Shown: piece after piece, positions 1 to 64,000 of the stretch
How the letters are laid out: each line of letters opens with the position of its first letter
How positions within the stretch are numbered: position 1 is the first letter of the stretch
Source of the DNA: an uncultured cyanobacterium
GTDB lineage: Bacteria; Cyanobacteriota; Cyanobacteriia; Cyanobacteriales; Nostocaceae
Direction: 5' to 3'
DNA: 64,000 nucleotides
NCBI GenBank assembly: GCA_963706595.1
Contig: OY970166.1
Span: forward strand, 544,001 to 608,000
Position numbers and translations under genes: made by a program
The notes under the pieces: generated by a model
The model's input: only the letters and a program-made list of their open reading frames with translations
The model's database searches: none
Told to the model about the DNA's origin: nothing

Positions 1-1
1 A

Positions 2-106
2 GATAAAGCTGCGATGTTGCATCTCCTCCGTTGTCAGCACTGGTTACAATCACCACCAACAGATTTTGAATGGGATCAAGGAGTTTGGACTTTTCAAGAA
101 AAATAA
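2..106 (+). CDS. 3' end of a gene entering from the left, probably an adenylate/guanylate cyclase (CyaB-like C-terminus)
   Basis: Frame 2 reads DKAAMLHLLRCQHWLQSPPTDFEWDQGVWTFQEK*; the W-D-x-G-V-W-x-F-x-E-K tail is typical of class III cyclases. Confidence 0.6.
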   Translation, partial: DKAAMLHLLRCQHWLQSPPTDFEWDQGVWTFQEK

Positions 107-270
107 AAAATGCATCTGTACAATTTTGGATGTGATATTTTGGTAAAGCAGCGCGGTCTATGGGGTTTCCCCAATCAGCGATTGCTGTAGACGTGCTTTG
201 CACTATTTCTCGTAGAGTACTACTCTTTAGCGCCGCCATGCCCCTTGGCCTATACACACCCTACTTGCCT

Positions 271-463
271 GTAAGCACAAAGCGCAGGCTACGCCAACAA
301 AAATCAAATAGTAGTCTTAGGGATTTCCAGAAAATAAATTGCCCCATTTCATCAGACCATATTTGTTCTTTATCCCCCCTGCTCCCGTTCGGCTACGCTC
401 ACGGCAAGCCTGCTCCCCTGCCTACCTCAGCAATGGAATATTTTTTTAATTGGAAGTCTCTTA
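271..463. repeat. Two abutting MITE-like dispersed repeats
   Basis: 271-319 matches the GCGCAGGCTACGCCAACA..AAATCAAATAG end also seen at 39750-39800 and (inverted) 35012-35060; 318-463 has inverted ends TAGGGATTTCCA...TGGAAGTCTCTTA. Confidence 0.6.
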
Positions 464-656
464 TAGATGGGGACTTCCGCGAGGCGTTAAATATTCTCAA
501 ATAATCTTAATATTACTTATAAAAAAATCATAAATATAACTATCATGTCTGGTTTTTTGAAGTTATAAATCAATTTGTAAAAGATAATTGATATGTGTTG
601 TGAAAACTATTCTTTCAGTTAGACTCTAAAAATACAACACAAGCAATTATTTTTTT

Positions 657-1148
657 ATGAATGCAATTTCTACAGTTGAATTCAAGAGACCAAATTGGCA
701 AACAGCCATCATGTTCGCCTTGGGCTTTTGGTTGAGTGCTAGCCTAGTTTTAGACTGGGTAATTATGCCTAGCCTTTACCTTTCTGGCATGATGAGTCAA
801 GCAGATTTTACGACAGCAGGCTATGTGATTTTTTGGAATTTTAATCGCATGGAATTGTTATCTGCGGCTGTAGTTTTGACTGGCGTACTGGCTTTGAGTA
901 AAACAAAAGCTAGCTGGAATCCTCAAGTTATTATGGTTTCAATCATACTGCTGGCGATTACTTTGCTCGATACCTTTTTTCTGACTCCGCAAATGTGCGC
1001 TGTCGGCACTCATCTGAACTTATTTACCACAGCATCTGACATTCCCACGCAGATGAATTTACTACACAGTGGTTATTTTGTACTAGAAGCAGTGAAACTA
1101 TTGTCAGGCGGAACACTTTTAAGCTGGTGCTGGCGAGAACAAGTTTAG
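657..1148 (+). CDS. DUF4149/TMEM205-like membrane protein
   Basis: 163 aa, four hydrophobic helices, FxxFNxxE and LTPQM motifs. Confidence 0.7.
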   Translation: MNAISTVEFKRPNWQTAIMFALGFWLSASLVLDWVIMPSLYLSGMMSQADFTTAGYVIFWNFNRMELLSAAVVLTGVLALSKTKASWNPQVIMVSIILLAITLLDTFFLTPQMCAVGTHLNLFTTASDIPTQMNLLHSGYFVLEAVKLLSGGTLLSWCWREQV

Positions 1149-1178
1149 CTAAAATATGTCTAATCTTCAATTGCATCC

Positions 1179-1224
1179 AAAAACACAAACAGGCTAAGTA
1201 TATTTGAGCTTTTTTGTGTTTTTT
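1179..1224. terminator. Probable bidirectional terminator
   Basis: AAAAACACAAA...TTTGTGTTTTTT inverted repeat between convergent genes. Confidence 0.5.
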
Positions 1225-1227
1225 CAA

Positions 1228-1521
1228 TTATTCCGCATCGGGTGAGGCTTCATTGTTAAAAAATAGCAAACGTGCAGCCAGGATAGCAAACCCGACAGCC
1301 GCGATCGCCTTTAATAAACGCGTCGGTAATAATTCCGCCACAGCACCCCCAGCTAATGATCCCAAAAGACTAGTTAGCAATAATGCGCCAGCCGTACCGA
1401 AGAATACTGCTTTCCGAGATTGAGAACGTCCCGAAAGTGCGATCGCAGCTAATTGGCTTTTGTCGCCTAATTCTGAGAGAAAAACTGTAACAAAGCTGAG
1501 TCCTAAAAGATGCCAGTCCAT
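1228..1521 (-). CDS. Half-size TMEM165/GDT1 (UPF0016) Mn2+/Ca2+ transporter subunit (Hmx2-like)
   Basis: 97 aa, ELGDKSQ motif, three TM helices. Confidence 0.85.
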   Translation of the reverse strand: MDWHLLGLSFVTVFLSELGDKSQLAAIALSGRSQSRKAVFFGTAGALLLTSLLGSLAGGAVAELLPTRLLKAIAAVGFAILAARLLFFNNEASPDAE

Positions 1522-1533
1522 ATTTTTGGGTTA

Positions 1534-1643
1534 GTGGGGAGTGGGGAGTGGGGAGTGGGGAATGGGTAGTTTATTAATTACGAATTACGAATTATGAATT
1601 ACGAATTATGAATTACGAATTACGAATTACGAATTACGAATTA
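1534..1643. repeat. STRR heptamer arrays (GGGGAGT)n and (ATTACGA)n
   Basis: Tandem heptamers visible directly; the second array overlaps the stop codon of the upstream GDT1 gene. Confidence 0.9.
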
Positions 1644-2058
1644 CATCCCAAAACAACATCAGGGAAATGAACAGTAACATTATTCCTGCTGATTTTTCTA
1701 AAGTTTTGGGACTGAGGCGATTAGCCATCCAACCACCTAGAAGCACGCCTAACAAGCTGGTGGTAATTAGCGCTGCACCAGATCCGATAAACACTACCCA
1801 CGGTGCATGAGATTCTGCACTCATTAATAAAGTGGATAGCTGAGTTTTATCGCCAATTTCTGCAAGAAATATTGTAATGAAAGTGGTAGCGAAAATTGCT
1901 AATACTGATTCCTGCTTTTTTTGACTATCAGTAACTACAGGCTTAACTGGTTCAATGATTGCAGTCGTTAAGTTCGATTCGTTACAGTCTTTGATTTCTG
2001 GTTGGTTTTCCGTCTCAGATGTGACAGAAAAAGTTACAGGTACAGAGTCAAGTTTCAC
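1627..2058 (-). CDS. Half-size TMEM165/GDT1 (UPF0016) transporter subunit (Hmx1-like)
   Basis: 143 aa, EIGDKTQ motif, three TM helices. Confidence 0.85.
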   Translation of the reverse strand: MKLDSVPVTFSVTSETENQPEIKDCNESNLTTAIIEPVKPVVTDSQKKQESVLAIFATTFITIFLAEIGDKTQLSTLLMSAESHAPWVVFIGSGAALITTSLLGVLLGGWMANRLSPKTLEKSAGIMLLFISLMLFWDVIRNS

Positions 2059-2177
2059 AGGCAGTAGTTCTAGTTGCTAAATGGCTTTCATATTGTTCTC
2101 ATTTTCTCAGATGGTGGCTATAAATTGCAACCCCATTGCCCAAAATGCCATAGGTAAGGACTTGTAACTGATAACTG

Positions 2178-4166
2178 TTAACTGTGTGATGGTTTGGAGA
2201 TGAGAAGCCAAAGAAAATAAGGTGTCCCGATGAGGGCTGTAACTAAGCCAGAAGGAATTTCTTGAGGAGCTAGGACAACACGACCCACGATATCAGCTAA
2301 AGTTACTAAAATTGCGCCTAAAATCGCCGCTATTGGTAATAATTGGCGGTGGCGATCGCCTATTAATATTCTGGCAGTATGGGGAGCAATTAACCCCACA
2401 AAGCTGATAGTTCCCACTGTCGATACTGCCGCAGCTGCCAAAGCAACAGCGATCGCTAATATTACACCACGAGATGCCTGTAAACGCATCCCTAAAATTC
2501 GGGGTAAGTCTTCCCCTAACGCCATTAAATCGAGTTTGCGGGCAAATAACCACCCCAAAGGCAGTAAAATCACCGGAAAAGCCAACAATTGCCACACCTC
2601 ATCCCACTGACGAGCGTAGGTGCTACCAGCTAGCCACACTAAAGCCTGGGCTACCTGCAATTTTGACTTCACCACTAATAGGTTAATTCCAGCCGCACAA
2701 AAGGCAGACACCGCAATTCCGACTAATGCTAGCCTCGCTGGTGCGACACCGTTTTGCCAAGCTGCTACATAAACTACCCCAAAGGCAACAACTGCACCGA
2801 TAAAAGCCCCCATTGGGATAAATGTCACAGGCGTATTAGGTATCATTACTATTACCAGCAAAGCACCAAATCCTGCTCCCGAAGTAATACCCATAATTTC
2901 CGGGCCAGCTAGGGGATTTCTCACTACTCCCTGCAACAATAAGCCACTGATAGCTAAAGCTGCCCCTGCTAATAATGCTACTAGTAGGCGGGGTAGGCGT
3001 AAGTACAAGACAATTCTTTCTGTGAGAGCGTCACTGTCACCAGCAATGACTTGAATGAGTTGATTAATATTTAAATTAATATTGCCGAGGGATACTCCCA
3101 AAACCAGCACAAATAATAGGCAAAATAACCCAGCTAAAACTAAAACAGGATACGGAAAACGGGGTTTTAGAGGTATTTTTAAACCATGATTTCCCCCAGA
3201 TTTACTCAATAAACGAGGCGATGAACGCACTAGCCAGACTAAAAACGGTGCGCCCAGTAAAGCTGTGATTCCACCCGCAGGTAATTCACTAGATATCTGT
3301 TGTGCAACTGTATCAGCAGCTAGTAAAACCACTGCTCCCCAAATTGCGGCAGATGGTAATAAAATCAGGTGTCGCCGACATCCCATTAATTTGACTATAT
3401 GGGGTGCAACTAAACCGACAAAGCCAATTGTCCCGACCACACTCACGGCTACAGAGGCTAAAAATACAGCTAGGAGGATACTGCATAAGCGTGTCCACTG
3501 CACTTTTGAACCCAAGGAACGAGCTAAATCTTCGCCTAGCAGTAGGACATCTAAGGGTTTGGCAATTGTGAAAACTGCGATCGCTCCTAATAATACTCTA
3601 GGTGCAGCATAAATACTTCCCTCCCAATTGGTTTGCACAAGGGAACCCGCACCCCAAAAAAATAAATCACTGGTTTCGTTTTCGTACAACAATTGTAAAG
3701 CGGAAGTGAACGCCGCTAAAGCCAAGGAAACCGCCATTCCTGAGAGGGTGAGCCTGATGGGGGTGATGTCTTTACCGACAGCAGCTATGGTGTATACAAG
3801 TAACGCCGCTAATAAACCACCCATAAATGCGATTAACAAAGGCGACCAAGCAAATATTTCTGGTGCAAATATGGTGGTGGCGGTGACGGCTAAATAAGCG
3901 CCAGCATTTACTCCTAATGTTGCGGGTGAGGCTAGGGGGTTACGGGTGACTGTCTGGAATAATGCGCCGGCTATTCCCAAGGCTGCACCTGCTAATATGC
4001 CAATTACGGTGCGGGGTAGTTTGATGTAACGCACGATGTTATGTAAGGCGCTATCATCTGGGGTGAATATGGCTGTGATAACGGTGGTGGGATGTTGGTT
4101 GATGTGGAGGAAGAGGAGGGTTAGTAGTATTAGGGTTCCTGTGATTAGGGGGCGAGTTTTGAGCAT
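2178..4166 (-). CDS. fhuB: Fe3+-hydroxamate ABC transporter permease, fused double FecCD domain
   Basis: 662 aa with two repeats of RLPR/RNPLA/G.I.FVGL.APH motifs. Confidence 0.9.
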   Translation of the reverse strand: MLKTRPLITGTLILLTLLFLHINQHPTTVITAIFTPDDSALHNIVRYIKLPRTVIGILAGAALGIAGALFQTVTRNPLASPATLGVNAGAYLAVTATTIFAPEIFAWSPLLIAFMGGLLAALLVYTIAAVGKDITPIRLTLSGMAVSLALAAFTSALQLLYENETSDLFFWGAGSLVQTNWEGSIYAAPRVLLGAIAVFTIAKPLDVLLLGEDLARSLGSKVQWTRLCSILLAVFLASVAVSVVGTIGFVGLVAPHIVKLMGCRRHLILLPSAAIWGAVVLLAADTVAQQISSELPAGGITALLGAPFLVWLVRSSPRLLSKSGGNHGLKIPLKPRFPYPVLVLAGLFCLLFVLVLGVSLGNINLNINQLIQVIAGDSDALTERIVLYLRLPRLLVALLAGAALAISGLLLQGVVRNPLAGPEIMGITSGAGFGALLVIVMIPNTPVTFIPMGAFIGAVVAFGVVYVAAWQNGVAPARLALVGIAVSAFCAAGINLLVVKSKLQVAQALVWLAGSTYARQWDEVWQLLAFPVILLPLGWLFARKLDLMALGEDLPRILGMRLQASRGVILAIAVALAAAAVSTVGTISFVGLIAPHTARILIGDRHRQLLPIAAILGAILVTLADIVGRVVLAPQEIPSGLVTALIGTPYFLWLLISKPSHS

Positions 4167-4226
4167 GGATTTATATCACGCAGAGGCGCAGAGACGCAGA
4201 GAATGAGAGTTTGAGAGTTTTATATT

Positions 4227-5132
4227 CTATTTGGTTAGGGATTTGATGACTTTTTCTATTAATATTTGGGCTGATAGGTGTCCGCCAAATAGCCAGGTGT
4301 CTGGTGCGATCGCATATAATCTTTTTTGTTGGACAAATTCTAGTCCTTTCCATACGGGGTTGTTTTGTAGTTGTTTTTGGTAGGTACTGTTGGGTGCTGG
4401 TATGTAGATGAAGTTGGCGTTTTCTACTTTTGGTAGTGCTTCTACCCAAACTGTATTGAAGCCAAAACGGTCAAAGTCTCCTTTCCAGGTGTTGTTTAAG
4501 CCGATGGCGGTTAGTATTTGTGCAGCCATTGAGTTATCTGTAAACAGGCGCATTTGAGGGGTGTTTTCACTGAATTGTGCTAGGATAAAATCAAGTTTTT
4601 CAGTATTTTTGATGGCAGTGGCTGCTTTTTGGATGGTGGTTTGTGTTTGTTGTATTACTGTCTCAGCTACATCTTGACGGTTGACACGTTCAGCAATTTG
4701 TCGGAATGTTTGCTGCATTTCATCTAGTTGACTCAATTCTCCCGCCGATGGATAGGGGTTAAAGAGTAGAGTGGGTGCGATCGCTGATAGGGTATCGTAG
4801 ATGGTTTGATGTCTTAACTCTACACCTAGTATTAAATCAGGTTTTAATTGCGCGATCGCTTCTAAACTCGGTTCTTGGCGTGTCCCTACATCAACTACAC
4901 TTTCAGCTAGGGATGGTTGTACGTTCACATATTTTTGATAGCCCCGGATATCTGCAACTCCTACAGGCTGGATTCCCAAGGCTAGGAGGTTTTCTGCATA
5001 CACCCATTCGAGAGCAACTACTTTAGTGGCAATTTTGCTAAAATTTTGGGGACGGGGAGAACGATTACAAGCTACTGTTAAGGCGGAAGCTGTCGCCGCA
5101 GTTAAAAAGTCACGTCTGGTAAATTTGCTCAT
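4227..5132 (-). CDS. fhuD: Iron-siderophore ABC transporter substrate-binding lipoprotein
   Basis: Tat-like TRRDFL plus lipobox LTVAC; VVALEW, DVGTRQEPSLE.I..LKPDLI motifs. Confidence 0.85.
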   Translation of the reverse strand: MSKFTRRDFLTAATASALTVACNRSPRPQNFSKIATKVVALEWVYAENLLALGIQPVGVADIRGYQKYVNVQPSLAESVVDVGTRQEPSLEAIAQLKPDLILGVELRHQTIYDTLSAIAPTLLFNPYPSAGELSQLDEMQQTFRQIAERVNRQDVAETVIQQTQTTIQKAATAIKNTEKLDFILAQFSENTPQMRLFTDNSMAAQILTAIGLNNTWKGDFDRFGFNTVWVEALPKVENANFIYIPAPNSTYQKQLQNNPVWKGLEFVQQKRLYAIAPDTWLFGGHLSAQILIEKVIKSLTK

Positions 5133-5241
5133 TTTGCTATAGCTATCCTATTTGAATTTATCGAACCGCCAAGTCGCCAAGGTCGCCAAGTGAAGAAGTA
5201 AAGATGCTATAAATTAATTTGTAATTCGTAATTCGTAATCC

Positions 5242-6057
5242 CTAATACCCAATCCCCATTTGAGAAGGTAAACAGGTAGGATAGCCATTGATTGGATGAG
5301 GAATCACTGTCATTTCTACATCGAATACTTGCTGAATTGTACTGGCTGTGATCACTTCTTTTGGTGTGCCAACGGCTACTACTTTTCCTTGCTTGAGCAT
5401 GATTAGGCGATCGCTATAAGCTGCGGCTTGATTTAAATCATGTAACACCCAACCAACGGTTATTCCATGTTCTTGGTTGAGTCGTCGCACTAAGCCTAAG
5501 ACTTCTATTTGATGGCGAATATCTAAAAATGTTGTGGGTTCATCCAGTAATAATACTTGGGTTTGCTGTGCTAAAGCCATCGCTATCCAAGCCCTTTGAC
5601 GTTCACCACCAGAAAGGCTATCTACTATTCTGTCTGCTAGGGGTTCTAGTCCGGTTACAGCTAACGCCCATTCCATCGCTGCAATATCTTTTGGAGAAAA
5701 ACCACCTAATAGATTCTGATGGGGATAGCGACCATAACCGATTAATTCCCACACAGTCACACTGGGCGGTGCTTCTGAGGATTGGGGTAATATTGTCAGT
5801 TTGCGTGCTAACTCTTTTGTGGGTATCTGGGTAATATTGCGACCGTTCAAATAAATAGCACCCTTATTTGCGGGAATAAGTCTTGCTAGGGTGCGTAACA
5901 CAGTACTTTTCCCAGAACCATTCGGCCCCAGTAATGCAGTGATTTCTCCCAGCAGAAACGTTACTGAGAGGTCAGCAACGATGATTTTGCCATCATAAGC
6001 AATTTGCAGATTTTGAGATGCGATCGCCGCAGGCGGGGCGTAGTCCATCGCCGACAA
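5242..6057 (-). CDS. fhuC: Iron-siderophore ABC transporter ATPase (ATG at 6048 may be the true start)
   Basis: GPNGSGKST, LSGGERQR, LLLDEPT motifs. Confidence 0.9.
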   Translation of the reverse strand: MSAMDYAPPAAIASQNLQIAYDGKIIVADLSVTFLLGEITALLGPNGSGKSTVLRTLARLIPANKGAIYLNGRNITQIPTKELARKLTILPQSSEAPPSVTVWELIGYGRYPHQNLLGGFSPKDIAAMEWALAVTGLEPLADRIVDSLSGGERQRAWIAMALAQQTQVLLLDEPTTFLDIRHQIEVLGLVRRLNQEHGITVGWVLHDLNQAAAYSDRLIMLKQGKVVAVGTPKEVITASTIQQVFDVEMTVIPHPINGYPTCLPSQMGIGY

Positions 6058-6230
6058 TTCCTGACCTCCTGATATTTAACAGCTTTTGACACCAAGCGCC
6101 TAGAAGTCGCAGCTACACAGATACAATTCTCTGTATTTTTACTCCTAACTCAGCACTGTTTGTTGAAAGCCATAACAACTATATAGCTAATCTAATTGTG
6201 AATATCTTTGTCAAGTATTTGCTTTCATCT

Positions 6231-6245
6231 TGATAATATTTACCA
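6231..6245. promoter_or_regulatory. Possible Fur box in the divergent fhuC / TonB receptor promoter region
   Basis: TGATAAT-A-TTTACCA, an imperfect 7-1-7 inverted repeat, between iron-uptake genes. Confidence 0.35.
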
Positions 6246-8576
6246 GTTTTATAGCATTATCTACTGTATACAATAATTTGCTCCTGTTTTTGCTCAACAG
6301 GCGATTGCCCTTATTTAGCCTATCAGAAAGGGGGAGCTAAAAAATTTTCCATAAATACTTGTGTAAATTCTGGAATAGAGATATTTTGATAAAGCCAGCA
6401 GCTACTGCCAATACAAATCAATAACTATCTGCGATAGATTATCACTAAGCATAATCCAGTTGCAAATTTCAGGTGTGAAGTGAACATGAAACCCGCAAAA
6501 ATCCTTTTTATTCTCTTATTTACAGGCTCTGTTTGGTCATTAATCAACCATCCTGGTAAAAGTCAGGAAGCAGAGAAAATCAAAACCTCATCCCTTGACA
6601 CCCATTTACTGACACAATCACCTAACCCTCAGAAATTGATTCAAGTGACTGGCGTGAGGGTTGTGCCTACAGATCAAGGTGTAGAGGTAATATTAGAAAC
6701 TAACGCCGCCGAAGAATTACAGGTATCAACGGAAAATCAAGGTAATAGTTTAATTGCTGATATCACTAACGCTCAATTGAATCTGTCTTCAGGAAATACA
6801 TTCAGCCAGGAAAATCCAGCCACAGGTGTCACTGCTGTAACCGTTGTTAATCAAGATGACAATACTATCCGGGTGACGGTGACTGGTGAGCAAACCATTC
6901 CCAAGGTTGTATTATTTGATAGTGATACAGGTTTAATTTTAGCCTTCACACCTACAGAAGTAGTCGCCGCCCCAACACCGCCAGAAACACCACCAGAAAC
7001 GCTACCAGAACCTCAAACCCAATCAGAAGCGGATCAACCGATTGAATTAGTAGTAACAGCAACGCGTACAGCAGCACCGATCCAAAATGTACCGCGTTCA
7101 ATCACGGTAATTAACCGCGAACAAATTGAGGAACAAACCAGCCTTTCCCGCAACTTAATCGAAACTTTGGGTAAAACGGTTCCTGGTTTAGCACCTCCAG
7201 CACAAGGCGCGAGTAATTTTGGATTGACTTTACGGGGAAGAAATCCCCAAGTTTTGATTGATGGTGTTCCCCAATCGACTACTCGAAATGCGGCGCGTGA
7301 TTTGAGAACCATTGACTCTGCGGCGATTGAACGAATTGAAGTAGTGCGTGGTCCTAGTGCAATTTATGGCGATGGTGCGACAGGGGGTGTGATTAACATC
7401 ATCACACGACGACCAACTACAGAAAGTTTGATTTCGCGGACAGAATTAGGTGTGAGTGCAGCTTTAGGTAATCTGGAAGAGGAAAGTTTTAGCACCAATT
7501 TACAGCATTTTCTCTCGGTGAGACAGGATAATCTCGATTTTACCTTTAACTTTGGACTGGCGAAAACCGGCGGATTTTTTGATGCTGAAGGCGATCGCAT
7601 TCCTTCTGATCCTAATGGTCAAGGTGGCTTTTCGGATGCTTCGAGTTTTAACTTATTTGGAAAGTTCGGTATTGATTTAGATGCGAATCAACGTGTACAA
7701 CTAACTTTTAATCACTTCGACGAAAAGCAAGATACAAATATTGCTAGTGACCCCAGTGTTAATACTACCCCTGGAAGACAAAAGGCGCGTGCTTTGACAG
7801 GGTTGAGTTTGGATGAAAAACCAGGACACGAAAACACTTTGTTCAACTTGCATTACAGTCATGAGGACTTATTTAATAGTAAGTTGCAAGCACAGTTATA
7901 TTACCGGGATTACCTGACACGCTTCTATCCCTTTGATGCTCGTAATTTTGCCAGTTTAGGTAACGAAATCTTTCAATCACGGGTAGAGTCAGAAAAGTAT
8001 GGCGGACGCTTGCAGATTGAAACGCCTCTATTTGACCAGGGTGCAGCTAAAATACTTTGGGGTGTGGATTACTCCAAAGAAAATACATCCCAACCTGTAT
8101 CTGTATTTGATCAAGCTGCGTTTGTGTCCAGTGGGGGGTTAGCATTTCGTAAAACAGGCGATCGCTCTTGGACTCCGCCTTTAGAATTAAGAAGCCTGGG
8201 ATTGTTTGCTCAGTTGAATTGGGAGCTAGGCGATCGCATAGTATTAAATGGTGGTGTCCGCTACGAAAATGCTGATGTGAGTGTGGATGATTTCAGCACC
8301 TTAGCCAATCCCAACTCAACTATTCCCGGTGGTGATTTAAATTTTGATGCGACTTTGTTCAATATCGGTGCAGTGTACGCCCTTAACCCAGAACTAAGCA
8401 TCTTTGCTAACTATGCTCAAGGTTTCTCATTATCAGATATTGGTTTAGTCCTCCGCAATGCCCAACCAGGATTTTCTGTAGAATCTCTGAATCCAGAACC
8501 ACAAAAAGTAGATAACTATGAAATTGGGATTCGGGGACAATGGGATTCTGTCCAAGCATCTCTGGCGGCATTTTAT

Positions 8577-9990
8577 CAAATAATTGGGTTAAAAACCCCG
8601 TGCTTGCAGCACGGCTTTAATTTACTAGACAAAATAGTGTTAGTAAATATCTTGTAGAATAGTCAAATGCTAACCATGAATTACCGCTATCGAATCTACC
8701 CGACTATCACCCAAGAACAAACACTTCTTGAGTGGATGGATATTTGTCGCGTTGCCTACAACTATGGGTTGCGAGAAATTAAGGACTGGTGCAATAGTCG
8801 TAAGTGCATGGTTGACAGATGTTCGATTAGTCATGAATATATCATAGCTGCGGACGCTCCTTTCCCTGGTGAAGTGCGCCAACTTAATGCTTTGCCAAAA
8901 GCTAAAAAAGTATTTCCCCGATTAAGCGAAGTACCAAGTCAGGTTTTGCAGCAAGCACTCAAACAATTACACCGAGCATGGGAGGGATTTCAGAAAATTG
9001 GGCATGGGTTTCCCAGATTTAAAAAGTTTGGGCAGTTCAAGTCTTTGCTGTTCCCTCAGTTTAAACAGAACCCAGTGCAAGGAATACATATTGCGCTGCC
9101 TAAACTGGGATTGATTCAGATTAACTGGCATCGCCCAATTCCAAATGGATTTGTGGTTAAGCAAGTTCGGATAATTAACAAAGCCAATGTTTGGTACGCT
9201 TCTATCAACATTCAATGTGATGTTAATGTTCCTAGTCCCATGCCGCATGGTCATCCCATTGGGGTAGATGTAGGACTGGAAAAGTTTTTAGCAACCAGTG
9301 ATGGTGTTCTCGTCAAATCGCCCAAATTCCTGAAAGTGATGCAAAGCCAGCTGAAATTGCTGCAACGCAGGCTGTCTCGGAAAAAGAAGCGTTCTAAAAA
9401 TTACGAGAAACAACGCATCAAGGTTGCTAGACTTCACCACAGGATTGATAACACCCGCAAAGATTACCATTTCAAACAAGCTCATGCTCTTTGTGATGCT
9501 GGTGATATGGTCTTCATGGAAGACTTGGATTACCGGACTTTAGCAAAAGGAATGCTTGGGTTACAGATGCTTGATGCTGGGTTTGGACAATTCCGAACCA
9601 TCACCAAGTACGTGTGTTGGAAACGTGGTAAATTCTTTGCTGAAGTTAGCGCTAGGGGAACTTCTCAAGAGTGTCCCGAATGTGGTGCAGAAGTTAGAAA
9701 AGACTTGAGCGTTAGAGTGCATCATTGCCCTAGTTGTAATTACACGACTGATAGAGATGTTGCTAGTGGTCAAGTAATTAGAAACAGAGGAATTCAATTA
9801 ATTAGTACCGATGGGCAGTCGGGAATCCAAAACGCCTATGCAGACGGTTTTCCGGGGATTGAAGAAATTCAGTCTAGGTCAAAGTCGAAAACCCGTAAGA
9901 CTCGCTTTGAGCGCAGTCCCAAGGAAGCAACTAGGAAAACTAAGAAGTGATTCTTAGAAGCTCCGTACCTTTAGGTCGGAGTCATGTCAC
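8577..9990 (+). mobile_element. Non-autonomous IS200/IS605-family (IS1341-type, tnpB-only) insertion, 1414 bp
   Basis: Inserted 3' of TTTAT with no target duplication; left hairpin CCGTGC-TTGCA-GCACGG; right hairpin CTCCG-TACCTTTAGGT-CGGAG ending in TCAC; no tnpA. Confidence 0.92.
8667..9950 (+). CDS. tnpB: RNA-guided endonuclease TnpB
   Basis: N-terminal YRYRIYPT, RuvC-I GVDVG, RuvC-II MEDL, Zn finger CPECG..CPSC, RuvC-III DRD. Confidence 0.93.
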   Translation: MLTMNYRYRIYPTITQEQTLLEWMDICRVAYNYGLREIKDWCNSRKCMVDRCSISHEYIIAADAPFPGEVRQLNALPKAKKVFPRLSEVPSQVLQQALKQLHRAWEGFQKIGHGFPRFKKFGQFKSLLFPQFKQNPVQGIHIALPKLGLIQINWHRPIPNGFVVKQVRIINKANVWYASINIQCDVNVPSPMPHGHPIGVDVGLEKFLATSDGVLVKSPKFLKVMQSQLKLLQRRLSRKKKRSKNYEKQRIKVARLHHRIDNTRKDYHFKQAHALCDAGDMVFMEDLDYRTLAKGMLGLQMLDAGFGQFRTITKYVCWKRGKFFAEVSARGTSQECPECGAEVRKDLSVRVHHCPSCNYTTDRDVASGQVIRNRGIQLISTDGQSGIQNAYADGFPGIEEIQSRSKSKTRKTRFERSPKEATRKTKK

Positions 9991-10518
9991 AACGAGTCGG
10001 ACTTAGGTACAACCTTCACCGCACCGGGGACTATAATTCGCGCCCCAGAAAGAATCTATGGTTTAGAAGCCGCAATTGACGCACAAGCTAGCCCTACATG
10101 GCAATTTGGCGGGACATTCACCCTAATTGGCGGGGAAATTGACAGGAATAATAATGGCGATTACGAATCTTTAGATGGGTTTAGAATTCCCCCCTTAAAA
10201 CTGACTGCGTATGTAGAAAATGAGACTTTACCTGGTTGGCGAAATCGTCTACAAGCTTTGTTCTCTGGTGATCGAGAAGTGTTTGCTAATAACAATACCG
10301 CCTTTGGTAGAAGACCTGTAGAAAGTTACTTGACAGTGGACTATATTAGCAGCGTGAAACTTGGCACAGGGACATTACAAATAGGGTTAGAAAACCTATT
10401 TAATAGTCAATATTTTCCTGTAGTTTCACAACTGCAACCCAATGATAGTGCCTACGCTGCGGCTAGGGGTAGAACTGTGAGTATTAAATATTCTGTTGAT
10501 TGGTAAAGTTGCATCATG

Positions 10519-10725
10519 AGGACAAGCAAGATGTGCATCCCACAAGAAATTACTACCATGTACACACAAATCGGGAAATTCTGTGCTGTGTCATAAGACC
10601 CCACCCCTAACCCCTCCCCGCAAGCGAGGAGGGGAACTGGATTTCCGGTTAAATTCTGTTTTTAGGACTGACAAATCAAAAAACATTCCAAATTTTCTTG
10701 TGGGATGGGTGTCCCCACCCGTCCC
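10519..10725. repeat. Composite intergenic repeat: inverted REP-like copies (..CATCCCACAAGAA / TTCTTGTGGGATGG..) around a MITE-like segment
   Basis: Related copies near 33500 and 51235-51260; TGTACACACAAATCGG end is the inverse of 59632-59647. Confidence 0.5.
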
Positions 10726-11076
10726 CTAAAAACCAACGGCTTTATCAAAGCGGAGAATTTCCAAACTGCGATCGCCATAAACGCCCTCTATTTGCTGACG
10801 ACAGCAGTCAATGGCAAAATCGTCAAGTTCTTCTGGCTCAATTTCGTACATATCCTGAAATATTTCTGGTTCAACACGGCAGAACCGGGGGCGATTTGCA
10901 TAGATACTGCATTCTCGGTTGGTATGGTCGAAATTAACGCACCATCCGCCTTCGCCCACCATACTCAGGTATAGTTCCAATTCGGCTGGTGAGAGATATT
11001 CTTCTAAGTCTGGACGTTCTGCGGGGTCAAGATTACAACAAGCCCCACATTGTTTAACACATTGCCAGTTTGCCAT
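10726..11076 (-). CDS. YkgJ-family cysteine cluster protein
   Basis: CxxxCGACC ... C..F ... CSIY..RP..CR. Confidence 0.88.
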   Translation of the reverse strand: MANWQCVKQCGACCNLDPAERPDLEEYLSPAELELYLSMVGEGGWCVNFDHTNRECSIYANRPRFCRVEPEIFQDMYEIEPEELDDFAIDCCRQQIEGVYGDRSLEILRFDKAVGF

Positions 11077-11200
11077 TTTATTTATTTTCCTATAATTTTG
11101 TTAAGTAAATTAAATCTAACAGCCCACGGCCAGATATGATTAATGGCGAGTTTTACAACTGTGTTACTGTATTTTGAAAAATTAAGAGGACAAGGGAAAA

Positions 11201-11323
11201 ATGTTTGATACTTTAAGCAATCTCAATTGGGAAGTCATCTTCCAGCTAGTTTCCGTGGGACTAATCCTCATTTCTGGTCCAGTAGTCATATTTGTACTGG
11301 CGTTTCGCAACGGCAATATGTAG
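11201..11323 (+). CDS. psb30: Photosystem II protein Psb30 (Ycf12)
   Basis: Not in ORF track; translates MFDTLSNLNWEVIFQLVSVGLILISGPVVIFVLAFRNGNM*, with RBS-like GAGGA/AAGGG upstream. Confidence 0.93.
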   Translation: MFDTLSNLNWEVIFQLVSVGLILISGPVVIFVLAFRNGNM

Positions 11324-11359
11324 GAGTGCTGAGTGCTGAGTGTTGAGTACATGAAAAAC

Positions 11360-13549
11360 TCATAACTCAGGACTCAGCGGACACTGAGCGTAGTCGAAGT
11401 GTGCTGATAATGCCTGAAGGGCAGCTTGGATAATGTTGTCATACTGTGGTTGAGATATATCAATCTCTTTGGAGTCTTGACGATTTTTGCCTATTAGACC
11501 AATTGTATGTCCTGGTTGCATGACTAAAACTTTGCCTTCAGGATTTTTAATTCTTAATTCTCCTAAAGTATCGTTTTTATATATACCACAAGTATAATTT
11601 CGCTGTTTGTACTGAAAGTTAGCTTTTAATGGACTAGCAGACGACTGATTAAATAGATGAGATAGCGTTAGCTGTTGGGAATTAATGGCTTGATCGCTAA
11701 AATGCTCATTTGCGAGTCTGACACCGAGTAATTCTAACTCAATGGTAGTATTACCATTAAAGTGATTCTCTCGCAGCTTGTAAGCGATATCGACTCGCGG
11801 GGGTAAGGGAAAATAGTCTTGCCAACGCCAGGCGATCGCTTTAATTTTATACTGTTGATCATGAATAGTTTGGCTCAGTGTCAATTTAATGTGACCTTTA
11901 CCTACGATTTTTTGCTCAATCACTTGCACCCCAGATGTCCAGAATAAGGGATCGGGGTTCTCCATACCGCAGGGATGCAGAGCATTAATTTGTTGGTATA
12001 GCTGCTGATTGAGTTGATTTAAATCAGCTTCAGCATCAATTCTGAGTAGTGGTTTCAGATGTTGTAGTTCTAGACACTGATTCGCAAATTCAGATAAACG
12101 CGATCGCAATATCTCCAAATTCTCGGCTGGGAAAGAAAAACCGCCGGCGGCTTTGTGTCCACCAAATTTACCTAATAAATTGTGACAATATTGTAACGCT
12201 TCAAATACATTAAACTCAGGAATTCCACGGGCAGAACCGCGAATGTGTCCTTCATCCTCATAAGTGCCAATAAACACAGGTACACCGTAGCGCTCCACTA
12301 AGCGAGAGGCGACAATCCCAATTACACCATGATGCCAATCAGGTTGGATAACTACTAATACGCGGTCTTTTGGCAGATTAGATGCAAACTCGGCTTCTAC
12401 ATAGGCGATCGCCTCCTGTTCAATTTCCTCGCACATTTGCTGACGGCTGATGTTCGTTAACTCACATTGTGTCGCCAGTTCGAGTGCGATCGCCATATCA
12501 TCAGTAGTTAATAATTCAATCACTGTCTGAGGATCACCAATGCGACCAATAGCATTAATCCGTGGTCCCAAACGAAAACCAATATCTTCAGGCTTTAAAG
12601 ACTTAGCAGACGAGACTGAGGGACTCTTTCCCCCTGCTCCCTGCTCCCTGCTCCCCTGCATCTTTTCCCCTTGTCCCTCTTCCCTCGCTTGTAACCCAGC
12701 TACTTGAATTAACGCCTTAATTCCTGGTAAATCAGATTTAGGTAAATGCTTTAAACCACGTTTTACCCAGCGACGGTTTACACCTGTTAAAGGAGCTAAG
12801 TCTGCAATGGTTCCCAGTGTAAATAAAGCTAACATTGGCTGAACTAAGCCTTTAATCTCTCCTAACTGTTGCGCTAGACATACCGCTAAAATGTAAGCTA
12901 CACCCACACCCGCAACACTCCGATAAGGTGACGATTCAGCGATTAGTTTGGGGTTGAGAATGGCGTTAGCTGGGGGAAGTTTTGGGGGGATGTCGTGGTG
13001 GTCTGTGACAATCACATTTAGACCAAGTTCTCTGGCTCTAGCAATGGGTTCATAAGCCGAAATCCCATTATCTACAGTCAGAATCAGTTCTACACCTTCA
13101 CTGTGAAATTCTTCCACAATGCGCTTGTTAATTCCATAACCATCGTGCATTCGGCTGGGGATAGCGTAATCCACTTGAGCGCCTAAACTGCGAAGACTAC
13201 GCAACAATAAAGCCGTGCTAGTCATACCATCAGCATCATAATCACCACAGATCGCAATTTTAGCTTTCGTTGCGATCGCCTGTTGCAATAACTCTACACT
13301 CGCCGCTAAATCGGGAAATTCTTCTAAGGGTGAAGGTAAGACTAAAGACTCTGGATTTAAAAAGCCTTGTGCTGCTTCTGCTGTTGTAATACCACGATTA
13401 ATCAATAACTGACCAATAATAGGAGAAACATTGGTCATCATCGCCAAATTTTGGGCAAATTCTGGTTGCTGGGGATAAATTTCCCAGCGCTGATTAGGTA
13501 AATGCTTATCAGGTGTGATCGGTTTTGGGAAAGCTTGATCTAACATCAA
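11360..13549 (-). CDS. recJ: Single-stranded DNA exonuclease RecJ
   Basis: GDYDADG, TVDNG, TDHH, GTIADL, GPRINA.GR, RGSAR, GGHKAAGG. Confidence 0.95.
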   Translation of the reverse strand: MMLDQAFPKPITPDKHLPNQRWEIYPQQPEFAQNLAMMTNVSPIIGQLLINRGITTAEAAQGFLNPESLVLPSPLEEFPDLAASVELLQQAIATKAKIAICGDYDADGMTSTALLLRSLRSLGAQVDYAIPSRMHDGYGINKRIVEEFHSEGVELILTVDNGISAYEPIARARELGLNVIVTDHHDIPPKLPPANAILNPKLIAESSPYRSVAGVGVAYILAVCLAQQLGEIKGLVQPMLALFTLGTIADLAPLTGVNRRWVKRGLKHLPKSDLPGIKALIQVAGLQAREEGQGEKMQGSREQGAGGKSPSVSSAKSLKPEDIGFRLGPRINAIGRIGDPQTVIELLTTDDMAIALELATQCELTNISRQQMCEEIEQEAIAYVEAEFASNLPKDRVLVVIQPDWHHGVIGIVASRLVERYGVPVFIGTYEDEGHIRGSARGIPEFNVFEALQYCHNLLGKFGGHKAAGGFSFPAENLEILRSRLSEFANQCLELQHLKPLLRIDAEADLNQLNQQLYQQINALHPCGMENPDPLFWTSGVQVIEQKIVGKGHIKLTLSQTIHDQQYKIKAIAWRWQDYFPLPPRVDIAYKLRENHFNGNTTIELELLGVRLANEHFSDQAINSQQLTLSHLFNQSSASPLKANFQYKQRNYTCGIYKNDTLGELRIKNPEGKVLVMQPGHTIGLIGKNRQDSKEIDISQPQYDNIIQAALQALSAHFDYAQCPLSPEL

Positions 13550-13571
13550 TTATCAGTTGTGAGCAAGTCTA

Positions 13572-13634
13572 GGTAGGCGCGGGTTTAGCAATATCCCCGT
13601 TAATCATCAAGGATATCTGTGAACCCGCCCCTAC
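13572..13634. repeat. REP-like hairpin GTAGGCGCGGGTT...AACCCGCCCCTAC
   Basis: Imperfect inverted repeat with GTAG/CTAC ends. Confidence 0.55.
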
Positions 13635-13654
13635 TCATAACATTTTTTGCTCAC

Positions 13655-14080
13655 TTAAAATACATCTACCCGACCATCATTCAGGATATACACAGAGCGA
13701 TCGCCTGGGAAACTCTCATTAGGACGTAATTCTACCTGCAATGTGCCAAAGTTAGGTTTCGAGACATTCGCCTTTATCGATAACCCCGTATCATCCCAGA
13801 AAACCAGAGAAATATTTGGTGTTGTCCCGTGTCCATGCTCCAATATTAATTCCTCTCCTGATTGTAGGGAAATAGTATCAGTGGTGGCAGGTTTTTGTAA
13901 CTTCAGCAAGCGGGGAGTACGATTTACCACTTGAATGCGGATACGTTGACCAGGCGTAAACTGCATGGGACGCGCGCCACAATTAGAAGCACAAGTTCCA
14001 GCTAGGGTAACTTGCGAAGCATTTGTTGATGTCAATAAAAAAGCTGTAGCGATTAAAGTTGCTGCTATTAACTTAACCAT
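13655..14080 (-). CDS. Secreted hypothetical protein
   Basis: 141 aa, signal peptide, CxxxC, beta-rich. Confidence 0.7.
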   Translation of the reverse strand: MVKLIAATLIATAFLLTSTNASQVTLAGTCASNCGARPMQFTPGQRIRIQVVNRTPRLLKLQKPATTDTISLQSGEELILEHGHGTTPNISLVFWDDTGLSIKANVSKPNFGTLQVELRPNESFPGDRSVYILNDGRVDVF

Positions 14081-14083
14081 ATA

Positions 14084-14237
14084 TAGGACTCCTATCTGAT
14101 TTTTGTTAGCTTACCCTACTCCCTACTCCCTACTCCCTACTCCCATTTCCCCATTTCCCCATTCCCCACTCCCTACTCCCTACTCCCCATTCCCCATTCC
14201 CCACTCCCCACTCCCCACTCCCTACTCCCCACTCCCT
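14084..14237. repeat. TAGGACTCCTAT-family MITE end followed by (CCCCACT/CCCTACT)n STRR
   Basis: Directly visible; same end at 31698, 35012 and 39800. Confidence 0.75.
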
Positions 14238-15675
14238 ATTTCCAAGAAAAAATTTCCAAATGAACAGATGCTTCATTCCCCAACACTTTTTTCCCTCGTT
14301 CAGGTAAGACGATATCAGCTATAAAACCATCTGCATTAGGATTAGGATTGATGGGAATGTGCGGCTCTTCATTTTCATAATTCCAGGCGTACTTAGCCGT
14401 GTAGAAACCATCTAGGACTGTGACATCGACGATCAGATAGTCAGACCAAAGGGGTAATTGATCAATATGGCTACCAAACAACCAGTCTCGCTCTTTTTTG
14501 ACAAAAGAATGCAACGCTAATCTAATGGCATATCTACAGGTAGAATCACCACTAGCTGAGTAGCTGGGAACCATGAAAGCTGTAAATAGTGGTATGGGTA
14601 TTCCCCTAGTTAATTCCAGTGTGATGGGACAATAATGAGCGATACTTTGTTCATGTATAGCCACAGGAAGACCACGCAGGGCAGATCGGACTTCCATCTG
14701 ATAAAAAGTATCGTTGCGATCGCCTAATTCAACATGATTAAGGGATAGTTTCACCTTAATATCACCAAATAAAAAGCGTTGCAGATTTTGATAAGCTTCT
14801 TCCGAGTTGACCATTCCATAACGCCCACCATGAGTCCGATAAATATAGGCGCGATGCGATCCTCTGACATAGGCTTTCTCAGTCTGAACTAGACCATCAC
14901 TTTGAAGACCTACCATCTTCTGTGCAGCACCAAAAGCTACATCGTAATCACGGGCATTTGTACCAATAATACAAAAAACTCGGTCTGTTGGAAAAGCGTC
15001 ATCAAGGCTTTGAGCATCAAAATCGTCAGGTAATAAATCTTTTTGCTGTGTTTGAGGTGTTAAATATTCATACATCCTCTGGGGTCCAAAATCATCACTA
15101 TTATTTAATTTGAGTGAATCTCTAATTTTTTCAATTACGCCATTGCCAATTTCAAAATGAATGCCACCATGAGGTGTACCATAAGTAAATAACTTATCAA
15201 TATGATCAATAGCTTGCTCGTTCTGCTCTGGATAAATCTTCTGTATGAGACTGCGACAAACAAGACCTCCCATAGAGTGGGCAATTAAGTAAACTTGATT
15301 TGCACCTGTGTGAGATTTAACAGTATTAATCAAGTCTCTCAAACGCGCTGCTACTTGCTCTATTGTCAGTCTGATAGCTGTCTGGGAACCCCAACTTTGG
15401 GTGGTTTCATCATAAAATCGGTAAATCCAAATAGATTTCGGGTTTTTGCTCAACTGTTGATCGTGCTGATGGTCAAAAACAGGTCGATAACCGTGATCAG
15501 TTATGAGTCGCAGCAGTGGACTCTCGAAAAAAAACTGCTCCGGGTTTCCTTGCACACCCACCCGAATATGTGCCGAGCCATGATTAAATCCATAAAATGG
15601 ATCTTCCACCGTTTGCTCAACGTCTTTATCTGAGCCGGCATATCCACGGACATAGATGATGGGTAAATATTTCAT
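14236..15675 (-). CDS. Alpha/beta-hydrolase (PGAP1/lipase-like) with C-terminal beta domain
   Basis: AHSMGG nucleophile elbow, GTPHGG, SDGLV. Confidence 0.75.
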   Translation of the reverse strand: MKYLPIIYVRGYAGSDKDVEQTVEDPFYGFNHGSAHIRVGVQGNPEQFFFESPLLRLITDHGYRPVFDHQHDQQLSKNPKSIWIYRFYDETTQSWGSQTAIRLTIEQVAARLRDLINTVKSHTGANQVYLIAHSMGGLVCRSLIQKIYPEQNEQAIDHIDKLFTYGTPHGGIHFEIGNGVIEKIRDSLKLNNSDDFGPQRMYEYLTPQTQQKDLLPDDFDAQSLDDAFPTDRVFCIIGTNARDYDVAFGAAQKMVGLQSDGLVQTEKAYVRGSHRAYIYRTHGGRYGMVNSEEAYQNLQRFLFGDIKVKLSLNHVELGDRNDTFYQMEVRSALRGLPVAIHEQSIAHYCPITLELTRGIPIPLFTAFMVPSYSASGDSTCRYAIRLALHSFVKKERDWLFGSHIDQLPLWSDYLIVDVTVLDGFYTAKYAWNYENEEPHIPINPNPNADGFIADIVLPERGKKVLGNEASVHLEIFSWK

Positions 15676-15833
15676 TATTTATTGTTTTAAAGTTAAATTT
15701 AGCTTTTAGCCGCAGTTGCAATTAAAAGCTACCAGAAGATATATTTTTTGAGATGAATTTGTAAGAATTTGTATTATTTGGACTAAAGTTAGCGAATTTA
15801 GCATTTGTGTCCATCACCCAAATTTTTCACATC

Positions 15834-17087
15834 CTAATCAACCGTTGCTCCTTCCAACCAAATCTCTGCATCATCTGCGAGTAACTTTTCTGCTGCTTCC
15901 AACATAGATGCGGCGATATCTTTTAAATCTTCACGATTATTCAAGTAAGTTTTGAGCGCTGACCTGGGGTCAATACTGCTACTGGCGGTCAATTCCGGGA
16001 TTCTGGGGCGAGCCAATTGGCTGACTAATTCGGCTTGAATCGTATAGTTGTGAGCCGGAGTTAAGGCTGTATGGATGGAAGCGCCATCAATTATATCCAT
16101 CTGTTCCGAACGGAGTTTATAAATTAACCGCACGACAGCATCTTCAATATTATGTTTAGCGATCGCCTTCATTAAAGCAGCTTGTGGATCATCCGCTTTA
16201 GATATATCCACCTCTATAGTGCGGAAAGTCCGAACAGGTAAAGGACAAAATTCCCAATGAGCGCTTCCTCGCTCCAGTTCAATCATCACATAGCCTTTAT
16301 CTTCTTTTTCTTCGCTAAAATCAACCCGTTCAATACTTCCTGGATAAATCACCGGCGGGTTATTAGATTTATTCAAATTCTGGTGACGGTGGACGTGTCC
16401 TAATGCCACATAATCAAAACAAGGTCGCGTCAGCAAAGATAGCGGTAAAGTAAAACCCTTACCCACAGCTAAAAAACGCTCGGCTCCTAAAGTCGCATTG
16501 TCAGCCATTAAGTGAGCCAACAGCACAGTGGGAACTTCAGGGTCAAGACGGCGAATCTCTCCTTCTAAAACCACTTTTAAACGTTCTGTTAACAGTTCAT
16601 TCACCTCAGCCAAAGAAGACTTTTCCGTTTCTTGACGAGTCATCAAAGTTGAACGGGTGAGCCAAGGTAAGGTAATTACTTGGACTTTGCCATGACGAGT
16701 TTGAATACTGTGAGTGGTGACAGTATCACCCACAACAAAACCCCTCACTCCCAAAGTGCGGTAAATATTTAAACTCGCTCCTCCTACTCCTTGGGAATGT
16801 TGGTCATGGTTCCCGACTAACAACACCGTGGGAATATCTGCATCCACAAGCCGGCGAAACTGATTAGCAAAAGCTTCTTGCACATAAGGCGCTGGTGTAG
16901 CATCTGGGAAGGCATCACCGCCAAATATCACCAAATCCACCGTATCTTCTAGCGCTCGGTCAATACATCGAGATAATGTCTTGACAAAATCCTCTAATCG
17001 TGTATTTAGTCCTGTGGCGGGATTCATGCGTCCGTGGGAGAAACCGCTTCCTATATGGATGTCGGAAAGATGCAGGATCTTAATCAT
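15834..17087 (-). CDS. sbcD: Exonuclease SbcD
   Basis: LSDIH, GD.F, GNHD, LAH, ALGHVH, YPGSIER. Confidence 0.93.
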   Translation of the reverse strand: MIKILHLSDIHIGSGFSHGRMNPATGLNTRLEDFVKTLSRCIDRALEDTVDLVIFGGDAFPDATPAPYVQEAFANQFRRLVDADIPTVLLVGNHDQHSQGVGGASLNIYRTLGVRGFVVGDTVTTHSIQTRHGKVQVITLPWLTRSTLMTRQETEKSSLAEVNELLTERLKVVLEGEIRRLDPEVPTVLLAHLMADNATLGAERFLAVGKGFTLPLSLLTRPCFDYVALGHVHRHQNLNKSNNPPVIYPGSIERVDFSEEKEDKGYVMIELERGSAHWEFCPLPVRTFRTIEVDISKADDPQAALMKAIAKHNIEDAVVRLIYKLRSEQMDIIDGASIHTALTPAHNYTIQAELVSQLARPRIPELTASSSIDPRSALKTYLNNREDLKDIAASMLEAAEKLLADDAEIWLEGATVD

Positions 17088-17313
17088 ATTTCTCAGGTGT
17101 TAGTTGACTTTTGTCTAACATATTAATGACTATTTAACTGGAAATTACTTACCTAGACTCGCCAGCATCCGGCGTTTTTATCTTCTTTGCAACATTGATT
17201 TTTGCAGTAATTTATATGATTTATACAAAATTTTGCCGTAAACAAGAAATTTCACTTAAAATATATAGTATAAAAAAACCCTATTTTGATTAACTGCTAG
17301 AAATCGGAAACCA

Positions 17314-20300
17314 ATGAGTAACAGCATGAATCTGGCAATTCAGGAGAAGATCAAGGTTTGGAAGGATAAACTTGCAGATTTCAGTAGCAGTAACCCTCTG
17401 CTTAATTTTAGTGAAAAGAGCAAAAAACCAAGGGTTAATATTTCTACACCACCTCTAATCCTATTTCAAAAATTTGTAGAAAGCGACTCTGGCGAATTTC
17501 CTGTCAAAGATTTGGAAACTGAACAAACAGATAGTGACCGCATCAAGCTTCTTGATAAACTGCGTAGTGAAGCAAAGAAAACATTAGAGGAAAAGGGTTT
17601 TGTTAGTTTATTCTTAGTCCTTGGTACTTTAAATTGGTTTGATACGGCAAATCATCAGGACAGGAAGGAAAAGCTAGTCTCCCCTCTGTTGCTGATTCCA
17701 TTAGAACTACACAAAAAAGGGAAAAAACCACCAGAATATAAACTTTATCTTGCTGATCAGGAAATTTCTGTTAACTTTATTTTAGCAAATAAGTTACAAG
17801 ATGAATTTAATATCAAATTACCTGAGTCTGAAACAATTCAAGAATTGGGATACGAAGGATTTATGAATACGGTACGTGATGCTATAGCTGAAAAACAGAA
17901 TTGGAACCTAGAAGAAATTGCTTATATTACCTCGTTTGAGTCCTTCAAAACAGCGATGATAAAGGACTTAGAACAACATCAAGAACTAATTGCTACTCAT
18001 CCGATTCTGCAAGGAATTGCTCTGAAAGAACAACTAGAGAATCAGGTTGGTAGTTTCAAGACCATCATAGACAAGGAACTGGATACAATTAATCCTAAAT
18101 TAGTATATCAAATATGTGATGCTGATTTTAGCCAGCAAGTAGTAATAGAAGCTGCCAAAGCAGGATTTAGTTTTGTAGTACAAGGACCGCCAGGAACAGG
18201 TAAAAGTCAAACTATTGCTAACATCGTTGCTGAATTAATTGGAAAAGATAAAAAAATTTTATTAGTTGCTGAAAAGCAAACTGCTCTTGATGCTGTATAT
18301 AAAAAATTACTGGAATCTCAGCCTTCTCTTAAAGAGGTATGTTTAAATTTGCATCATAGAGGTACAAACAAGATACAGAATTTGCTAGAAGAATTATATA
18401 AAACTAAAAGTCTGCTATTGCAAAGAAATGAATCAAAATCACAAGAGTCTAAATGGGACATCTTTTTTCAAGAATTGCAAGACTGCCGAGCAACTATAAA
18501 TAAACACAACGAAATGTTACATAAAACATATCAGCCGATTAATAAATCTGCTTTTGAGATATATGGGAAAATTCTTAAGCTAGAAAATGAAAAAGTTCCA
18601 ACATTAGATTTTAATATTTATAACTTAAAAGATTGGTCAGAAGATGTTTTACTGAAAGCAAGTCAATTAGTTGAAGAGCTTCAAAAATTTGAGGCTATTT
18701 TTATGGGAACACAAAACACTATCTGGTCAAATAGTCCTGTAAAAGTGTGGGATGCCTATAACAACAGTAACTTACGTCAAAATATTAATGATTTGCGTGA
18801 GGGAATTGAACTTGCCATAAACACAATAAATCGTTTAGGCGAATTATTAGCAATAGAACCTAATCATAAATTAGTAATTTTAAATTTACTAAGTTTAGAT
18901 ATGCTTTATTCAGCAGTAGGATATCTTGTTGCAGTGCCTCCCAAGTTTCCGCTAGTCTGGCTACAACACACAAATTTAAGTAGTTTGCAAAAGTATTTTT
19001 CTGAGCTTAAAAATGATATTTCTTATATTGAATGTGTAAATAGCGATTTCCAGAAAAATTATATTAACGATTTTTTAAGTTTAAATTTATCTGAATTACG
19101 AAAATTTCAGCAAAAACTAGAGACTCATAGAAGTATTTGGCGTTATTTTCAATGTAGTTATTGGCGCAGCCGCAAGAAAATAATAAAATTTCTAAAACTA
19201 AAAAAAGGGGTTACAAACAAACAAATAATTGGTGATATTAATAAAGCAATAAAACGTCAAGAATTTTTGTACAAGTTGAAAAATTTAAATCATGAATATA
19301 ATCAAGAATTTCGGGCGTATTTTGACGAAAAACTCCCAGAAAAAATTCCAGATTCAAATGCTATTGAACAACATTTAAATTGGTTGAAATTACTACAAAA
19401 GTATGAGTTACCTTCTCAGGGAGTAGCAGCAGCTATTTCTTCATCAGAAAATTTACAAGAACTGAGCAGTTTACTAAAGGATTTAGAAAATTCTCAAAAC
19501 TTAATCAAAGAAGGTTTCAAATTCATCAGGAAACACTTTCCACAGCATCCAATGACGAAAGTGGGCGAATTGGAAGAAAAACTTTTGCCAGAAGTAGAAG
19601 ATTTTATTAATAAATCCGAAAGTGAACTAAGTAGTTTTCAACAATATTTAGATTGTCAGCAAATAATAGAAAAACTTGAGTATTTTGGAGCTAAAGATTT
19701 TTTATCAAAACTGAAAAATACTAGCATAGCACCAGATTTTTGGGTTTCAATATTACGGAAAGGTGTTTATCATAACTGGCGACAATACATATATGATAGT
19801 TGTGAACTGCGAAACTTTAATCCAAAAATGTATGAAGAGAAAATACAAAAATTTTGCAAACTTGATGTTCAACAATACCAAGTAGCAATAGAGCGATTAC
19901 AACAACTCCATGCTAAACGTTGGCAGGAATGGTCTACGCAGCCAGAGGCGAAGAAACAGATTCAATTGCTTGAAAGCCAACGTAAATTAAAAACAGGTCA
20001 TCAAAAAATTCGTCAATTCATCAAAAATGCCCCTCAACTTGTTACTACCCTCAAGCCTTTTTGGCTAATGAGTCCACTAGCAGTTAGCCAGTATATAGAC
20101 CCAGATGCGGTAAAGTTTGATGTTGTAATCTTTGATGAAGCTTCCCAGATATGTACTGAAGATGCTGTAACCGCAATTATGCGAGCAAAGCAGGTAATTG
20201 TGGTTGGTGATGATAAACAACTACCACCAACATTTAATCCTGGTAACGCTTCTGGTAAGTCAGATGACGAACAAGAAGTATATGAAAGTTTGCTCAATGA

Positions 20301-21330
20301 ATCTTCAATTGTTCTAGAAAAATTTACTTTAAAGTGGCATTATCGTAGCAGACATGAAAGTTTAATTGCTTTTTCAAACCAAAAATTTTATGATTCAGAG
20401 CTTTTAACTTTCCCAAACCCGCTCAAAGATTCTAATCTTGGTGTTCATTTCCATTATGTTGAAGATGGTATATATACACCTGGTGATAATGGGCAAAATA
20501 ATATCCGTGAAGCTCAAACTGTAGCCGAAATTGCACTAAAGCATTTGCACGAAAATAAACAAAACCCCAATTTTTCTCTAGGAATTGTTACTTTAAATGA
20601 GCTACAGGCAGAAACTATACAGGACAAATTAAAGGAACTTATTTTAAGACATCCAGAAATTGAAGAAGAATCTGATAAATATTTTATTAAACCACTGGAA
20701 CGGGTTCAAGGTGATGAACAAGAAGTAATTCTTTTCAGCTTCGGATATGGATTTAATGCTGAAAAGAAGTTAAGTTTCAATTTTGGTCCTTTAACTAGAG
20801 CAGGAGGGAGGCGGCGCTTAAATGTAGCAATAACTCGCGCTCGAACTAAGTTTGTGTTAGTAGCTTCCTTACAAGCAGCCGATTTGCAACCGACAAAAGA
20901 AAACGCAGAAATAACACTGGTGAAAGAGTATTTTGAATACGCTTATAGTGGGGGTAAAAAATTAGACAATCAGGATCATTTTTATTTTTCAGAGTCTGAT
21001 TTTCTTTTTGAAGAATATATATATCAAGCTTTAACTAAACAAGGATACAAAGTAAAAAAACGGGTAGGTCGTTCAGCCTTTCCTATTGATTTAGCAGTGA
21101 TAGATCCCCGAAATACAGAGACAGAAGAATTTATTTTGGGTATTGTCTGTGATGGGAAAATTTACCATAAATATTCTACAGCAAGAGATCGAGATCGCCT
21201 ACGTATTAAAATTCTCAAAGATTTGAAATGGAATATTTACAGAGTCTGGTCTAGTGAATGGTTTCGTGACCGAAATGGTCAAATAGAAAAGCTTGTGGAA
21301 CATATAGAAAATCTATTGAATCCGAAATAG
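17314..21330 (+). CDS. DUF4011 - SF1 (UPF1-like) helicase - Vsr/MTES_1575-like endonuclease-domain protein
   Basis: WKDKL.D.S..NPLLNF; GPPGTGKSQT; FDEASQ; VGDDKQLPP; HYRSRHESLI.FSN; QGDE; RLNVAITRAR; C-terminal IDLAV..GIVCDG..YH..RDRDR..W..YRVWS.EW. Confidence 0.88.
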   Translation: MSNSMNLAIQEKIKVWKDKLADFSSSNPLLNFSEKSKKPRVNISTPPLILFQKFVESDSGEFPVKDLETEQTDSDRIKLLDKLRSEAKKTLEEKGFVSLFLVLGTLNWFDTANHQDRKEKLVSPLLLIPLELHKKGKKPPEYKLYLADQEISVNFILANKLQDEFNIKLPESETIQELGYEGFMNTVRDAIAEKQNWNLEEIAYITSFESFKTAMIKDLEQHQELIATHPILQGIALKEQLENQVGSFKTIIDKELDTINPKLVYQICDADFSQQVVIEAAKAGFSFVVQGPPGTGKSQTIANIVAELIGKDKKILLVAEKQTALDAVYKKLLESQPSLKEVCLNLHHRGTNKIQNLLEELYKTKSLLLQRNESKSQESKWDIFFQELQDCRATINKHNEMLHKTYQPINKSAFEIYGKILKLENEKVPTLDFNIYNLKDWSEDVLLKASQLVEELQKFEAIFMGTQNTIWSNSPVKVWDAYNNSNLRQNINDLREGIELAINTINRLGELLAIEPNHKLVILNLLSLDMLYSAVGYLVAVPPKFPLVWLQHTNLSSLQKYFSELKNDISYIECVNSDFQKNYINDFLSLNLSELRKFQQKLETHRSIWRYFQCSYWRSRKKIIKFLKLKKGVTNKQIIGDINKAIKRQEFLYKLKNLNHEYNQEFRAYFDEKLPEKIPDSNAIEQHLNWLKLLQKYELPSQGVAAAISSSENLQELSSLLKDLENSQNLIKEGFKFIRKHFPQHPMTKVGELEEKLLPEVEDFINKSESELSSFQQYLDCQQIIEKLEYFGAKDFLSKLKNTSIAPDFWVSILRKGVYHNWRQYIYDSCELRNFNPKMYEEKIQKFCKLDVQQYQVAIERLQQLHAKRWQEWSTQPEAKKQIQLLESQRKLKTGHQKIRQFIKNAPQLVTTLKPFWLMSPLAVSQYIDPDAVKFDVVIFDEASQICTEDAVTAIMRAKQVIVVGDDKQLPPTFNPGNASGKSDDEQEVYESLLNESSIVLEKFTLKWHYRSRHESLIAFSNQKFYDSELLTFPNPLKDSNLGVHFHYVEDGIYTPGDNGQNNIREAQTVAEIALKHLHENKQNPNFSLGIVTLNELQAETIQDKLKELILRHPEIEEESDKYFIKPLERVQGDEQEVILFSFGYGFNAEKKLSFNFGPLTRAGGRRRLNVAITRARTKFVLVASLQAADLQPTKENAEITLVKEYFEYAYSGGKKLDNQDHFYFSESDFLFEEYIYQALTKQGYKVKKRVGRSAFPIDLAVIDPRNTETEEFILGIVCDGKIYHKYSTARDRDRLRIKILKDLKWNIYRVWSSEWFRDRNGQIEKLVEHIENLLNPK

Positions 21331-21385
21331 CTACAGATGTTAGTCTAATCCTTAAATACAAAGTTGCCAGGATACAATTTTTGAA

Positions 21386-23269
21386 ATGGAATCTACAGAA
21401 TTAGAAGAATTTTTAATAACTATACAAAAACTCCAATCGATAATGATTGGAGTTGCTACTAATCAACAGGAATATCGGATTCAAGATTATGAAGAGGAAT
21501 ACAAAGAACTTTATAGAGAAATAGTATCGCAAATAGAAGACTTTCAATCTGAGGGACTATCTATCGAAAATCCTAACAATTTTCAGTCACTCTGGGATTG
21601 GTATAAACATTGGAAAGCTAATTTAAGCACATTAGCTTGGCGAGGAGCGTATATTCACAACCTTTATCAAAATATTTATCATCAAATCAACATTATTATA
21701 TGCAAAAACTATATCAAACGAACTTCGCTAGAAATGTTAGATCATGAAATAGAACCTTCACAAATAGAAGAACTAAAAGTCCAAATAAAGACTATACAAT
21801 CTATGATGATAGAGGTTGCTAGCGAAGGAAATGCTATTTCTTTAATTCAGGATCATGAAGAAAACTATAATCAAATATATAGAGCAATTTATTTTAAGAT
21901 AGAAATTCTTAAAGCAAAAGGAATATCAGTTTGTAATCCCAATCAATTTTGGTCACTTTGGCAATGGTACAGTTTTTATTCAGAACAGTTAGAGAATGTA
22001 ATATCTGTCCGCCAAGAATACATAGATAACCTTTATGCAAATGTTCTCAAACCGATAGAGAGAGCATTAAAACAACACCGGAAAAAAACAACTTCTATTC
22101 AAGAATTTACTCAAGATTTACAGCGTCGATTTAACCAACTAAATGCTAGTCAACTTAACGATTTCACAGAAATAAGTACAAATTCTAGCAAAATTGTAGA
22201 AACATTTAGCCAGAGCATCGATACTTGCTTGCAGGAAGAAGGTTCAAAACAGATTCTCAATACATTCTCTGTTGCACCTACTCAATCTGTAGAAAATGTG
22301 TTACTTCAAACCGTAAATTATACTTCAGCTTGGACAGATAAAAATATTATGAATCCAGAAATATTTTTAGATCAAAAAGATATTAAACCATTAATTACGG
22401 CACTAAATTATTTTGCTCTTAAAGTGAATGTAGGCAGTGACCGCCAAAATATTTTAAAAAATTCTGATCTTGATACTGCGTTTTTAAGTAATTTAAGATA
22501 TGATACTGAACCTAGTATATTTTCTCAAGCATTAGTATCAGGATTCAAAACTTATCAAATCTCTTATAATCAGTTTAATTATCATCCATTAGTAAATTTA
22601 CTTAAATACCTAAGTGATGTCGCAGATATTTATGGATTCTCAGACCAAGCGGTAGAATTATTTATGAGATTAGTCGAAAAAGGTCAGGAAAACTTAAAAG
22701 CCTTGGCTGCTCGAAATACAGTTGCTAGAATCGAATCCCCTATAGGAAATGCGATAGGGACAGGCGTATTAATTACAAATAATTTCTTATTAAGTTGTAA
22801 TCATATTTTCACCAAGAACCAAGTAACAAAAGCATGGGTACGTCTTGGCTACCAAGCTAGTAATTACGAATCAGAAAAAGATGTATTAGAATTAGAAATT
22901 ATGAGGAGAAATTCTCGTCCTGATTATGCTTTACTCAAAATCAACACTCCAACACAACATAAAGCTATTTCTATTAATGAAACTTCGATATTAGATAGCG
23001 GACAAGAAATTCGTATTATTCATCATCCGCAGGGAAATCCTGTAGTAATTTCGGACTTGGGACAGATTATGCAAGTAGGAGATGATTACATTGACCATAA
23101 TCTGAAAACAGATCACGGCTCCTCTGGCGCACCAATTTTGAATCGCCAATGGGAACTGATTGCAATTCATCAAGGAAATCCGGGTATAGGACGTGCCGTG
23201 ACTCCAGGTTCAACAGGAGGTATTCCCATTCGTGCTATTTGGAATGAAATTTCAACGTATTTAGGTTAA
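21386..23269 (+). CDS. Multidomain trypsin-like serine protease: two tandem ~105-aa N-terminal repeats, helical adaptor-like region, Trypsin_2 domain
   Basis: Triad SCNH, PDYALL, GSSGAP; internal repeat IQSxMIxVA...IQDxEExY...NPNxFxSLWxWY. Confidence 0.8.
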   Translation: MESTELEEFLITIQKLQSIMIGVATNQQEYRIQDYEEEYKELYREIVSQIEDFQSEGLSIENPNNFQSLWDWYKHWKANLSTLAWRGAYIHNLYQNIYHQINIIICKNYIKRTSLEMLDHEIEPSQIEELKVQIKTIQSMMIEVASEGNAISLIQDHEENYNQIYRAIYFKIEILKAKGISVCNPNQFWSLWQWYSFYSEQLENVISVRQEYIDNLYANVLKPIERALKQHRKKTTSIQEFTQDLQRRFNQLNASQLNDFTEISTNSSKIVETFSQSIDTCLQEEGSKQILNTFSVAPTQSVENVLLQTVNYTSAWTDKNIMNPEIFLDQKDIKPLITALNYFALKVNVGSDRQNILKNSDLDTAFLSNLRYDTEPSIFSQALVSGFKTYQISYNQFNYHPLVNLLKYLSDVADIYGFSDQAVELFMRLVEKGQENLKALAARNTVARIESPIGNAIGTGVLITNNFLLSCNHIFTKNQVTKAWVRLGYQASNYESEKDVLELEIMRRNSRPDYALLKINTPTQHKAISINETSILDSGQEIRIIHHPQGNPVVISDLGQIMQVGDDYIDHNLKTDHGSSGAPILNRQWELIAIHQGNPGIGRAVTPGSTGGIPIRAIWNEISTYLG

Positions 23270-23289
23270 TTGAACAGAGAAATAAATTT

Positions 23290-24378
23290 ATGAATTTTTA
23301 CCAGAGTTTATTTGACACTTTCAGCCGTGAGGCTCCAAAATATAAAACCCTTTTCCTGCCAAAATATCGAGTTGATGTGGATTATGATGACAACCCCATC
23401 GTTGCAGGTGAAGCCTATTGTCGGATTTTGCTAGTGGAGATGCGCTTGGCGAAAGATATGGAATGGCTCAAGCAACGGTATCCCCTTGTTCATGTGGCTG
23501 TTCGATTCAATCATGCTGGTGAATGCGTAACAATTCCTTACCTAGCTGCACCTGGGCAATTGGAAAAATCAATAAAAGATAATTTGGATAGAGTCATTCA
23601 GTGCAACTATCCTGTGACATCCTTATTTCCTTTCAATAGTGGCTTAGTCGAGTTACAGGCAGGCTTATTTAGTGTAGCTAGTGATGACTCCATCGGAAAA
23701 TTTATTAAGGCGATGGGGAGATTTTCTGAATTGCTACCTGTGCCAGAACTTTCAAACGTTATCAAGCTAGCAGAACCAGTATATAGAGGTATTGAGGATT
23801 TACTCAATATCGGTGAGCGTCGCCTAGAACTAGGCTATCAACAAACTTTTTCTGAAGCTAATGGAGGTGGTAGCAATTCCCTGAAAGCAGGTTATTTTGC
23901 AGCAATTTTAGCACAGGAACACAAAATTAATAATGATAATCTTTGTATTGTCAATGATAGCCTTTGTCTTGGTTCACCTGGCACTACAAAAACTTTTTTA
24001 CGTGACGGCAAACCCCTAGAAGGTTACAGCTATATGTTATTTCGTATAGAAAAGCGCAAACACCAAGATTGGAACTTATTAAACAGTATAAAAGAGCTAG
24101 TAATTAAAGCTCAAAATGCTATTTGTTCAGGAGAATATGAGAAAGTAAATAAATTTATTTTACCGGCTATTAAAATAAGTGTTCTCCAAAGTCCTGATGT
24201 AACCAAAGCAGACCGACGCAATATGATACTAAAAATTGAAGAAGAATTGAAAGAACTTGGTTTGCAGTCTACAACAGTCCAAAAGCGATCGCTTTATTCA
24301 ATTATGCAGCGACCCTTGCCAGAAATTGATCCAGCAACAGAAGCCGAATTAGCTTCCTTAGAGCAGCTTTTTAAGTAA
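23290..24378 (+). CDS. Hypothetical protein, probably co-transcribed with the protease
   Basis: 362-aa ORF 20 bp after the protease stop; no motif recognised. Confidence 0.75.
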   Translation: MNFYQSLFDTFSREAPKYKTLFLPKYRVDVDYDDNPIVAGEAYCRILLVEMRLAKDMEWLKQRYPLVHVAVRFNHAGECVTIPYLAAPGQLEKSIKDNLDRVIQCNYPVTSLFPFNSGLVELQAGLFSVASDDSIGKFIKAMGRFSELLPVPELSNVIKLAEPVYRGIEDLLNIGERRLELGYQQTFSEANGGGSNSLKAGYFAAILAQEHKINNDNLCIVNDSLCLGSPGTTKTFLRDGKPLEGYSYMLFRIEKRKHQDWNLLNSIKELVIKAQNAICSGEYEKVNKFILPAIKISVLQSPDVTKADRRNMILKIEEELKELGLQSTTVQKRSLYSIMQRPLPEIDPATEAELASLEQLFK

Positions 24379-24575
24379 AAGTGGATGATACTTGTCCACC
24401 GTAATTAGACAAAGGCTATAGTCGGCTTTTCCCACTCAGGCAGATTTTCTAGCCAATACTATGAGAGTTTGTTAAGCAACTTTACAATATTTTAATTTTT
24501 ATAGTGCTTTTATATATATTTATGCGGTTACTGATAAATTAAGAGAATCATAAAAAATAACTGATTTTACAAAAA

Positions 24576-24680
24576 ATGAATAATTCAAATCTGCCTAATC
24601 AATTGGGTCAATCTATGATTATGGGTGCTTTCATCATCTTGACTAGCGTTGCGGTCATCGCCATCATGAATGTTTTTTAA
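24576..24680 (+). CDS. Putative 34-aa single-TM micro-protein
   Basis: MNNSNLPNQLGQSMIMGAFIILTSVAVIAIMNVF*, followed by a terminator-like hairpin. Confidence 0.45.
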   Translation: MNNSNLPNQLGQSMIMGAFIILTSVAVIAIMNVF

Positions 24681-24718
24681 GCATAAATAACGATAAATCC
24701 TAGCAAACAACATTTATT

Positions 24719-24753
24719 AAGCCCCTCTCAATACTGAGTGGGGTTTTACATTT
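24719..24753. terminator. Intrinsic terminator-like hairpin
   Basis: AAGCCCCTCTCA-ATAC-TGAGTGGGGTTTT. Confidence 0.55.
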
Positions 24754-24817
24754 CTTCACAAAAAGACTTTACAAAAGAATATCATGAGGCGATCGCTAAT
24801 TGAATTCATCCTAGCTT

Positions 24818-25066
24818 TTAATCGTCTAGTAAACTCATCAACGAGTGAATTTCTGGGTCATTTGACTCTGATAATTGATGCTGTAATTCTAATAGTTGGT
24901 TTTTCAACACTTCCGAGGTGTAAACCATATTAGATGTTTGGGCTAGTTTTAATTGACTTTCTTTTATTCTAATCTTTCTTAATAGTTCATCTACCGCATC
25001 AATTGAGTCGTAATCTTGAGAAAACATCAGAACCTCCGCACCGAAGAAACTCCTGGATTTAGACAT
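24818..25066 (-). CDS. Small coiled-coil hypothetical protein
   Basis: 82-aa ORF with ATG start and helical composition. Confidence 0.6.
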   Translation of the reverse strand: MSKSRSFFGAEVLMFSQDYDSIDAVDELLRKIRIKESQLKLAQTSNMVYTSEVLKNQLLELQHQLSESNDPEIHSLMSLLDD

Positions 25067-25404
25067 GAGTTAAGGCGTAGTGTTTCTAACAGCCTCACAC
25101 CCATTCAGATATAAAAATGAACTTGCGAAATTCCACATATCATATATATGATCTCGCCTAGTTTAAATTCTAAAATAAACTATACACTTTATTGAATCGA
25201 ATTTGATAAAAATTATCCTCCAACTATGCGTTGGCGCTACACCTCCAATTGTAAAATCTCAAGTTTTGCTACTATCGCGTAAATGAGGCAAAATCAAGGT
25301 TGGGCTTGGCAAATTTTGGTGATTTTCAGCACTTATCTGCCATTAATAAAAGTTCGGAATCGGTTAAAATAAGCAATAACTCTCAACTTGCTCGTCCTGT
25401 AAGT

Positions 25405-27327
25405 ATGACCATGCACAATTCCGTTGAATTTCAAGACGCTTTTGATGTCATTGTCGTCGGTGCAGGTCACTCCGGTTGCGAAGCAGCCCTTGCTGCTGCC
25501 CGCCTCGGCTGTCGGACTTTGCTACTGACGCTCAACTTAGATAAAATCGCTTGGCAACCCTGTAACCCCGCAGTGGGCGGCCCGGCTAAATCACAGTTAA
25601 CTCATGAGGTGGATGCACTCGGAGGAGAAATTGGCAAGGTTGCAGACCGGACTTACCTGCAAAAGCGCATCCTCAACTCTTCACGAGGTCCGGCGGTGTG
25701 GGCATTACGCGCTCAAAGTGATAAGCGCGAATATGCGGCTGTGATGAAAACCATTGTGGAAAACCAAGAAAATCTGAGCATTCGTGAAGCAATGGCTACA
25801 GACTTGGTGCTGGGTGCTAATGATGACGTAATTGGTGTTGAGACTTATTTTGGTGTGGCTTTTGGCTGCAAAGCATTAATTTTGACCACCGGCACATTTT
25901 TGGGTGGTAAAATTTGGGTGGGTAACAAATCTATGCCAGCCGGACGGGCTGGGGAATTTGCGGCTGAGGGTTTGACACAAACTTTAAACCGCTTGGGCTT
26001 TGAAACCGGAAGGTTAAAAACTGGTACGCCCGCACGGGTAGATAAGCGGTCAGTTGACTACAGCAAAATGACTATCCAGCCAGGGGATGAAGAAGTACGC
26101 TGGTTTAGTTTTGACCCGGATGTGTGGATAGAAAAAGAACAAATTCCTTGCTACATTACCCGCACGACGGCGGAAACTCATCGGCTAATTCGGGAGAATT
26201 TACATTTATCACCGGTTTATGGTGGTTGGGTGGAAGCTAAAGGACCTCGCTATTGTCCCAGCATTGAAGATAAAATTGTGCGCTTTGCTGATAAAGAAAG
26301 TCACCAAATATTTATTGAACCGGAAGGAAGAGATATTCCGGAATTATATATCCAAGGTTTTTCGACAGGGTTGCCGGAAACTTTGCAATTGCAAATGTTA
26401 CGCAGTCTCCCCGGTTTAGAAAATTGTACGATGCTGCGTCCAGCTTATGCTGTGGAATATGACTATTTACCAGCAACTCAGTGTTATCCCACACTGATGA
26501 CTAAGAAAATTGCTGGTTTATTCTGTGCTGGACAGATTAACGGGACAACAGGCTATGAAGAAGCCGCAGCTCAAGGAATTGTGGCGGGAATTAATGCGGC
26601 GCGGTTGGTTCGTGGTGAAGAAATGATTGTTTTTCCCCGTGAACACAGTTATCTTGGCACGCTGGTTGATGATTTGTGTACTAAAGATTTACGGGAACCT
26701 TACCGAATGCTGACTAGCCGTTCGGAATATCGGTTACTGCTGCGTTCTGATAATGCTGACCAACGGCTGACTCCTCTGGGACGAGAAATCGGCTTAATTG
26801 ATGACCGCCGATGGAATTTGTATACTGCTAAACAAGCAGAGATTACCACAGAAAAAGCCCGACTATATGCTACCAGAATTAAAGAACATGATGAAATTGG
26901 TCAGGCGATCGCATCTATATCCCAACAAACAATTAAAGGTTCAATTACTCTAGCTGAATTATTGCGCCGTCCAGGATTTCATTACGTTGACCTCGATAGC
27001 TACGGACTGGGAAATCCCAACCTCAAGCAAGCAGAAAAAGAAGGCGCAGAAATTGACATCAAGTATTCTGGCTATCTCGCTAGACAACAAAATCAAATAG
27101 AACAAATTGCCCGTCAAGCACACCGCCAGCTACCTGCGGACTTGGATTACAACACAATTGATACCCTTTCTAAAGAAGCACGGGAAAAACTCACGAAGGT
27201 CAAACCCCTGACTCTCGGTCAAGCAGCACGCACTGGTGGAGTGAATCCGGCAGATATTAACGCTTTGTTAATCTATTTAGAATTGCGTAAAACCAAGAGC
27301 CAATCAGAGTTTCCGGCATTAGCGTAA
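25405..27327 (+). CDS. mnmG: tRNA uridine-5-carboxymethylaminomethyl modification enzyme MnmG (GidA)
   Basis: [51 protein letters not shown]; start moved to ATG 25405. Confidence 0.97.
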
Positions 27328-27559
27328 TTTAAAGTTGATCAAGGTTGGGTATAGTAAAGGTGAAGGAAGTAGTATGATAGATGACATGAATTAAGTAATG
27401 CCATCATCAGCAGTTTCCTGATTTAAATTGAATTTAATACTACCAAGCCATCAAGTCGTCTAATTTTGACGAGGGCTTGGAGGCTTAATGCAAAAATCTT
27501 GATTTCCAGGCATAGGGGCGGCTCTGCCCCGTCCTGGCAGCCACAACCCAAAATGCCTT

Positions 27560-28858
27560 ATGTTACAAGCATCCAGAACCCATCTGATTATTCCAGAACC
27601 ATCAGAAGACTTGATTACCAACGAGCCGTGGTCGATAGATTTCTATGCTGATGGTTTGATGGATGAACTCTTTGCCGATATTGACGAAATTTTGGATGTG
27701 AGTGGGAATTTGCCTGACCATACTTTAAGGCATGGCAGTCATACACCACGTTCCATAAAACAAACTTCTTCCAGCGACGACTTGGAAAATTTGGGTGAGT
27801 CTGCCACACCAGTGGCTTCAGAATATGAACATCTGCAAACAATTAATGTGCCGCAGATTGTTTCATCAAACTCCCTCACCCGCACCAGAAAAACAGTTTC
27901 GCAAGGGAAGAAGGAGCCAGTTGGTAAAGTTGTAGTTAATCCTCCAGGGGCAATTACTCAGCACCAGAAAACGAGGCTAAATCTGGGACAGCTGCTAATT
28001 GCCGGCGTGGCGATCGCAGGTACAATATATATTGTGCAGTCTGGATTGCTGACTCTTCTGACTGCCAAATTGTCTCAACCAGATGTCTATCAACCACAGA
28101 CGCAGTTATCTCCCAAAGTAGATGTTCAAGCAGAATTGGTTGACTATATGCTGGGAGCGCTGGCAATTATAGACAAGCAAGGAGCAAGCAATAATAATCG
28201 CACGTCTGTTTATCCTAAAATAGGCAATCGGGGAGTTTCTAACTTTTCATCTGTAGCTGGTAATTTAGCACCACCTCTAGCTGCTAACAACACACCACCT
28301 GTTCCTAATCGTTCGACAAATGTTGTCGAACGCATTTATATTCCTGTTTATCAAGCGCCGTCACCAATGCGCTATGCGCCACCACCTACTCCCGGCGCTA
28401 CCGCAGGTCAAGCACAGGTAGCAAATAATTTGAAACCCCCTTTCAACGCGGTGCAACCACCAGCCAAGCCGGGGAATGCCAATATAGTAGCTGCTGTGCG
28501 CCCAGAACTTAAACCAGTACCTACGCAAAAAGCACCAATTACCGTGCGACAGCCATCTGTACCTCTGCCGGGATTACCTGTTGCACCAGTCCGAACAACA
28601 TCAGCGCCCACAAATGCCCAACAACCAGCATATTTAGAAACCTCATCTGCAACAATAGCTGCTCATACCTTAGCGGGATTACTAGAATTAGGTGAAAAAT
28701 CTGCGGCTTTATTTGAATTTGAAGGCGTAACCCGCCGCATTAATATGGGAGAAAGCATTGGAGCTAGTGGTTGGACTTTAGTCGGTGTTGCCAACGGCGA
28801 AGCTATCGTTCGTCGCAATGGCGAAGTGCGGTCAATTTTTGCAGGACAGAAGTTGTAA
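27560..28858 (+). CDS. Cyanobacterial bitopic membrane protein, Pro-rich, with C-terminal PilP/GspC-like beta domain
   Basis: Single TM, ERIYIPVY motif, C-terminal LAGLLELG..SAALF...GESIG.SGW. Confidence 0.6.
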   Translation: MLQASRTHLIIPEPSEDLITNEPWSIDFYADGLMDELFADIDEILDVSGNLPDHTLRHGSHTPRSIKQTSSSDDLENLGESATPVASEYEHLQTINVPQIVSSNSLTRTRKTVSQGKKEPVGKVVVNPPGAITQHQKTRLNLGQLLIAGVAIAGTIYIVQSGLLTLLTAKLSQPDVYQPQTQLSPKVDVQAELVDYMLGALAIIDKQGASNNNRTSVYPKIGNRGVSNFSSVAGNLAPPLAANNTPPVPNRSTNVVERIYIPVYQAPSPMRYAPPPTPGATAGQAQVANNLKPPFNAVQPPAKPGNANIVAAVRPELKPVPTQKAPITVRQPSVPLPGLPVAPVRTTSAPTNAQQPAYLETSSATIAAHTLAGLLELGEKSAALFEFEGVTRRINMGESIGASGWTLVGVANGEAIVRRNGEVRSIFAGQKL

Positions 28859-28930
28859 AACTGGTCATGCTTTTGTGCTATCTCAATTTATAGCTAAGTG
28901 GCGATTTTAAAACCAATACAAATTTACGAT

Positions 28931-28960
28931 TAACCTGCTTAAGCGGGTTAATTATTTTTA
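28931..28960 (+). terminator. Intrinsic terminator
   Basis: TAACCTGC-TTAA-GCGGGTTA followed by T-rich tract. Confidence 0.55.
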
Positions 28961-29059
28961 TTCCTACAATATTTAATACTGTAGCATGAATTTTGGTTAT
29001 TTAGTCAAATTTACATAAACTAAAAAAAAATATTCGTAGATTGGGTAGAACAAAGTGAA

Positions 29060-29965
29060 ACCAGTCCTTACACGGTTGAGTTTTTCGGTTTTCTAGAAAC
29101 AGGTGCGGATCAGAGTTGCTTTTCTGAAATCTGTACTTTTAAGTGTGGCTGCTGTGAAATTAGCATCAGTTAAATCAGCACCACGAAAGCTTGTACCACG
29201 AAAAGCAGCAAACGCAACAGCACTTTTTTGAATCAAAGAGTACTTTTCATCGCCTTTCATAGCTCGCCAAGCAATGTAAGCACTAAATAAAGTTCCGGCA
29301 AAGGCGATGGCTGCCGTGATGGGAAAGGCTCCCGTGATGGCAATGGCTCCCTCGAAGGCGAAGGCGAAGGCGAAGGCGATCGCTCCCATGATGGCAAATA
29401 CAAAGGCTCCCACAAAGGCGATGTCTCCCACGATGGCGATGGCTAAGGCGATGGCAAAGCCGATGGCAAAGCCGATGGCTAAGGCGATGGCAAAGCCGAT
29501 GGCAAAAGCGATGGCTAAGGCGATGGCAAAGCCGATGGCGATATATAGGGTTCCGGCGATGCTAAAAGCAATGGCGATGGCTCCCGCGATGGCGATGGCT
29601 AAGGCGATCGCGGAGTTTAATCTTTGCACAACCATAACGATGAAAACCATAATGACTACTATTAAGGCAGTCCAACCTGTAACCTGACTTTCTATGGTTG
29701 AACTGTCAAATATCAAAGAGATTAAGTATCCAGTGAAGGCGGAGAAAAATCCGGAAATTGCAGAGAATAACCACGAAACACTGACTAGAAAAATCGCCCA
29801 ACGTTTTTGTAGTCCGCATTGAGCATGGCTAAAGTTGGCATTCTGAAGATTAGCCCCAGTAAAGTTTGCTCCTCTGATATCTGCATAGCTAAAGTTTGCA
29901 CCCTCAAGGTTTTGACCTTTAAAGGAACGTCCACGGAGATTTTGACTGGAGAAATCCTGGTACAT
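29060..29965 (-). pseudogene. Pentapeptide-repeat membrane protein, probably truncated
   Basis: A(N/D)LxxA repeats flank an Ala/Ile/Gly/Phe low-complexity TM tract; after TAG at 29093-29095 the frame continues KTEKLNRVRTG, then runs into a REP-like repeat. Confidence 0.6.
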
Positions 29966-30181
29966 AGATTAATAATTAATAATTTGTAATTCGTATTTGA
30001 AGGAGCGCCCACGGAGATTTTACAGGTGAATTTTTGATACATTCTGATAATCATTTTTAGTATGTATTTCGTTTCGGTCTTTTAGGGCAATATTTTGTTT
30101 TTTATTTGTTGTTTGTGTGCTTAAAACCAGAAATATCAGGATGATGCCATAATTCAGCAATACGGAGATCAAAAAGTTTCT

Positions 30182-31681
30182 ATGCTGGATACACTGGATT
30201 TAACACTTTCCTTAGATAAAGCTACCTATAAATCAGAAATTGACAGGCTGATGCATCAACTGCGAGAACTGCAAAATGCCTGTTGGGAGAAAAAATTACC
30301 TGTAATTGTGGTCTTGGAAGGATGGGCTGCTTCTGGTAAAGGCGCACTGGTGAAGCAAATGGTTTCCTACATGGACCCGCGCGGCTTTAAAGTTCATCCT
30401 ATCTGGCCACCGAGCGAAGAAGAACGCAAATATCCCTTCCTCTGGCGATTCTGGGAAAAAATCCCCGCCCAAGGTAACATTAGCTTTTTCTATCACAGTT
30501 GGTATACTCATGTTTTAGAAGAACGCTTATTTGAGCGAGTTGGAACCGACCAAGTTCCCACTGTGATGAAATTAATGGGGCAAATTAATTCCTTTGAGCG
30601 CCAAATGGTGGATGATGGAGTCGCGATCGCTAAATTCTGGTTACATCTAAGTCGTAAAGAATTAAAAAATCGCCTCAAAGACTACGCCAAAGATGAATTA
30701 ACCGCTTGGCGGGTGAGAAAAGCAGACTGGAAACAAGCCAAACACTATGACCGCTACGCCACCTTTGCGGAAGAAATGCTCGTACAAACTAGTACCGGCT
30801 TTGCTCCTTGGACTTTAGTCGAGGCTGACTCGGAACGGTGGGCGCAGGTGAAGGTTCTCACCCACCTTCGTACTACCTTAACTGCTGCTTTAGATAGACT
30901 GAAAATTCAGCTTCCGGCTCCCGCTTTACCTCCACAGACGGAATTAGAAACCACCGAGTCAGACTTACTGGCGCAAACTGATTTGAGCTTGAGTCTTTCG
31001 GAAAACGACTATGAAGAGCAATTAGCCAACGCACAGTTAAAACTACGCAAATTGCAATTAAGCATCCACAAGCATCAAATTCCTGTCCTGGTGATGTTTG
31101 AGGGTTGGGATGCAGCAGGTAAAGGCGGGGCGATTAAGCGGCTAACGGATATTCTTGATCCTCGCAGTTACTTTGTTCATCCCTTTGCAGCGCCCACAGA
31201 TGAAGAAAAAGTTCATCATTACCTCTGGCGATTTTGGCGAAGATTACCCACGGCTGGGATAATTGGGATTTTTGACCGTTCCTGGTATGGACGGGTGTTA
31301 GTGGAGCGTGTGGAAGGCTTTGCTTCGGAAATCGAGTGGCGTAGAGCCTACCGAGAAATTAATGAATTTGAGGCTCAGTTAACCAGTGCAGGCTATGTTG
31401 TAGTCAAGTTTTGGCTCCACATTAGCCCAGAGGAACAACTTCAGCGTTTTACAGACCGTCAAAATGACCCCTTTAAGCAGTACAAGCTGACGGATGAAGA
31501 CTGGCGTAATCGGGAAAAGTGGAATCATTACGATGTCGCCGTCAATCAAGCAATTCAGCGCACCACTACCCCCACGGCTCCTTGGACAATTGTGGCTGCT
31601 AATGACAAATACTATGCCAGAGTCAAGGTAATTGAAACGGTTGTGGAAGCTATTGAAGCGGAATTAAAACGCCGTGATTAA
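30182..31681 (+). CDS. pap: Polyphosphate:AMP phosphotransferase (two-domain PPK2)
   Basis: EGWAASGKG and EGWDAAGKGG, DPR, FDRSWY, two PPK2 domains. Confidence 0.92.
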   Translation: MLDTLDLTLSLDKATYKSEIDRLMHQLRELQNACWEKKLPVIVVLEGWAASGKGALVKQMVSYMDPRGFKVHPIWPPSEEERKYPFLWRFWEKIPAQGNISFFYHSWYTHVLEERLFERVGTDQVPTVMKLMGQINSFERQMVDDGVAIAKFWLHLSRKELKNRLKDYAKDELTAWRVRKADWKQAKHYDRYATFAEEMLVQTSTGFAPWTLVEADSERWAQVKVLTHLRTTLTAALDRLKIQLPAPALPPQTELETTESDLLAQTDLSLSLSENDYEEQLANAQLKLRKLQLSIHKHQIPVLVMFEGWDAAGKGGAIKRLTDILDPRSYFVHPFAAPTDEEKVHHYLWRFWRRLPTAGIIGIFDRSWYGRVLVERVEGFASEIEWRRAYREINEFEAQLTSAGYVVVKFWLHISPEEQLQRFTDRQNDPFKQYKLTDEDWRNREKWNHYDVAVNQAIQRTTTPTAPWTIVAANDKYYARVKVIETVVEAIEAELKRRD

Positions 31682-31697
31682 TATCTTTTAATAGAGA

Positions 31698-31865
31698 TAG
31701 GACTCATATAGTAATCCGGTTTGATTTCTGTTCGCGTAGGTAGGGAGTGGGGAGTGGGGAGTGGGGAGTAGGGAAAAAGAAATAATGTGTACGGAGTTTT
31801 ATTCAAAAATCAAATCGGAGTCCTATATTTGATTGTTGAAACACACGTAGTGGCGTGACAAGCTT
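31698..31865. mobile_element. Nested MITE-like elements containing STRR
   Basis: Inner 31709-31825 with ends TAGTAATCCGGTTTGATTT / AAATCAAATCGGAGTCCTA, TA-flanked, inside the end of a related TAGGACTCATATTTGATT element. Confidence 0.65.
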
Positions 31866-32149
31866 AAAATTTTGCAAAAAATTGTAGCGTTGGGTTGCGC
31901 TGCGCTTGACAATCAAGACAGTCGCTACGTCTACGTCCCGAAGACGGTGTGAGTGACGCAGATATTTAGGCAAAGCCGTGAATTTTCCCAGCTATTTATC
32001 TATAATAGAGATAGATTTAGATAAGATATTACTTCCAAAAAATTTACTTTAGAAAATACATCTGTTTGACGTTAGGAATATATTCCTTAATTGCTCTCCT
32101 TATGAATTGAGTTGCCTTTTCTAAAGTGCCTATATAAAGGATACTCCTA

Positions 32150-32887
32150 ATGTCAATGGATAATCATAAACTAGAGGCGACAAAAAATCGTCTGCTTGCT
32201 GCTTTGCCTAATGCTGAATATGAGCGACTTATTCCTCACTTAAATCCTATTGAACTACCATTTGGGAAGGTTCTGATCGAGCCAGGAGAAGCAATTACAG
32301 ATGTTTATTTCCCCCATAAGGCAGTAGTTTCTTTAATAACGATTATGGAAAACGGGTCTTCTGTGGAAGTCGGTATAGTGAGTAATGAAGGTATGGTGGG
32401 CATCCCTGTAATTTTGGGAGGCAACCAATCAACTACCAAAGCGATTGTGCAAGTTCCTGACGGTGGTTTGCAAATGAAAGCAGATGTATTGAAAAGTGAG
32501 TTTGATCGGGGTGGAATACTGCAAAACATCCTACTGCGCTACTTCCAAACTTTATATACCCAAGTTTCACAAGGAGCCGCCTGCAATCGTCTTCATAGCC
32601 TAGAGCAGCGCCTCGCTCGTTGGCTACTAACTGTCTCTGACCGGATGGAATCAGATGATTTTCCACTCACTCAAGAATTTATTGGTCAGATGCTAGGTGT
32701 CCGCCGTTCTGGTGTGACTGTGGCAGCTAGAACTCTTAGCCAAGAAGGAATTATTCACTATAGCCGTGGTAATATTAGCATCCAGAATCGCCAGGCTTTA
32801 GAAGCTACTTCTTGTGAATGTTATCAGGTGATGAAAAACGAGTTTGATCAACTCTTGGGCAAAGGATCTGATCGACGGGGGACATAA
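32150..32887 (+). CDS. Crp/Fnr-family transcriptional regulator
   Basis: cNMP-binding fold, ACNRLH..EQRLARWLL, LTQEFIGQMLGVRRSGVT HTH. Confidence 0.92.
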   Translation: MSMDNHKLEATKNRLLAALPNAEYERLIPHLNPIELPFGKVLIEPGEAITDVYFPHKAVVSLITIMENGSSVEVGIVSNEGMVGIPVILGGNQSTTKAIVQVPDGGLQMKADVLKSEFDRGGILQNILLRYFQTLYTQVSQGAACNRLHSLEQRLARWLLTVSDRMESDDFPLTQEFIGQMLGVRRSGVTVAARTLSQEGIIHYSRGNISIQNRQALEATSCECYQVMKNEFDQLLGKGSDRRGT

Positions 32888-33015
32888 ATATTTTGCAGTT
32901 TCTATGTGCGAAACCGGACAGACACCTAAAGTTGAGTTTGTGTAACCTATAAATTGTGGGAAAATTCGATGTCGTTTCTACTCAGGGTGTTATAACTACA
33001 CGAGGGTAAGATTTA

Positions 33016-33483
33016 ATGTATACTCAATCCATGTCAGTTCAAGGTCTACGCTTGCTCGTTGTTGATGATGATGCTGACACCAGACAAATTTTAAATATCC
33101 TCTTTGAATTGGAAGGAGCGAAGGTAATAGCTGTCGCTTCGGCAAATGAGGCTCTAGAAGTAATATCTCAATTTAAACCTGACATTTTAATTAGTGATAT
33201 ATATCTACCGGATGAAGATGGCTACTCTTTGCTACCAAAACTTAGAAATTTGATGGCAGCACAAGGAAAAGAGATTGCCGCCATTGCTTTAACCGGATTT
33301 GCTAGGGAAGAAGACCGCATATATGCATTTGCTTCCGGTTTTCAGACACACTTATGCAAGCCGATAAATTTAGATGAATTAGTCTATGCGGTTGCTAGTC
33401 TGGCTAGCTGTAACCAAGCAGTTTCTTTGTCAGGCGAACTGATAAGTCAGTGCTGGCGCGATCGCTCTTTAGCCAAATCGTAA
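33016..33483 (+). CDS. Single-domain response regulator
   Basis: LVVDDD, ISDIYLP, ALTG, KP. Confidence 0.9.
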   Translation: MYTQSMSVQGLRLLVVDDDADTRQILNILFELEGAKVIAVASANEALEVISQFKPDILISDIYLPDEDGYSLLPKLRNLMAAQGKEIAAIALTGFAREEDRIYAFASGFQTHLCKPINLDELVYAVASLASCNQAVSLSGELISQCWRDRSLAKS

Positions 33484-33603
33484 TTTTTCTATTTAATATT
33501 TGTGGGGTAGGTGTCTTCTTACTCCCGGAATTTTTGACGTGTGTTAGCGTCACTGTACGCAGTTTGATACCATCTCACAAGCCAATTTGGCATTTTTCTT
33601 GAT

Positions 33604-33687
33604 TAGACATCTCCGATAAAGTAGAGACGTTCCATGGAACGTCTCTAAAACTGTGATCACGCATATTTTATTTTCACCAGATGTCTA
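33604..33687. mobile_element. MITE-like element with TAGACATCT terminal inverted repeats
   Basis: TAGACATCT...AGATGTCTA, internal palindrome AGAGACGTTCCATGGAACGTCTCT; related copy at 60800-60889. Confidence 0.65.
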
Positions 33688-33773
33688 TTTGTCTGTCCCT
33701 GAATCAGTATATCCGGTGTTGTATTTTGCTCGCGGTTCAAAACACTTTCGTAATTTAAATATTTATGAGTTAT

Positions 33774-33789
33774 TGTAAACAAAGTTACA
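33774..33789. promoter_or_regulatory. NtcA-consensus site
   Basis: TGTA-AACAAAGT-TACA; no canonical TAN3T found 22 nt away. Confidence 0.35.
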
Positions 33790-34360
33790 TTCTTAGTGTA
33801 ATGCAGTCAATTAGAAAATATTAATTAATCTAAAGGAATTATATTGGTGTTATGAATTACTAATATGATTTTTAAGAAATTTATGGTAGTGTAAATATCA
33901 TAAGTAGATTTTCTAGTCTGTTAAGTAAGAATTTATCTGCGTCTATCCTCTTCTATGGACGGTTAATTATTTCTTAGTACCTACTAATGTGGAAATCGCT
34001 ATATATCAATTAAACAAATTAGTTACTCTTTGAAGCTTCAAAAGGATTAGTATTTTTTGAGACATGATTTAATGGTGACTATGTTTACAGGAGCTACTTA
34101 TATGCGGTGCTAGAAGTAGCCAAAATGCAACCCTGGTTATAAATTAATTTTTATTCTTTGCATAGTTTGCGAATTAAAGCTTTGAGGTTCATAGCGAATA
34201 AAAAATTGCAACTTAGCTGGTCTAAAATGCTGCGAACCGTATTGACAATCTAGGAATAATGGAATAACAAGGTGGCAGCACATAAAAAAATACCTTAACT
34301 CACCCCTGCCACAAAACTCAGTCAAGCTCTTAACAAAAAATCACGTAATTAAGATAAATC

Positions 34361-34597
34361 ATGCCACAAAATACTGACCACAAAGCTGCCAATTCAGCTA
34401 CTCAAGCAATCGCCTACAAAGCACGTCTGAATTCTTGGGCGATCGCTCGTTTACTTCCTGATGCACAACGGGAGATTGTGGCTCATTTCCGGACTCGTTC
34501 TGATGCCGATGGTTATATGCAACATTTAATGCAAACAACACCTGATGCTTCGTTCATGGTGGTTTTTGATTGCCAACGCGAGGAAGCTGTGATTTAA
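34361..34597 (+). CDS. Small cyanobacterial hypothetical protein
   Basis: 78 aa, WAIARLLP...FRTRSDADG...F.VVFD pattern. Confidence 0.7.
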   Translation: MPQNTDHKAANSATQAIAYKARLNSWAIARLLPDAQREIVAHFRTRSDADGYMQHLMQTTPDASFMVVFDCQREEAVI

Positions 34598-34673
34598 GGT
34601 TCTGATCAAGGCGATCGCACCTGAAGGGGAATTAATCAGGCGATCGCTTTTCAAATCGCACAATTAAGAGAAC

Positions 34674-34874
34674 TTAACGCGATTCAGTTCCCTGATTGGG
34701 ACTACCAGCCACAGTATCTTCTCCTGGTGCTTCAGGTTTAGCACTGTTTTTAGCCTCACTTTCAACAGCATTGCCAGTCTTACGGATTCCAGGTTCCACA
34801 GGAGTTTGATAACCACCCGCAGCAGTGGGTGTAGTTTCTTTAGAGTCAGATTTTTGTTTTTGCTCTTCCGGCAT
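34674..34874 (-). CDS. Small disordered hypothetical protein
   Basis: 66 aa hydrophilic ORF with AGGA RBS-like sequence upstream. Confidence 0.6.
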   Translation of the reverse strand: MPEEQKQKSDSKETTPTAAGGYQTPVEPGIRKTGNAVESEAKNSAKPEAPGEDTVAGSPNQGTESR

Positions 34875-35011
34875 AATTGCAGTCCTATGATTTAATTATT
34901 GAAATTATTTTAAGCAACTCATAAGTATAAATTCATCTATCAAAAATATGATCATCCCTGATTGATTCCTCTCTCAAAAGGATTATTCAGTCTTACCTAT
35001 TTAGAATCATA

Positions 35012-35211
35012 TAGGACTCCTATCTGATTTTTGTTGGCGTAGCCTGCGCTATGCGCTTACAATCTCGACATAACGCAAAAAGGTTATTCCCCACTCCCCA
35101 CTCCCTACTCCCTACTCCCCACTCCCCACTCCCCACTCCCTACTCCCTACTCCCCACTCCCCACTCCCTACTCCCTACTCCCCACTCCCCACTCCCCACT
35201 CCCCAGCTATA
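35012..35211. repeat. TAGGACTCCTAT-family MITE with (CCCCACT/CCCTACT)n STRR
   Basis: Directly visible; near mirror of 39725-39800. Confidence 0.75.
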
Positions 35212-35323
35212 TCAGTAGAATTACTGTTATCTTTATGAAGATAAGATGAAGAACCCATAATTGCTGATGTGTTGTTGATAGCGACCGTTCAGATTCCCAA
35301 TCTAGTTACAAACCTTTTCAATT

Positions 35324-35971
35324 GTGAACTACTACATCTACCTGCACGGTTTTGCCTCCAGCCCAAAATCTGCCAAAGCACAGGATCTAAGCGATCGCTT
35401 TGCCCAAATTCAGACAAAGCTGAAAATTCCCGATTTAAATGCTGGGGATTTTTCCCAATTAACTATGACTCGGCAAATCACTCAAGTTGCCGCCGAATTT
35501 CCTGATAATTCAACGCCTGTCACCCTCATTGGTTCTAGTTTAGGCGGTTTAACATCTGCCCATTTAGGACAGCAATATCCACAAGTGCAACGCCTGGTTT
35601 TACTCGCACCAGCTTTTGGGTTTTTATCCCATTGGTTAACCAAGCTGGGAGATGAACAAATCCAGCGTTGGCAACAAGAACAATATTTGATGATTCACCA
35701 CTATGAGCAAGGGCGATCGCTTCCCCTCAGTTATAATTTCGTCACAGATGCAGCGCCATATCAAGAAGAAATATTACAACGCCCCATACCCACCCTGATA
35801 TTGCATGGCAAACAGGACGAAGTGATTCCCATTACAGCTAGTCGGGAATTTGCGCGATCGCGTCCTTGGGTAGAATTACTCGAACTCGACAGCGATCACA
35901 GCTTAGGTAACGTCATGGCAGAAATTTGGCCAGCAATTCACCGATTCTGCCAGTTCCCGCAAACAAGCTAA
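35324..35971 (+). CDS. YqiA/YcfP-family esterase
   Basis: YLHGFASSP.S.KA, GSSLGG, HGKQDEV, DH. Confidence 0.9.
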   Translation: MNYYIYLHGFASSPKSAKAQDLSDRFAQIQTKLKIPDLNAGDFSQLTMTRQITQVAAEFPDNSTPVTLIGSSLGGLTSAHLGQQYPQVQRLVLLAPAFGFLSHWLTKLGDEQIQRWQQEQYLMIHHYEQGRSLPLSYNFVTDAAPYQEEILQRPIPTLILHGKQDEVIPITASREFARSRPWVELLELDSDHSLGNVMAEIWPAIHRFCQFPQTS

Positions 35972-36024
35972 AATAACTAACACCTTAGTCACGTGTTACT
36001 TTTCTCTGACTAATAACCAAAATT

Positions 36025-37173
36025 ATGCTTCCTTTTATCCGGTCAGACTTAGCCGAATTTACAGCTTATAAACCCCACCCCAGCAGTGATACAGCCGCAG
36101 CGATTCCTGTACAGTTGGATCGGCTAGATACGAACGAAAGTCCTTATGATTTGCCACCAGAATTAAAAGAAAAACTGGCTTGGACATATCAGCAAGTAAT
36201 TGAAACAAATCGTTATCCTGACGGTGGACATGAGACACTTAAGGATGCGATCGCTCAATATGTCAATGAGTCCGCATCCCTCACCTCATCTGTATTTACG
36301 GCTGCCAATATTTCTCTAGGCAATGGTTCAGATGAACTAATCCGTTCATTATTAATCGCCACCTGTCTGGGGGGAGAAGGCTCAATTTTAGTCGCCAATC
36401 CCACTTTCTCCATGTATGGAATTTTAGCCAAAACCTTGGGAATTCCCGTGGTGACGGTGGACAGAAATCCAGATAATTTTGAAATTGACTTAAAATCTGC
36501 CCAATCTGCCATCGAACAAACTCAAAATCCGCCAATTCGAGTAGTTTTTGTGGTGCATCCTAATTCTCCCACAGGTAACTGTTTAACTGCGGCGGAATTG
36601 TCATGGTTAAGAAGTTTGGGTGAGCAAATTTTGGTGGTAATAGATGAAGCTTACTTTGAATTTAGCCAGACTACCCTAGTTAGTGAATTAGCACAGCGTC
36701 CTAACTGGGTAGTGCTAAGAACTTTTTCTAAAGCCTTCCGGTTAGCAGCACTCAGAGTGGGTTATTGTGTCGCTCATCCACAGGCGATCGCGATCTTAGA
36801 AAAAGTCCGCTTACCTTATAATCTTCCTAGCTTCTCCATCGCTGCGTCCTTAGCTGCTATGCAAAATAGCCAACTTCTACTCAAAGCAATTTCCCCCACC
36901 TTGGATGAACGAGACAAACTGATAGAAATTTTATCCCCACATCCAGCCTTACAAGTGACAAAAAGTGCTGCTAACTTTGTTTTCCTGCGTCTCCAAGCCA
37001 ATCTCTCTGACACACAAAATGCTAGTTTAAAAATTCTTCACCAAAAACTTAAGATGAATGGCACTCTTGTCCGCGAAATTAGCGGCGGATTGCGAATTAC
37101 CATCGGCACATCAGACGAAAACACCCGTACCATCAATAGAATACAAGCTGCATTGGCAAATCTAAAATTTTAA
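36025..37173 (+). CDS. hisC: Histidinol-phosphate aminotransferase
   Basis: [47 protein letters not shown]. Confidence 0.95.
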
Positions 37174-37704
37174 CTAACTGCCCAAACGGCGGACTATACC
37201 TACCGTTTGTGGCAACACCCCAACTAAAAGGGCAAAGACAATATCAGGCATTTCAGCCACCACTGGTAGTGGAAAATATTGTTCAAATTGGTCTAAAATT
37301 TTCTGGACTCGTTGCTGTGGAAGCGGGTGTTCTGTAATTTGCTTGACTAACCGAATCCACTGTCGCCTAATTAAATAAGCCTTCTGACGCTCCTCATTAG
37401 ATTCGGGAGTTAATAAAGACAAATTGCCTATAGGCATTACCCTTTGACAATCACTATCATAATTCCCGCCCACGGCTGCACCCGGCCCTGCAAATTCTGC
37501 ATGATAGCGTTTAAAGATGATTAAACCATTGCGCTTACGACTATTAACAACAAAAACCTTTCCACTTTGCAGTAGTGTGAGGATATCCGAGCTGTATAAT
37601 TGCTCAGTTCCATCTGTCATCACAAGATGGTCTAGAAGAATAGTGTCAGGGTGGTAAATTGATACCATAGCAGCTTGATAGCGTCGGTAGCTTTCGCTAT
37701 CCAT
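37174..37704 (-). CDS. Conserved cyanobacterial hypothetical protein, possibly degenerate Crp-like fold
   Basis: 176-aa ORF, EFAGPGAAVGG motif, C-terminal A.LVGVLP.TV HTH-like segment. Confidence 0.6.
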   Translation of the reverse strand: MDSESYRRYQAAMVSIYHPDTILLDHLVMTDGTEQLYSSDILTLLQSGKVFVVNSRKRNGLIIFKRYHAEFAGPGAAVGGNYDSDCQRVMPIGNLSLLTPESNEERQKAYLIRRQWIRLVKQITEHPLPQQRVQKILDQFEQYFPLPVVAEMPDIVFALLVGVLPQTVGIVRRLGS

Positions 37705-38419
37705 GTTTTCTCGAACTTACAGATAATTTGGTAGTTTTATGCACTTCAAGCGGGTACTTAGATGAGATTAAATCAGATTTTAATGTTTCTTTAGAACTTC
37801 TTGATAAAAAAAGTTACTGGTTTCTGTAACTAAGATAGCAAAAAACAGAATTTCTTTATTATTAATTAATCATATTTTATGAGATTTAGTGGAATTTGTC
37901 GTCGAAAATCAGTGATACTTTTTTAAAGTTTTTATAAAGATAAATTCCTAAATAAAAAGTTAGTATGAGTTTTGGGAAGTTGATTCAGCGTAGTTTTACG
38001 GTTGTTCCATTACCATTTATCTTTTAAATTCTCACTCATTTGCTATTTAGCTACGCCATCAAATCTACATAATATATTAGGCATACAGTAGTTTTCCTTT
38101 AAATGAAGTACAGATTTATCTGTGTTCATCTGTACTTCATTATTTAACTTGTACCTCACAAACCTGCAATAAGCGGTAATTAGAATCCGCATAATTGGGT
38201 GATTTTTTATTGATATCAAATTACGAGCGTAAATTTTTGCTCAAAATAATGATCATTTGTTTGAGCAAAAATAAAGTTTTTTGTCATCTTTATTCGCCTT
38301 ACTCAACTTAAAACCACACCGCCAGTGTTATTACGTAAGTAGAAACTCTGGTAATTCTTTAGCTCTTTATGTAAATTTGAGAGAATTACTCAGATGATCA
38401 TCTAGCAGATGAGTATTAT

Positions 38420-38525
38420 TATAGCGGTATGCACTTGAATGAAATACATCATAGCCCCCTCCTTGCTTGCGGGGAGGGGGTTGGGGGTAGGGTTCTTGTA
38501 TCTCACTCAACCGAGAACCGCTATA
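38420..38525. mobile_element. MITE-like element with TATAGCGGT terminal inverted repeats
   Basis: TATAGCGGT...ACCGCTATA, internal GC-rich hairpin CCCCCCTTGCTTGCGGGGAGGGG. Confidence 0.6.
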
Positions 38526-38637
38526 GCTAGATTGAAAAGTGACCAAATCACTAATTTATGCTTGCATAAAAGCTAATCCACCAAATTTTGCCCCAATGTA
38601 GCCCATATATTAAAAATCACACATTTAGCTATAAAGT

Positions 38638-39261
38638 TTATAAAATTTCATCAATTTTAACACTCAGGTGTTTACGCAATAAAATTTGCCGGGAGCTTCT
38701 GAGGAAAAATGTATTCCAATTAGATTCTAATTTATACGCCTTATATCCCAGCTTGAAATAAAGTTGCCGTGCCTGATGGTTATTTTCCAAGACGTGGAGG
38801 TATAAGTCTTGAAATCCCCACTCATGAGAGAATTTTTCACAGCTAATCAGTAGCTCTGAAGCGACACCGTGCCGACGATACTTGGGGTGAACAGCTAAAT
38901 TAGACAGATAAGGAAAACTCTTATCCCCCTGTATCCAAGAATCATTGAAACGCACACCCAATTCTACAGTTCCCACTAAGTGATGAGTTGCAGCAGTAGT
39001 AGTGTCAATAGCAACCAAACAAACATGATGGGGAGCAGGTAATGAGAAGCGATGTTTGAGGTCTTCGTAAATACCCAAACGTAGTAGCGGAAAAGCCCAT
39101 CCCCAGAAACCATCATGTCCGTGAAAACTTTCAGCAATAATGTGGGCAATACCAGTCAAATCATCAGGTGTAGCCGCACGAATTTGGAATTGCCAGGAAG
39201 CTTGTTCGGCGGCAGATATGACTGGCTCTTGGTGGTAAGGATCAAAAAACCAGGATGTCAA
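38638..39261 (-). CDS. GNAT-family N-acetyltransferase
   Basis: YLSNLAVHPKYRRHGVA, LHVLENN..ARQLY.KLGY. Confidence 0.92.
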   Translation of the reverse strand: MTSWFFDPYHQEPVISAAEQASWQFQIRAATPDDLTGIAHIIAESFHGHDGFWGWAFPLLRLGIYEDLKHRFSLPAPHHVCLVAIDTTTAATHHLVGTVELGVRFNDSWIQGDKSFPYLSNLAVHPKYRRHGVASELLISCEKFSHEWGFQDLYLHVLENNHQARQLYFKLGYKAYKLESNWNTFFLRSSRQILLRKHLSVKIDEIL

Positions 39262-39476
39262 GGCTAGTTTAGTATTGATTTAATTAAAGGAAAATTGCTC
39301 AAATATCTGAAAACACTGTAGAAGCTGGATGAAAATTCAAATTTAACCTAGATAACTGAGTTGGCATTGAAATTCTAACTTAATACGGATTATTTAACTA
39401 ATTCACTTCATCCAAAATAACCTGTGGAGGTAGCTTTTTTTGGTAAATTCGCGACTTCTAAGCTTACTTGCGTAGG

Positions 39477-39634
39477 TGGGGAGTGGGGAGTGGGGAGTGG
39501 GGAGTGGAGTGGGGAGTGGGGAGTGGGGAGTGGGGAGTGGGGAGTGGGGAGTGGGGAGTGGGAAGTGGGAAGTGGGGAGTGGGGAGTGGGGAGTGGGGAG
39601 TGGGGAGTGGGGAGTGGGGAGTGGGGAGTGGGGG
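39477..39634. repeat. Long STRR (GGGGAGT)n array
   Basis: About 22 tandem heptamers visible. Confidence 0.95.
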
Positions 39635-39724
39635 GAAGAGGAAGGTTGTTAAGTAAAGAAGTTTAAAGTAATTTCTATTTCTAACTCCCCCTTGCACCCT
39701 GCACCCTGCTCCCCTGCTTCTTCT

Positions 39725-39800
39725 GGGGAGTGGGAAACACCTTTTTGAGTTGTAAGCGCAAAGCGCAGGCTACGCCAACAGAAATCAAATAGGAGTCCTA
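39725..39800. repeat. TAGGACTCCTAT-family MITE end (inverted)
   Basis: GTAAGCGCAAAGCGCAGGCTACGCCAACAGAAATCAAATAGGAGTCCTA. Confidence 0.7.
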
Positions 39801-39861
39801 TTCCTATATGTGTCCTCCTGAGTCGGTCAAATCCTCATGGGCTGTCTGCTCCCGACGCTGT

Positions 39862-39925
39862 AAAAAATAAAAAGCCATACAACATCATATTGCATGGCTT
39901 TTGGTGTAGTGTGAGGAGCTTAACT
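39862..39925 (-). ncRNA. Candidate Yfr1-like small RNA (~64 nt)
   Basis: Minus strand: TATGAT -10 (39933-39938), then GCTCCTCACACTACACC, then hairpin AAAAGCCATGCAA..TTGTATGGCTTTTT plus T tract. Confidence 0.5.
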
Positions 39926-40137
39926 AAGTACCATCATAAAGTAATGCCAAACTGGCAGAACACTCGTAACAATTTTGGTAACGAAATTTTTTTTTATGCA
40001 ATTACGCTAGCATAGCTTGTAGTTAAAACAGCCGCCTCGCGCATCTCCCCAGAGGTAAGGGTAATAAAGTAGAAGACTGGCAAAAATATTTTGTAATTTT
40101 ACCTCACCAGGTACTTAATCACTAATCCCTGGTGAGA

Positions 40138-41094
40138 TTATTGTAATAATCTATAAATGATGCCACTAATAATTGTGGCCATAGGTAAAGTTAAAATCCA
40201 CGAAAATAAAATCTGATAAAAAACACGCGCCTTGGCTTGGTTCTCCATCAGTCCTACACCAAAAATAGAACTGACTGAAACTTGAGTCATGGAAACAGGA
40301 AGGCCAAAATAACTAGACGCAATGACCAAAATTCCAGTTACCATGTTTGCAGATAATCCCTGATGATGATTCATCGCGGTAATTTTTTCGCTCATCGTTT
40401 GGGCGATTTTTTGGGAGTTGAGTAAACCACCTAAGCCCATTGCCATTGCTATTGTTAGCATTCCTCCCTGAACTGAAAAATAATCAATAATTAAAACAAG
40501 TGAAACAATTTTAGGAGTATCATTAAACCCTCTACTAAAACTGATCATACCCGCACTGATAAAGTGGCAAGTATCAATTATTCTAGGATTGGCTTGCCAC
40601 TTTAATTTAGAATTGATATAGTGCAGTGATCTATGGGTTACTACTGCTAAAAAAATAGCAATAATCGGACTGAGAAGTAGGGGTAAAAGAAATAATCTTT
40701 CCAAAGCTGCAAAATTAACTTTCAGTCCAATAGCTACTAAACCAGTTCCAAGTAGCGCACCTGTGATAGTGTGAGTTGTAGAAATGGGGAATCCTGTTAG
40801 GGCAGCAACTAGCACGGTTAAGCCGGTGGTGATAGCTACTGCTAAATGAATTTCTGGGACATTAGCGATCGCATCTGGAAATATACCTTGACCAGTAAAA
40901 TTTTTTACCAAGTTTCCTGCCCAGAAAACCGCAGCTACTCCACCAGCAAAAGTTGTAAAACTTGCCCACAAAATTGCTGTTTGATAACTAGTTGTCCGGC
41001 TACCAAATAGTGTCGCTACACCTTTAAAGTTGTCGTTGGCTCCATTGGAATAAGCTAAAAAAAGCGTAGCCAGAAATAAACTGATTATTAACAT
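40138..41094 (-). CDS. PiT-family inorganic phosphate/anion transporter
   Basis: NGANDNFKGVATL, PISTTH, GFNDTPKI, GLPVS.TQ; start placed at ATG 41094. Confidence 0.88.
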   Translation of the reverse strand: MLIISLFLATLFLAYSNGANDNFKGVATLFGSRTTSYQTAILWASFTTFAGGVAAVFWAGNLVKNFTGQGIFPDAIANVPEIHLAVAITTGLTVLVAALTGFPISTTHTITGALLGTGLVAIGLKVNFAALERLFLLPLLLSPIIAIFLAVVTHRSLHYINSKLKWQANPRIIDTCHFISAGMISFSRGFNDTPKIVSLVLIIDYFSVQGGMLTIAMAMGLGGLLNSQKIAQTMSEKITAMNHHQGLSANMVTGILVIASSYFGLPVSMTQVSVSSIFGVGLMENQAKARVFYQILFSWILTLPMATIISGIIYRLLQ

Positions 41095-41111
41095 TTTGGG
41101 GGCGTTAAAAG

Positions 41112-41476
41112 TTAACAGCAACCACCACCGCTAGAGTGACAGGTTGAATGGGTAATCATAATTTCGTCCGGCTGTAAAGTGGCAAGTTTAGCCGCAGTTT
41201 GATCATACGCTGCTGCGGGAATACCACGCTGAAGCCGATGTCCTACTGCATGATCACAGAAAGATTCTACACCAGCATAAATTGCCGTCTTGCCTGTGAA
41301 TATACAAGCGCAATCTGCGGGAATATCAACTTTGAAAGCAACAGAATCAAGGCTTTCTCACAGGAGATTTTTGCCAAGATGTAAGTATGGTAATCTAGTA
41401 GACGGTAAGGGCGACGGGCGCGAATTTCAATTTGACCAAAACCAGCTTTAATGATAATTTGAGTATACTCCTCATA
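41112..41476 (-). pseudogene. 3' fragment of an ArsM-like (arsenosugar-pathway type) methyltransferase
   Basis: YEEY..IIKAGFGQIEIRARRPYRLLD, frameshift, then ESLDSVAFKV..CIFTGKTAIYAG..LQRGIPAA..GGGCC*; one internal TGA. Confidence 0.7.
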
Positions 41477-42084
41477 AATGAGTTTTTTTGTTGTTGGTTT
41501 CGAGTTTTCGGCGCAACTAACGGATGTAAACTTCAATAATATGGGAATCACCCATGAAGTCATCACCCCAAACTGACTTTAAAATGCGATCGCGTGTAAT
41601 TATCGCAGATGAGTGAGTAAATATTCCAGTCAGTTAACCTCTATCTCCGGAATATTTCTCCTCTGCGACGATTTAAACTCAGGTTTTCCAATTATAAAAT
41701 ATCTGCTGGGTCTGCTTCCTGATGTTTTCGTAGGTGGGCGCGGACTCTGGCTAATAATTCCTCAACACTAAAGGGTTTAACTACGTAGTCATCAGCACCA
41801 GCATCTAGACCGGCGATGCGATCATCGCTCATTTCATCTTTAGCAGTTAATAAAATTATCGGCACTTGATCACCTGTACTTCGCAGGCGGCGGCAAATCT
41901 CCAAGCCCGATAAACCAGGTAGCATCCAATCTAAAATTACTAAATCTAAATCTAACTCTCTCGCTGCGGTGAGTGCAGTCAGTCCATCGTAGGCCACACT
42001 AACTTGATAGCCTTCATAACTTAGTTCCAATTCGATAAAACGCGCCAGTTTTACTTCATCTTCAACTAGCAAGATGTGCGTCAT
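41477..42084 (-). pseudogene. OmpR-family response regulator: intact receiver, decayed DNA-binding domain
   Basis: After TAA at 41692 the remnants read LENLSLNRR, LEYLLTH, ITRDRILKSVWGDDFMGDSHIIEVYIR*LRRKLE with stops and indels. Confidence 0.85.
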
Positions 42085-42270
42085 AGATGATGTTGAGGAT
42101 TTGGGCAGGGTAGTTAAGCAATAATACAGACTAGTAACACTTGAGAGAGGTGCTAGGCTACTAAATAGCCAGACATCTCAGTTGAGTTGACTTAGCTTAG
42201 TATAGATTTAAGCAAGTAACAACAGTAAGCCTGTAATTACCGATGGCTGGTGCGCCAAATACATCCAACT

Positions 42271-42500
42271 TTAGCAATAGACTGTTACATCTTCACCACA
42301 TTCATCAGCAAGATAACAAAGCGCCTTGAAACGCAGACTTACTAATTGCTCGTAGAAGGGATTTAATTTACACATTGCCGGAATGTGAAACAGCTGATGA
42401 CCAAACAGTTTAAAGTTTAAAGTCACTGCATTCCAGACCTTTGGCTAAACGCTAGGCTAGATATAGGGTTTCTCGATTGTGTCCATTGCCATAACTTTCA
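42271..42500 (-). pseudogene. Fragment of a Mo-nitro_C domain protein
   Basis: FKLFGHQLFHIPAMCKLNPFYEQLVSLRFKALCYLADECGEDVTVYC*; upstream part degenerate. Confidence 0.75.
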
Positions 42501-42556
42501 GTAAAGGGCGAAATTTACGCTTTAAGTTTTACCCAGACAACAAGAGATGTTAATTT

Positions 42557-43177
42557 ATGACTTGGAATTTTCTCAGCAACAAAAAACTCCTGTTTGACCA
42601 ATGGGCATTTAGCTACGATTGGCTTTTTCCTTCAGTAATTTACCAAGCTATCCATAAGCGGTTGCTAGAGTATGTGGATTTAGTAGAAGGAGCCAATATA
42701 CTTGATATGGGTTGTGGTACTGGACGATTACTTGATCGCTTGGCAGCTAAATTTCCTGATGTACGTGGCACTGGATTAGATTTATCATCTAATATGTTGC
42801 GGATAGCCAGACAAAGCAATTCTCACCATCCACGTTTAATTTATATTCAAGGTCAAGCAGAATCTTTGCCCTTTGGTGAATGTCAGTTTGATGCCGTTTT
42901 TAGTAGTATCAGCTTCTTACACTATTTGGAACCTCAACAAGTGCTGAGTGAAGTAGCACGGGTACTTTCTCCTGGCGGGCGCTTCTACTTAGTTGACATC
43001 ACCACGAAAAAAGAAACAGCACCGCAAGTTTTACCTATTTCTCCTCTTGGGATTCGACTCTACAGCCCTAAACAACGTGAACTTTTAGGCTCATCGGCTG
43101 GATTATTATGTTTGAGTCACCATTATTTACTAGGGCCAGTTTTGCTGACAATTTTTGTGAAACCATCCTCATGTTAA
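42557..43177 (+). CDS. Class I SAM-dependent methyltransferase
   Basis: LDMGCGTG, GLDLS..ML, AESLPF...FDAV, RVLSPGG. Confidence 0.92.
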   Translation: MTWNFLSNKKLLFDQWAFSYDWLFPSVIYQAIHKRLLEYVDLVEGANILDMGCGTGRLLDRLAAKFPDVRGTGLDLSSNMLRIARQSNSHHPRLIYIQGQAESLPFGECQFDAVFSSISFLHYLEPQQVLSEVARVLSPGGRFYLVDITTKKETAPQVLPISPLGIRLYSPKQRELLGSSAGLLCLSHHYLLGPVLLTIFVKPSSC

Positions 43178-43207
43178 TGGCAAATATCAGTTGATTTTCA
43201 TCAAATA

Positions 43208-43241
43208 CCCAGGGACTTATGCTAATCATAAGTCCCTGGGA
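43208..43241. terminator. Strong hairpin between convergent genes
   Basis: CCCAGGGACTTATG-CTAAT-CATAAGTCCCTGGG. Confidence 0.6.
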
Positions 43242-43329
43242 CATTTATGGTAGTTCTAGCCCGCTATACTTTGGGTACTAAAGCTAGAATAGTAGTCAAT
43301 TAGATTTTTAATCAAGCTAGCTTTACTAC

Positions 43330-43944
43330 TTATACAGAAGCTGGCTTTTTCTTTAGGTATCCAGTCAGTGAACCAATTGCTAATAAGCCTAATATTACTC
43401 CAGGTTCAGGAATCACAGTTGCTGTCAACTCACCGCCAAGATCCAATCTACAATTGGGAAATGTGCTGCATACTTCTGGTGAAAGGTCATCCTTCAAGAA
43501 TATTGTAGCCGTTGGTAATCCTTGAGTAGCATCTTGGAAAGTGTAGAAGAATAACCCTGCTACATCTGTATTGAAATTACTTCCTAAGTCAAAACCAGTA
43601 GGCGTATCAAAACTGCCGCTTTGCAGAACAGTCTTTGTAACTGTGTCAAAATTAAAATTGAAACTGCTGCTGGGATTGGGAAAATTGTAACTGAAGTTTT
43701 GCAACAAATTTCCCTCTGGATTGAAGAAGGAAATATTAAAACTATTCAACTGATCACTAGTAACAACGCTTCCCAGAAAACTATCATCAAAGCTGAAGCG
43801 CCCTAATGCAGAATAACCTTGATCGCCTTTCCAGTCAATTTGAAATACAGCCGCATCAGCACTAGAAATATTAACTAAAGTCGCCATTGAGGTGACAGTA
43901 GCAACAGCGACAGTAGCTGTGATTTTGTTGTAAATGCTTTTCAT
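43330..43944 (-). CDS. PEP-CTERM sorting domain protein
   Basis: Signal peptide; C-terminal IPEP + TM + KKK. Confidence 0.9.
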   Translation of the reverse strand: MKSIYNKITATVAVATVTSMATLVNISSADAAVFQIDWKGDQGYSALGRFSFDDSFLGSVVTSDQLNSFNISFFNPEGNLLQNFSYNFPNPSSSFNFNFDTVTKTVLQSGSFDTPTGFDLGSNFNTDVAGLFFYTFQDATQGLPTATIFLKDDLSPEVCSTFPNCRLDLGGELTATVIPEPGVILGLLAIGSLTGYLKKKPASV

Positions 43945-44943
43945 TGTTTTGATAACAGCAGTAGTTTGGGTATTGTTTGTTATTGCTGACAGAATTTATA
44001 TCAGTGTTGCTGACAACAGTGATTAGTTCTGCAAAAGGTGGACTCTGGTAAATAAATTAATTTTCCCAATTAGATGCGTAAAAACATAACAAAGCTGATA
44101 TTAACAGGATTGCTATCTACAACCAGATGCTTTAGCCTCTGAGCATTACGATCAAAAAGGGTGTTTTTGAATTGAATTAATTTCCCAAGCACCTTTGGGG
44201 AGATTTTATCATTAGATTCAATATATTTTCGAGATTTAATGTTTAATTTTTCAAAGAGCTTTAATTAAAGTTTCTAATTTTTTGAAAAATCTGATTATTT
44301 TCATTTAATTAAACAAAGCTTTAATTTTTCTTAACCAAAATGTATTTCATTAGTATGACCGATCTTTCTATATTTAATTAGTGATAGAAGATATAAGCGC
44401 CCTTTGGACGCGATTACACGCCTACAATAAATGAAATAAACACATTCAGATTAACAACCTCAAATCCTTAGCCTACAAGCGTTAAAAAATGTGCTTTTTA
44501 GGAGTTGGATGCTGCTTTAAATAAAAATTTTCCACCTATTATTGAGAATATAGATTCCATCAGGTTCAGGTCAGCATGATTATCATTTGTTTCGCGCTTC
44601 CTTATATGCCATCTGCGTAAATGTTGAATTTTGATTGTTTATATTTTAAATTCATGACAAATGGTGACTGATACATTAATTCTTTTTCTACCAAAAGATA
44701 ATAAATTTCAATAAAATGGCAAAAAGTGAAGATATAATTTTGTGTATTTTATTGATATATGTAGAAAATTTAATTTATAGGCTTAATTTAGCCATATTTT
44801 TCCCATAAACTCGCTTCTTAATTAGAATTTAATTTCAATAAATAATCATTTATCAAGTCGCTAAACATTAAATTAACCATTACCTCAACTTAATCAAAGC
44901 CACCTAATGTTTACTTGTCATTTTATGCGAGCCAAATATTCTC

Positions 44944-46269
44944 ATGGGATATTCAAGACGTAAATTTTTTGGATTAGCAGGTGCAACAGCAGCTGGCACT
45001 TTAGCTATGTCTCCTTTAGAAGGTCTTCTTGCTAGAGCGGCTTTCGGTCAGGTTACAACCACCACAGGATATGGACCCTTTCCCCGACTCCTGGCGGGCT
45101 TATAGCACTACCAACTGGATTCCAGTATCGGGAGATATCTCGCACAGGTGATTCTCATGGCCGATGGCAATCCAGTGCCTAACTTGCATGATGGGATGGG
45201 AGCCTTCCAAGGACCTAGAGGTACAACAATTTTGATTTGCAACCACGAAATTGGCGGCGTTGGCAGTACTGGAAAAGTACAAGTACCCAGCGACTTAGCC
45301 TATGATCCTGTTTGCAGAGGTGGTACTACAACCATAGTAGTAAATTCCACTACTCGTCAGTTAGTTAAACAGTTTGCCTCTCTTGGTGGAACCATTCGTA
45401 ACTGTGCAGGTGGTATAACTCCTTGGGGTTCATGGATTACCAGTGAAGAAAATGTAGACACACCTGCTAACGGTGGCGGACGGCAACAGTTCCACGGTTA
45501 TAATTTTGAAGTTCCCGCAAGTGCCACTGGGCCTGTTGAAGCAGTTCCTCTTAAAGCTATGGGACGCTTTAATCACGAAGCTGTGGCTGTAGACCCGGAA
45601 ACTGGATATGTTTATGAAACTGAGGATAGAGGAGATGGTCTCTTCTACCGTTTTATACCTAACGTACTCGGTAAGTTAGCAGAAGGTGGTAAACTCCAAG
45701 CTCTCAGAATAGGTACTACTAGTAGTAGTGCTGGTAGCATTAACACTTCTAGTGGTTTCAGTACAGGACAAACATGGACTAATATCAGTTGGGTAGACAT
45801 TCCTAACCCCGACCCAACTACAGATAATGTCCGAACACAAGGTCGTAACTTAGGTGCAGCCCGGTTTGCCCGTGGGGAAGGTATTTGGTACGGTAACGGT
45901 GAAATTTACTTCTGTTGTACCAGTGGTGGACCTGGCAGCCGTGGTCAAGTCTTCCGTTACGTTCCTGCTACTAATACACTTGATCTGTTTGTACAGTCTC
46001 CAAGTGCAACTACTCTTCGTGCGCCGGACAACATTTGTGTAGCACCTTTTGGCGATCTGATTATCTGCGAAGATGGGGCTGCTCCCAATTTCTTGAGAGG
46101 TGTCACTCCCGACGGACAACTCTATGATTTAGCGCGTAACACTTTGGGTAGTGGTTCTAGTGAGTTTGCTGGAGCCTGTTTCTCTCCTGATGGTCAAACT
46201 CTGTTTGTTAACATGCAAAGTCCTGGTATTACTTTGGCCATCTGGGGTCCTTGGGAAAGTAGAATTTAA
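44944..46269 (+). pseudogene. phoX: PhoX-family (DUF839) alkaline phosphatase with two compensating 1-nt indels and an in-frame TAG
   Basis: Tat signal SRRKFF at 44944; TAG at 45103-45105; -1 frame 45078-45152 reads LSPTPGGLIALPTGFQYREISRTGD; NCAGG.TPWG.W.T.EE, MGRFNHEA, PDN, SEFAG motifs. Confidence 0.8.
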
Positions 46270-46480
46270 TGAGTCAGGATAGTTTTTAGGAAAAAAGCGA
46301 TCGCTTGACCTGGAAGTAGCGAATGGCGATCGCTTTCAACTAAGATTTTGCATAGCTTGTCTAGCAAATGTGAAAATCGTGGGTATTCATATCCTAGCAT
46401 TTTACCTTGACATATTAATGAATATATGCTAACAAAATGCCGTAGGGGGGAACACAGTATGTACCCCAAACCACCAATGA

Positions 46481-47212
46481 CTAATGACCAATGACAATTT
46501 CATCTAGTTGATTAATTACCACATCCGCGCCTTGTACATGATCTGATTTACCCACCCAGGTAATACCAATACAACCTGCGGCTTTAGCATTACGTGCCAT
46601 TTGCATATCACCAACAGCATCTCCTACCATCAATGTATTACCTGGTTCTACACCCAAAGCTGCACAAGCCTGTAAAAATAACACTGGATCTGGTTTACCG
46701 GGGCCGTCATCTACTCCTTTTTGCACCTGGATGTAATCAGTTAACTCGTGTCTTGCTACAAAATCTCTGACTTCGGCTGTGGTTGCTGCGGAAATGATAC
46801 CGAGTTTAATTCCGGCTGCTGACAAGGACTGTAATAGCTCCAAAGTACCGGGAAATAGTGGTGCGGGAGTTGTACCCAGATATTTTTCAGCTTCGTCTAA
46901 GGATTGACGCGCTATTTTTAAAGACTCAAACCAGCCTCTTCCAGTTTCGGCAATATATGCAGCTGCGGCAATTTCGGTTTCCCGGCGACTGGCTACGGAT
47001 ATTAAACCTGCTGGATCTAGGGTATCGCTATTGATGCCAAAGGCCATTAATAAAGGTTCGCCAATTCCAGGAATTTGAGCGTCTATCATCCGCGCACCTT
47101 TTTGTCCAAGCGATCGCAAGTACGCTTCCGAATCTTCCAATGTACCATTTTTGTCAAAAAAAATGGCTTGGATATTGGAAAAGCTGATGTTTCTACATTT
47201 AATAGTTACCAA
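46481..47212 (-). CDS. HAD-family hydrolase
   Basis: FDKNGTL, KPDP, MVGDAVGD. Confidence 0.88.
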   Translation of the reverse strand: MVTIKCRNISFSNIQAIFFDKNGTLEDSEAYLRSLGQKGARMIDAQIPGIGEPLLMAFGINSDTLDPAGLISVASRRETEIAAAAYIAETGRGWFESLKIARQSLDEAEKYLGTTPAPLFPGTLELLQSLSAAGIKLGIISAATTAEVRDFVARHELTDYIQVQKGVDDGPGKPDPVLFLQACAALGVEPGNTLMVGDAVGDMQMARNAKAAGCIGITWVGKSDHVQGADVVINQLDEIVIGH

Positions 47213-47244
47213 AATATTTCACCCTATTTATTCAATTCATCACA

Positions 47245-47268
47245 AAAAAAGAGGGGTTTTCCCTCTTT
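47245..47268 (-). terminator. rpsA terminator
   Basis: Minus strand AAAGAGGG-AAAA-CCCCTCTTTTTTT. Confidence 0.65.
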
Positions 47269-47385
47269 AATTAATAGTTTAATAACTACAAGCTTATTAG
47301 CGTTCATTTAAGGCTTGTCAATCGCTGTTATTAAATGTAGCGAAGCATTACCCTACCTATAACAGAGTTTAAATCGAGACTTTGC

Positions 47386-48588
47386 TCAACCTTCCTGTTC
47401 AATAGTCGCTGGAATCTCTTTTTCAGCCTCGGTTGCTGCTGGAACTTCTTCTTCAACCGCAACTACAGCTGATACTTCTTCGGTTGCTGCTGGAGCTTCT
47501 TCTTCAACCGCAACTACAGCCGATACTTCTTCGGTTGCTGCTGGAGCTTCTTCTTCAACCGCAACTACAGCCGATACTTCTTCTTGAGTTTCAGTTGCGA
47601 CTGGGGTTTCTTCCTCAGTTGTAGCTTCTACCGCTTCTTCAGCACCCACAACCTCTTCAGCTTCCGCAGGCGCAGCAGTAATACCTTGCTGTTTAGCTAG
47701 CATCTGTTCACGATACTTAGCTGCCATTTCTTCCGCTTTATCATAAACCAAATCACGGTTCTTAATCATATCACCGGGTTCGGGTTCCAACTGCTTGGTA
47801 GACAAGGAAATCCGACCCCTTTCTGCGTCCAAATCAATGATCATGACTTTAACTTCGTCATTGACATTGAACACGCTGTGAGGTGTATCAATATGCTCGT
47901 GAGAAATTTCTGAAATGTGCAGCAGTCCGCTAACACCACCGATATCAATAAATGCACCGTAAGGTTTGATACCACGAACTGTACCGATTACCACTTCTCC
48001 CACTTCTAGGCGGTTCATCTTACGCTCAACCAGCGCTCGACGGTGGGATAGAACTAGGCGGTTACGTTCTTCGTCTACTTCTAAGAATTTCAATGGCAGT
48101 TCTTCGCCTACCAATTCTTCCTTCGGTTTGCGGGTGCTGATGTGAGAACCGGGGATGAAGCCGCGTAATCCTTCAATGCGTACCAATGCACCACCACGGT
48201 TAGTAGCAAACACACCCGAACGAACAGTAGCATCTTCTGCTTGTAACTGCCGCACACGTTCCCAAGCCCGCATATATTCGATGCGACGAATGGAAAGGGT
48301 AAGCTGACCATCTTCGTTTTCATCGGTAAGGATGAAAAATTCTCTGGTTTCGTTTGATTGTAAAACTTCTTCCGGGGCATCGACCCGGTTAATAGACATT
48401 TCTTGTATAGGAATGTAGGCTGCTGTTTTAGCCCCTATGTCAATCAGAGCGCCGCGCGGCTCTATACTGAAAACTGTTCCTGGTACAATATCTCCAGGGC
48501 TAAAGTGATAATCATACTTGTCAAGTAGAGCAGCGAAATCTTCGTGAGTGAATCCAATTTCTGTAGCGGTTAAGTTCTGATTGACCAT
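47386..48588 (-). CDS. rpsA: 30S ribosomal protein S1 with extended acidic repeat tail
   Basis: Three S1 domains (GALIDIGAK, GFIPGSHIS, GLLHISEIS). Confidence 0.96.
   Translation of the reverse strand: MVNQNLTATEIGFTHEDFAALLDKYDYHFSPGDIVPGTVFSIEPRGALIDIGAKTAAYIPIQEMSINRVDAPEEVLQSNETREFFILTDENEDGQLTLSIRRIEYMRAWERVRQLQAEDATVRSGVFATNRGGALVRIEGLRGFIPGSHISTRKPKEELVGEELPLKFLEVDEERNRLVLSHRRALVERKMNRLEVGEVVIGTVRGIKPYGAFIDIGGVSGLLHISEISHEHIDTPHSVFNVNDEVKVMIIDLDAERGRISLSTKQLEPEPGDMIKNRDLVYDKAEEMAAKYREQMLAKQQGITAAPAEAEEVVGAEEAVEATTEEETPVATETQEEVSAVVAVEEEAPAATEEVSAVVAVEEEAPAATEEVSAVVAVEEEVPAATEAEKEIPATIEQEG
47431..47583 (-). repeat. 3 x 51-bp coding tandem repeat in rpsA (EEVSAVVAVEEEAPAAT)
   Basis: Three near-identical units read directly. 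Confidence 0.92.
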
Positions 48589-48899
48589 GCTAATTTGTTC
48601 CTGGTTCTAGTCTCCGTAAGGGTTGTGGCATAGGCGTGATGTATATGCGAAGGCACTAGGCGGGAGGTACACCTACATCTTTTTTTTATCCTAGCGCAGA
48701 AAAGCTAGTATTAACACATATTAACTTCTAGATAGAATATTCTATCACATATTCTAGAAATTTTTTATTTATTCACTCATCAATTTATATTGGGAATTTC
48801 ATCTTCAAAGGTATGGACAAAAGTAGATATCCGCCGCTACCACCATTGGTAACAACGGATAACAGGTTCAGATGCTCTTAAATCTCTGGTAAGAGCAGT

Positions 48900-49007
48900 C
48901 TATTTTTCTTCTTTCTTTTCGATGCGGGGTGGTTCGCGGAATGCGATCGCAAAGAAAAGAACACCTATGGCCAGAGCCAAAATCAAGATATATGCAACGC
49001 TTTCCAT
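48900..49007 (-). CDS. psbT: Photosystem II protein T
   Basis: Not in ORF track; [35 protein letters not shown], downstream of psbB. Confidence 0.96.
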
Positions 49008-49117
49008 ATTAAAAGCTCCTGCCTAACCAGCCAGTAATGATACTTTATCAGTCTATGAGATAGGTGGTAAGGATTGGGTAATTACAAAAGTATTCCCCAA
49101 TCCCTAATCCCCAAAAA

Positions 49118-50650
49118 TTAAAGAGCTTCTTTCCGGCGGGTAGATTTGTCACCCACTTTCTGGAATAGACCCCATTCAACTTGCTCTTCTAGATCCGCTT
49201 CAACACCAGCAAAAACGTCTCGGTAAATTGTCCGAGAACCGTGCCACAAGTGACCAAAGAAGAATAGCAGAGCAAACACAGCGTGTCCAAAGGTAAACCA
49301 ACCTCTGGGGCTAGTGCGGAATACACCGTCAGAGTTCAAGGTTTCGCGGTCAAAATCAAAGATTTCGCCACCTTGAGCCTTACGGGCAAATTTCTTCACG
49401 TCTGCTGGATCTGTAAAGGTTTGACCATTGAGATCACCGCCATAGAAGCTGACTGTGACACCAGTTTGTTCAAAACTGTACTTCGATTCTGCCCGACGGA
49501 AAGGAATATCAGCGCGGATAACTCCATCAGCATCGGTCAAGATAACTGGGAAGGTTTCAAAGAAGTTAGGGAGACGACGCACGGTCAATTCTCTACCCTT
49601 AGCATCTGTGAATACGGCGTGACCTTGCCAAGATTGGGCGATGCCATCACCCTGAACCATAGGACCAGTCCGGAATAAACCACCTTTAGCGGGGCTATTG
49701 CCGACATAATCATAGAAAGCCAGTTTTTCAGGAATTGCTGCCCAAGCTTCTGCACGGGTTGCACCGTCAGCGATGCTAGTTTGGACGCGACGCTCAATTT
49801 CCTGAGTGAAGTAGTTTTGATCCCACTGATAACGAGTCGGACCAAAGAGTTCAATCGGGGTGGTAGCGTTACCGTACCACATCGTACCAGCAACAATGAA
49901 AGCTGCGAAGAATACCGCAGCAATACTGCTAGAAAGTACGGTTTCAATGTTCCCCATCCGCAGGGCTTTGTATAGCCTTTCGGGGGGTCTAACTGTGAGG
50001 TGGAATAAACCAGCAATAATGCCAACAACGCCTGCGGCGATATGGTGAGCAACAACGCCACCAGGATTAAATGGGTCGAACCCAGCCGGACCCCATTCTG
50101 GTGCTACTGCCTGGATGCTACCAGTGACTCCGTAGGCATCAGAAACCCACATACCTGGGCCAAATAGTCCGGTGAGGTGAAAAGCACCAAAGCCAAAACA
50201 AAGTAAACCAGATAAGAACAGGTGAATGCCAAACATTTTTGGCAAGTCTAGAGCAGGTTCACCGGTGCGAGGATCTCTAAAAAGTTCCAAATCCCAGTAA
50301 ACCCAGTGCCATACAGCAGCTAGAAATAATAAACCAGAAAGCACGATGTGAGCCGCAGCTACACCTTCAAATGACCAGAAACCAGGATCACTTGCGGCGC
50401 TACCAGTCACGACGCTCCAGCCACCCCATGATTCGGTAACACCTAAACGTGACATGAAAGGCAGGACGAACATTCCTTGCCGCCACATCGGGTTAAGAAC
50501 CGGATCACTGGGGTCATAAATAGCTAGTTCGTACAGTGCCATTGAACCAGCCCAGCCTGCTACTAAGGCTGTGTGCATCAAGTGTACAGAAATCAACCGA
50601 CCTGGGTCATTCAGAACGACTGTGTGTACTCGGTACCAGGGTAGTCCCAT
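49118..50650 (-). CDS. psbB: Photosystem II CP47
   Basis: [19 protein letters not shown]...; GAGGAGG RBS. Confidence 0.99.
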
Positions 50651-51302
50651 CGACTACGCGCCTCCTCGATGAATTAATTATGTTTACAAAGCAATTTTAT
50701 GACTGAGATGCTGAGTCCGGGAACAGTGGCTTAGGTGGGGTTAATCCTCCTATTGCGCTGCTTTACCGCCTTTCAGTGAACTCTCTGAGTTTTTTTATTG
50801 CCAGGAGTTTGAATTTAACCACAAATGAGTCTTGATAAATCAGACGGTGTGGCTAGTTTGGCAATATTTGGAGACGCTGGGTAGCTTTACTTTATAGGGT
50901 AGCGATCGCCTGTGTAACTGCCGAGAGATTTTCGCAATGAAAATTTCTCTCTGGTTCTGTGGGAACCTGACAAACGCCTGTAAGACGCTTGGACATTAGG
51001 AAATTCCACCCTTGAGTCAGCCACATTTTAAGCGTCTACGCCATTGCCAAGCAAAAATGAGAATGTTTTAAAAAGTGTAACTATATTGTGGACTGCTTTG
51101 CAAGCGTGTAATTAGATGCGATCGCATAGAATTTCTGTATCGTATCTATACAAATCGCCCTCAGATTTTCTTTTGCGTATGTCTGGGCTGATATCAAAGC
51201 AAAAGTTTTGCTGGCTTTTTCACCCGTTCATTAGCGGGCAAGATGCCCGCCCCACAAGAATTTTTGGAAGATTTTTTATTTGTAAATCCCTGAGTCCGAA
51301 AT

Positions 51303-51674
51303 CTATTGCCCTAGCTCAGATGCCCCGTTTTGGATATCACGAGCGGTTTTTTTAGCCCCTTCTACATATCCTGAACCAAATTCTTTAAAAGCTTCTGCTG
51401 ACTCTTCGCCAATTTTTTGCAGTCGCTTACCAGGAGAACCTTCTGTTTCACGAGCCTCCTGATTCCATTCCCTGATGGTTTTTGGTCTTTGGGAATCATC
51501 TTGCTGTATCTCTTGACGGACTTTCTCTTTTAAAACTTGATTATTTTCCCCAAAAGCGACATTTGTCGTTAGCGTCATCAAACCCATTAGGACAACAGCC
51601 AAGAAACGTTTTACTTGAACTCCCTGAAATAGAAAGTTAATGTAATTAATCGTCCTAGAAATCAAATTCATCAT
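51303..51674 (-). CDS. Secreted hypothetical protein
   Basis: Signal-peptide-like segment and RPKT..EW..EAR motif; start uncertain. Confidence 0.6.
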   Translation of the reverse strand: MMNLISRTINYINFLFQGVQVKRFLAVVLMGLMTLTTNVAFGENNQVLKEKVRQEIQQDDSQRPKTIREWNQEARETEGSPGKRLQKIGEESAEAFKEFGSGYVEGAKKTARDIQNGASELGQ

Positions 51675-52510
51675 GTCAATGCTCTATGTTTGTGCTGTTT
51701 ACAGTTTCAGATTATATTTTGCTCATTCCCAATTCAGCTATTTTATTGAAAAAAATGAACTGAATTGCCATTGAGATAGATTACGAAAAATCTCAATAAA
51801 TAGAATTATTAATTAGTGATGAAATTTGCCAAAATTTTTACTTATTTGAGCCATTTTAGATTACAAATTTATTGTAAATAATAAAACAAAATAATCCTTC
51901 TAACGAAAGAGATATATCGGTTATAAACAATCTATGTCGCAGGTATCATTAATAATTACCTTGCCTCCAGCACGTTTCGCTACAGGCAAGGCAAGGCGAA
52001 AGTTGTTATACGTTATTTTTAAAATTTATGTGTCCGTACTTGAATTAAGTAATGGCACTTATGATCTTGAAGAATGGCAATCAAGTAATTACATAGGCTT
52101 TTTTTTGCGTTGTCTGGGTTTATATAGAGACGGTAAGATATAAATTGAGACTTTTGGATAGAATTAATCAGGATTTTTTGCGCCTTTGGGCTGCAACTGG
52201 TTATAAGTGAAAAAGCTCAAACCGCTTTCACTGCCTTGCTTTTGGTGGCATGAGGCTCATTGGTACTTCAAATCAGCAAAGCCCTATATTTGATATTTCA
52301 GCTACTGAGCAACATAATATGTTTCAATATAAATACGGAAATGCTTTCGGATACCGAACCGTAGATTTAGTTAGATAATAGAAGTTAATTAGTCCTCATT
52401 TATCCTCATTTATAATGAGGCGCAAATCACTAGAAATTAGTCATAATAAGGTATTAAGATTTACCAATTTTGCTATCTAAATTTTTACCATTCATCTCAC
52501 CTATATCTAT

Positions 52511-54232
52511 ATGCACACCATTCTGATTATTGAAGATGAGCCTCAAATACGAAAAAATATTGAGCAAATTCTGAATCTAGCGGGATTTTCTACCATTACC
52601 GCAGAAGATGGATGTCAGGGATTACAGATGGCTGAAGAACATCGGCCAGATATGATTATTTGCGATGTCATGATGCCACACTTAGATGGCTATGGACTAA
52701 TTAAGATATTGCGTCAACAGCCAGCTACTGCGGAAATTCCGTTTATTTTTCTAACTGCTAAAACCGAACACTCTAATGTGCGTGAAGGGATGGGATTGGG
52801 TGCAGATGACTATTTAACTAAGCCCTTTCAAGTGGATGAACTCCTTCAAGTAGTTTCGACTCAACTGGAAAAACGCCAAAAAATTATCCAACGCTACAAA
52901 GGTCAGATTGAGGAGATGAAAGCTCAAATGCATTATCTGGTTCGCCATGATAGCGTAACCGATTTGTCCAATCAATTCTTTTTAGAAGAGTATTTCCATC
53001 AAATCCGTCTTCAAGCTGACAATCAGGGTCAACTTTTGCCCTTGTTACTGATTGATATAGACATCCTCTACCATACTAAATCATTTTTGGAAGCAAGTGT
53101 AAGGCACTTATTACTGAAATCTGTAGCTGAACGATTAAATCAGCTAAACTCCCAAAATCAGATTATTAAGTTTATAGCTTACTTCAAAATAGACCAACTG
53201 GTGTTGTTGTTAAACCCAGTAACAAACAATAAAGTGGCTGCTGAGATTTCTGAACAAATTTTAGATAGCCTATCACAACCTTTAAGTTTTAATAATCAGG
53301 AAATATCTGTTCAAACGAAAATTAGTATTGTTTTTTATCCAGAAGATGCCTTACAACTCAGTCAACTCTTGAATTATGCAGAAGTCACTTTAGAACATCA
53401 TAAACAAGACAATACAATTGCCTATCATTTTTATAATCAAGAAATACGTAACATTGTTTTTAAGAAATCTATTTTAGAAGCTGACTTTTTGCAAGCTATC
53501 AATAACAATCAATTTGAAGTTTACTATCAACCTCAAATCAATGTCAATACTGGCAAGCTTGTTTGTGTAGAAGCATTAATTCGGTGGAATCACCCGGTGT
53601 ATGGCATGATTTCGCCAGCAGAATTTATTCCAATGGCTGAAGACTCTGGCTTGATTATGCCCTTGGGAGAATGGGTATTAAAAACTGCTTGCTCACAAAT
53701 AAAAGACTTACAAGCAGAAGGATTGGGAAATTTTAATGTGGCTGTAAATATATCCGCTTGTCAGTTTAGACAAGAAAATTTTATTCGTCGCATTAATGAG
53801 ATTATTGCCAACACAAATTTTAACCCAGCGCTATTAGAGCTAGAACTGACTGAAACTATATTTATTCAAGATATTGAAGTAATGAGGAGCAGATTAAATG
53901 AACTCATGAATCATGAAATTAAACTTTCAATTGATGATTTTGGTACAGGTTACTCATCGTTTAAATATATCCAAGAATTTTCTTTTGGCAATTTAAAGAT
54001 AGATCAATATTTTATTAGAAATATTGATGCCTTGGAAAATAAGCAGTCAATTGTTAAAAGTATAATTCTGATGGCAAATAGTTTGAATATGAATATCGTT
54101 GCTGAAGGTGTAGAAACCAAGGAAGAACTCAATTGGCTAACACAAAACGATTGTACTGTCATCCAAGGATATTTTTTCAGTCGTCCTTTAGCATTAAAAG
54201 ACTTAAAGAATTTTTTACTAGCCCATAAGTAA
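52511..54232 (+). CDS. REC - degenerate GGDEF - EAL c-di-GMP phosphodiesterase
   Basis: Receiver (IEDE, CDVMMP, KP), GGDEF replaced by KIDQL, VEALIRW, DDFGTGYSS, AEGVE, QGY. Confidence 0.9.
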   Translation: MHTILIIEDEPQIRKNIEQILNLAGFSTITAEDGCQGLQMAEEHRPDMIICDVMMPHLDGYGLIKILRQQPATAEIPFIFLTAKTEHSNVREGMGLGADDYLTKPFQVDELLQVVSTQLEKRQKIIQRYKGQIEEMKAQMHYLVRHDSVTDLSNQFFLEEYFHQIRLQADNQGQLLPLLLIDIDILYHTKSFLEASVRHLLLKSVAERLNQLNSQNQIIKFIAYFKIDQLVLLLNPVTNNKVAAEISEQILDSLSQPLSFNNQEISVQTKISIVFYPEDALQLSQLLNYAEVTLEHHKQDNTIAYHFYNQEIRNIVFKKSILEADFLQAINNNQFEVYYQPQINVNTGKLVCVEALIRWNHPVYGMISPAEFIPMAEDSGLIMPLGEWVLKTACSQIKDLQAEGLGNFNVAVNISACQFRQENFIRRINEIIANTNFNPALLELELTETIFIQDIEVMRSRLNELMNHEIKLSIDDFGTGYSSFKYIQEFSFGNLKIDQYFIRNIDALENKQSIVKSIILMANSLNMNIVAEGVETKEELNWLTQNDCTVIQGYFFSRPLALKDLKNFLLAHK

Positions 54233-54289
54233 AAGTATGGCGATGTTGTCAATTGGGATGGCAAAACTAAAAAACGAAGGAGAATCATT

Positions 54290-57200
54290 ATGATTACTGT
54301 TAATTCATCAATTCTAGATATAGAAGAAGCCATTATTTCTTCTCCTTTAATTCTGACTGCTACAACTCTAGTAGTTGAAGCAATTCGCTTAATGAGTCAG
54401 GTACGTGATAGTTGTCAACTAGCGAATTCTGGGTTGATTCCATCTATTAACAAGTTAAATCTCGAAAAAGCCAGTTGCGTTCTGGTGGTTGATAATCAAA
54501 AGTTAATTGGAACATTTACCGAAAGAGATATTGTCCGTTGTACAGCAATGGAGATGAGTCTGGAGCAAGTAACGCTCGCAGAGGTAATGTCTCCAAATCC
54601 AGTCACTCTCAAAAAATCAGAATTTCACAATATTTTCGTTGTCCTGAATTTGTTCCGCCAATACAAAATTCGCCATTTGTCAATTGTTGATAATCAAGGG
54701 GATCTGATTGGGTTAGTGACTCCCACAACGTTACGTCAATTAATCAAAGTAGCTGATTTCTTAAAAATCCGTTGTGTTAAAGAGGTAATGGCTCCAGAGG
54801 TTATTCAAGCTGCTCCCACTGCATCAATATTAGATTTAGCGCAATTAATGACCCAGCATTCTGTCAGTTGCGTAGTCATTACCCAATCTGACACAGAATT
54901 TGATTCCCAACCTATTGGGATTGTTACAGAGCGAGATATTGTTCAATTCCGGGCATTAGCATTAGATCCTGTGCAAATCAAAGCTCATTTAGTTATGAGT
55001 TCACCCCTGTTTTATCTGCGTCCACAGCAGTCATTATGGGAAGCTCATCAACAAATGCAAAAGCTACGAGTTAGACGCTTAGTTGTAGTTGGCGATCGCG
55101 ACCAACTGTTGGGAATTGTCACCCAAACCAGTGTACTTCATACTCTTGACCCATTAGAGATGTATGAGACAGTCAATTTTTTACAGCAAAAAGTTTGTCA
55201 ATTAGAATCGGAAAAAATCGATATTTTGCACCAGCAAAATTTAGAACTGGAGACAAAAGTTCAAGAACGTACCACAAGATTAATCGCACAAGCAAATTCA
55301 GATCGACTCCTGGCTATACTTTCCCAACGGATTCGTCAATCTTTTGATATCAAAGTTATTCTCCAAACTGCTGTTTCTGAAATTCAACAGTATCTGCAAA
55401 CGGATCGGGTAATAATCTACCAATTTGAAGCGGAATGGAGTGGCAGAATTATTGCAGAATTCCTGGCTCCAAACCAAATTTCCCTACTGGGTGATGTGAT
55501 TCACGATTCTTGCTTTGCGCCTACTTGGGTTGAACCTTATACGAATGGTAGAGTGCGAGCAATTGATGATATTTATACTTCTGGGCTAGCAGATTGCCAT
55601 CTTCGCCTATTAGAAGAAAAGCAAATTCGCGCTAACTTGGTAGTACCTATTGTTTACAATAATCAGCTTTGGGGACTTATTTGCGCCCATCAATGCTCCG
55701 AAGCCAGATATTGGGAATCTACAGAAATTGAGTTACTGCAAAAATTATCTACCCAAATTGCGATCGCTATTCAACAGTGTCAACTTTATGAACAAGCACA
55801 ACAGGAAATAAAAGAACGCACTCAAGCCGAAGTCGCATTGCAAAAACTCAATCAAGAATTAGAAACAAGAGTAGTTGAACGCACTGCCGAATTACAGCAG
55901 AGTAATCAGAATTTGCTCTTAGAAATTCAAGAGCGCCAGCGAGTTGAGCAGGAGTTACGCCATAGTCAACAGCGTCTACATAATATTCTGAATAGTCTAT
56001 TTAGTTTTGTTGGTGTAATCAGTACCGAGGGTATTATCATCGAAGCCAATGAGGCATGGCTCAAAATTCCTAGCCTGACAGATAGTAGTGTAATTGGTCA
56101 ACCGTTTGCTCAAACTTCTTGGTGGTCTTATTCTGCAAAAATCCAAAATAAAATTCAATCCGCTATTAGCCAAGCAGCACAAGGTAACAGCATTCGCTAC
56201 GATATTCCAGTACGATTCACAGAAGAAAAATTTATTACAATCGATTTTTCCATCCAACCAGTTTTTGATGAATCTGGAGAGGTTAGCTATCTGGTAGTGT
56301 CAGGGATTGATATTACTGAACGCAAACAGGCAGAAGACACTATGAAAAAACAGTTAGCTGCTATTGAATCTACTATTGATGGCATCGCTATTCTTCAAGG
56401 TGATAGATATCTTTACGTAAACAAAGCCCACGTCCAACTATTTGGATATGATACAGATAAAGAATTAATCGGTAAAACTTGGCAAGAACTGTATACACCA
56501 GCAGAAATCGCTCGTTTTAAAAGTGATGTTTTTCCCATTTTGATAGAAAAAGGTCATTGGGGAGGTGAAGCAATAGCCCAGCGACGTGATGGTAGCACCT
56601 TTGATGAAGAGATATCACTGACCATGACTAACGATGGAGAATTGATTTGTGTTGGCCGTGACATCACCAACCGCAAACTAGCTCAACAAGAAATCTGCAA
56701 AATCTTAGAGCAAGAGAAGGAACTCAATGAACTAAAATCTCGTTTTATCTCAATGACTTCCCACGAATTTCGCACCCCTTTAGCAGTAATTTCTTCTTCA
56801 GCCGGGATTTTGAAAGAATTTAGTCACAAATTAGACGAACAAAAGAAACAAAAACATTTAGAATGTATTATCACGTATGTTAAACATACAACACAGTTGT
56901 TAGATGAGATATTACTAATTAGTAAAGCAGAAGCAGGTAAGTTAGCTTTTGAGCCTAAGCCGTTGGATTTAGTTGAATTTTGCCAAAAGCTAACGTCAGA
57001 AATGCAACTTAGTATGCCAAATAACACGATTCTTTTTTCTACTAATACCAAAACTGAAGTAATTGCCCTGGTTGACAAAAAACTGCTACGACAAATTTTA
57101 ATTAACTTACTGTCCAATGCAGTTAAATATTCACAAAATAATAGTTCAGTCAAGTTCGATTTGCAGATTACAGAACAAAGCATTATTTTTAGTATTGAAG

Positions 57201-57426
57201 ACCAAGGAATTGGTATTCCGCAAGCAATCAGACCCAATTATTTGAAGCATTTCATCGTGCGACCAATGTTGGTTCCATTTCGGGGACAGGTTTAGGACTA
57301 ACAATTGTAAAAAACTGTGTAGATTTACATGGGGGTAAAGTTACTGTAGTTAGCCAAGAGGGAATTGGGACTAAATTTACTGTGATAATTCCTTTGCAGT
57401 CTGTTAGTTCTGTGCAAAAACTGTGA
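54290..57426 (+). pseudogene. 4xCBS - DXCF cyanobacteriochrome GAF - 2xPAS - HisKA - HATPase kinase with 1-nt frameshift near 57227
   Basis: DSCF (55505) and CH (55595); SHEFRTPL; NLLSNAVKY; DQGIGIP; the -1 frame continues QLFEAFHRATNVGSISGTGLGLTIVK..HGG..GTKFTV to TGA 57424-57426. Confidence 0.85.
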
Positions 57427-57587
57427 ATAATATAAATACATCGACATAGTGATATTTATTGAGTGAGATGAAGACTTATGACTCTGCGAGAATTACTGAC
57501 TGATGATAATACAAAGTTACTGAAAAAATTTAAGTTGCTAAACTCCTTAAATTCAAAGAATGGTTAATATTTAATTGTCCCTGATTT

Positions 57588-57621
57588 TGTTGGGTTTCTC
57601 GGTCCTCAACCCAACCTACGA
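57588..57621. repeat. REP-like repeat GTTGGGTTTCTC..CAACCCAACCTACG
   Basis: Related inverted copy at 29035-29062. Confidence 0.55.
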
Positions 57622-57785
57622 ATATTTGATTTTGGCAGAGTGATAAAAGAGGGATAATTACCTATTGGATGCGCCTACACAGTTCAGGTTAGGCGATCGC
57701 ATCTCAATTCATCGGCAATTTTTAAGTATTATAGCTAAATAACATAGTATGATAGCTGACTGCTAAATTAAAAAATCTGAATACT

Positions 57786-59441
57786 ATGACCTGGTTTTCC
57801 TTGAGTGCAAGACGATGGAGTGGAATTCCACAATTTTTATCATTGTTTTGTCTTTGTGTACTTTTGGTTGTGAGTTGCGCTCCTCGCCAGCAGACAACGA
57901 CTTTATCACCTAGTACGGGTGATGGTAGAATTACTGTCGGTACAACACTCAAACCTCGAACCCTCGATCCGGCTGATACCTACGAGTTGGCTTCTTTGAG
58001 TTTAGTGTTAAATATGAGCGATCGCCTGTACACTTATGAACCAGGTAGCACAGAAATTAAACCCCAATTGGCGACAGCATTACCCCAAGTCAGTGCTGAT
58101 GGTTTAACTTACACCATCCCTTTGCGTCAGGGAGTGGTATTCCACGATGAAACTCCCTTCAACGCCAAAGCAATGGAGTTTAGCATTCAGCGATTTATTG
58201 AGAATAAGGGTAAACCCTCTTTCCTATTATCGGACACAGTGGCTTCAGTCAAAGCCACTGATGAGTATGAATTAACAATCCAGTTAAAAAAACCATTTGC
58301 GGCGTTTCCCGCACTGTTAGCATTTTCTGGAGCCTGTGCGGTGTCGCCAACAGCTTACGAAATTGGGGCGGGTAAATTTCAGCCTAACACTTTTGTGGGG
58401 ACTGGCCCTTATAAGTTGGCGCAGTATGGCACAGATTCCCTGAGATTGGATGTATTTGATCAATATTGGGGAGAAAAACCAGCTAATCAGGGCGTAAACG
58501 TGCAGATTCAAACTAGCCCGGTGAATTTGTTTAATGCTTTCAGTACAGGTACAGTGGATGTGGCTTATCTCTCCCTACAACCTGATCAAATTCGCAGCTT
58601 ACAAGCAGGAGCGAAAAAAGGGGATTGGCAAACAATTAGTGCTGAGGGTAGTGTAGTTAGTTATATGGTATTGAACCGGAATCAGAAGCCTTTAGATCAG
58701 CCAGAAGTTCGAGCTGCGATCGCCTCCATGATTGACCGTCCACTAATAAATGAACGAGTTTTACTTGGTCAAGCTGATCCACTATATAGCATGATTCCCA
58801 CCACTTTCAATGTTTCTCAACCAGTATTTAAAGATAAATATGGTGATGCTAACTTTGCTCAAGCTAAAGAATTATTAACTAAAGCTGGCTTCTCCAAAGA
58901 AAATCCCGCGAAAGTGCAAATTTGGTATCCTTCTAGTTCAGCTAGTCGCAGTTTAGCAGCACAAACCCTGAAATCTCTGGCTGCTCAAGAAATGGAAGGA
59001 ATGTTGCAAATAGAAATTAGTAATGTTGAAAGTGCTACCTTCTTTAAAGACATTTCCAGGGGTATATATCCAGCCGCTTTGGTTGATTGGTATCCAGACT
59101 TTTTAGATCCAGATAATTATGTCCAGCCATTCTTGTCTTGTGAAAAAGGCTCGAATGCTCAAGGTTGTGAAGATGGTGGTAGTAAAACCCAAGGTTCATT
59201 TTACTATAGCGAAGCCATTAATAAACTCATTGCTCAACAACGCCAAGAGCAAAACCCCGCAGCGCGTCAGCAAATTTTTACAGACATCCAAACACAAGTA
59301 GCTGATGATCTTCCTTACATTCCTTTATGGCAAACCAAAGACTATATATTTGCTCAAAACGGTGTTGATAATGTGCAACTTGATCCGACCCAGAATTTAA
59401 TTTATAAGTCTATCAAGAAAACCGTTACACCAAAATCTTGA
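57786..59441 (+). CDS. Peptide ABC transporter substrate-binding lipoprotein (DppA/OppA family)
   Basis: Lipobox VVSC, TLDP, PQLAT, YTIPLRQGVVFHD, GTGPYKL. Confidence 0.92.
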   Translation: MTWFSLSARRWSGIPQFLSLFCLCVLLVVSCAPRQQTTTLSPSTGDGRITVGTTLKPRTLDPADTYELASLSLVLNMSDRLYTYEPGSTEIKPQLATALPQVSADGLTYTIPLRQGVVFHDETPFNAKAMEFSIQRFIENKGKPSFLLSDTVASVKATDEYELTIQLKKPFAAFPALLAFSGACAVSPTAYEIGAGKFQPNTFVGTGPYKLAQYGTDSLRLDVFDQYWGEKPANQGVNVQIQTSPVNLFNAFSTGTVDVAYLSLQPDQIRSLQAGAKKGDWQTISAEGSVVSYMVLNRNQKPLDQPEVRAAIASMIDRPLINERVLLGQADPLYSMIPTTFNVSQPVFKDKYGDANFAQAKELLTKAGFSKENPAKVQIWYPSSSASRSLAAQTLKSLAAQEMEGMLQIEISNVESATFFKDISRGIYPAALVDWYPDFLDPDNYVQPFLSCEKGSNAQGCEDGGSKTQGSFYYSEAINKLIAQQRQEQNPAARQQIFTDIQTQVADDLPYIPLWQTKDYIFAQNGVDNVQLDPTQNLIYKSIKKTVTPKS

Positions 59442-59697
59442 AAAACCTCACCCTTGCTTTATCCTGTGGGTAAATCTTTCCCTCTCCTGACTCAGGACAC
59501 GGTATACACACAAGTTATCGAATTACCCCACCCTAACCCAGACCTTGGAAAGGGGAGGGAACTAGATTTTCCGGTTTCCCCCCTTTACAAGGGGGGATTA
59601 AGGGGGGTAAAACCCCGATCTCAAAGTAACTCCGATTTGTGTGTACACAGTGGACTGACTAAGAAGAGGGATGTCTACTAGGACAGGGTGAGGTTTT
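59442..59697. mobile_element. Nested MITE-like elements within the ABC operon
   Basis: Outer ends AAAACCTCACCCT / AGGGTGAGGTTTT; inner 59498-59652 ends TACACACAAGT / ATTTGTGTGTA. Confidence 0.6.
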
Positions 59698-59737
59698 AAC
59701 TTTTGGGTTGTCGAATTTATTTGAATACTTTGAAAAT

Positions 59738-60763
59738 ATGTCTCGATCTAAAGCTTTACAATATTACATTGCTTCTCGGTTAGTTCTGGCTCCACTGCAA
59801 TTGTTGACTATTATTACCATTGTATTTTTATTACTAAGAGCCACACCAGGAGATCCAGCAGATGCGATTCTGGGGGGACGTGCGCCAGAAGCAGCGAAGG
59901 AGGAGTTACGCCAACAATTAGGTTTAAATCTTCCTCTGTGGTTACAGTATTTGAATTATCTGGGAAACTTACTACGCTTTGATTTGGGGACTTCTTTAAC
60001 CAGTCGGGGACAGTCTGTTTGGGACATTATTGGGCAGTATTTCCCCGCTACGGTAGAGTTAGCAGTATCAAGTATGGCAGTAGCGCTGATTGTCGGTATT
60101 ATCGCTGGTACTCTTTCGGCTTCTCGTCCCGGTACTTATTTTGATATTGGGGGGCGATTATTTGGTATTATTACTTACGCACTGCCAATGTTTTGGGCTG
60201 GAATGCTTTTACAGTTAATTTTCTCAGTGCAACTGGGTTGGTTTCCTAGTTCTAACCGTTTTCCGCCTAACCTTCCGGCTCCTACTGCGATGACTGGACT
60301 ATATACCATTGATAGCTTACTGACGGGAAATTTCAGTCAGTTTTTTATATCTTTACACCATTTAGCCCTGCCTAGTCTGACTTTAGGAATTTTACTCAGT
60401 GGAATTTTTGAGCGCATTGTGCGCGTTAATTTAAAGGAAACTCTCAAAGCAGATTACGTAGAAGCCGCTAGAGCCAGAGGAATTGCTGAAAATAAGATTT
60501 TAGTCTCCCATGCTTTAAAAAATGCCTTAATTCCAGTAATTACAGTCTTAGGATTAACTTTTGCATCTCTGCTGGGTGGGGCGATTTTAACTGAAGTCAC
60601 ATTTTCTTGGCCTGGTTTAGCAAATCGCCTATATCAAGCCATTTCTGATCGTGATTATCCCACTGTCCAAGGAGTATTAGTATTTTTTGGGGCGATCGTT
60701 GTCACCGCCAGCATTTTAATTGATATTCTCAATGCTTATGTAGATCCACGTATTCGCTATTAA
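59738..60763 (+). CDS. Peptide ABC transporter permease (DppB family)
   Basis: PGDPA, FDLG.S, PAT.EL, DYVEAARARG, E..FSWPG, DPRIRY; start at ATG 59738. Confidence 0.92.
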   Translation: MSRSKALQYYIASRLVLAPLQLLTIITIVFLLLRATPGDPADAILGGRAPEAAKEELRQQLGLNLPLWLQYLNYLGNLLRFDLGTSLTSRGQSVWDIIGQYFPATVELAVSSMAVALIVGIIAGTLSASRPGTYFDIGGRLFGIITYALPMFWAGMLLQLIFSVQLGWFPSSNRFPPNLPAPTAMTGLYTIDSLLTGNFSQFFISLHHLALPSLTLGILLSGIFERIVRVNLKETLKADYVEAARARGIAENKILVSHALKNALIPVITVLGLTFASLLGGAILTEVTFSWPGLANRLYQAISDRDYPTVQGVLVFFGAIVVTASILIDILNAYVDPRIRY

Positions 60764-60988
60764 TTGTCACCACAGGTGTAAACTACAAACAAACACCAAT
60801 AGACATCTGGTGACAAAGGAGAAACGTTCCATGAAACGTCTCTAAAAGGGTTCACCGAAAACGCATATTTGAATTCGGTCGATGACCAATGAATTATCTG
60901 TGTTCATCTGTGTTTATCTGTGGTTTTTTTTCTTAAAGAATGTCATCGCCCTTACCCTAGTTTAAATTACCAAAGCAACTTTTTATCT

Positions 60989-61777
60989 ATGTGCCGTTTA
61001 CTTGCCTATCTGGGTGCGCCTGTAACCTTAGAGGATATTCTGTATAAACCTGAGCATTCTTTGATAGTTCAGAGTTACCAACCCCGTGAAATGACTTCTG
61101 GAGTTGTGAATGCAGATGGGTTTGGTGTGGGTTGGTATCATAGTCAAAAACATACAGATCCATTTACGTACCGAAATACCCAACCTATTTGGAATGATTT
61201 AAATCTGCCTCATCTTAGCCGTTATGTGGAATCCAAGTGTGTACTTGCTTATGTTCGCAGTGCTACACCTGGACAAGCTTTAGATTTTGCTAATTGTCAG
61301 CCGTTTAATTATCAACAACAGCTATTTATTCACAATGGATATATTGAGAATTTTCGCAAAACATTACACAGAAAAATCCGCAGTATATTAACTCCTGATT
61401 TTTACGAACAAATTAATGGTAATACAGATTCGGAGCATATATTTGCGCTGCTACTTTCTCAAACTCAAATTAATAAACATCGACCTCCAGAGTCTGCTTT
61501 ACGCAATACTTTAGTAACTTTATTAGAAATGGCAAAACGCCATCAAGTCAAAGTTTCCGCCAATATCGTCTTCAGTGATGGAAATCGTTTAATTGCTTCG
61601 CGTTTTTCTACCAATGCGCCGGCTCCATCGCTATATTGTCTAAAAAATCATCAAAATTTTCCTAAATCTGTGATTATTGCGTCTGAACCGTTATTTACTG
61701 GTAATTGGACTGCTTGTCCAGAAAATAGCATTATCAGTGTGGGAGAAGACTGTGATATCCAGATTAAACCAATCTAG
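60989..61777 (+). CDS. egtC: Ergothioneine biosynthesis Ntn-hydrolase EgtC
   Basis: MCRLLAYLG (N-terminal Cys), NADGFGVGWY, VRSAT, HNG, TDSE, ASEP. Confidence 0.9.
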   Translation: MCRLLAYLGAPVTLEDILYKPEHSLIVQSYQPREMTSGVVNADGFGVGWYHSQKHTDPFTYRNTQPIWNDLNLPHLSRYVESKCVLAYVRSATPGQALDFANCQPFNYQQQLFIHNGYIENFRKTLHRKIRSILTPDFYEQINGNTDSEHIFALLLSQTQINKHRPPESALRNTLVTLLEMAKRHQVKVSANIVFSDGNRLIASRFSTNAPAPSLYCLKNHQNFPKSVIIASEPLFTGNWTACPENSIISVGEDCDIQIKPI

Positions 61778-63023
61778 TTTGAAAGAGGCTCTGTTTTGCG
61801 ATTTGCTTGAATGTCGTCTGAAAACTTTGAAGTTGTTTGAGGGGATAGATGAATCTACATTTTGTAGTCAGGCTCATCCTGAGTTTAGTCCGGTTGGTTG
61901 GCATTTAGGACATATTGCTTTTACTGAGTCTTTATGGTTACTAGAAACGAGTGGGGGTTTGCCCTGTTCGTTCCCCCAATACCGGAAACTATTTGCGGCT
62001 GATGGTTTACCTAAATCACAACGTGTGATGTTACCTCATCTACAGGAAACGCTTGATTATTTGGAAACGGTGAGAAAACAGGTTTTACAACGCCTAGAAG
62101 TTGTTGATATTGAGAAAGAAGAACGACTTTGGCGCTTTTTAATTCAGCACGAAAGCCAACACTGCGAAATTATGAGCTTTGTGCTGGAATTGATGAAGTG
62201 GGAAAAGAGGAAGATCAAAGAGATTGGAGAAAATATTAGTTATACTTCTCCCATCAATAATATTACGGAGATGATTTCCATCCCGGCTGGTGAATTTGAA
62301 CAGGGAAGTGATGATATCTATGCTTTGGATAATGAGCGCCCTGCACATAAGGTATATTTAGATACTTATTATATTGACCGATATCCGGTGACTTGTGGAC
62401 AGTATCGGCTGTTTATGGAGGCGGGAGGCTACCAAAATTCTCAATGGTGGTCAGAAGCTGGATGGGAATGGCGACAAACTGAGCAGGTGATGAAACCACT
62501 TTACTGGTCTGGGGAAGCCTCTTGGGATAATCACCCTGTTTGTGGTGTGAGTTGGTATGAGGCCGAAGCATATTCGCGATTTGTGGGGAAGCGGCTACCG
62601 ACGGAAGCTGAGTGGGAAAAAGCGGTTAGTTGGGATGCAAAAGCTGGTTGTCAACGCATCTATCCTTGGGGGGATGAATCACCAAGTTCGGAAAATTGTA
62701 ATTGCGATCGCCTCATTGGTCATACTACACCAGTGGATGCCTATCCAGCCGGACAAAGTGCATACGGTTTATACGATACTCTCGGTAATGTCTGGGAGTG
62801 GACTGGTTCCTGGTTTGATGGTTACGCAGGTTTCCAGAGTTACCCTTACATCGGTTATTCTCAAGTTTATTTTGACCACAAGCACCGGGTTTTAAAGGGT
62901 GGGAGTTGGGCGACACGTCATTGGGGACTGCGTGCTAGTTTTCGCAATTGGTATTATCCCGGCGTGTACCAAATTTTCGCCGGCTTTCGTTGTGCTGCTA
63001 GTGAAGTGTTGACTGCTGACTAA
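61752..63023 (+). CDS. egtB: Ergothioneine sulfoxide synthase EgtB (DinB + FGE-sulfatase)
   Basis: SPVGWHLGH, QHESQH.E, RLPTEAEWEKA, GNVWEW, GFRC; start GTG 61752 is a guess. Confidence 0.88.
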   Translation: MISRLNQSSLKEALFCDLLECRLKTLKLFEGIDESTFCSQAHPEFSPVGWHLGHIAFTESLWLLETSGGLPCSFPQYRKLFAADGLPKSQRVMLPHLQETLDYLETVRKQVLQRLEVVDIEKEERLWRFLIQHESQHCEIMSFVLELMKWEKRKIKEIGENISYTSPINNITEMISIPAGEFEQGSDDIYALDNERPAHKVYLDTYYIDRYPVTCGQYRLFMEAGGYQNSQWWSEAGWEWRQTEQVMKPLYWSGEASWDNHPVCGVSWYEAEAYSRFVGKRLPTEAEWEKAVSWDAKAGCQRIYPWGDESPSSENCNCDRLIGHTTPVDAYPAGQSAYGLYDTLGNVWEWTGSWFDGYAGFQSYPYIGYSQVYFDHKHRVLKGGSWATRHWGLRASFRNWYYPGVYQIFAGFRCAASEVLTAD

Positions 63024-63170
63024 AAAATCAATCGTATCCGTTTTTATGAGAAAATCCTTAAAGATGGCTTAAAAGCTCGATTAATCTGGCTCAGGCGTGA
63101 TGCTATGGGCTATGGCTATGTGTTTCACTTGCTTGAGTCCAGGTTTGCTTTCAAAAGGAATCTAATATAC

Positions 63171-63203
63171 CAATTCGTAATTCGTAATTCGTAATTCGTA
63201 ATT
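63171..63203. repeat. STRR (AATTCGT)n
   Basis: Four tandem units. Confidence 0.8.
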
Positions 63204-63238
63204 AAGAAAGAATTGGTATCTTACACAATGGAGGTTGA

Positions 63239-64000
63239 ATGTCAATATCTAAAGCTGCTAGCAGCAATGTTGCTTCCCCAAAAAGCATTGAAGAGCGCTT
63301 GCAGATCCAAGGTTTGGTTCCAGGAACGGAAGTAGTTACATCTAGTGCTGGAACTGATGTGATTCAGGGATTAAGTCAAAAACCCAAAACTCTTCCCACT
63401 CACTACTTTTATGATGATCGTGGATCGGAGCTATTTGAGCAAATCTGTGAATTACCAGAATATTACCTGACACGCACAGAAACGAAAATTTTACAACAGT
63501 ATGCTGGTGAAATTGCCAGAATAACTGGCCCTTGTGAATTGGTGGAACTTGGTAGTGGTAGCTCTACTAAAACTAGAATTATCCTAGATGCTTACCAGCA
63601 GCTAGGCTACCCCATCCTATATGTACCGATTGATGTGAGTGCCGGGATGTTAGAAAGTAGTGCTAGGCAGTTATTGGCAGATTATCCTACTTTACAAGTT
63701 CATGCACTTGCAGGAACTTATGAGTTAGCTTTGGCAAAAATCTTGCCCTCAGAATTACCGAGTCGGATAATTGGTTTTATTGGCAGTAGTTTAGGTAATC
63801 TCACTCCCCAAGAGTGTGATATTTTTCTGTCTCAAATTACCAATGCTCTGGAAGTAGGGGAGTATTTCTTGTTGGGGGTAGATTTACAAAAGCCAAAACA
63901 TATCTTGGAACCTGCTTATGACGATAGCCAAGGGGTGACGGCGGCGTTTAACTTAAATATGTTGGAGCATTTAAATCGGCGATTTGAGGGTAATTTTGAC
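63239..64000 (+). CDS. egtD: L-histidine N-alpha-methyltransferase EgtD (runs off the window)
   Basis: KTLP..YFYDDRGSELFEQICELPEYY.TRTE, VELGSGSS.KT, FIGSSLGN, GVDL.K, YDD.QGVTAAFN.N. Confidence 0.93.
   Translation, partial: MSISKAASSNVASPKSIEERLQIQGLVPGTEVVTSSAGTDVIQGLSQKPKTLPTHYFYDDRGSELFEQICELPEYYLTRTETKILQQYAGEIARITGPCELVELGSGSSTKTRIILDAYQQLGYPILYVPIDVSAGMLESSARQLLADYPTLQVHALAGTYELALAKILPSELPSRIIGFIGSSLGNLTPQECDIFLSQITNALEVGEYFLLGVDLQKPKHILEPAYDDSQGVTAAFNLNMLEHLNRRFEGNFD

Follow-up and report, generated by a model that had tools for sequence, protein, structure and literature searches.

A tnpB-only IS200/IS605-family element within a siderophore receptor gene of a Nostocaceae cyanobacterium

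Insertion sequences of the IS1341 group are defined by the possession of tnpB alone, by hairpins at both ends, by the lack of terminal inverted repeats and of target duplication, and by insertion 3' of a tetra- or pentanucleotide (PMC13565253). In Geobacillus stearothermophilus, ISGst2 is reported to encode a TnpB (GstTnpB2) with a measured TAM of TTTAT and to end in the motif TTCAC; the same report describes tnpA-less elements that are mobilized in trans and retained through cutting of the empty site (bioRxiv 10.1101/2023.03.14.532601). The mechanism has also been measured for ISDra2 TnpB of Deinococcus radiodurans, for which the published account gives a reRNA of ~150 nt that overlaps the end of tnpB and includes a ~16-nt guide derived from the flank (Karvelis et al., 2021, PMC8612924; PDB 8bf8, 8h1j). 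The TnpB of ISAam1 is reported as a 369-aa protein with TAM TTTAA (PMC13639567), and Group A IStrons are reported to insert after TTGAT, ATTAT or TTTAT, often within genes and often without tnpA (PMC13565253).

Against this background, the locus described here is nothing new in kind: it is an ordinary representative of a family that has been studied well. It offers a clean worked example, in which empty sites and covariation set the ends, motif, scaffold and guide for a TnpB family that is widespread in cyanobacteria (161 matching stretches in a species-level genome collection); with these parts defined, it could readily be taken forward as a candidate compact nuclease with TTTAT/NTTAT as its motif.

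The element, its ends and its insertion motif

The element, a 1414-bp tnpB-only insertion sequence of the IS200/IS605 family (IS1341 group), occupies 8577..9990 on the forward strand of the window, the whole 64,000-nt stretch of DNA that was analysed. It lies within a gene for a TonB-dependent siderophore receptor, separating a 5' part of 699 codons (6480..8576, forward strand), in which domain matches cover the AMIN domain, the plug and most of the barrel, from a 3' part of 171 codons (9991..10506, forward strand) that is recognized by frame and domain matches and is severed from its start. The frame of the 5' part reads 27 codons into the element, to a stop at 8657. Divergent from the receptor, and given as context, are fhuB-, fhuD- and fhuC-like ferric siderophore ABC transporter genes (2178..6057, reverse strand; profile matches); the FhuB match is above its cut-off and the best matches of the other two genes are below theirs.

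A sequence-only reading had placed a tnpB-only insertion behind TTTAT at 8572..8576, with TCAC at 9990 as its right end and no target duplication, and had noted that its removal restores the receptor frame. All of this is borne out, the ends being fixed by exact empty sites and a second copy. The flanks are contiguous in G001 and G004, two relatives with an intact receptor allele, and the joint falls exactly at 8576|9991. A contig of metagenome run X1, which differs from the window at 39 of 1267 letters, likewise skips 8577–9990; 0 letters fit both sides of its joint, and there is therefore no target duplication. The other copies called for by that reading include one at C1:4596908–4598321 in this genome's own assembly (G000, with C1 its contig label), which has 95.4% identity, the same motif and identical ends; its site is contiguous and unoccupied in 8 of the 10 congeners compared. 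Cutting out 8577–9990 does yield a single open frame of 870 codons (junction ...LAAFY|NESDLG...; the intact G001 receptor has 873 aa), but so do 546 left/right pairs of cuts within the ranges scanned, so that the frame argument alone is weak and was dismissed as proof of the ends.

Comparison of ends and folding give each end its parts: on the left (8592..8614, forward strand) a DNA guide tetranucleotide AAAA at 8592–8595 and a subterminal hairpin at 8598–8614, and on the right (9957..9990, forward strand) the DNA guide GAAG at 9957–9960, a hairpin at 9961–9981 and the terminal motif TCAC at 9987–9990. The two hairpins have folding z-scores of −2.5 and −2.6, and the right one shows covariation in 3 of 5 pairs. 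Read directly, the two end sequences are not complementary, and the element has no terminal inverted repeats. There is no tnpA inside it; tnpB begins 90 bp past the left end, and 1414 bp leaves no room for one.

The element is mobile, and the left ends of its copies define the motif, which lies outside the element (8572..8576, forward strand) and is the predicted TAM. All 12 close left ends, each at a different site, are preceded by TTAT, and all 14 close right ends terminate in TCAC. TTTAT, the motif first proposed, is present at this site and at 9 of the 12; the remaining three follow CTTAT, ATTAT or GTTAT, so that only TTAT is invariant and the transposase motif is best written as TTAT with a bias towards a preceding T. 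Across the wider family, 40 of 41 parsed left ends have TTAT and 33 have TTTAT, with a background frequency of T ahead of TTAT of 0.38. For the three copies with another base, the site before insertion was sought in the present genome: one (L051) has a clean orthologous empty site there, also non-T; a second (L062) has a diverged, non-T match of the right flank only; and nothing usable was found for the third (L063). The T bias is non-diagnostic as a sign of retention by TnpB, given that tnpB-less mini-elements of the TGAC family are T-biased too (T in 5 of 8 and C in the other 3, against a background of 0.37) and that the transposase may read five bases.

Among 87 family loci, none has tnpA upstream and one has a different Y1 gene lying past its right end. 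The cognate tnpA that the earlier reading suggested seeking has a candidate in an autonomous element present at C1:449065 and C1:675576 (L002/L003). Its TnpA scores above the IS200 transposase cut-off, and the left end of this autonomous element forms a near-identical hairpin of the same type, which several family members have letter for letter. The rule by which DNA guides pair with the insertion motif is known from IS608, and L002 is consistent with pairing of that type. This genome has six Y1 transposase candidates, and the L002/L003 TnpA is the most likely helper in trans. In G003, G006, G007 and G009, four congeners in which all or part of the tnpB element is present, no close homolog of this TnpA was found (best identity 31–44%); the helper may thus be a different TnpA or may since have disappeared.

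TnpB, its predicted RNA and its predicted guide

The tnpB gene (8667..9950, forward strand) encodes 427 aa with HTH, OrfB_IS605 and TNB domains and a tail of ~50 aa encoded over the RNA scaffold. The claim that the three RuvC acidic residues and the zinc finger are present holds under alignment: D201 (9267–9269), E285 (9519–9521) and D364 (9756–9758) align with ISDra2 TnpB chain 8bf8 and do not vary among the 12 family proteins compared, and Cys336, Cys339, Cys354 and Cys357 form the finger. Homology to ISDra2 TnpB extends over residues 73–376 (E 1.2e-34). The NCBIfam model guided_TnpB matches at 282 bits (cut-off 100), and the narrow model IS200_TnpB (NF038281) at 219.8 bits, below its curated cut-off of 425. 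Membership in the IS607 family was rejected, IS607_TnpB reaching 101.5 bits against a cut-off of 350 and the ends being of IS605 type. With no stops and a core dN/dS of 0.06–0.19 in 13 pairwise comparisons, TnpB is intact and, by its substitution pattern, under purifying selection.

An omega-RNA (reRNA) scaffold is predicted at 9808..9990 (forward strand), its 5' end being a prediction as well. The call is based on covariation among 46 sequences, which replaced a single-sequence fold (9790–10010) with a z-score of only −2.35. Two-sided changes occur in 26 of 40 pairs and 96% of cells are paired; none of 500 shuffles scored as high, and slid controls had 28–48% of cells paired. The helices are at 9808–9822, 9835–9838/9932–9935, 9843–9845/9884–9886, 9858–9873 and 9939–9958 (forward strand). 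A pseudoknot is possible between GTGA (9947–9950) and TCAC (9987–9990) on the same strand; it shows no covariation in the aligned rows, where its 3' side was constant by row selection. An Rfam scan of 8400–10200 gave 0 matches at E up to 1. One loop holds a 24-nt in-frame insert (9897..9920, forward strand), present in 6 of 46 aligned rows and resembling a short dispersed repeat, its 14-nt core having 36 exact matches in the genome against 0.11 expected; the literature search returned nothing on such a repeat family beyond citations of similarly titled work.

By analogy with ISDra2, the 16-nt guide would be AACGAGTCGGACTTAG (9991..10006, forward strand), taken from the receptor's own 3' part. 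The proposals that the omega-RNA comes from the right end and the guide from the 3' flanking DNA find support, at the level of sequence, in the covarying scaffold and in the predicted guide. Identity with the intact allele of G001 extends over 29 nt from the guide; the G004 allele has one mismatch, at position 9. TTTAT is a plausible TAM, being the one measured for ISGst2 TnpB2. Within this genome, no TTAT-plus-guide site has two or fewer mismatches in 12 nt to this guide; the guide of the second copy has a single site at 1 mismatch in 12 nt, and no site within three mismatches in 16 nt.

Probable course of events and possible routes to fixation of the insertion

Taken as a whole, the locus is probably best explained by an element, mobilized in trans, that recently split the receptor gene and whose RNA-guided TnpB cuts empty sites, repair then restoring the element. 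The undecayed receptor halves point to a recent event: against the intact G001 allele, the 5' part has a dN/dS of 0.145 and no internal stop, and the 3' part a dN/dS of 0.18. RNA production, TAM, cleavage, repair and helper identity are modelled here on the family. A Y1 transposase encoded elsewhere would have peeled out the non-autonomous element and pasted it as single-stranded DNA 3' of (T)TTAT, dividing an accessory siderophore receptor gene. TnpB would bind an RNA made of the element's last ~180 nt and ~16 nt of receptor sequence, and would cut any DNA in which TTTAT is followed by the guide sequence, whether the empty site left by excision, a chromosome copy that the element has yet to reach or an intact allele arriving from outside; repair templated by a copy with the element would reinstate it.

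That the knockout then became fixed by ordinary segregation and drift, in a receptor that was not needed and with a TnpB that may be active but is not required here, falls a little short of an even call. The fhu-receptor cluster is, by gene content, dispensable within the genus: of 10 congeners, just 2 have it whole, G002 keeps a remnant left by deletion, and the search did not find it in the other 7. This genome has nine further TonB-receptor barrel matches, one of which (C1:5549585–5550718) lacks its 5' half, lost at a place where there is no tnpB match, and the event is recent. However, TnpB and scaffold are under purifying selection across the family, which means that the nuclease helps these elements persist somewhere, and the intact G001 and G004 alleles are too (dN/dS 0.155), so that the receptor must be of use in some settings. 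More tentatively, TnpB may have cut chromosome copies with an intact receptor, driving the knockout through all of them more rapidly than segregation would have done. TnpB and IscB are reported to be able to cleave sister chromosomes without a newly integrated element (Meers et al., bioRxiv 10.1101/2023.03.14.532601), Anabaena PCC 7120 is reported to have a mean of 8.2 chromosome copies (PMC10949235), the intact allele offers a perfect target, and the empty-site sequence is absent from this genome's assembly, a consensus that cannot show allele ratios. Yet eight mini-elements without their own tnpB also persist in that assembly, and the dispensability of the cluster weighs on this side too. 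Such a drive is an extension of the published model on which the locus itself gives no evidence, and the assembly cannot distinguish it from the ordinary segregation of an insertion that is nearly neutral; the four sequence runs compared are contigs of related strains, uninformative on allele mixing in this strain (the best run contained only 0.33 of the window's words and none reached half). Put generally, and held with the same reserve, tnpB-only elements might be natural within-cell drives in multi-copy cyanobacterial chromosomes: cutting and repair would copy a single new insertion to every chromosome, and, the G001 allele being a perfect target, incoming intact alleles would be cut or converted and the knockout locked in. 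The fifth-base T bias could then partly record insertions that TnpB can defend. If true, this would account for the spread of single insertions to every chromosome copy in polyploid prokaryotes and for the locking out of accessory genes; a literature search of titles and abstract openings, covering few subscription journals, found no test of TnpB drive in polyploid cyanobacteria.

It is unlikely that this copy's TnpB is inactive or silent and the element a passive passenger, although TnpB activity is reported to vary widely, with 25 of 64 TnpBs active in an E. coli screen (PMC13639567) and IS608 TnpB inactive although intact-looking (bioRxiv 10.1101/2023.03.14.532601). The 24-nt scaffold insert is missing from 40 of the 46 rows; the sole upstream promoter-like site (8626–8653) was discounted, the scan being at chance level (4 sites found, 4.4 expected); and RNA-run contigs span tnpB, none passing 9775 into the 3' part of the scaffold, though as contigs of related strains they cannot show absence. 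Against such passivity stand the intact catalytic and zinc residues, the lack of stops and the selected core, as well as the insert's position in a loop, in frame and common to copies spread through several genomes. That the knockout was to the host's advantage, for instance if phages or toxins enter through the receptor, with exact excision as a slow reversible switch, is very improbable. Excision would restore the frame exactly, and TonB-dependent receptors serve as phage and bacteriocin receptors in other bacteria; however, none of the other genomes searched carries an insertion here, and an active TnpB would oppose reversion.

Comparison with known systems

The element shares with the IS1341 group the possession of tnpB alone, hairpins at both ends, the lack of terminal inverted repeats and of target duplication, and insertion 3' of a tetra- or pentanucleotide. 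Group A IStrons resemble it in motif (TTTAT/ATTAT), location in a gene and lack of tnpA; an IStron was rejected, since there is no group I intron, with only 90 bp ahead of tnpB and no Rfam match, and the receptor gene is therefore not rescued by splicing. ISAam1, which is of cyanobacterial origin, likewise has an IS605-type TnpB and a T-rich TAM that was identified from the ends of the element; compared by description, it differs in motif and in protein length (369 aa, against 427 aa here). ISDra2, unlike this element, carries tnpA and uses TTGAT, and the predicted scaffold here is longer (~180 nt, against ~150 nt), with covarying helices of its own and the 24-nt insert. By described features, the likeness to ISGst2 lies in the motif, the predicted TAM being the same as that measured for its TnpB2, in the terminal motif, and in the mobilization in trans and retention through cutting of the empty site that are proposed for the present element; the host belongs to another phylum, the end here reads GTCAC, and the fifth motif base is here a bias rather than a rule.

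Element boundaries and insertion motif

The tnpB-only element (8577-9990) lies directly downstream of TTTAT (8572-8576, outside the element) and terminates in TCAC (9987-9990). It divides a plus-strand TonB-dependent receptor gene that starts at 6480; its frame breaks off at 8576 and resumes at 9991 with the C-terminal part of TIGR01783. Removal of the 1414 bp between TTTAT and the end of TCAC restores an open receptor frame, as the sequence-only reading had claimed, with a length of 870 codons; this restoration does not prove the ends, because 546 pairs of cut points across the ranges scanned likewise keep the frame open. Empty sites independently fix those ends and bear out the claimed lack of a duplication: among 40 relatives searched, two congeners carry the flanks contiguously at the joint 8576|9991 (G001, 95%/93%; G004, 90%), and a contig of metagenome run X1 that comes from a related strain (39 differences in 1267 letters) skips exactly 8577-9990, with zero letters common at the joint. 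A search for other copies recovered a second, gapless copy in the same genome (G000:C1:4596908-4598321; L007:5909-7322; 95.4% identity) that likewise follows TTTAT and ends in TCAC. In 8/10 congeners the site of this copy is uninterrupted and lacks the element (junctions displayed for seven genomes); the remaining two have no element there and a diverged spacer.

The second copy lies 33 bp upstream of sppA, in the same orientation. It splits TTTAT|ATT, the TATATT hexamer is kept in the seven displayed empty sites, and the insertion may have replaced the sppA -10 box. A further X1 joint, 8610 to 9733, places the left end next to the scaffold region and skips ~1122 bp, with only 39 letters on one side; it is possibly an internal-deletion derivative that has lost tnpB while keeping the RNA and the two ends.

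Insertion motifs were tallied in two partly overlapping sets, within which kin are not independent. The close-copy tally comprises 16 distinct left-end rows: 12 close copies (94-100% across 50 nt), each from a different site, two less closely related rows preceded by GTTAT and TTTAT, and two rows from another element. TTAT precedes 12/12 close copies and TTTAT 9/12, the others having CTTAT, ATTAT, and GTTAT; TCAC terminates 14/14 close right ends. The wider-family tally used the best 80 of the 161 stretches that matched, among which the closest named loci are from Nodularia. Upstream sequence was long enough at 74 loci; the left end was parsed in 41 of these and unparsed in 33; TTAT precedes 40 of the parsed ends and TTTAT 33. 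The bias toward T at the fifth base is real, since T precedes only 0.38 of genomic TTAT sites (nominal P 0.01 for 9/12 and 1e-8 for 33/40). Despite this bias, the transposase core motif is TTAT; the TTTAT motif proposed earlier holds at the window site and the second copy but not as a rule. Terminal TGTCAC occurs in 70/81 loci listed, with any last base permitted; ten have no end and one an internal match only. Under the IS608 guide rule, a guide tetranucleotide at each end is matched to the motif. The element ends fit this rule (left AAAA/TTAT, right GAAG/TCAC), as do those of L002, an autonomous tnpA-bearing element of the same genome (CAAG/TGAC and GAAT/TCAA).

TnpB and its predicted RNA

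The tnpB gene (8667-9950, 427 aa) matches Pfam HTH_OrfB_IS605, OrfB_IS605, and Cas12f1-like_TNB and NCBIfam guided_TnpB (282 bits; cut-off 100), and its product aligns with ISDra2 TnpB (8bf8; E 1.2e-34). The RuvC acidic residues (D201, E285, D364) and the four zinc-finger cysteines are present, as first read, and the triad is invariant in 12/12 aligned proteins. Across 13 pairwise comparisons, dN/dS is 0.06-0.19 for codons 1-375; it is 0.28-1.19 for the tail overlying the RNA. Within 8577-8666, the truncated receptor frame extends 27 codons past the left boundary of the element, and its stop lies 9 bp short of the tnpB ATG, both frames being on one strand; tnpB and its RNA could therefore be transcribed from the receptor promoter, which is probably iron-regulated.

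Seven helices, starting at 9808, precede the DNA end hairpin and point to a predicted RNA scaffold of ~180 nt at the right end. Covariation supports such a structured RNA: in a 46-row alignment (the window plus 45 of 60 distinct right-end regions, hand-picked and selected for TGTCAC), scored against RNAalifold output with three helices added by the analyst, 96% of cells were paired and 26/40 pairs showed two-sided changes. None of 500 shuffles scored as high, and slid controls were 28-48% paired. A search of Rfam returned no match. A candidate pseudoknot between GTGA (9947-9950) and TCAC is a lead only, because it lacks covariation, one pair is broken in 10/46 rows, and the rows were selected for TGTCAC.

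The ISDra2 reRNA comprises ~150 nt of right end and ~16 nt of flank (PMC8612924). By analogy, the predicted guide would be 9991-10006, which corresponds to the intact G001 allele in a match over 29 nt and to that of G004 with one mismatch; the G000 assembly, a consensus sequence, contains no near target. Guide positions 9996-10001 repeat the GTCGGA of the terminal hairpin 3' arm (9975-9980), and the guide could thus compete for the 5' arm, lowering activity of the window copy.

Candidate helper transposase and mini-elements

No tnpA was found upstream of family members in 87 loci, within up to 1.5 kb (some flanks shorter), and the family is therefore non-autonomous; one of the 87 has a different Y1 gene beyond its right end. 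At L082:2804-3133, a family member directly abuts a Y1 gene with 76% identity to the L005 gene of G000, and was apparently inserted into its start. The search for a cognate tnpA gave six Y1 transposase matches in G000 and one candidate helper, the twin element L002/L003 (C1:449065 and C1:675576). Its IS200 transposase scores over cut-off. The hairpin at its left end matches that of the tnpB element in type and is identical in sequence to that of several family members. Against this helper, the element occurs, whole or in part, in four congeners (G003, G006, G007, G009) that have no close homolog of the L002/L003 TnpA. In Geobacillus, a single TnpA excised five families of elements whose motifs differ (bioRxiv 10.1101/2023.03.14.532601).

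The genome also contains eight mini-elements of ~185-210 bp with the L002/L003 left end (ends at C1:321045, 350285, 1098255, 1428461, 2015115, 3448579, 4847235, and 5027496), plus a ninth right end that lacks this left end. The eight have no ORF, follow TTGAC (five) or CTGAC (three), and end in TCAA or, once, TCAC. They are probably non-autonomous partners of L002/L003 and may retain an omega-RNA. A short dispersed repeat (36 exact 14-nt cores in G000 versus 0.11 expected) has entered hairpin loops: in frame, one in the window's RNA scaffold (9897-9920), and others at the left ends of mini-elements (an example lies near G000:C1:350285) and of certain members of the tnpB family.

Receptor loss, proposed allelic drive, and known systems

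The receptor gene is divergent from minus-strand fhuB-, fhuD-, and fhuC-like genes (2178-6057), together forming a ferric-siderophore uptake cluster. The intact G001 allele is an 873-aa ORF. The two receptor halves are undecayed, with dN/dS against G001 (0.145 and 0.18) like that between the intact G001 and G004 alleles (0.155), indicating a recent insertion. Of 10 congeners (completeness 91-100%), two have the whole cluster and one has a remnant; in seven it was not found. The remnant (G002:C1:2806489-2808677) is a deleted fhu cluster without the receptor, an independent loss. G000 has nine further receptor-barrel matches, one 5'-truncated; this second siderophore receptor gene (C1:5549585-5550718) retains its 3' 378 codons, has 51-53% identity to the window receptor, and is directly preceded by a regulator-like ORF, AraC-like by eye.

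The sequence-only reading further proposed that TnpB, by cutting the intact allele, could fix the knockout in a polyploid host. The idea extends a published model, in which Meers et al. (bioRxiv 10.1101/2023.03.14.532601) describe TnpB and IscB as able to cut a sister chromosome that has not received a newly integrated element. Anabaena PCC 7120 is polyploid, averaging 8.2 copies, a figure for that strain and not for this host (PMC10949235). Such drive is unnecessary, because mini-elements without tnpB, which might use TnpB in trans, occur in the same assembly, because the cluster is whole in only 2/10 congeners, and because the genome has the other receptor-barrel matches. A literature search of titles and abstract starts found no paper testing TnpB drive in a polyploid prokaryote. 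We consider TnpB-driven fixation conceivable but somewhat doubtful.

The observation underlying that reading is correct. NCBIfam scoring ruled out an IS607 element, and Rfam, with no match, an IStron. The element has those features of the IS1341 group, as defined in section 5.1 of PMC13565253, that can be read from sequence, mobilization in trans being probable, and likewise those of TnpB OMEGA systems, with a predicted nuclease activity and a predicted RNA; element tables of TnpB screens may already contain the family. Its mechanism is quite probably that of known TnpB elements, and we liken it to ISGst2, for which bioRxiv 10.1101/2023.03.14.532601 gives a measured TAM of TTTAT and the terminal motif TTCAC.

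Follow-up and report, generated by a model that had tools for sequence, protein, structure and literature searches.

A doubled unnamed four-helix domain on a cyanobacterial EAD8-trypsin protease encoded between a DUF4011 helicase and a putative effector gene

Architecture of the locus and the protease

The window analysed here is a stretch of 64,000 nucleotides of cyanobacterial DNA, in which a gene for a 627-aa trypsin-like protease was studied. This gene is the middle one of a conserved three-gene unit, which was absent from the initial annotation. The locus is a low-GC island (33.9% vs 41.3%). The features are as follows (all on the + strand):

17314..21330, +, gene of a DUF4011-superfamily 1 helicase-REase_MTES_1575 nuclease, 1338 aa; putative sensor
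21386..23269, +, repeat-repeat-linker-EAD8-trypsin gene, 627 aa (ORF call, Pfam and AlphaFold model)
21395..21694, +, repeat 1, an unnamed four-helix domain, aa 4-103 (alignment; own profile, 118 bits; model pLDDT 95)
21758..22063, +, repeat 2, aa 125-226 (alignment and own profile)
22142..22339, +, predicted disordered linker, aa 253-318, 66 residues with pLDDT <50
22304..22351, +, stretch conserved at the DNA level (codons 307-318) and internal ATG (Met322); candidate internal start
22349..22714, +, EAD8 adaptor domain, aa 322-443 (Pfam PF19961)
22715..23266, +, trypsin-like serine protease with the triad H473/D513/S580
23290..24378, +, unnamed 362-aa gene; putative protease substrate and effector

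Pairwise alignment of aa ~1-115 with aa ~122-238 of the protease gave 44 identities, corresponding to 38% identical repeats of ~100 aa, and at the DNA level 207 of the 339 aligned bases of the two copies are identical. Repeat 2 keeps 12 of the 13 family-conserved residues, with Ser instead of Thr at position 146. The N-terminal tandem duplication claimed in the initial annotation was borne out by the alignment score of 206, as 2000 shuffled alignments averaged 34 and reached 69 at most. All the motif pairs quoted there were found in the translation of 21386-23269, and the ATG at 22349 is in frame and encodes Met322. The helical unit before the trypsin domain, which had been taken as a possible EAD-type adaptor, is EAD8: the Pfam match covers aa 330-443 with 53-57 bits (cut-off 27).

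The Trypsin_2 match covers aa 458-594 (64 bits, above the cut-off). The triad is intact, and H473, D513 and S580 are each conserved in 82/85 aligned rows, the exceptions being gaps and one Arg at 473. The protease matches V8, Esp and DegS by both sequence and fold, and its best sequence matches are glutamyl endopeptidases. T575 and H595 would stand at the glutamate-specificity pocket positions of V8-like proteases, and such a specificity is a prediction. The triad and the fold are those of the S1 type; proteolysis itself is predicted. The full-length AlphaFold model showed two four-helix domains, the disordered stretch 253-318, and then an ordered EAD8 and protease, with a domain packing that carries no confidence (pTM 0.53). 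A hairpin at 21429-21454 was rejected as a conserved feature, with energies ranging from -14.6 to -2.6 in 17 relatives.

Age of the duplication and fusion

The named homologues of the 627-aa protein belong to Nostoc, Anabaena and their kin, which points to a filamentous cyanobacterium as the likely source. Among 74 other homologues, 48 have two repeats, EAD8 and trypsin at 45-86% identity, 14 are ~472-aa forms with a single repeat, and 8 have two repeats with the protease truncated or replaced. A plasmid search returned matches to the trypsin part alone for the whole protein, and six weak matches for the repeat. The two repeat copies are 31-44% identical to each other in each of 17 thinned relatives. 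Among relatives the repeats are 54-57% identical, and identity in the linker goes down to 31% (aa 256-315, pairwise in the 17 relatives).

The repeat tree was reconstructed from 82 domains over 108 columns. Copy 1 clustered mostly with copy 1 and copy 2 with copy 2, across proteins with trypsin, PNPase, SEFIR and caspase domains; the support of the second-copy group is weak (32). The duplication appears older than the effector swaps. The fusion had been proposed as recent, and this was overturned by the 48 full-length doubled relatives with the same architecture; these relatives, the repeat tree and the divergence between the copies together rule out a recent duplication or fusion.

The repeat domain and its partners

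The repeat has no model in Pfam, NCBIfam or PADLOC and no usable Atlas match. A Pfam match of CFAP300 on the repeats was weak, under the cut-off, and was taken as chance. Repeat 1 folded alone gave a four-helix bundle with zero beta strands (pLDDT 95). Its best structural match is the TorS sensor (Z 9.9, rmsd 2.9, 103 aligned), in the range usual for helical bundles; Foldseek found nothing at E <=0.001 in the PDB or in viral models, which does not make the fold new.

A search over 1.84 billion representatives gave 176 matches at E <=0.001, and 145 of the 150 matches listed were new. Among these 145 listed relatives, 32 have a Pfam domain (E <=0.0001), always outside the repeat, and 113 have none. 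The Pfam partners among the matches listed are Ymh (8), PNPase (8), TIR or SEFIR (5), Abi_C (2), CHAT (2) and AbiJ_NTD4 (2), with caspase, Mrr, DUF4145, AbiV and metallophosphoesterase found once each; conflict-type domains occur on 32/32 of these Pfam-matched relatives. In P0098 and P0190 the AbiJ and Abi_C matches (Pfam, PADLOC AbiJ) are confined to the region C-terminal to the repeat, and the identity to repeat 1 in this comparison is 41% over 103 aa. The initial annotation had regarded the domain as Abi-associated. The association itself holds, since the repeat sits N-terminal to Abi_C/AbiJ in these two proteins; however, the domain is not Abi-specific, because other enzymes (Ymh, PNPase, TIR and Mrr) also lie behind it.

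Neither repeat was matched by AbiJ_NTD3, AbiJ_NTD4 or AbiJ_NTD5 in Pfam. NTD3 and NTD5 gave no match in the whole genome at E <=10, and the NTD4 matches among the repeat relatives fall outside the repeat. By its sequence relatives, the repeat belongs with the AbiJ-type N-terminal domains in the general sense, being N-terminal to AbiJ/HEPN and other conflict enzymes, and it is a mobile domain that has no name.

The upstream helicase and the conserved gene order

The helicase gene is matched by DUF4011, AAA_11, AAA_12 and MTES_1575 in Pfam and by PDC-S37 in PADLOC (1161 bits); it is below the NCBIfam cut-offs for ProA (955 vs 1500 bits) and Hhe (633 vs 2000 bits). The repeats are present in 49/389 genomes of the family and in 0/10 genomes of the same genus. 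A set of 47 regions was analysed (G000, G309 and G455 were left out), of which 45 carry the repeat by our own profile and 44 have upstream sequence. The helicase lies directly 5' of the repeat gene in 43 of these 44 loci, with a gap of 31-123 bp, and it is also upstream in 7/7 repeat-bearing loci of the first locus set.

The effector has been swapped in nine family loci, where the repeat is on a different protein and the helicases are mostly 32-51% identical. The protein carries PNPase in 5/5 and bDLD3 in 4/5 of those scanned. A 184-aa gene with hydrophobic segments follows the repeat protein in 8/9 of these loci, and it has no Pfam or PADLOC match. The sister system (L123, L125, L126, L128 and L131-L135) consists of a DUF4011 helicase, a repeat-PNPase-bDLD3 protein and this 184-aa multi-helix membrane gene. 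Single repeats on other effectors had the helicase in 0/5 cases within the 10-17 kb around them, which indicates that the domain also works without it. None of the repeat, EAD8, the protease or the 362-aa gene was found at 13 other DUF4011 helicase loci (0/13).

A FastTree phylogeny with a midpoint root was reconstructed for 33 helicases, after 17 of 50 were omitted as close or partial and fragments of <1100 aa were omitted. The 22 repeat-partnered helicases form one branch (SH-like 100) and the partnerless ones fall outside, a grouping read from the tree itself. Since the helicase-repeat link has one origin on the tree, the counts cannot be taken as independent, and they could result from shared descent alone; they show persistence and not repeated convergence. 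The helicase carries no copy of the repeat, so that a helicase-repeat coupling could not be homotypic. No partner-specific region or surface stood out in the helicase comparison.

An sbcD-like metallophosphoesterase gene lies at 15834-17087 of the window, and a gene of the same size flanks the helicase in many related loci, which suggests a shared insertion site beside the sbcD-like gene. Past it, a 479-aa alpha/beta hydrolase (PGAP1-like; 14236-15675 of the window) was not a constant companion of the related loci.

Splits or deletions affect several loci. In L129 (6564-7469) an in-frame deletion has brought the second part of the protease directly behind repeat 1 and one half of repeat 2, with loss of EAD8 and the region of the catalytic His; its helicase is split too, and this locus is probably decaying. 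The remnant at L078 (6675-7556) has lost the middle gene, so that a helicase fragment directly precedes a piece of the 362-aa gene.

The downstream 362-aa gene

The 362-aa gene follows the protease in 28/38 loci, where 5 of the 10 exceptions stop at a contig edge or close to one, and in 30/31 family loci. The protease and the 362-aa gene are a fixed pair across sensors. The gene had no match in Pfam (E <=1), PADLOC, NCBIfam or the PDB sequences (E <=1), and the Atlas lists it as 'hypothetical'. The protein belongs to no toxin or enzyme family that could be recognised, and none of its segments is strongly hydrophobic (mean hydropathy peaks at 0.81); an amphipathic stretch near aa 132-177 is its sole toxin-like signal. 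'DADA-Ligase', which is named after EAD8+Trypsin in three published rows of PMC8195603, was considered for this family and not adopted, as there was no Pfam or PDB-sequence match at E <=1.

Two loci differ from this pattern. L097 retains the helicase and the protease, and the 362-aa gene is missing; its protease (L097:6378-8597) is 740 aa long, with an additional N-terminal part the size of EAD1 ahead of the repeats, and agrees in length and layout with P0034, in which Pfam finds EAD1. L077 (7392-8480) is distantly related to the 362-aa family (23% identity); its neighbours are an AAA_15/AAA_21 ATPase and an AAA_35 protein, and EAD8-trypsin was not detected in the region around the locus.

EAD8 and the usual loss of its partner gene

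EADs have been proposed, in the accessible parts of two reports, to link effectors with sensors via homotypic pairing (PMC7159879; bioRxiv 2023.09.22.558884). EAD8 has one match, by Pfam and by our own sensor-type profile, in this genome, which is a single contig and 94% complete as judged from markers; it is also the sole copy in 2/4 related genomes. The second EAD8 expected of an EAD-coupled system thus appears to be absent both nearby and elsewhere in the genome. Eighteen repeat-less loci extend at least 400 bp beyond the 362-aa gene, and in 15/18 that gene is followed by a second EAD8; six of these 15 helped to build the profile, one is a weak match and one has a broken frame. The second EAD8 of the repeat-less loci is fused to NACHT, iSTAND, GAF, WD40-bearing or other proteins. 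In repeat-fused loci it was found in 1/7 and 0/30, so the second EAD8 gene is usually lost there. The simplest reading is that the helicase and the repeats have taken the place of the EAD8 sensor. L018 looks like an intermediate, as it combines a single repeat with the helicase and EAD8 partners.

Two classes of EAD8 occur among P0004-P0069, ~60-73% and 35-47% identical to this EAD8. They do not track repeat identity, a hint that recombination has exchanged the adaptor. EAD8-trypsin is also found on other N-terminal parts, namely an unknown one, an ATPase, bDLD1, HEAT repeats and a ricin-type lectin (L034:4819-6951, L035:2408-4492, L003:3275-4594, P0070 and P0071); the EAD8-trypsin module has been fused repeatedly.

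The candidate internal start at Met322

Two translation products had been suggested from the internal ATG. Homologues that start there do exist: 60/89 shorter EAD8-bearing homologues begin exactly at the equivalent of Met322, two of them being re-annotations of long genes. Met322 is kept in 82/83 long fusions, and Phe, Pro and Ile are tolerated at this position in other sequences. The true stand-alone EAD8 genes have short open frames upstream and no longer ones. Against an internal start, P324, F327 and L328 equal Met322 in conservation, Met20 and Met141 reach 94%, and Met322 lies in the ordered part of the AlphaFold model.

The start was further analysed in a thinned set of 17 out of 27 genes. 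Of all 12-codon windows, codons 307-318 show the strongest third-position conservation beyond that of the amino acids (+0.19, sd 0.058). A second measure puts them at rank 4-5 of 615, where only the 3' end of the gene, just ahead of where the next gene starts, is higher. Weak anti-SD pairing precedes Met322 in 17/17 genes, with a mean of -3.0 vs -0.8 for 76 other Mets, of which 16% do equally well. Speaking against the start, the GGA lies 14 bases from the ATG of Met322, and no unusual signal of open local structure was found at Met322 in the 17 genes. A shorter EAD8-protease product from Met322 would be a separate addition to the main explanation; we hold it as less certain than that explanation and as somewhat less likely than not.

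Two other features around Met322 were considered and rejected. An internal sigma-70 promoter was weak: a -10-like box occurs in 7/17 genes, the scan found none there, and there was no excess over shuffles. A programmed frameshift ending just before Met322 had no conserved slippery site, and the other frame, which has a stop in 26/27 genes, is open for 3-43 codons.

Comparison with known systems

The accessible parts of PMC7159879, PMC8195603 and bioRxiv 2023.09.22.558884 describe EAD8-trypsin/EAD8-sensor systems, in which EAD8 is likewise fused to trypsin. The source data of PMC8195603, as far as available, include the orders 'EAD8+Trypsin_2 -> ? -> EAD8+iSTAND2 -> MoxR', which is the order of the repeat-less loci here, and 'EAD8+Trypsin -> DADA-Ligase'. 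The present locus differs in that the second EAD8 is gone, two unnamed N-terminal domains are added and a DUF4011 helicase lies upstream. Proteins of 560-687 aa in 'PNPase+bDLD3 -> 4TM', with unnamed genes upstream and no domain named at the N terminus, are also among the matches listed from PMC8195603.

In Hachiman-trypsin-MBL, according to the available text, a helicase-activated trypsin cleaves its partner (PMC12799240; bioRxiv 2025.09.03.673762). This system and the other nuclease-protease pairs of these two reports share with the present locus a helicase sensor (putative here), a trypsin-like protease and an adjacent partner gene. However, the helicase here is a DUF4011/SF1 helicase with its own nuclease instead of HamB, the 362-aa partner is not an MBL (it has no family match), and EAD8 and the repeats are added. 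The protease-effector modules of bioRxiv 2025.11.14.688446, in its accessible part (Pepco/Trypco, EACC1, alpha/beta hydrolase and gasdermin), show the same fixed protease-neighbour pair with varied sensors; by the matches found here, the 362-aa neighbour corresponds to none of the ten families given there.

The AbiJ NTD1-5 of PMC3710099 resemble the repeat in the text available: they are ~100 aa, helical and N-terminal to AbiJ, Ymh, TIR and Mrr. The partner list of the repeat resembles that described for AbiJ-NTD2; AbiJ-NTD2 is described with a beta strand, whereas the predicted model of the repeat has none. The accessible text of PMC3710099 says nothing of tandem AbiJ NTDs or of a link to a helicase.

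Hhe, Prometheus ProA and PDC-S37 have the DUF4011-helicase-MTES_1575 core in common with the present helicase, which is shorter (1338 aa vs model lengths of 1550-1911) and paired with downstream effector genes. DUF4011 also serves as a hotspot boundary marker in the accessible part of bioRxiv 2022.11.11.516204. No description of the helicase-repeat link was found among the accessible papers listed on EAD8, DUF4011, Prometheus/ProA, the AbiJ NTDs, protease activation and internal initiation, a body that lies apart from subscription journals and bioRxiv supplements. The locus adds an unnamed domain and an unnamed probable effector to the known EAD and protease-effector logic.

Proposed mechanism and alternative explanations

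These genes might form a three-part anti-phage switch, which we regard as probable with some reserve. The DUF4011 helicase would sense foreign or phage DNA, and the doubled four-helix domain would contact the helicase and couple the protease to it as a tether or by clustering. The protease would then cleave the 362-aa protein and release a likely killing effector, presumed to be toxic. The doubled domain may in this way link the helicase to interchangeable killing modules. This mechanism follows the precedent of Hachiman-trypsin-MBL and the general protease-effector logic. It is favoured by the conserved gene order, the fixed protease-neighbour pair, the effector swaps beneath an unchanged helicase-repeat link and the usual loss of the second EAD8 gene. 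Speaking against it are the single origin of the link, a helicase that has neither a repeat copy nor a partner-specific region, the lone repeats away from any helicase, the scant toxin-like signal of the 362-aa protein, the retention of helicase and protease without it in L097, and the decayed loci. By analogy, the PNPase branch may parallel the protease branch, with a sensor, a repeat-linked signalling enzyme and a membrane protein.

The repeats could instead be sensors of their own, with a phage product, a host protein or DNA damage caused by the helicase-nuclease as the target. Their doubling would then serve avidity, and the helicase would be co-transcribed with them but make no contact. 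Such a role would fit the occurrence of the domain alone before AbiJ, Ymh, AbiV, TIR and Mrr with no helicase nearby, the same conserved residue set in both copies, and the proposal in the available text of PMC3710099 that AbiJ N-terminal domains bind viral components; but it leaves unexplained why the doubled copies have stayed beside one helicase clade through effector swaps, and we consider it rather unlikely.

A more extended form of the switch joins several proposals, and their conjunction is improbable. The repeat would be a new helicase adaptor, docking swappable trypsin, PNPase, SEFIR and caspase parts on DUF4011 helicase-nucleases, and the 362-aa proteins would be a new family of protease-activated executioners. 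Both partners of an EAD pair would also come from this one gene: its long product would anchor EAD8 on the helicase, replacing the lost sensor gene, and the short product from Met322 would be recruited EAD8-to-EAD8 and amplify protease activation.

Unrelated enzymes lie behind the same repeats and repeat-free stand-alone EAD8-trypsin genes exist, both of which are hard to reconcile with repeats that act as a brake, holding the protease or the helicase nuclease inactive until they are displaced or cut at the linker. The former would be difficult for an active-site inhibitor in particular, and the packing of the domains in the full-length model carries no confidence (pTM 0.53). The 66-residue disordered linker is a plausible cleavage site, and the accessible text of PMC3710099 also proposes that AbiJ N-terminal domains act as antitoxins; even so, a brake seems distinctly improbable. 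Finally, it is very improbable that these genes are inherited neighbours in an sbcD-side defence hotspot, with the repeats as the passenger of an old fusion and the short EAD8-protease as the working product: the helicase-repeat linkage does have one origin, the sbcD-like flank is common to many Nostoc-type loci, and L015, L016 and L094 lost the repeat frame with the EAD8-protease frame still open, yet the repeats remain 54-57% identical among relatives against 31% for the linker, and the helicase spacing is fixed also at loci with other flanks and other effectors.

In the three-part switch, a clade of DUF4011 helicases seems to act with downstream effectors. The unnamed domain is widespread before abortive-infection enzymes, and if our reading is right, it would offer a handle on what AbiJ-type N-terminal domains bind. 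The 362-aa family is conserved and travels with EAD8-trypsin, and it would then be a new effector in protease-gated immunity. The switch, if correct, would represent a new sensor route for protease-gated bacterial immunity in multicellular cyanobacteria.
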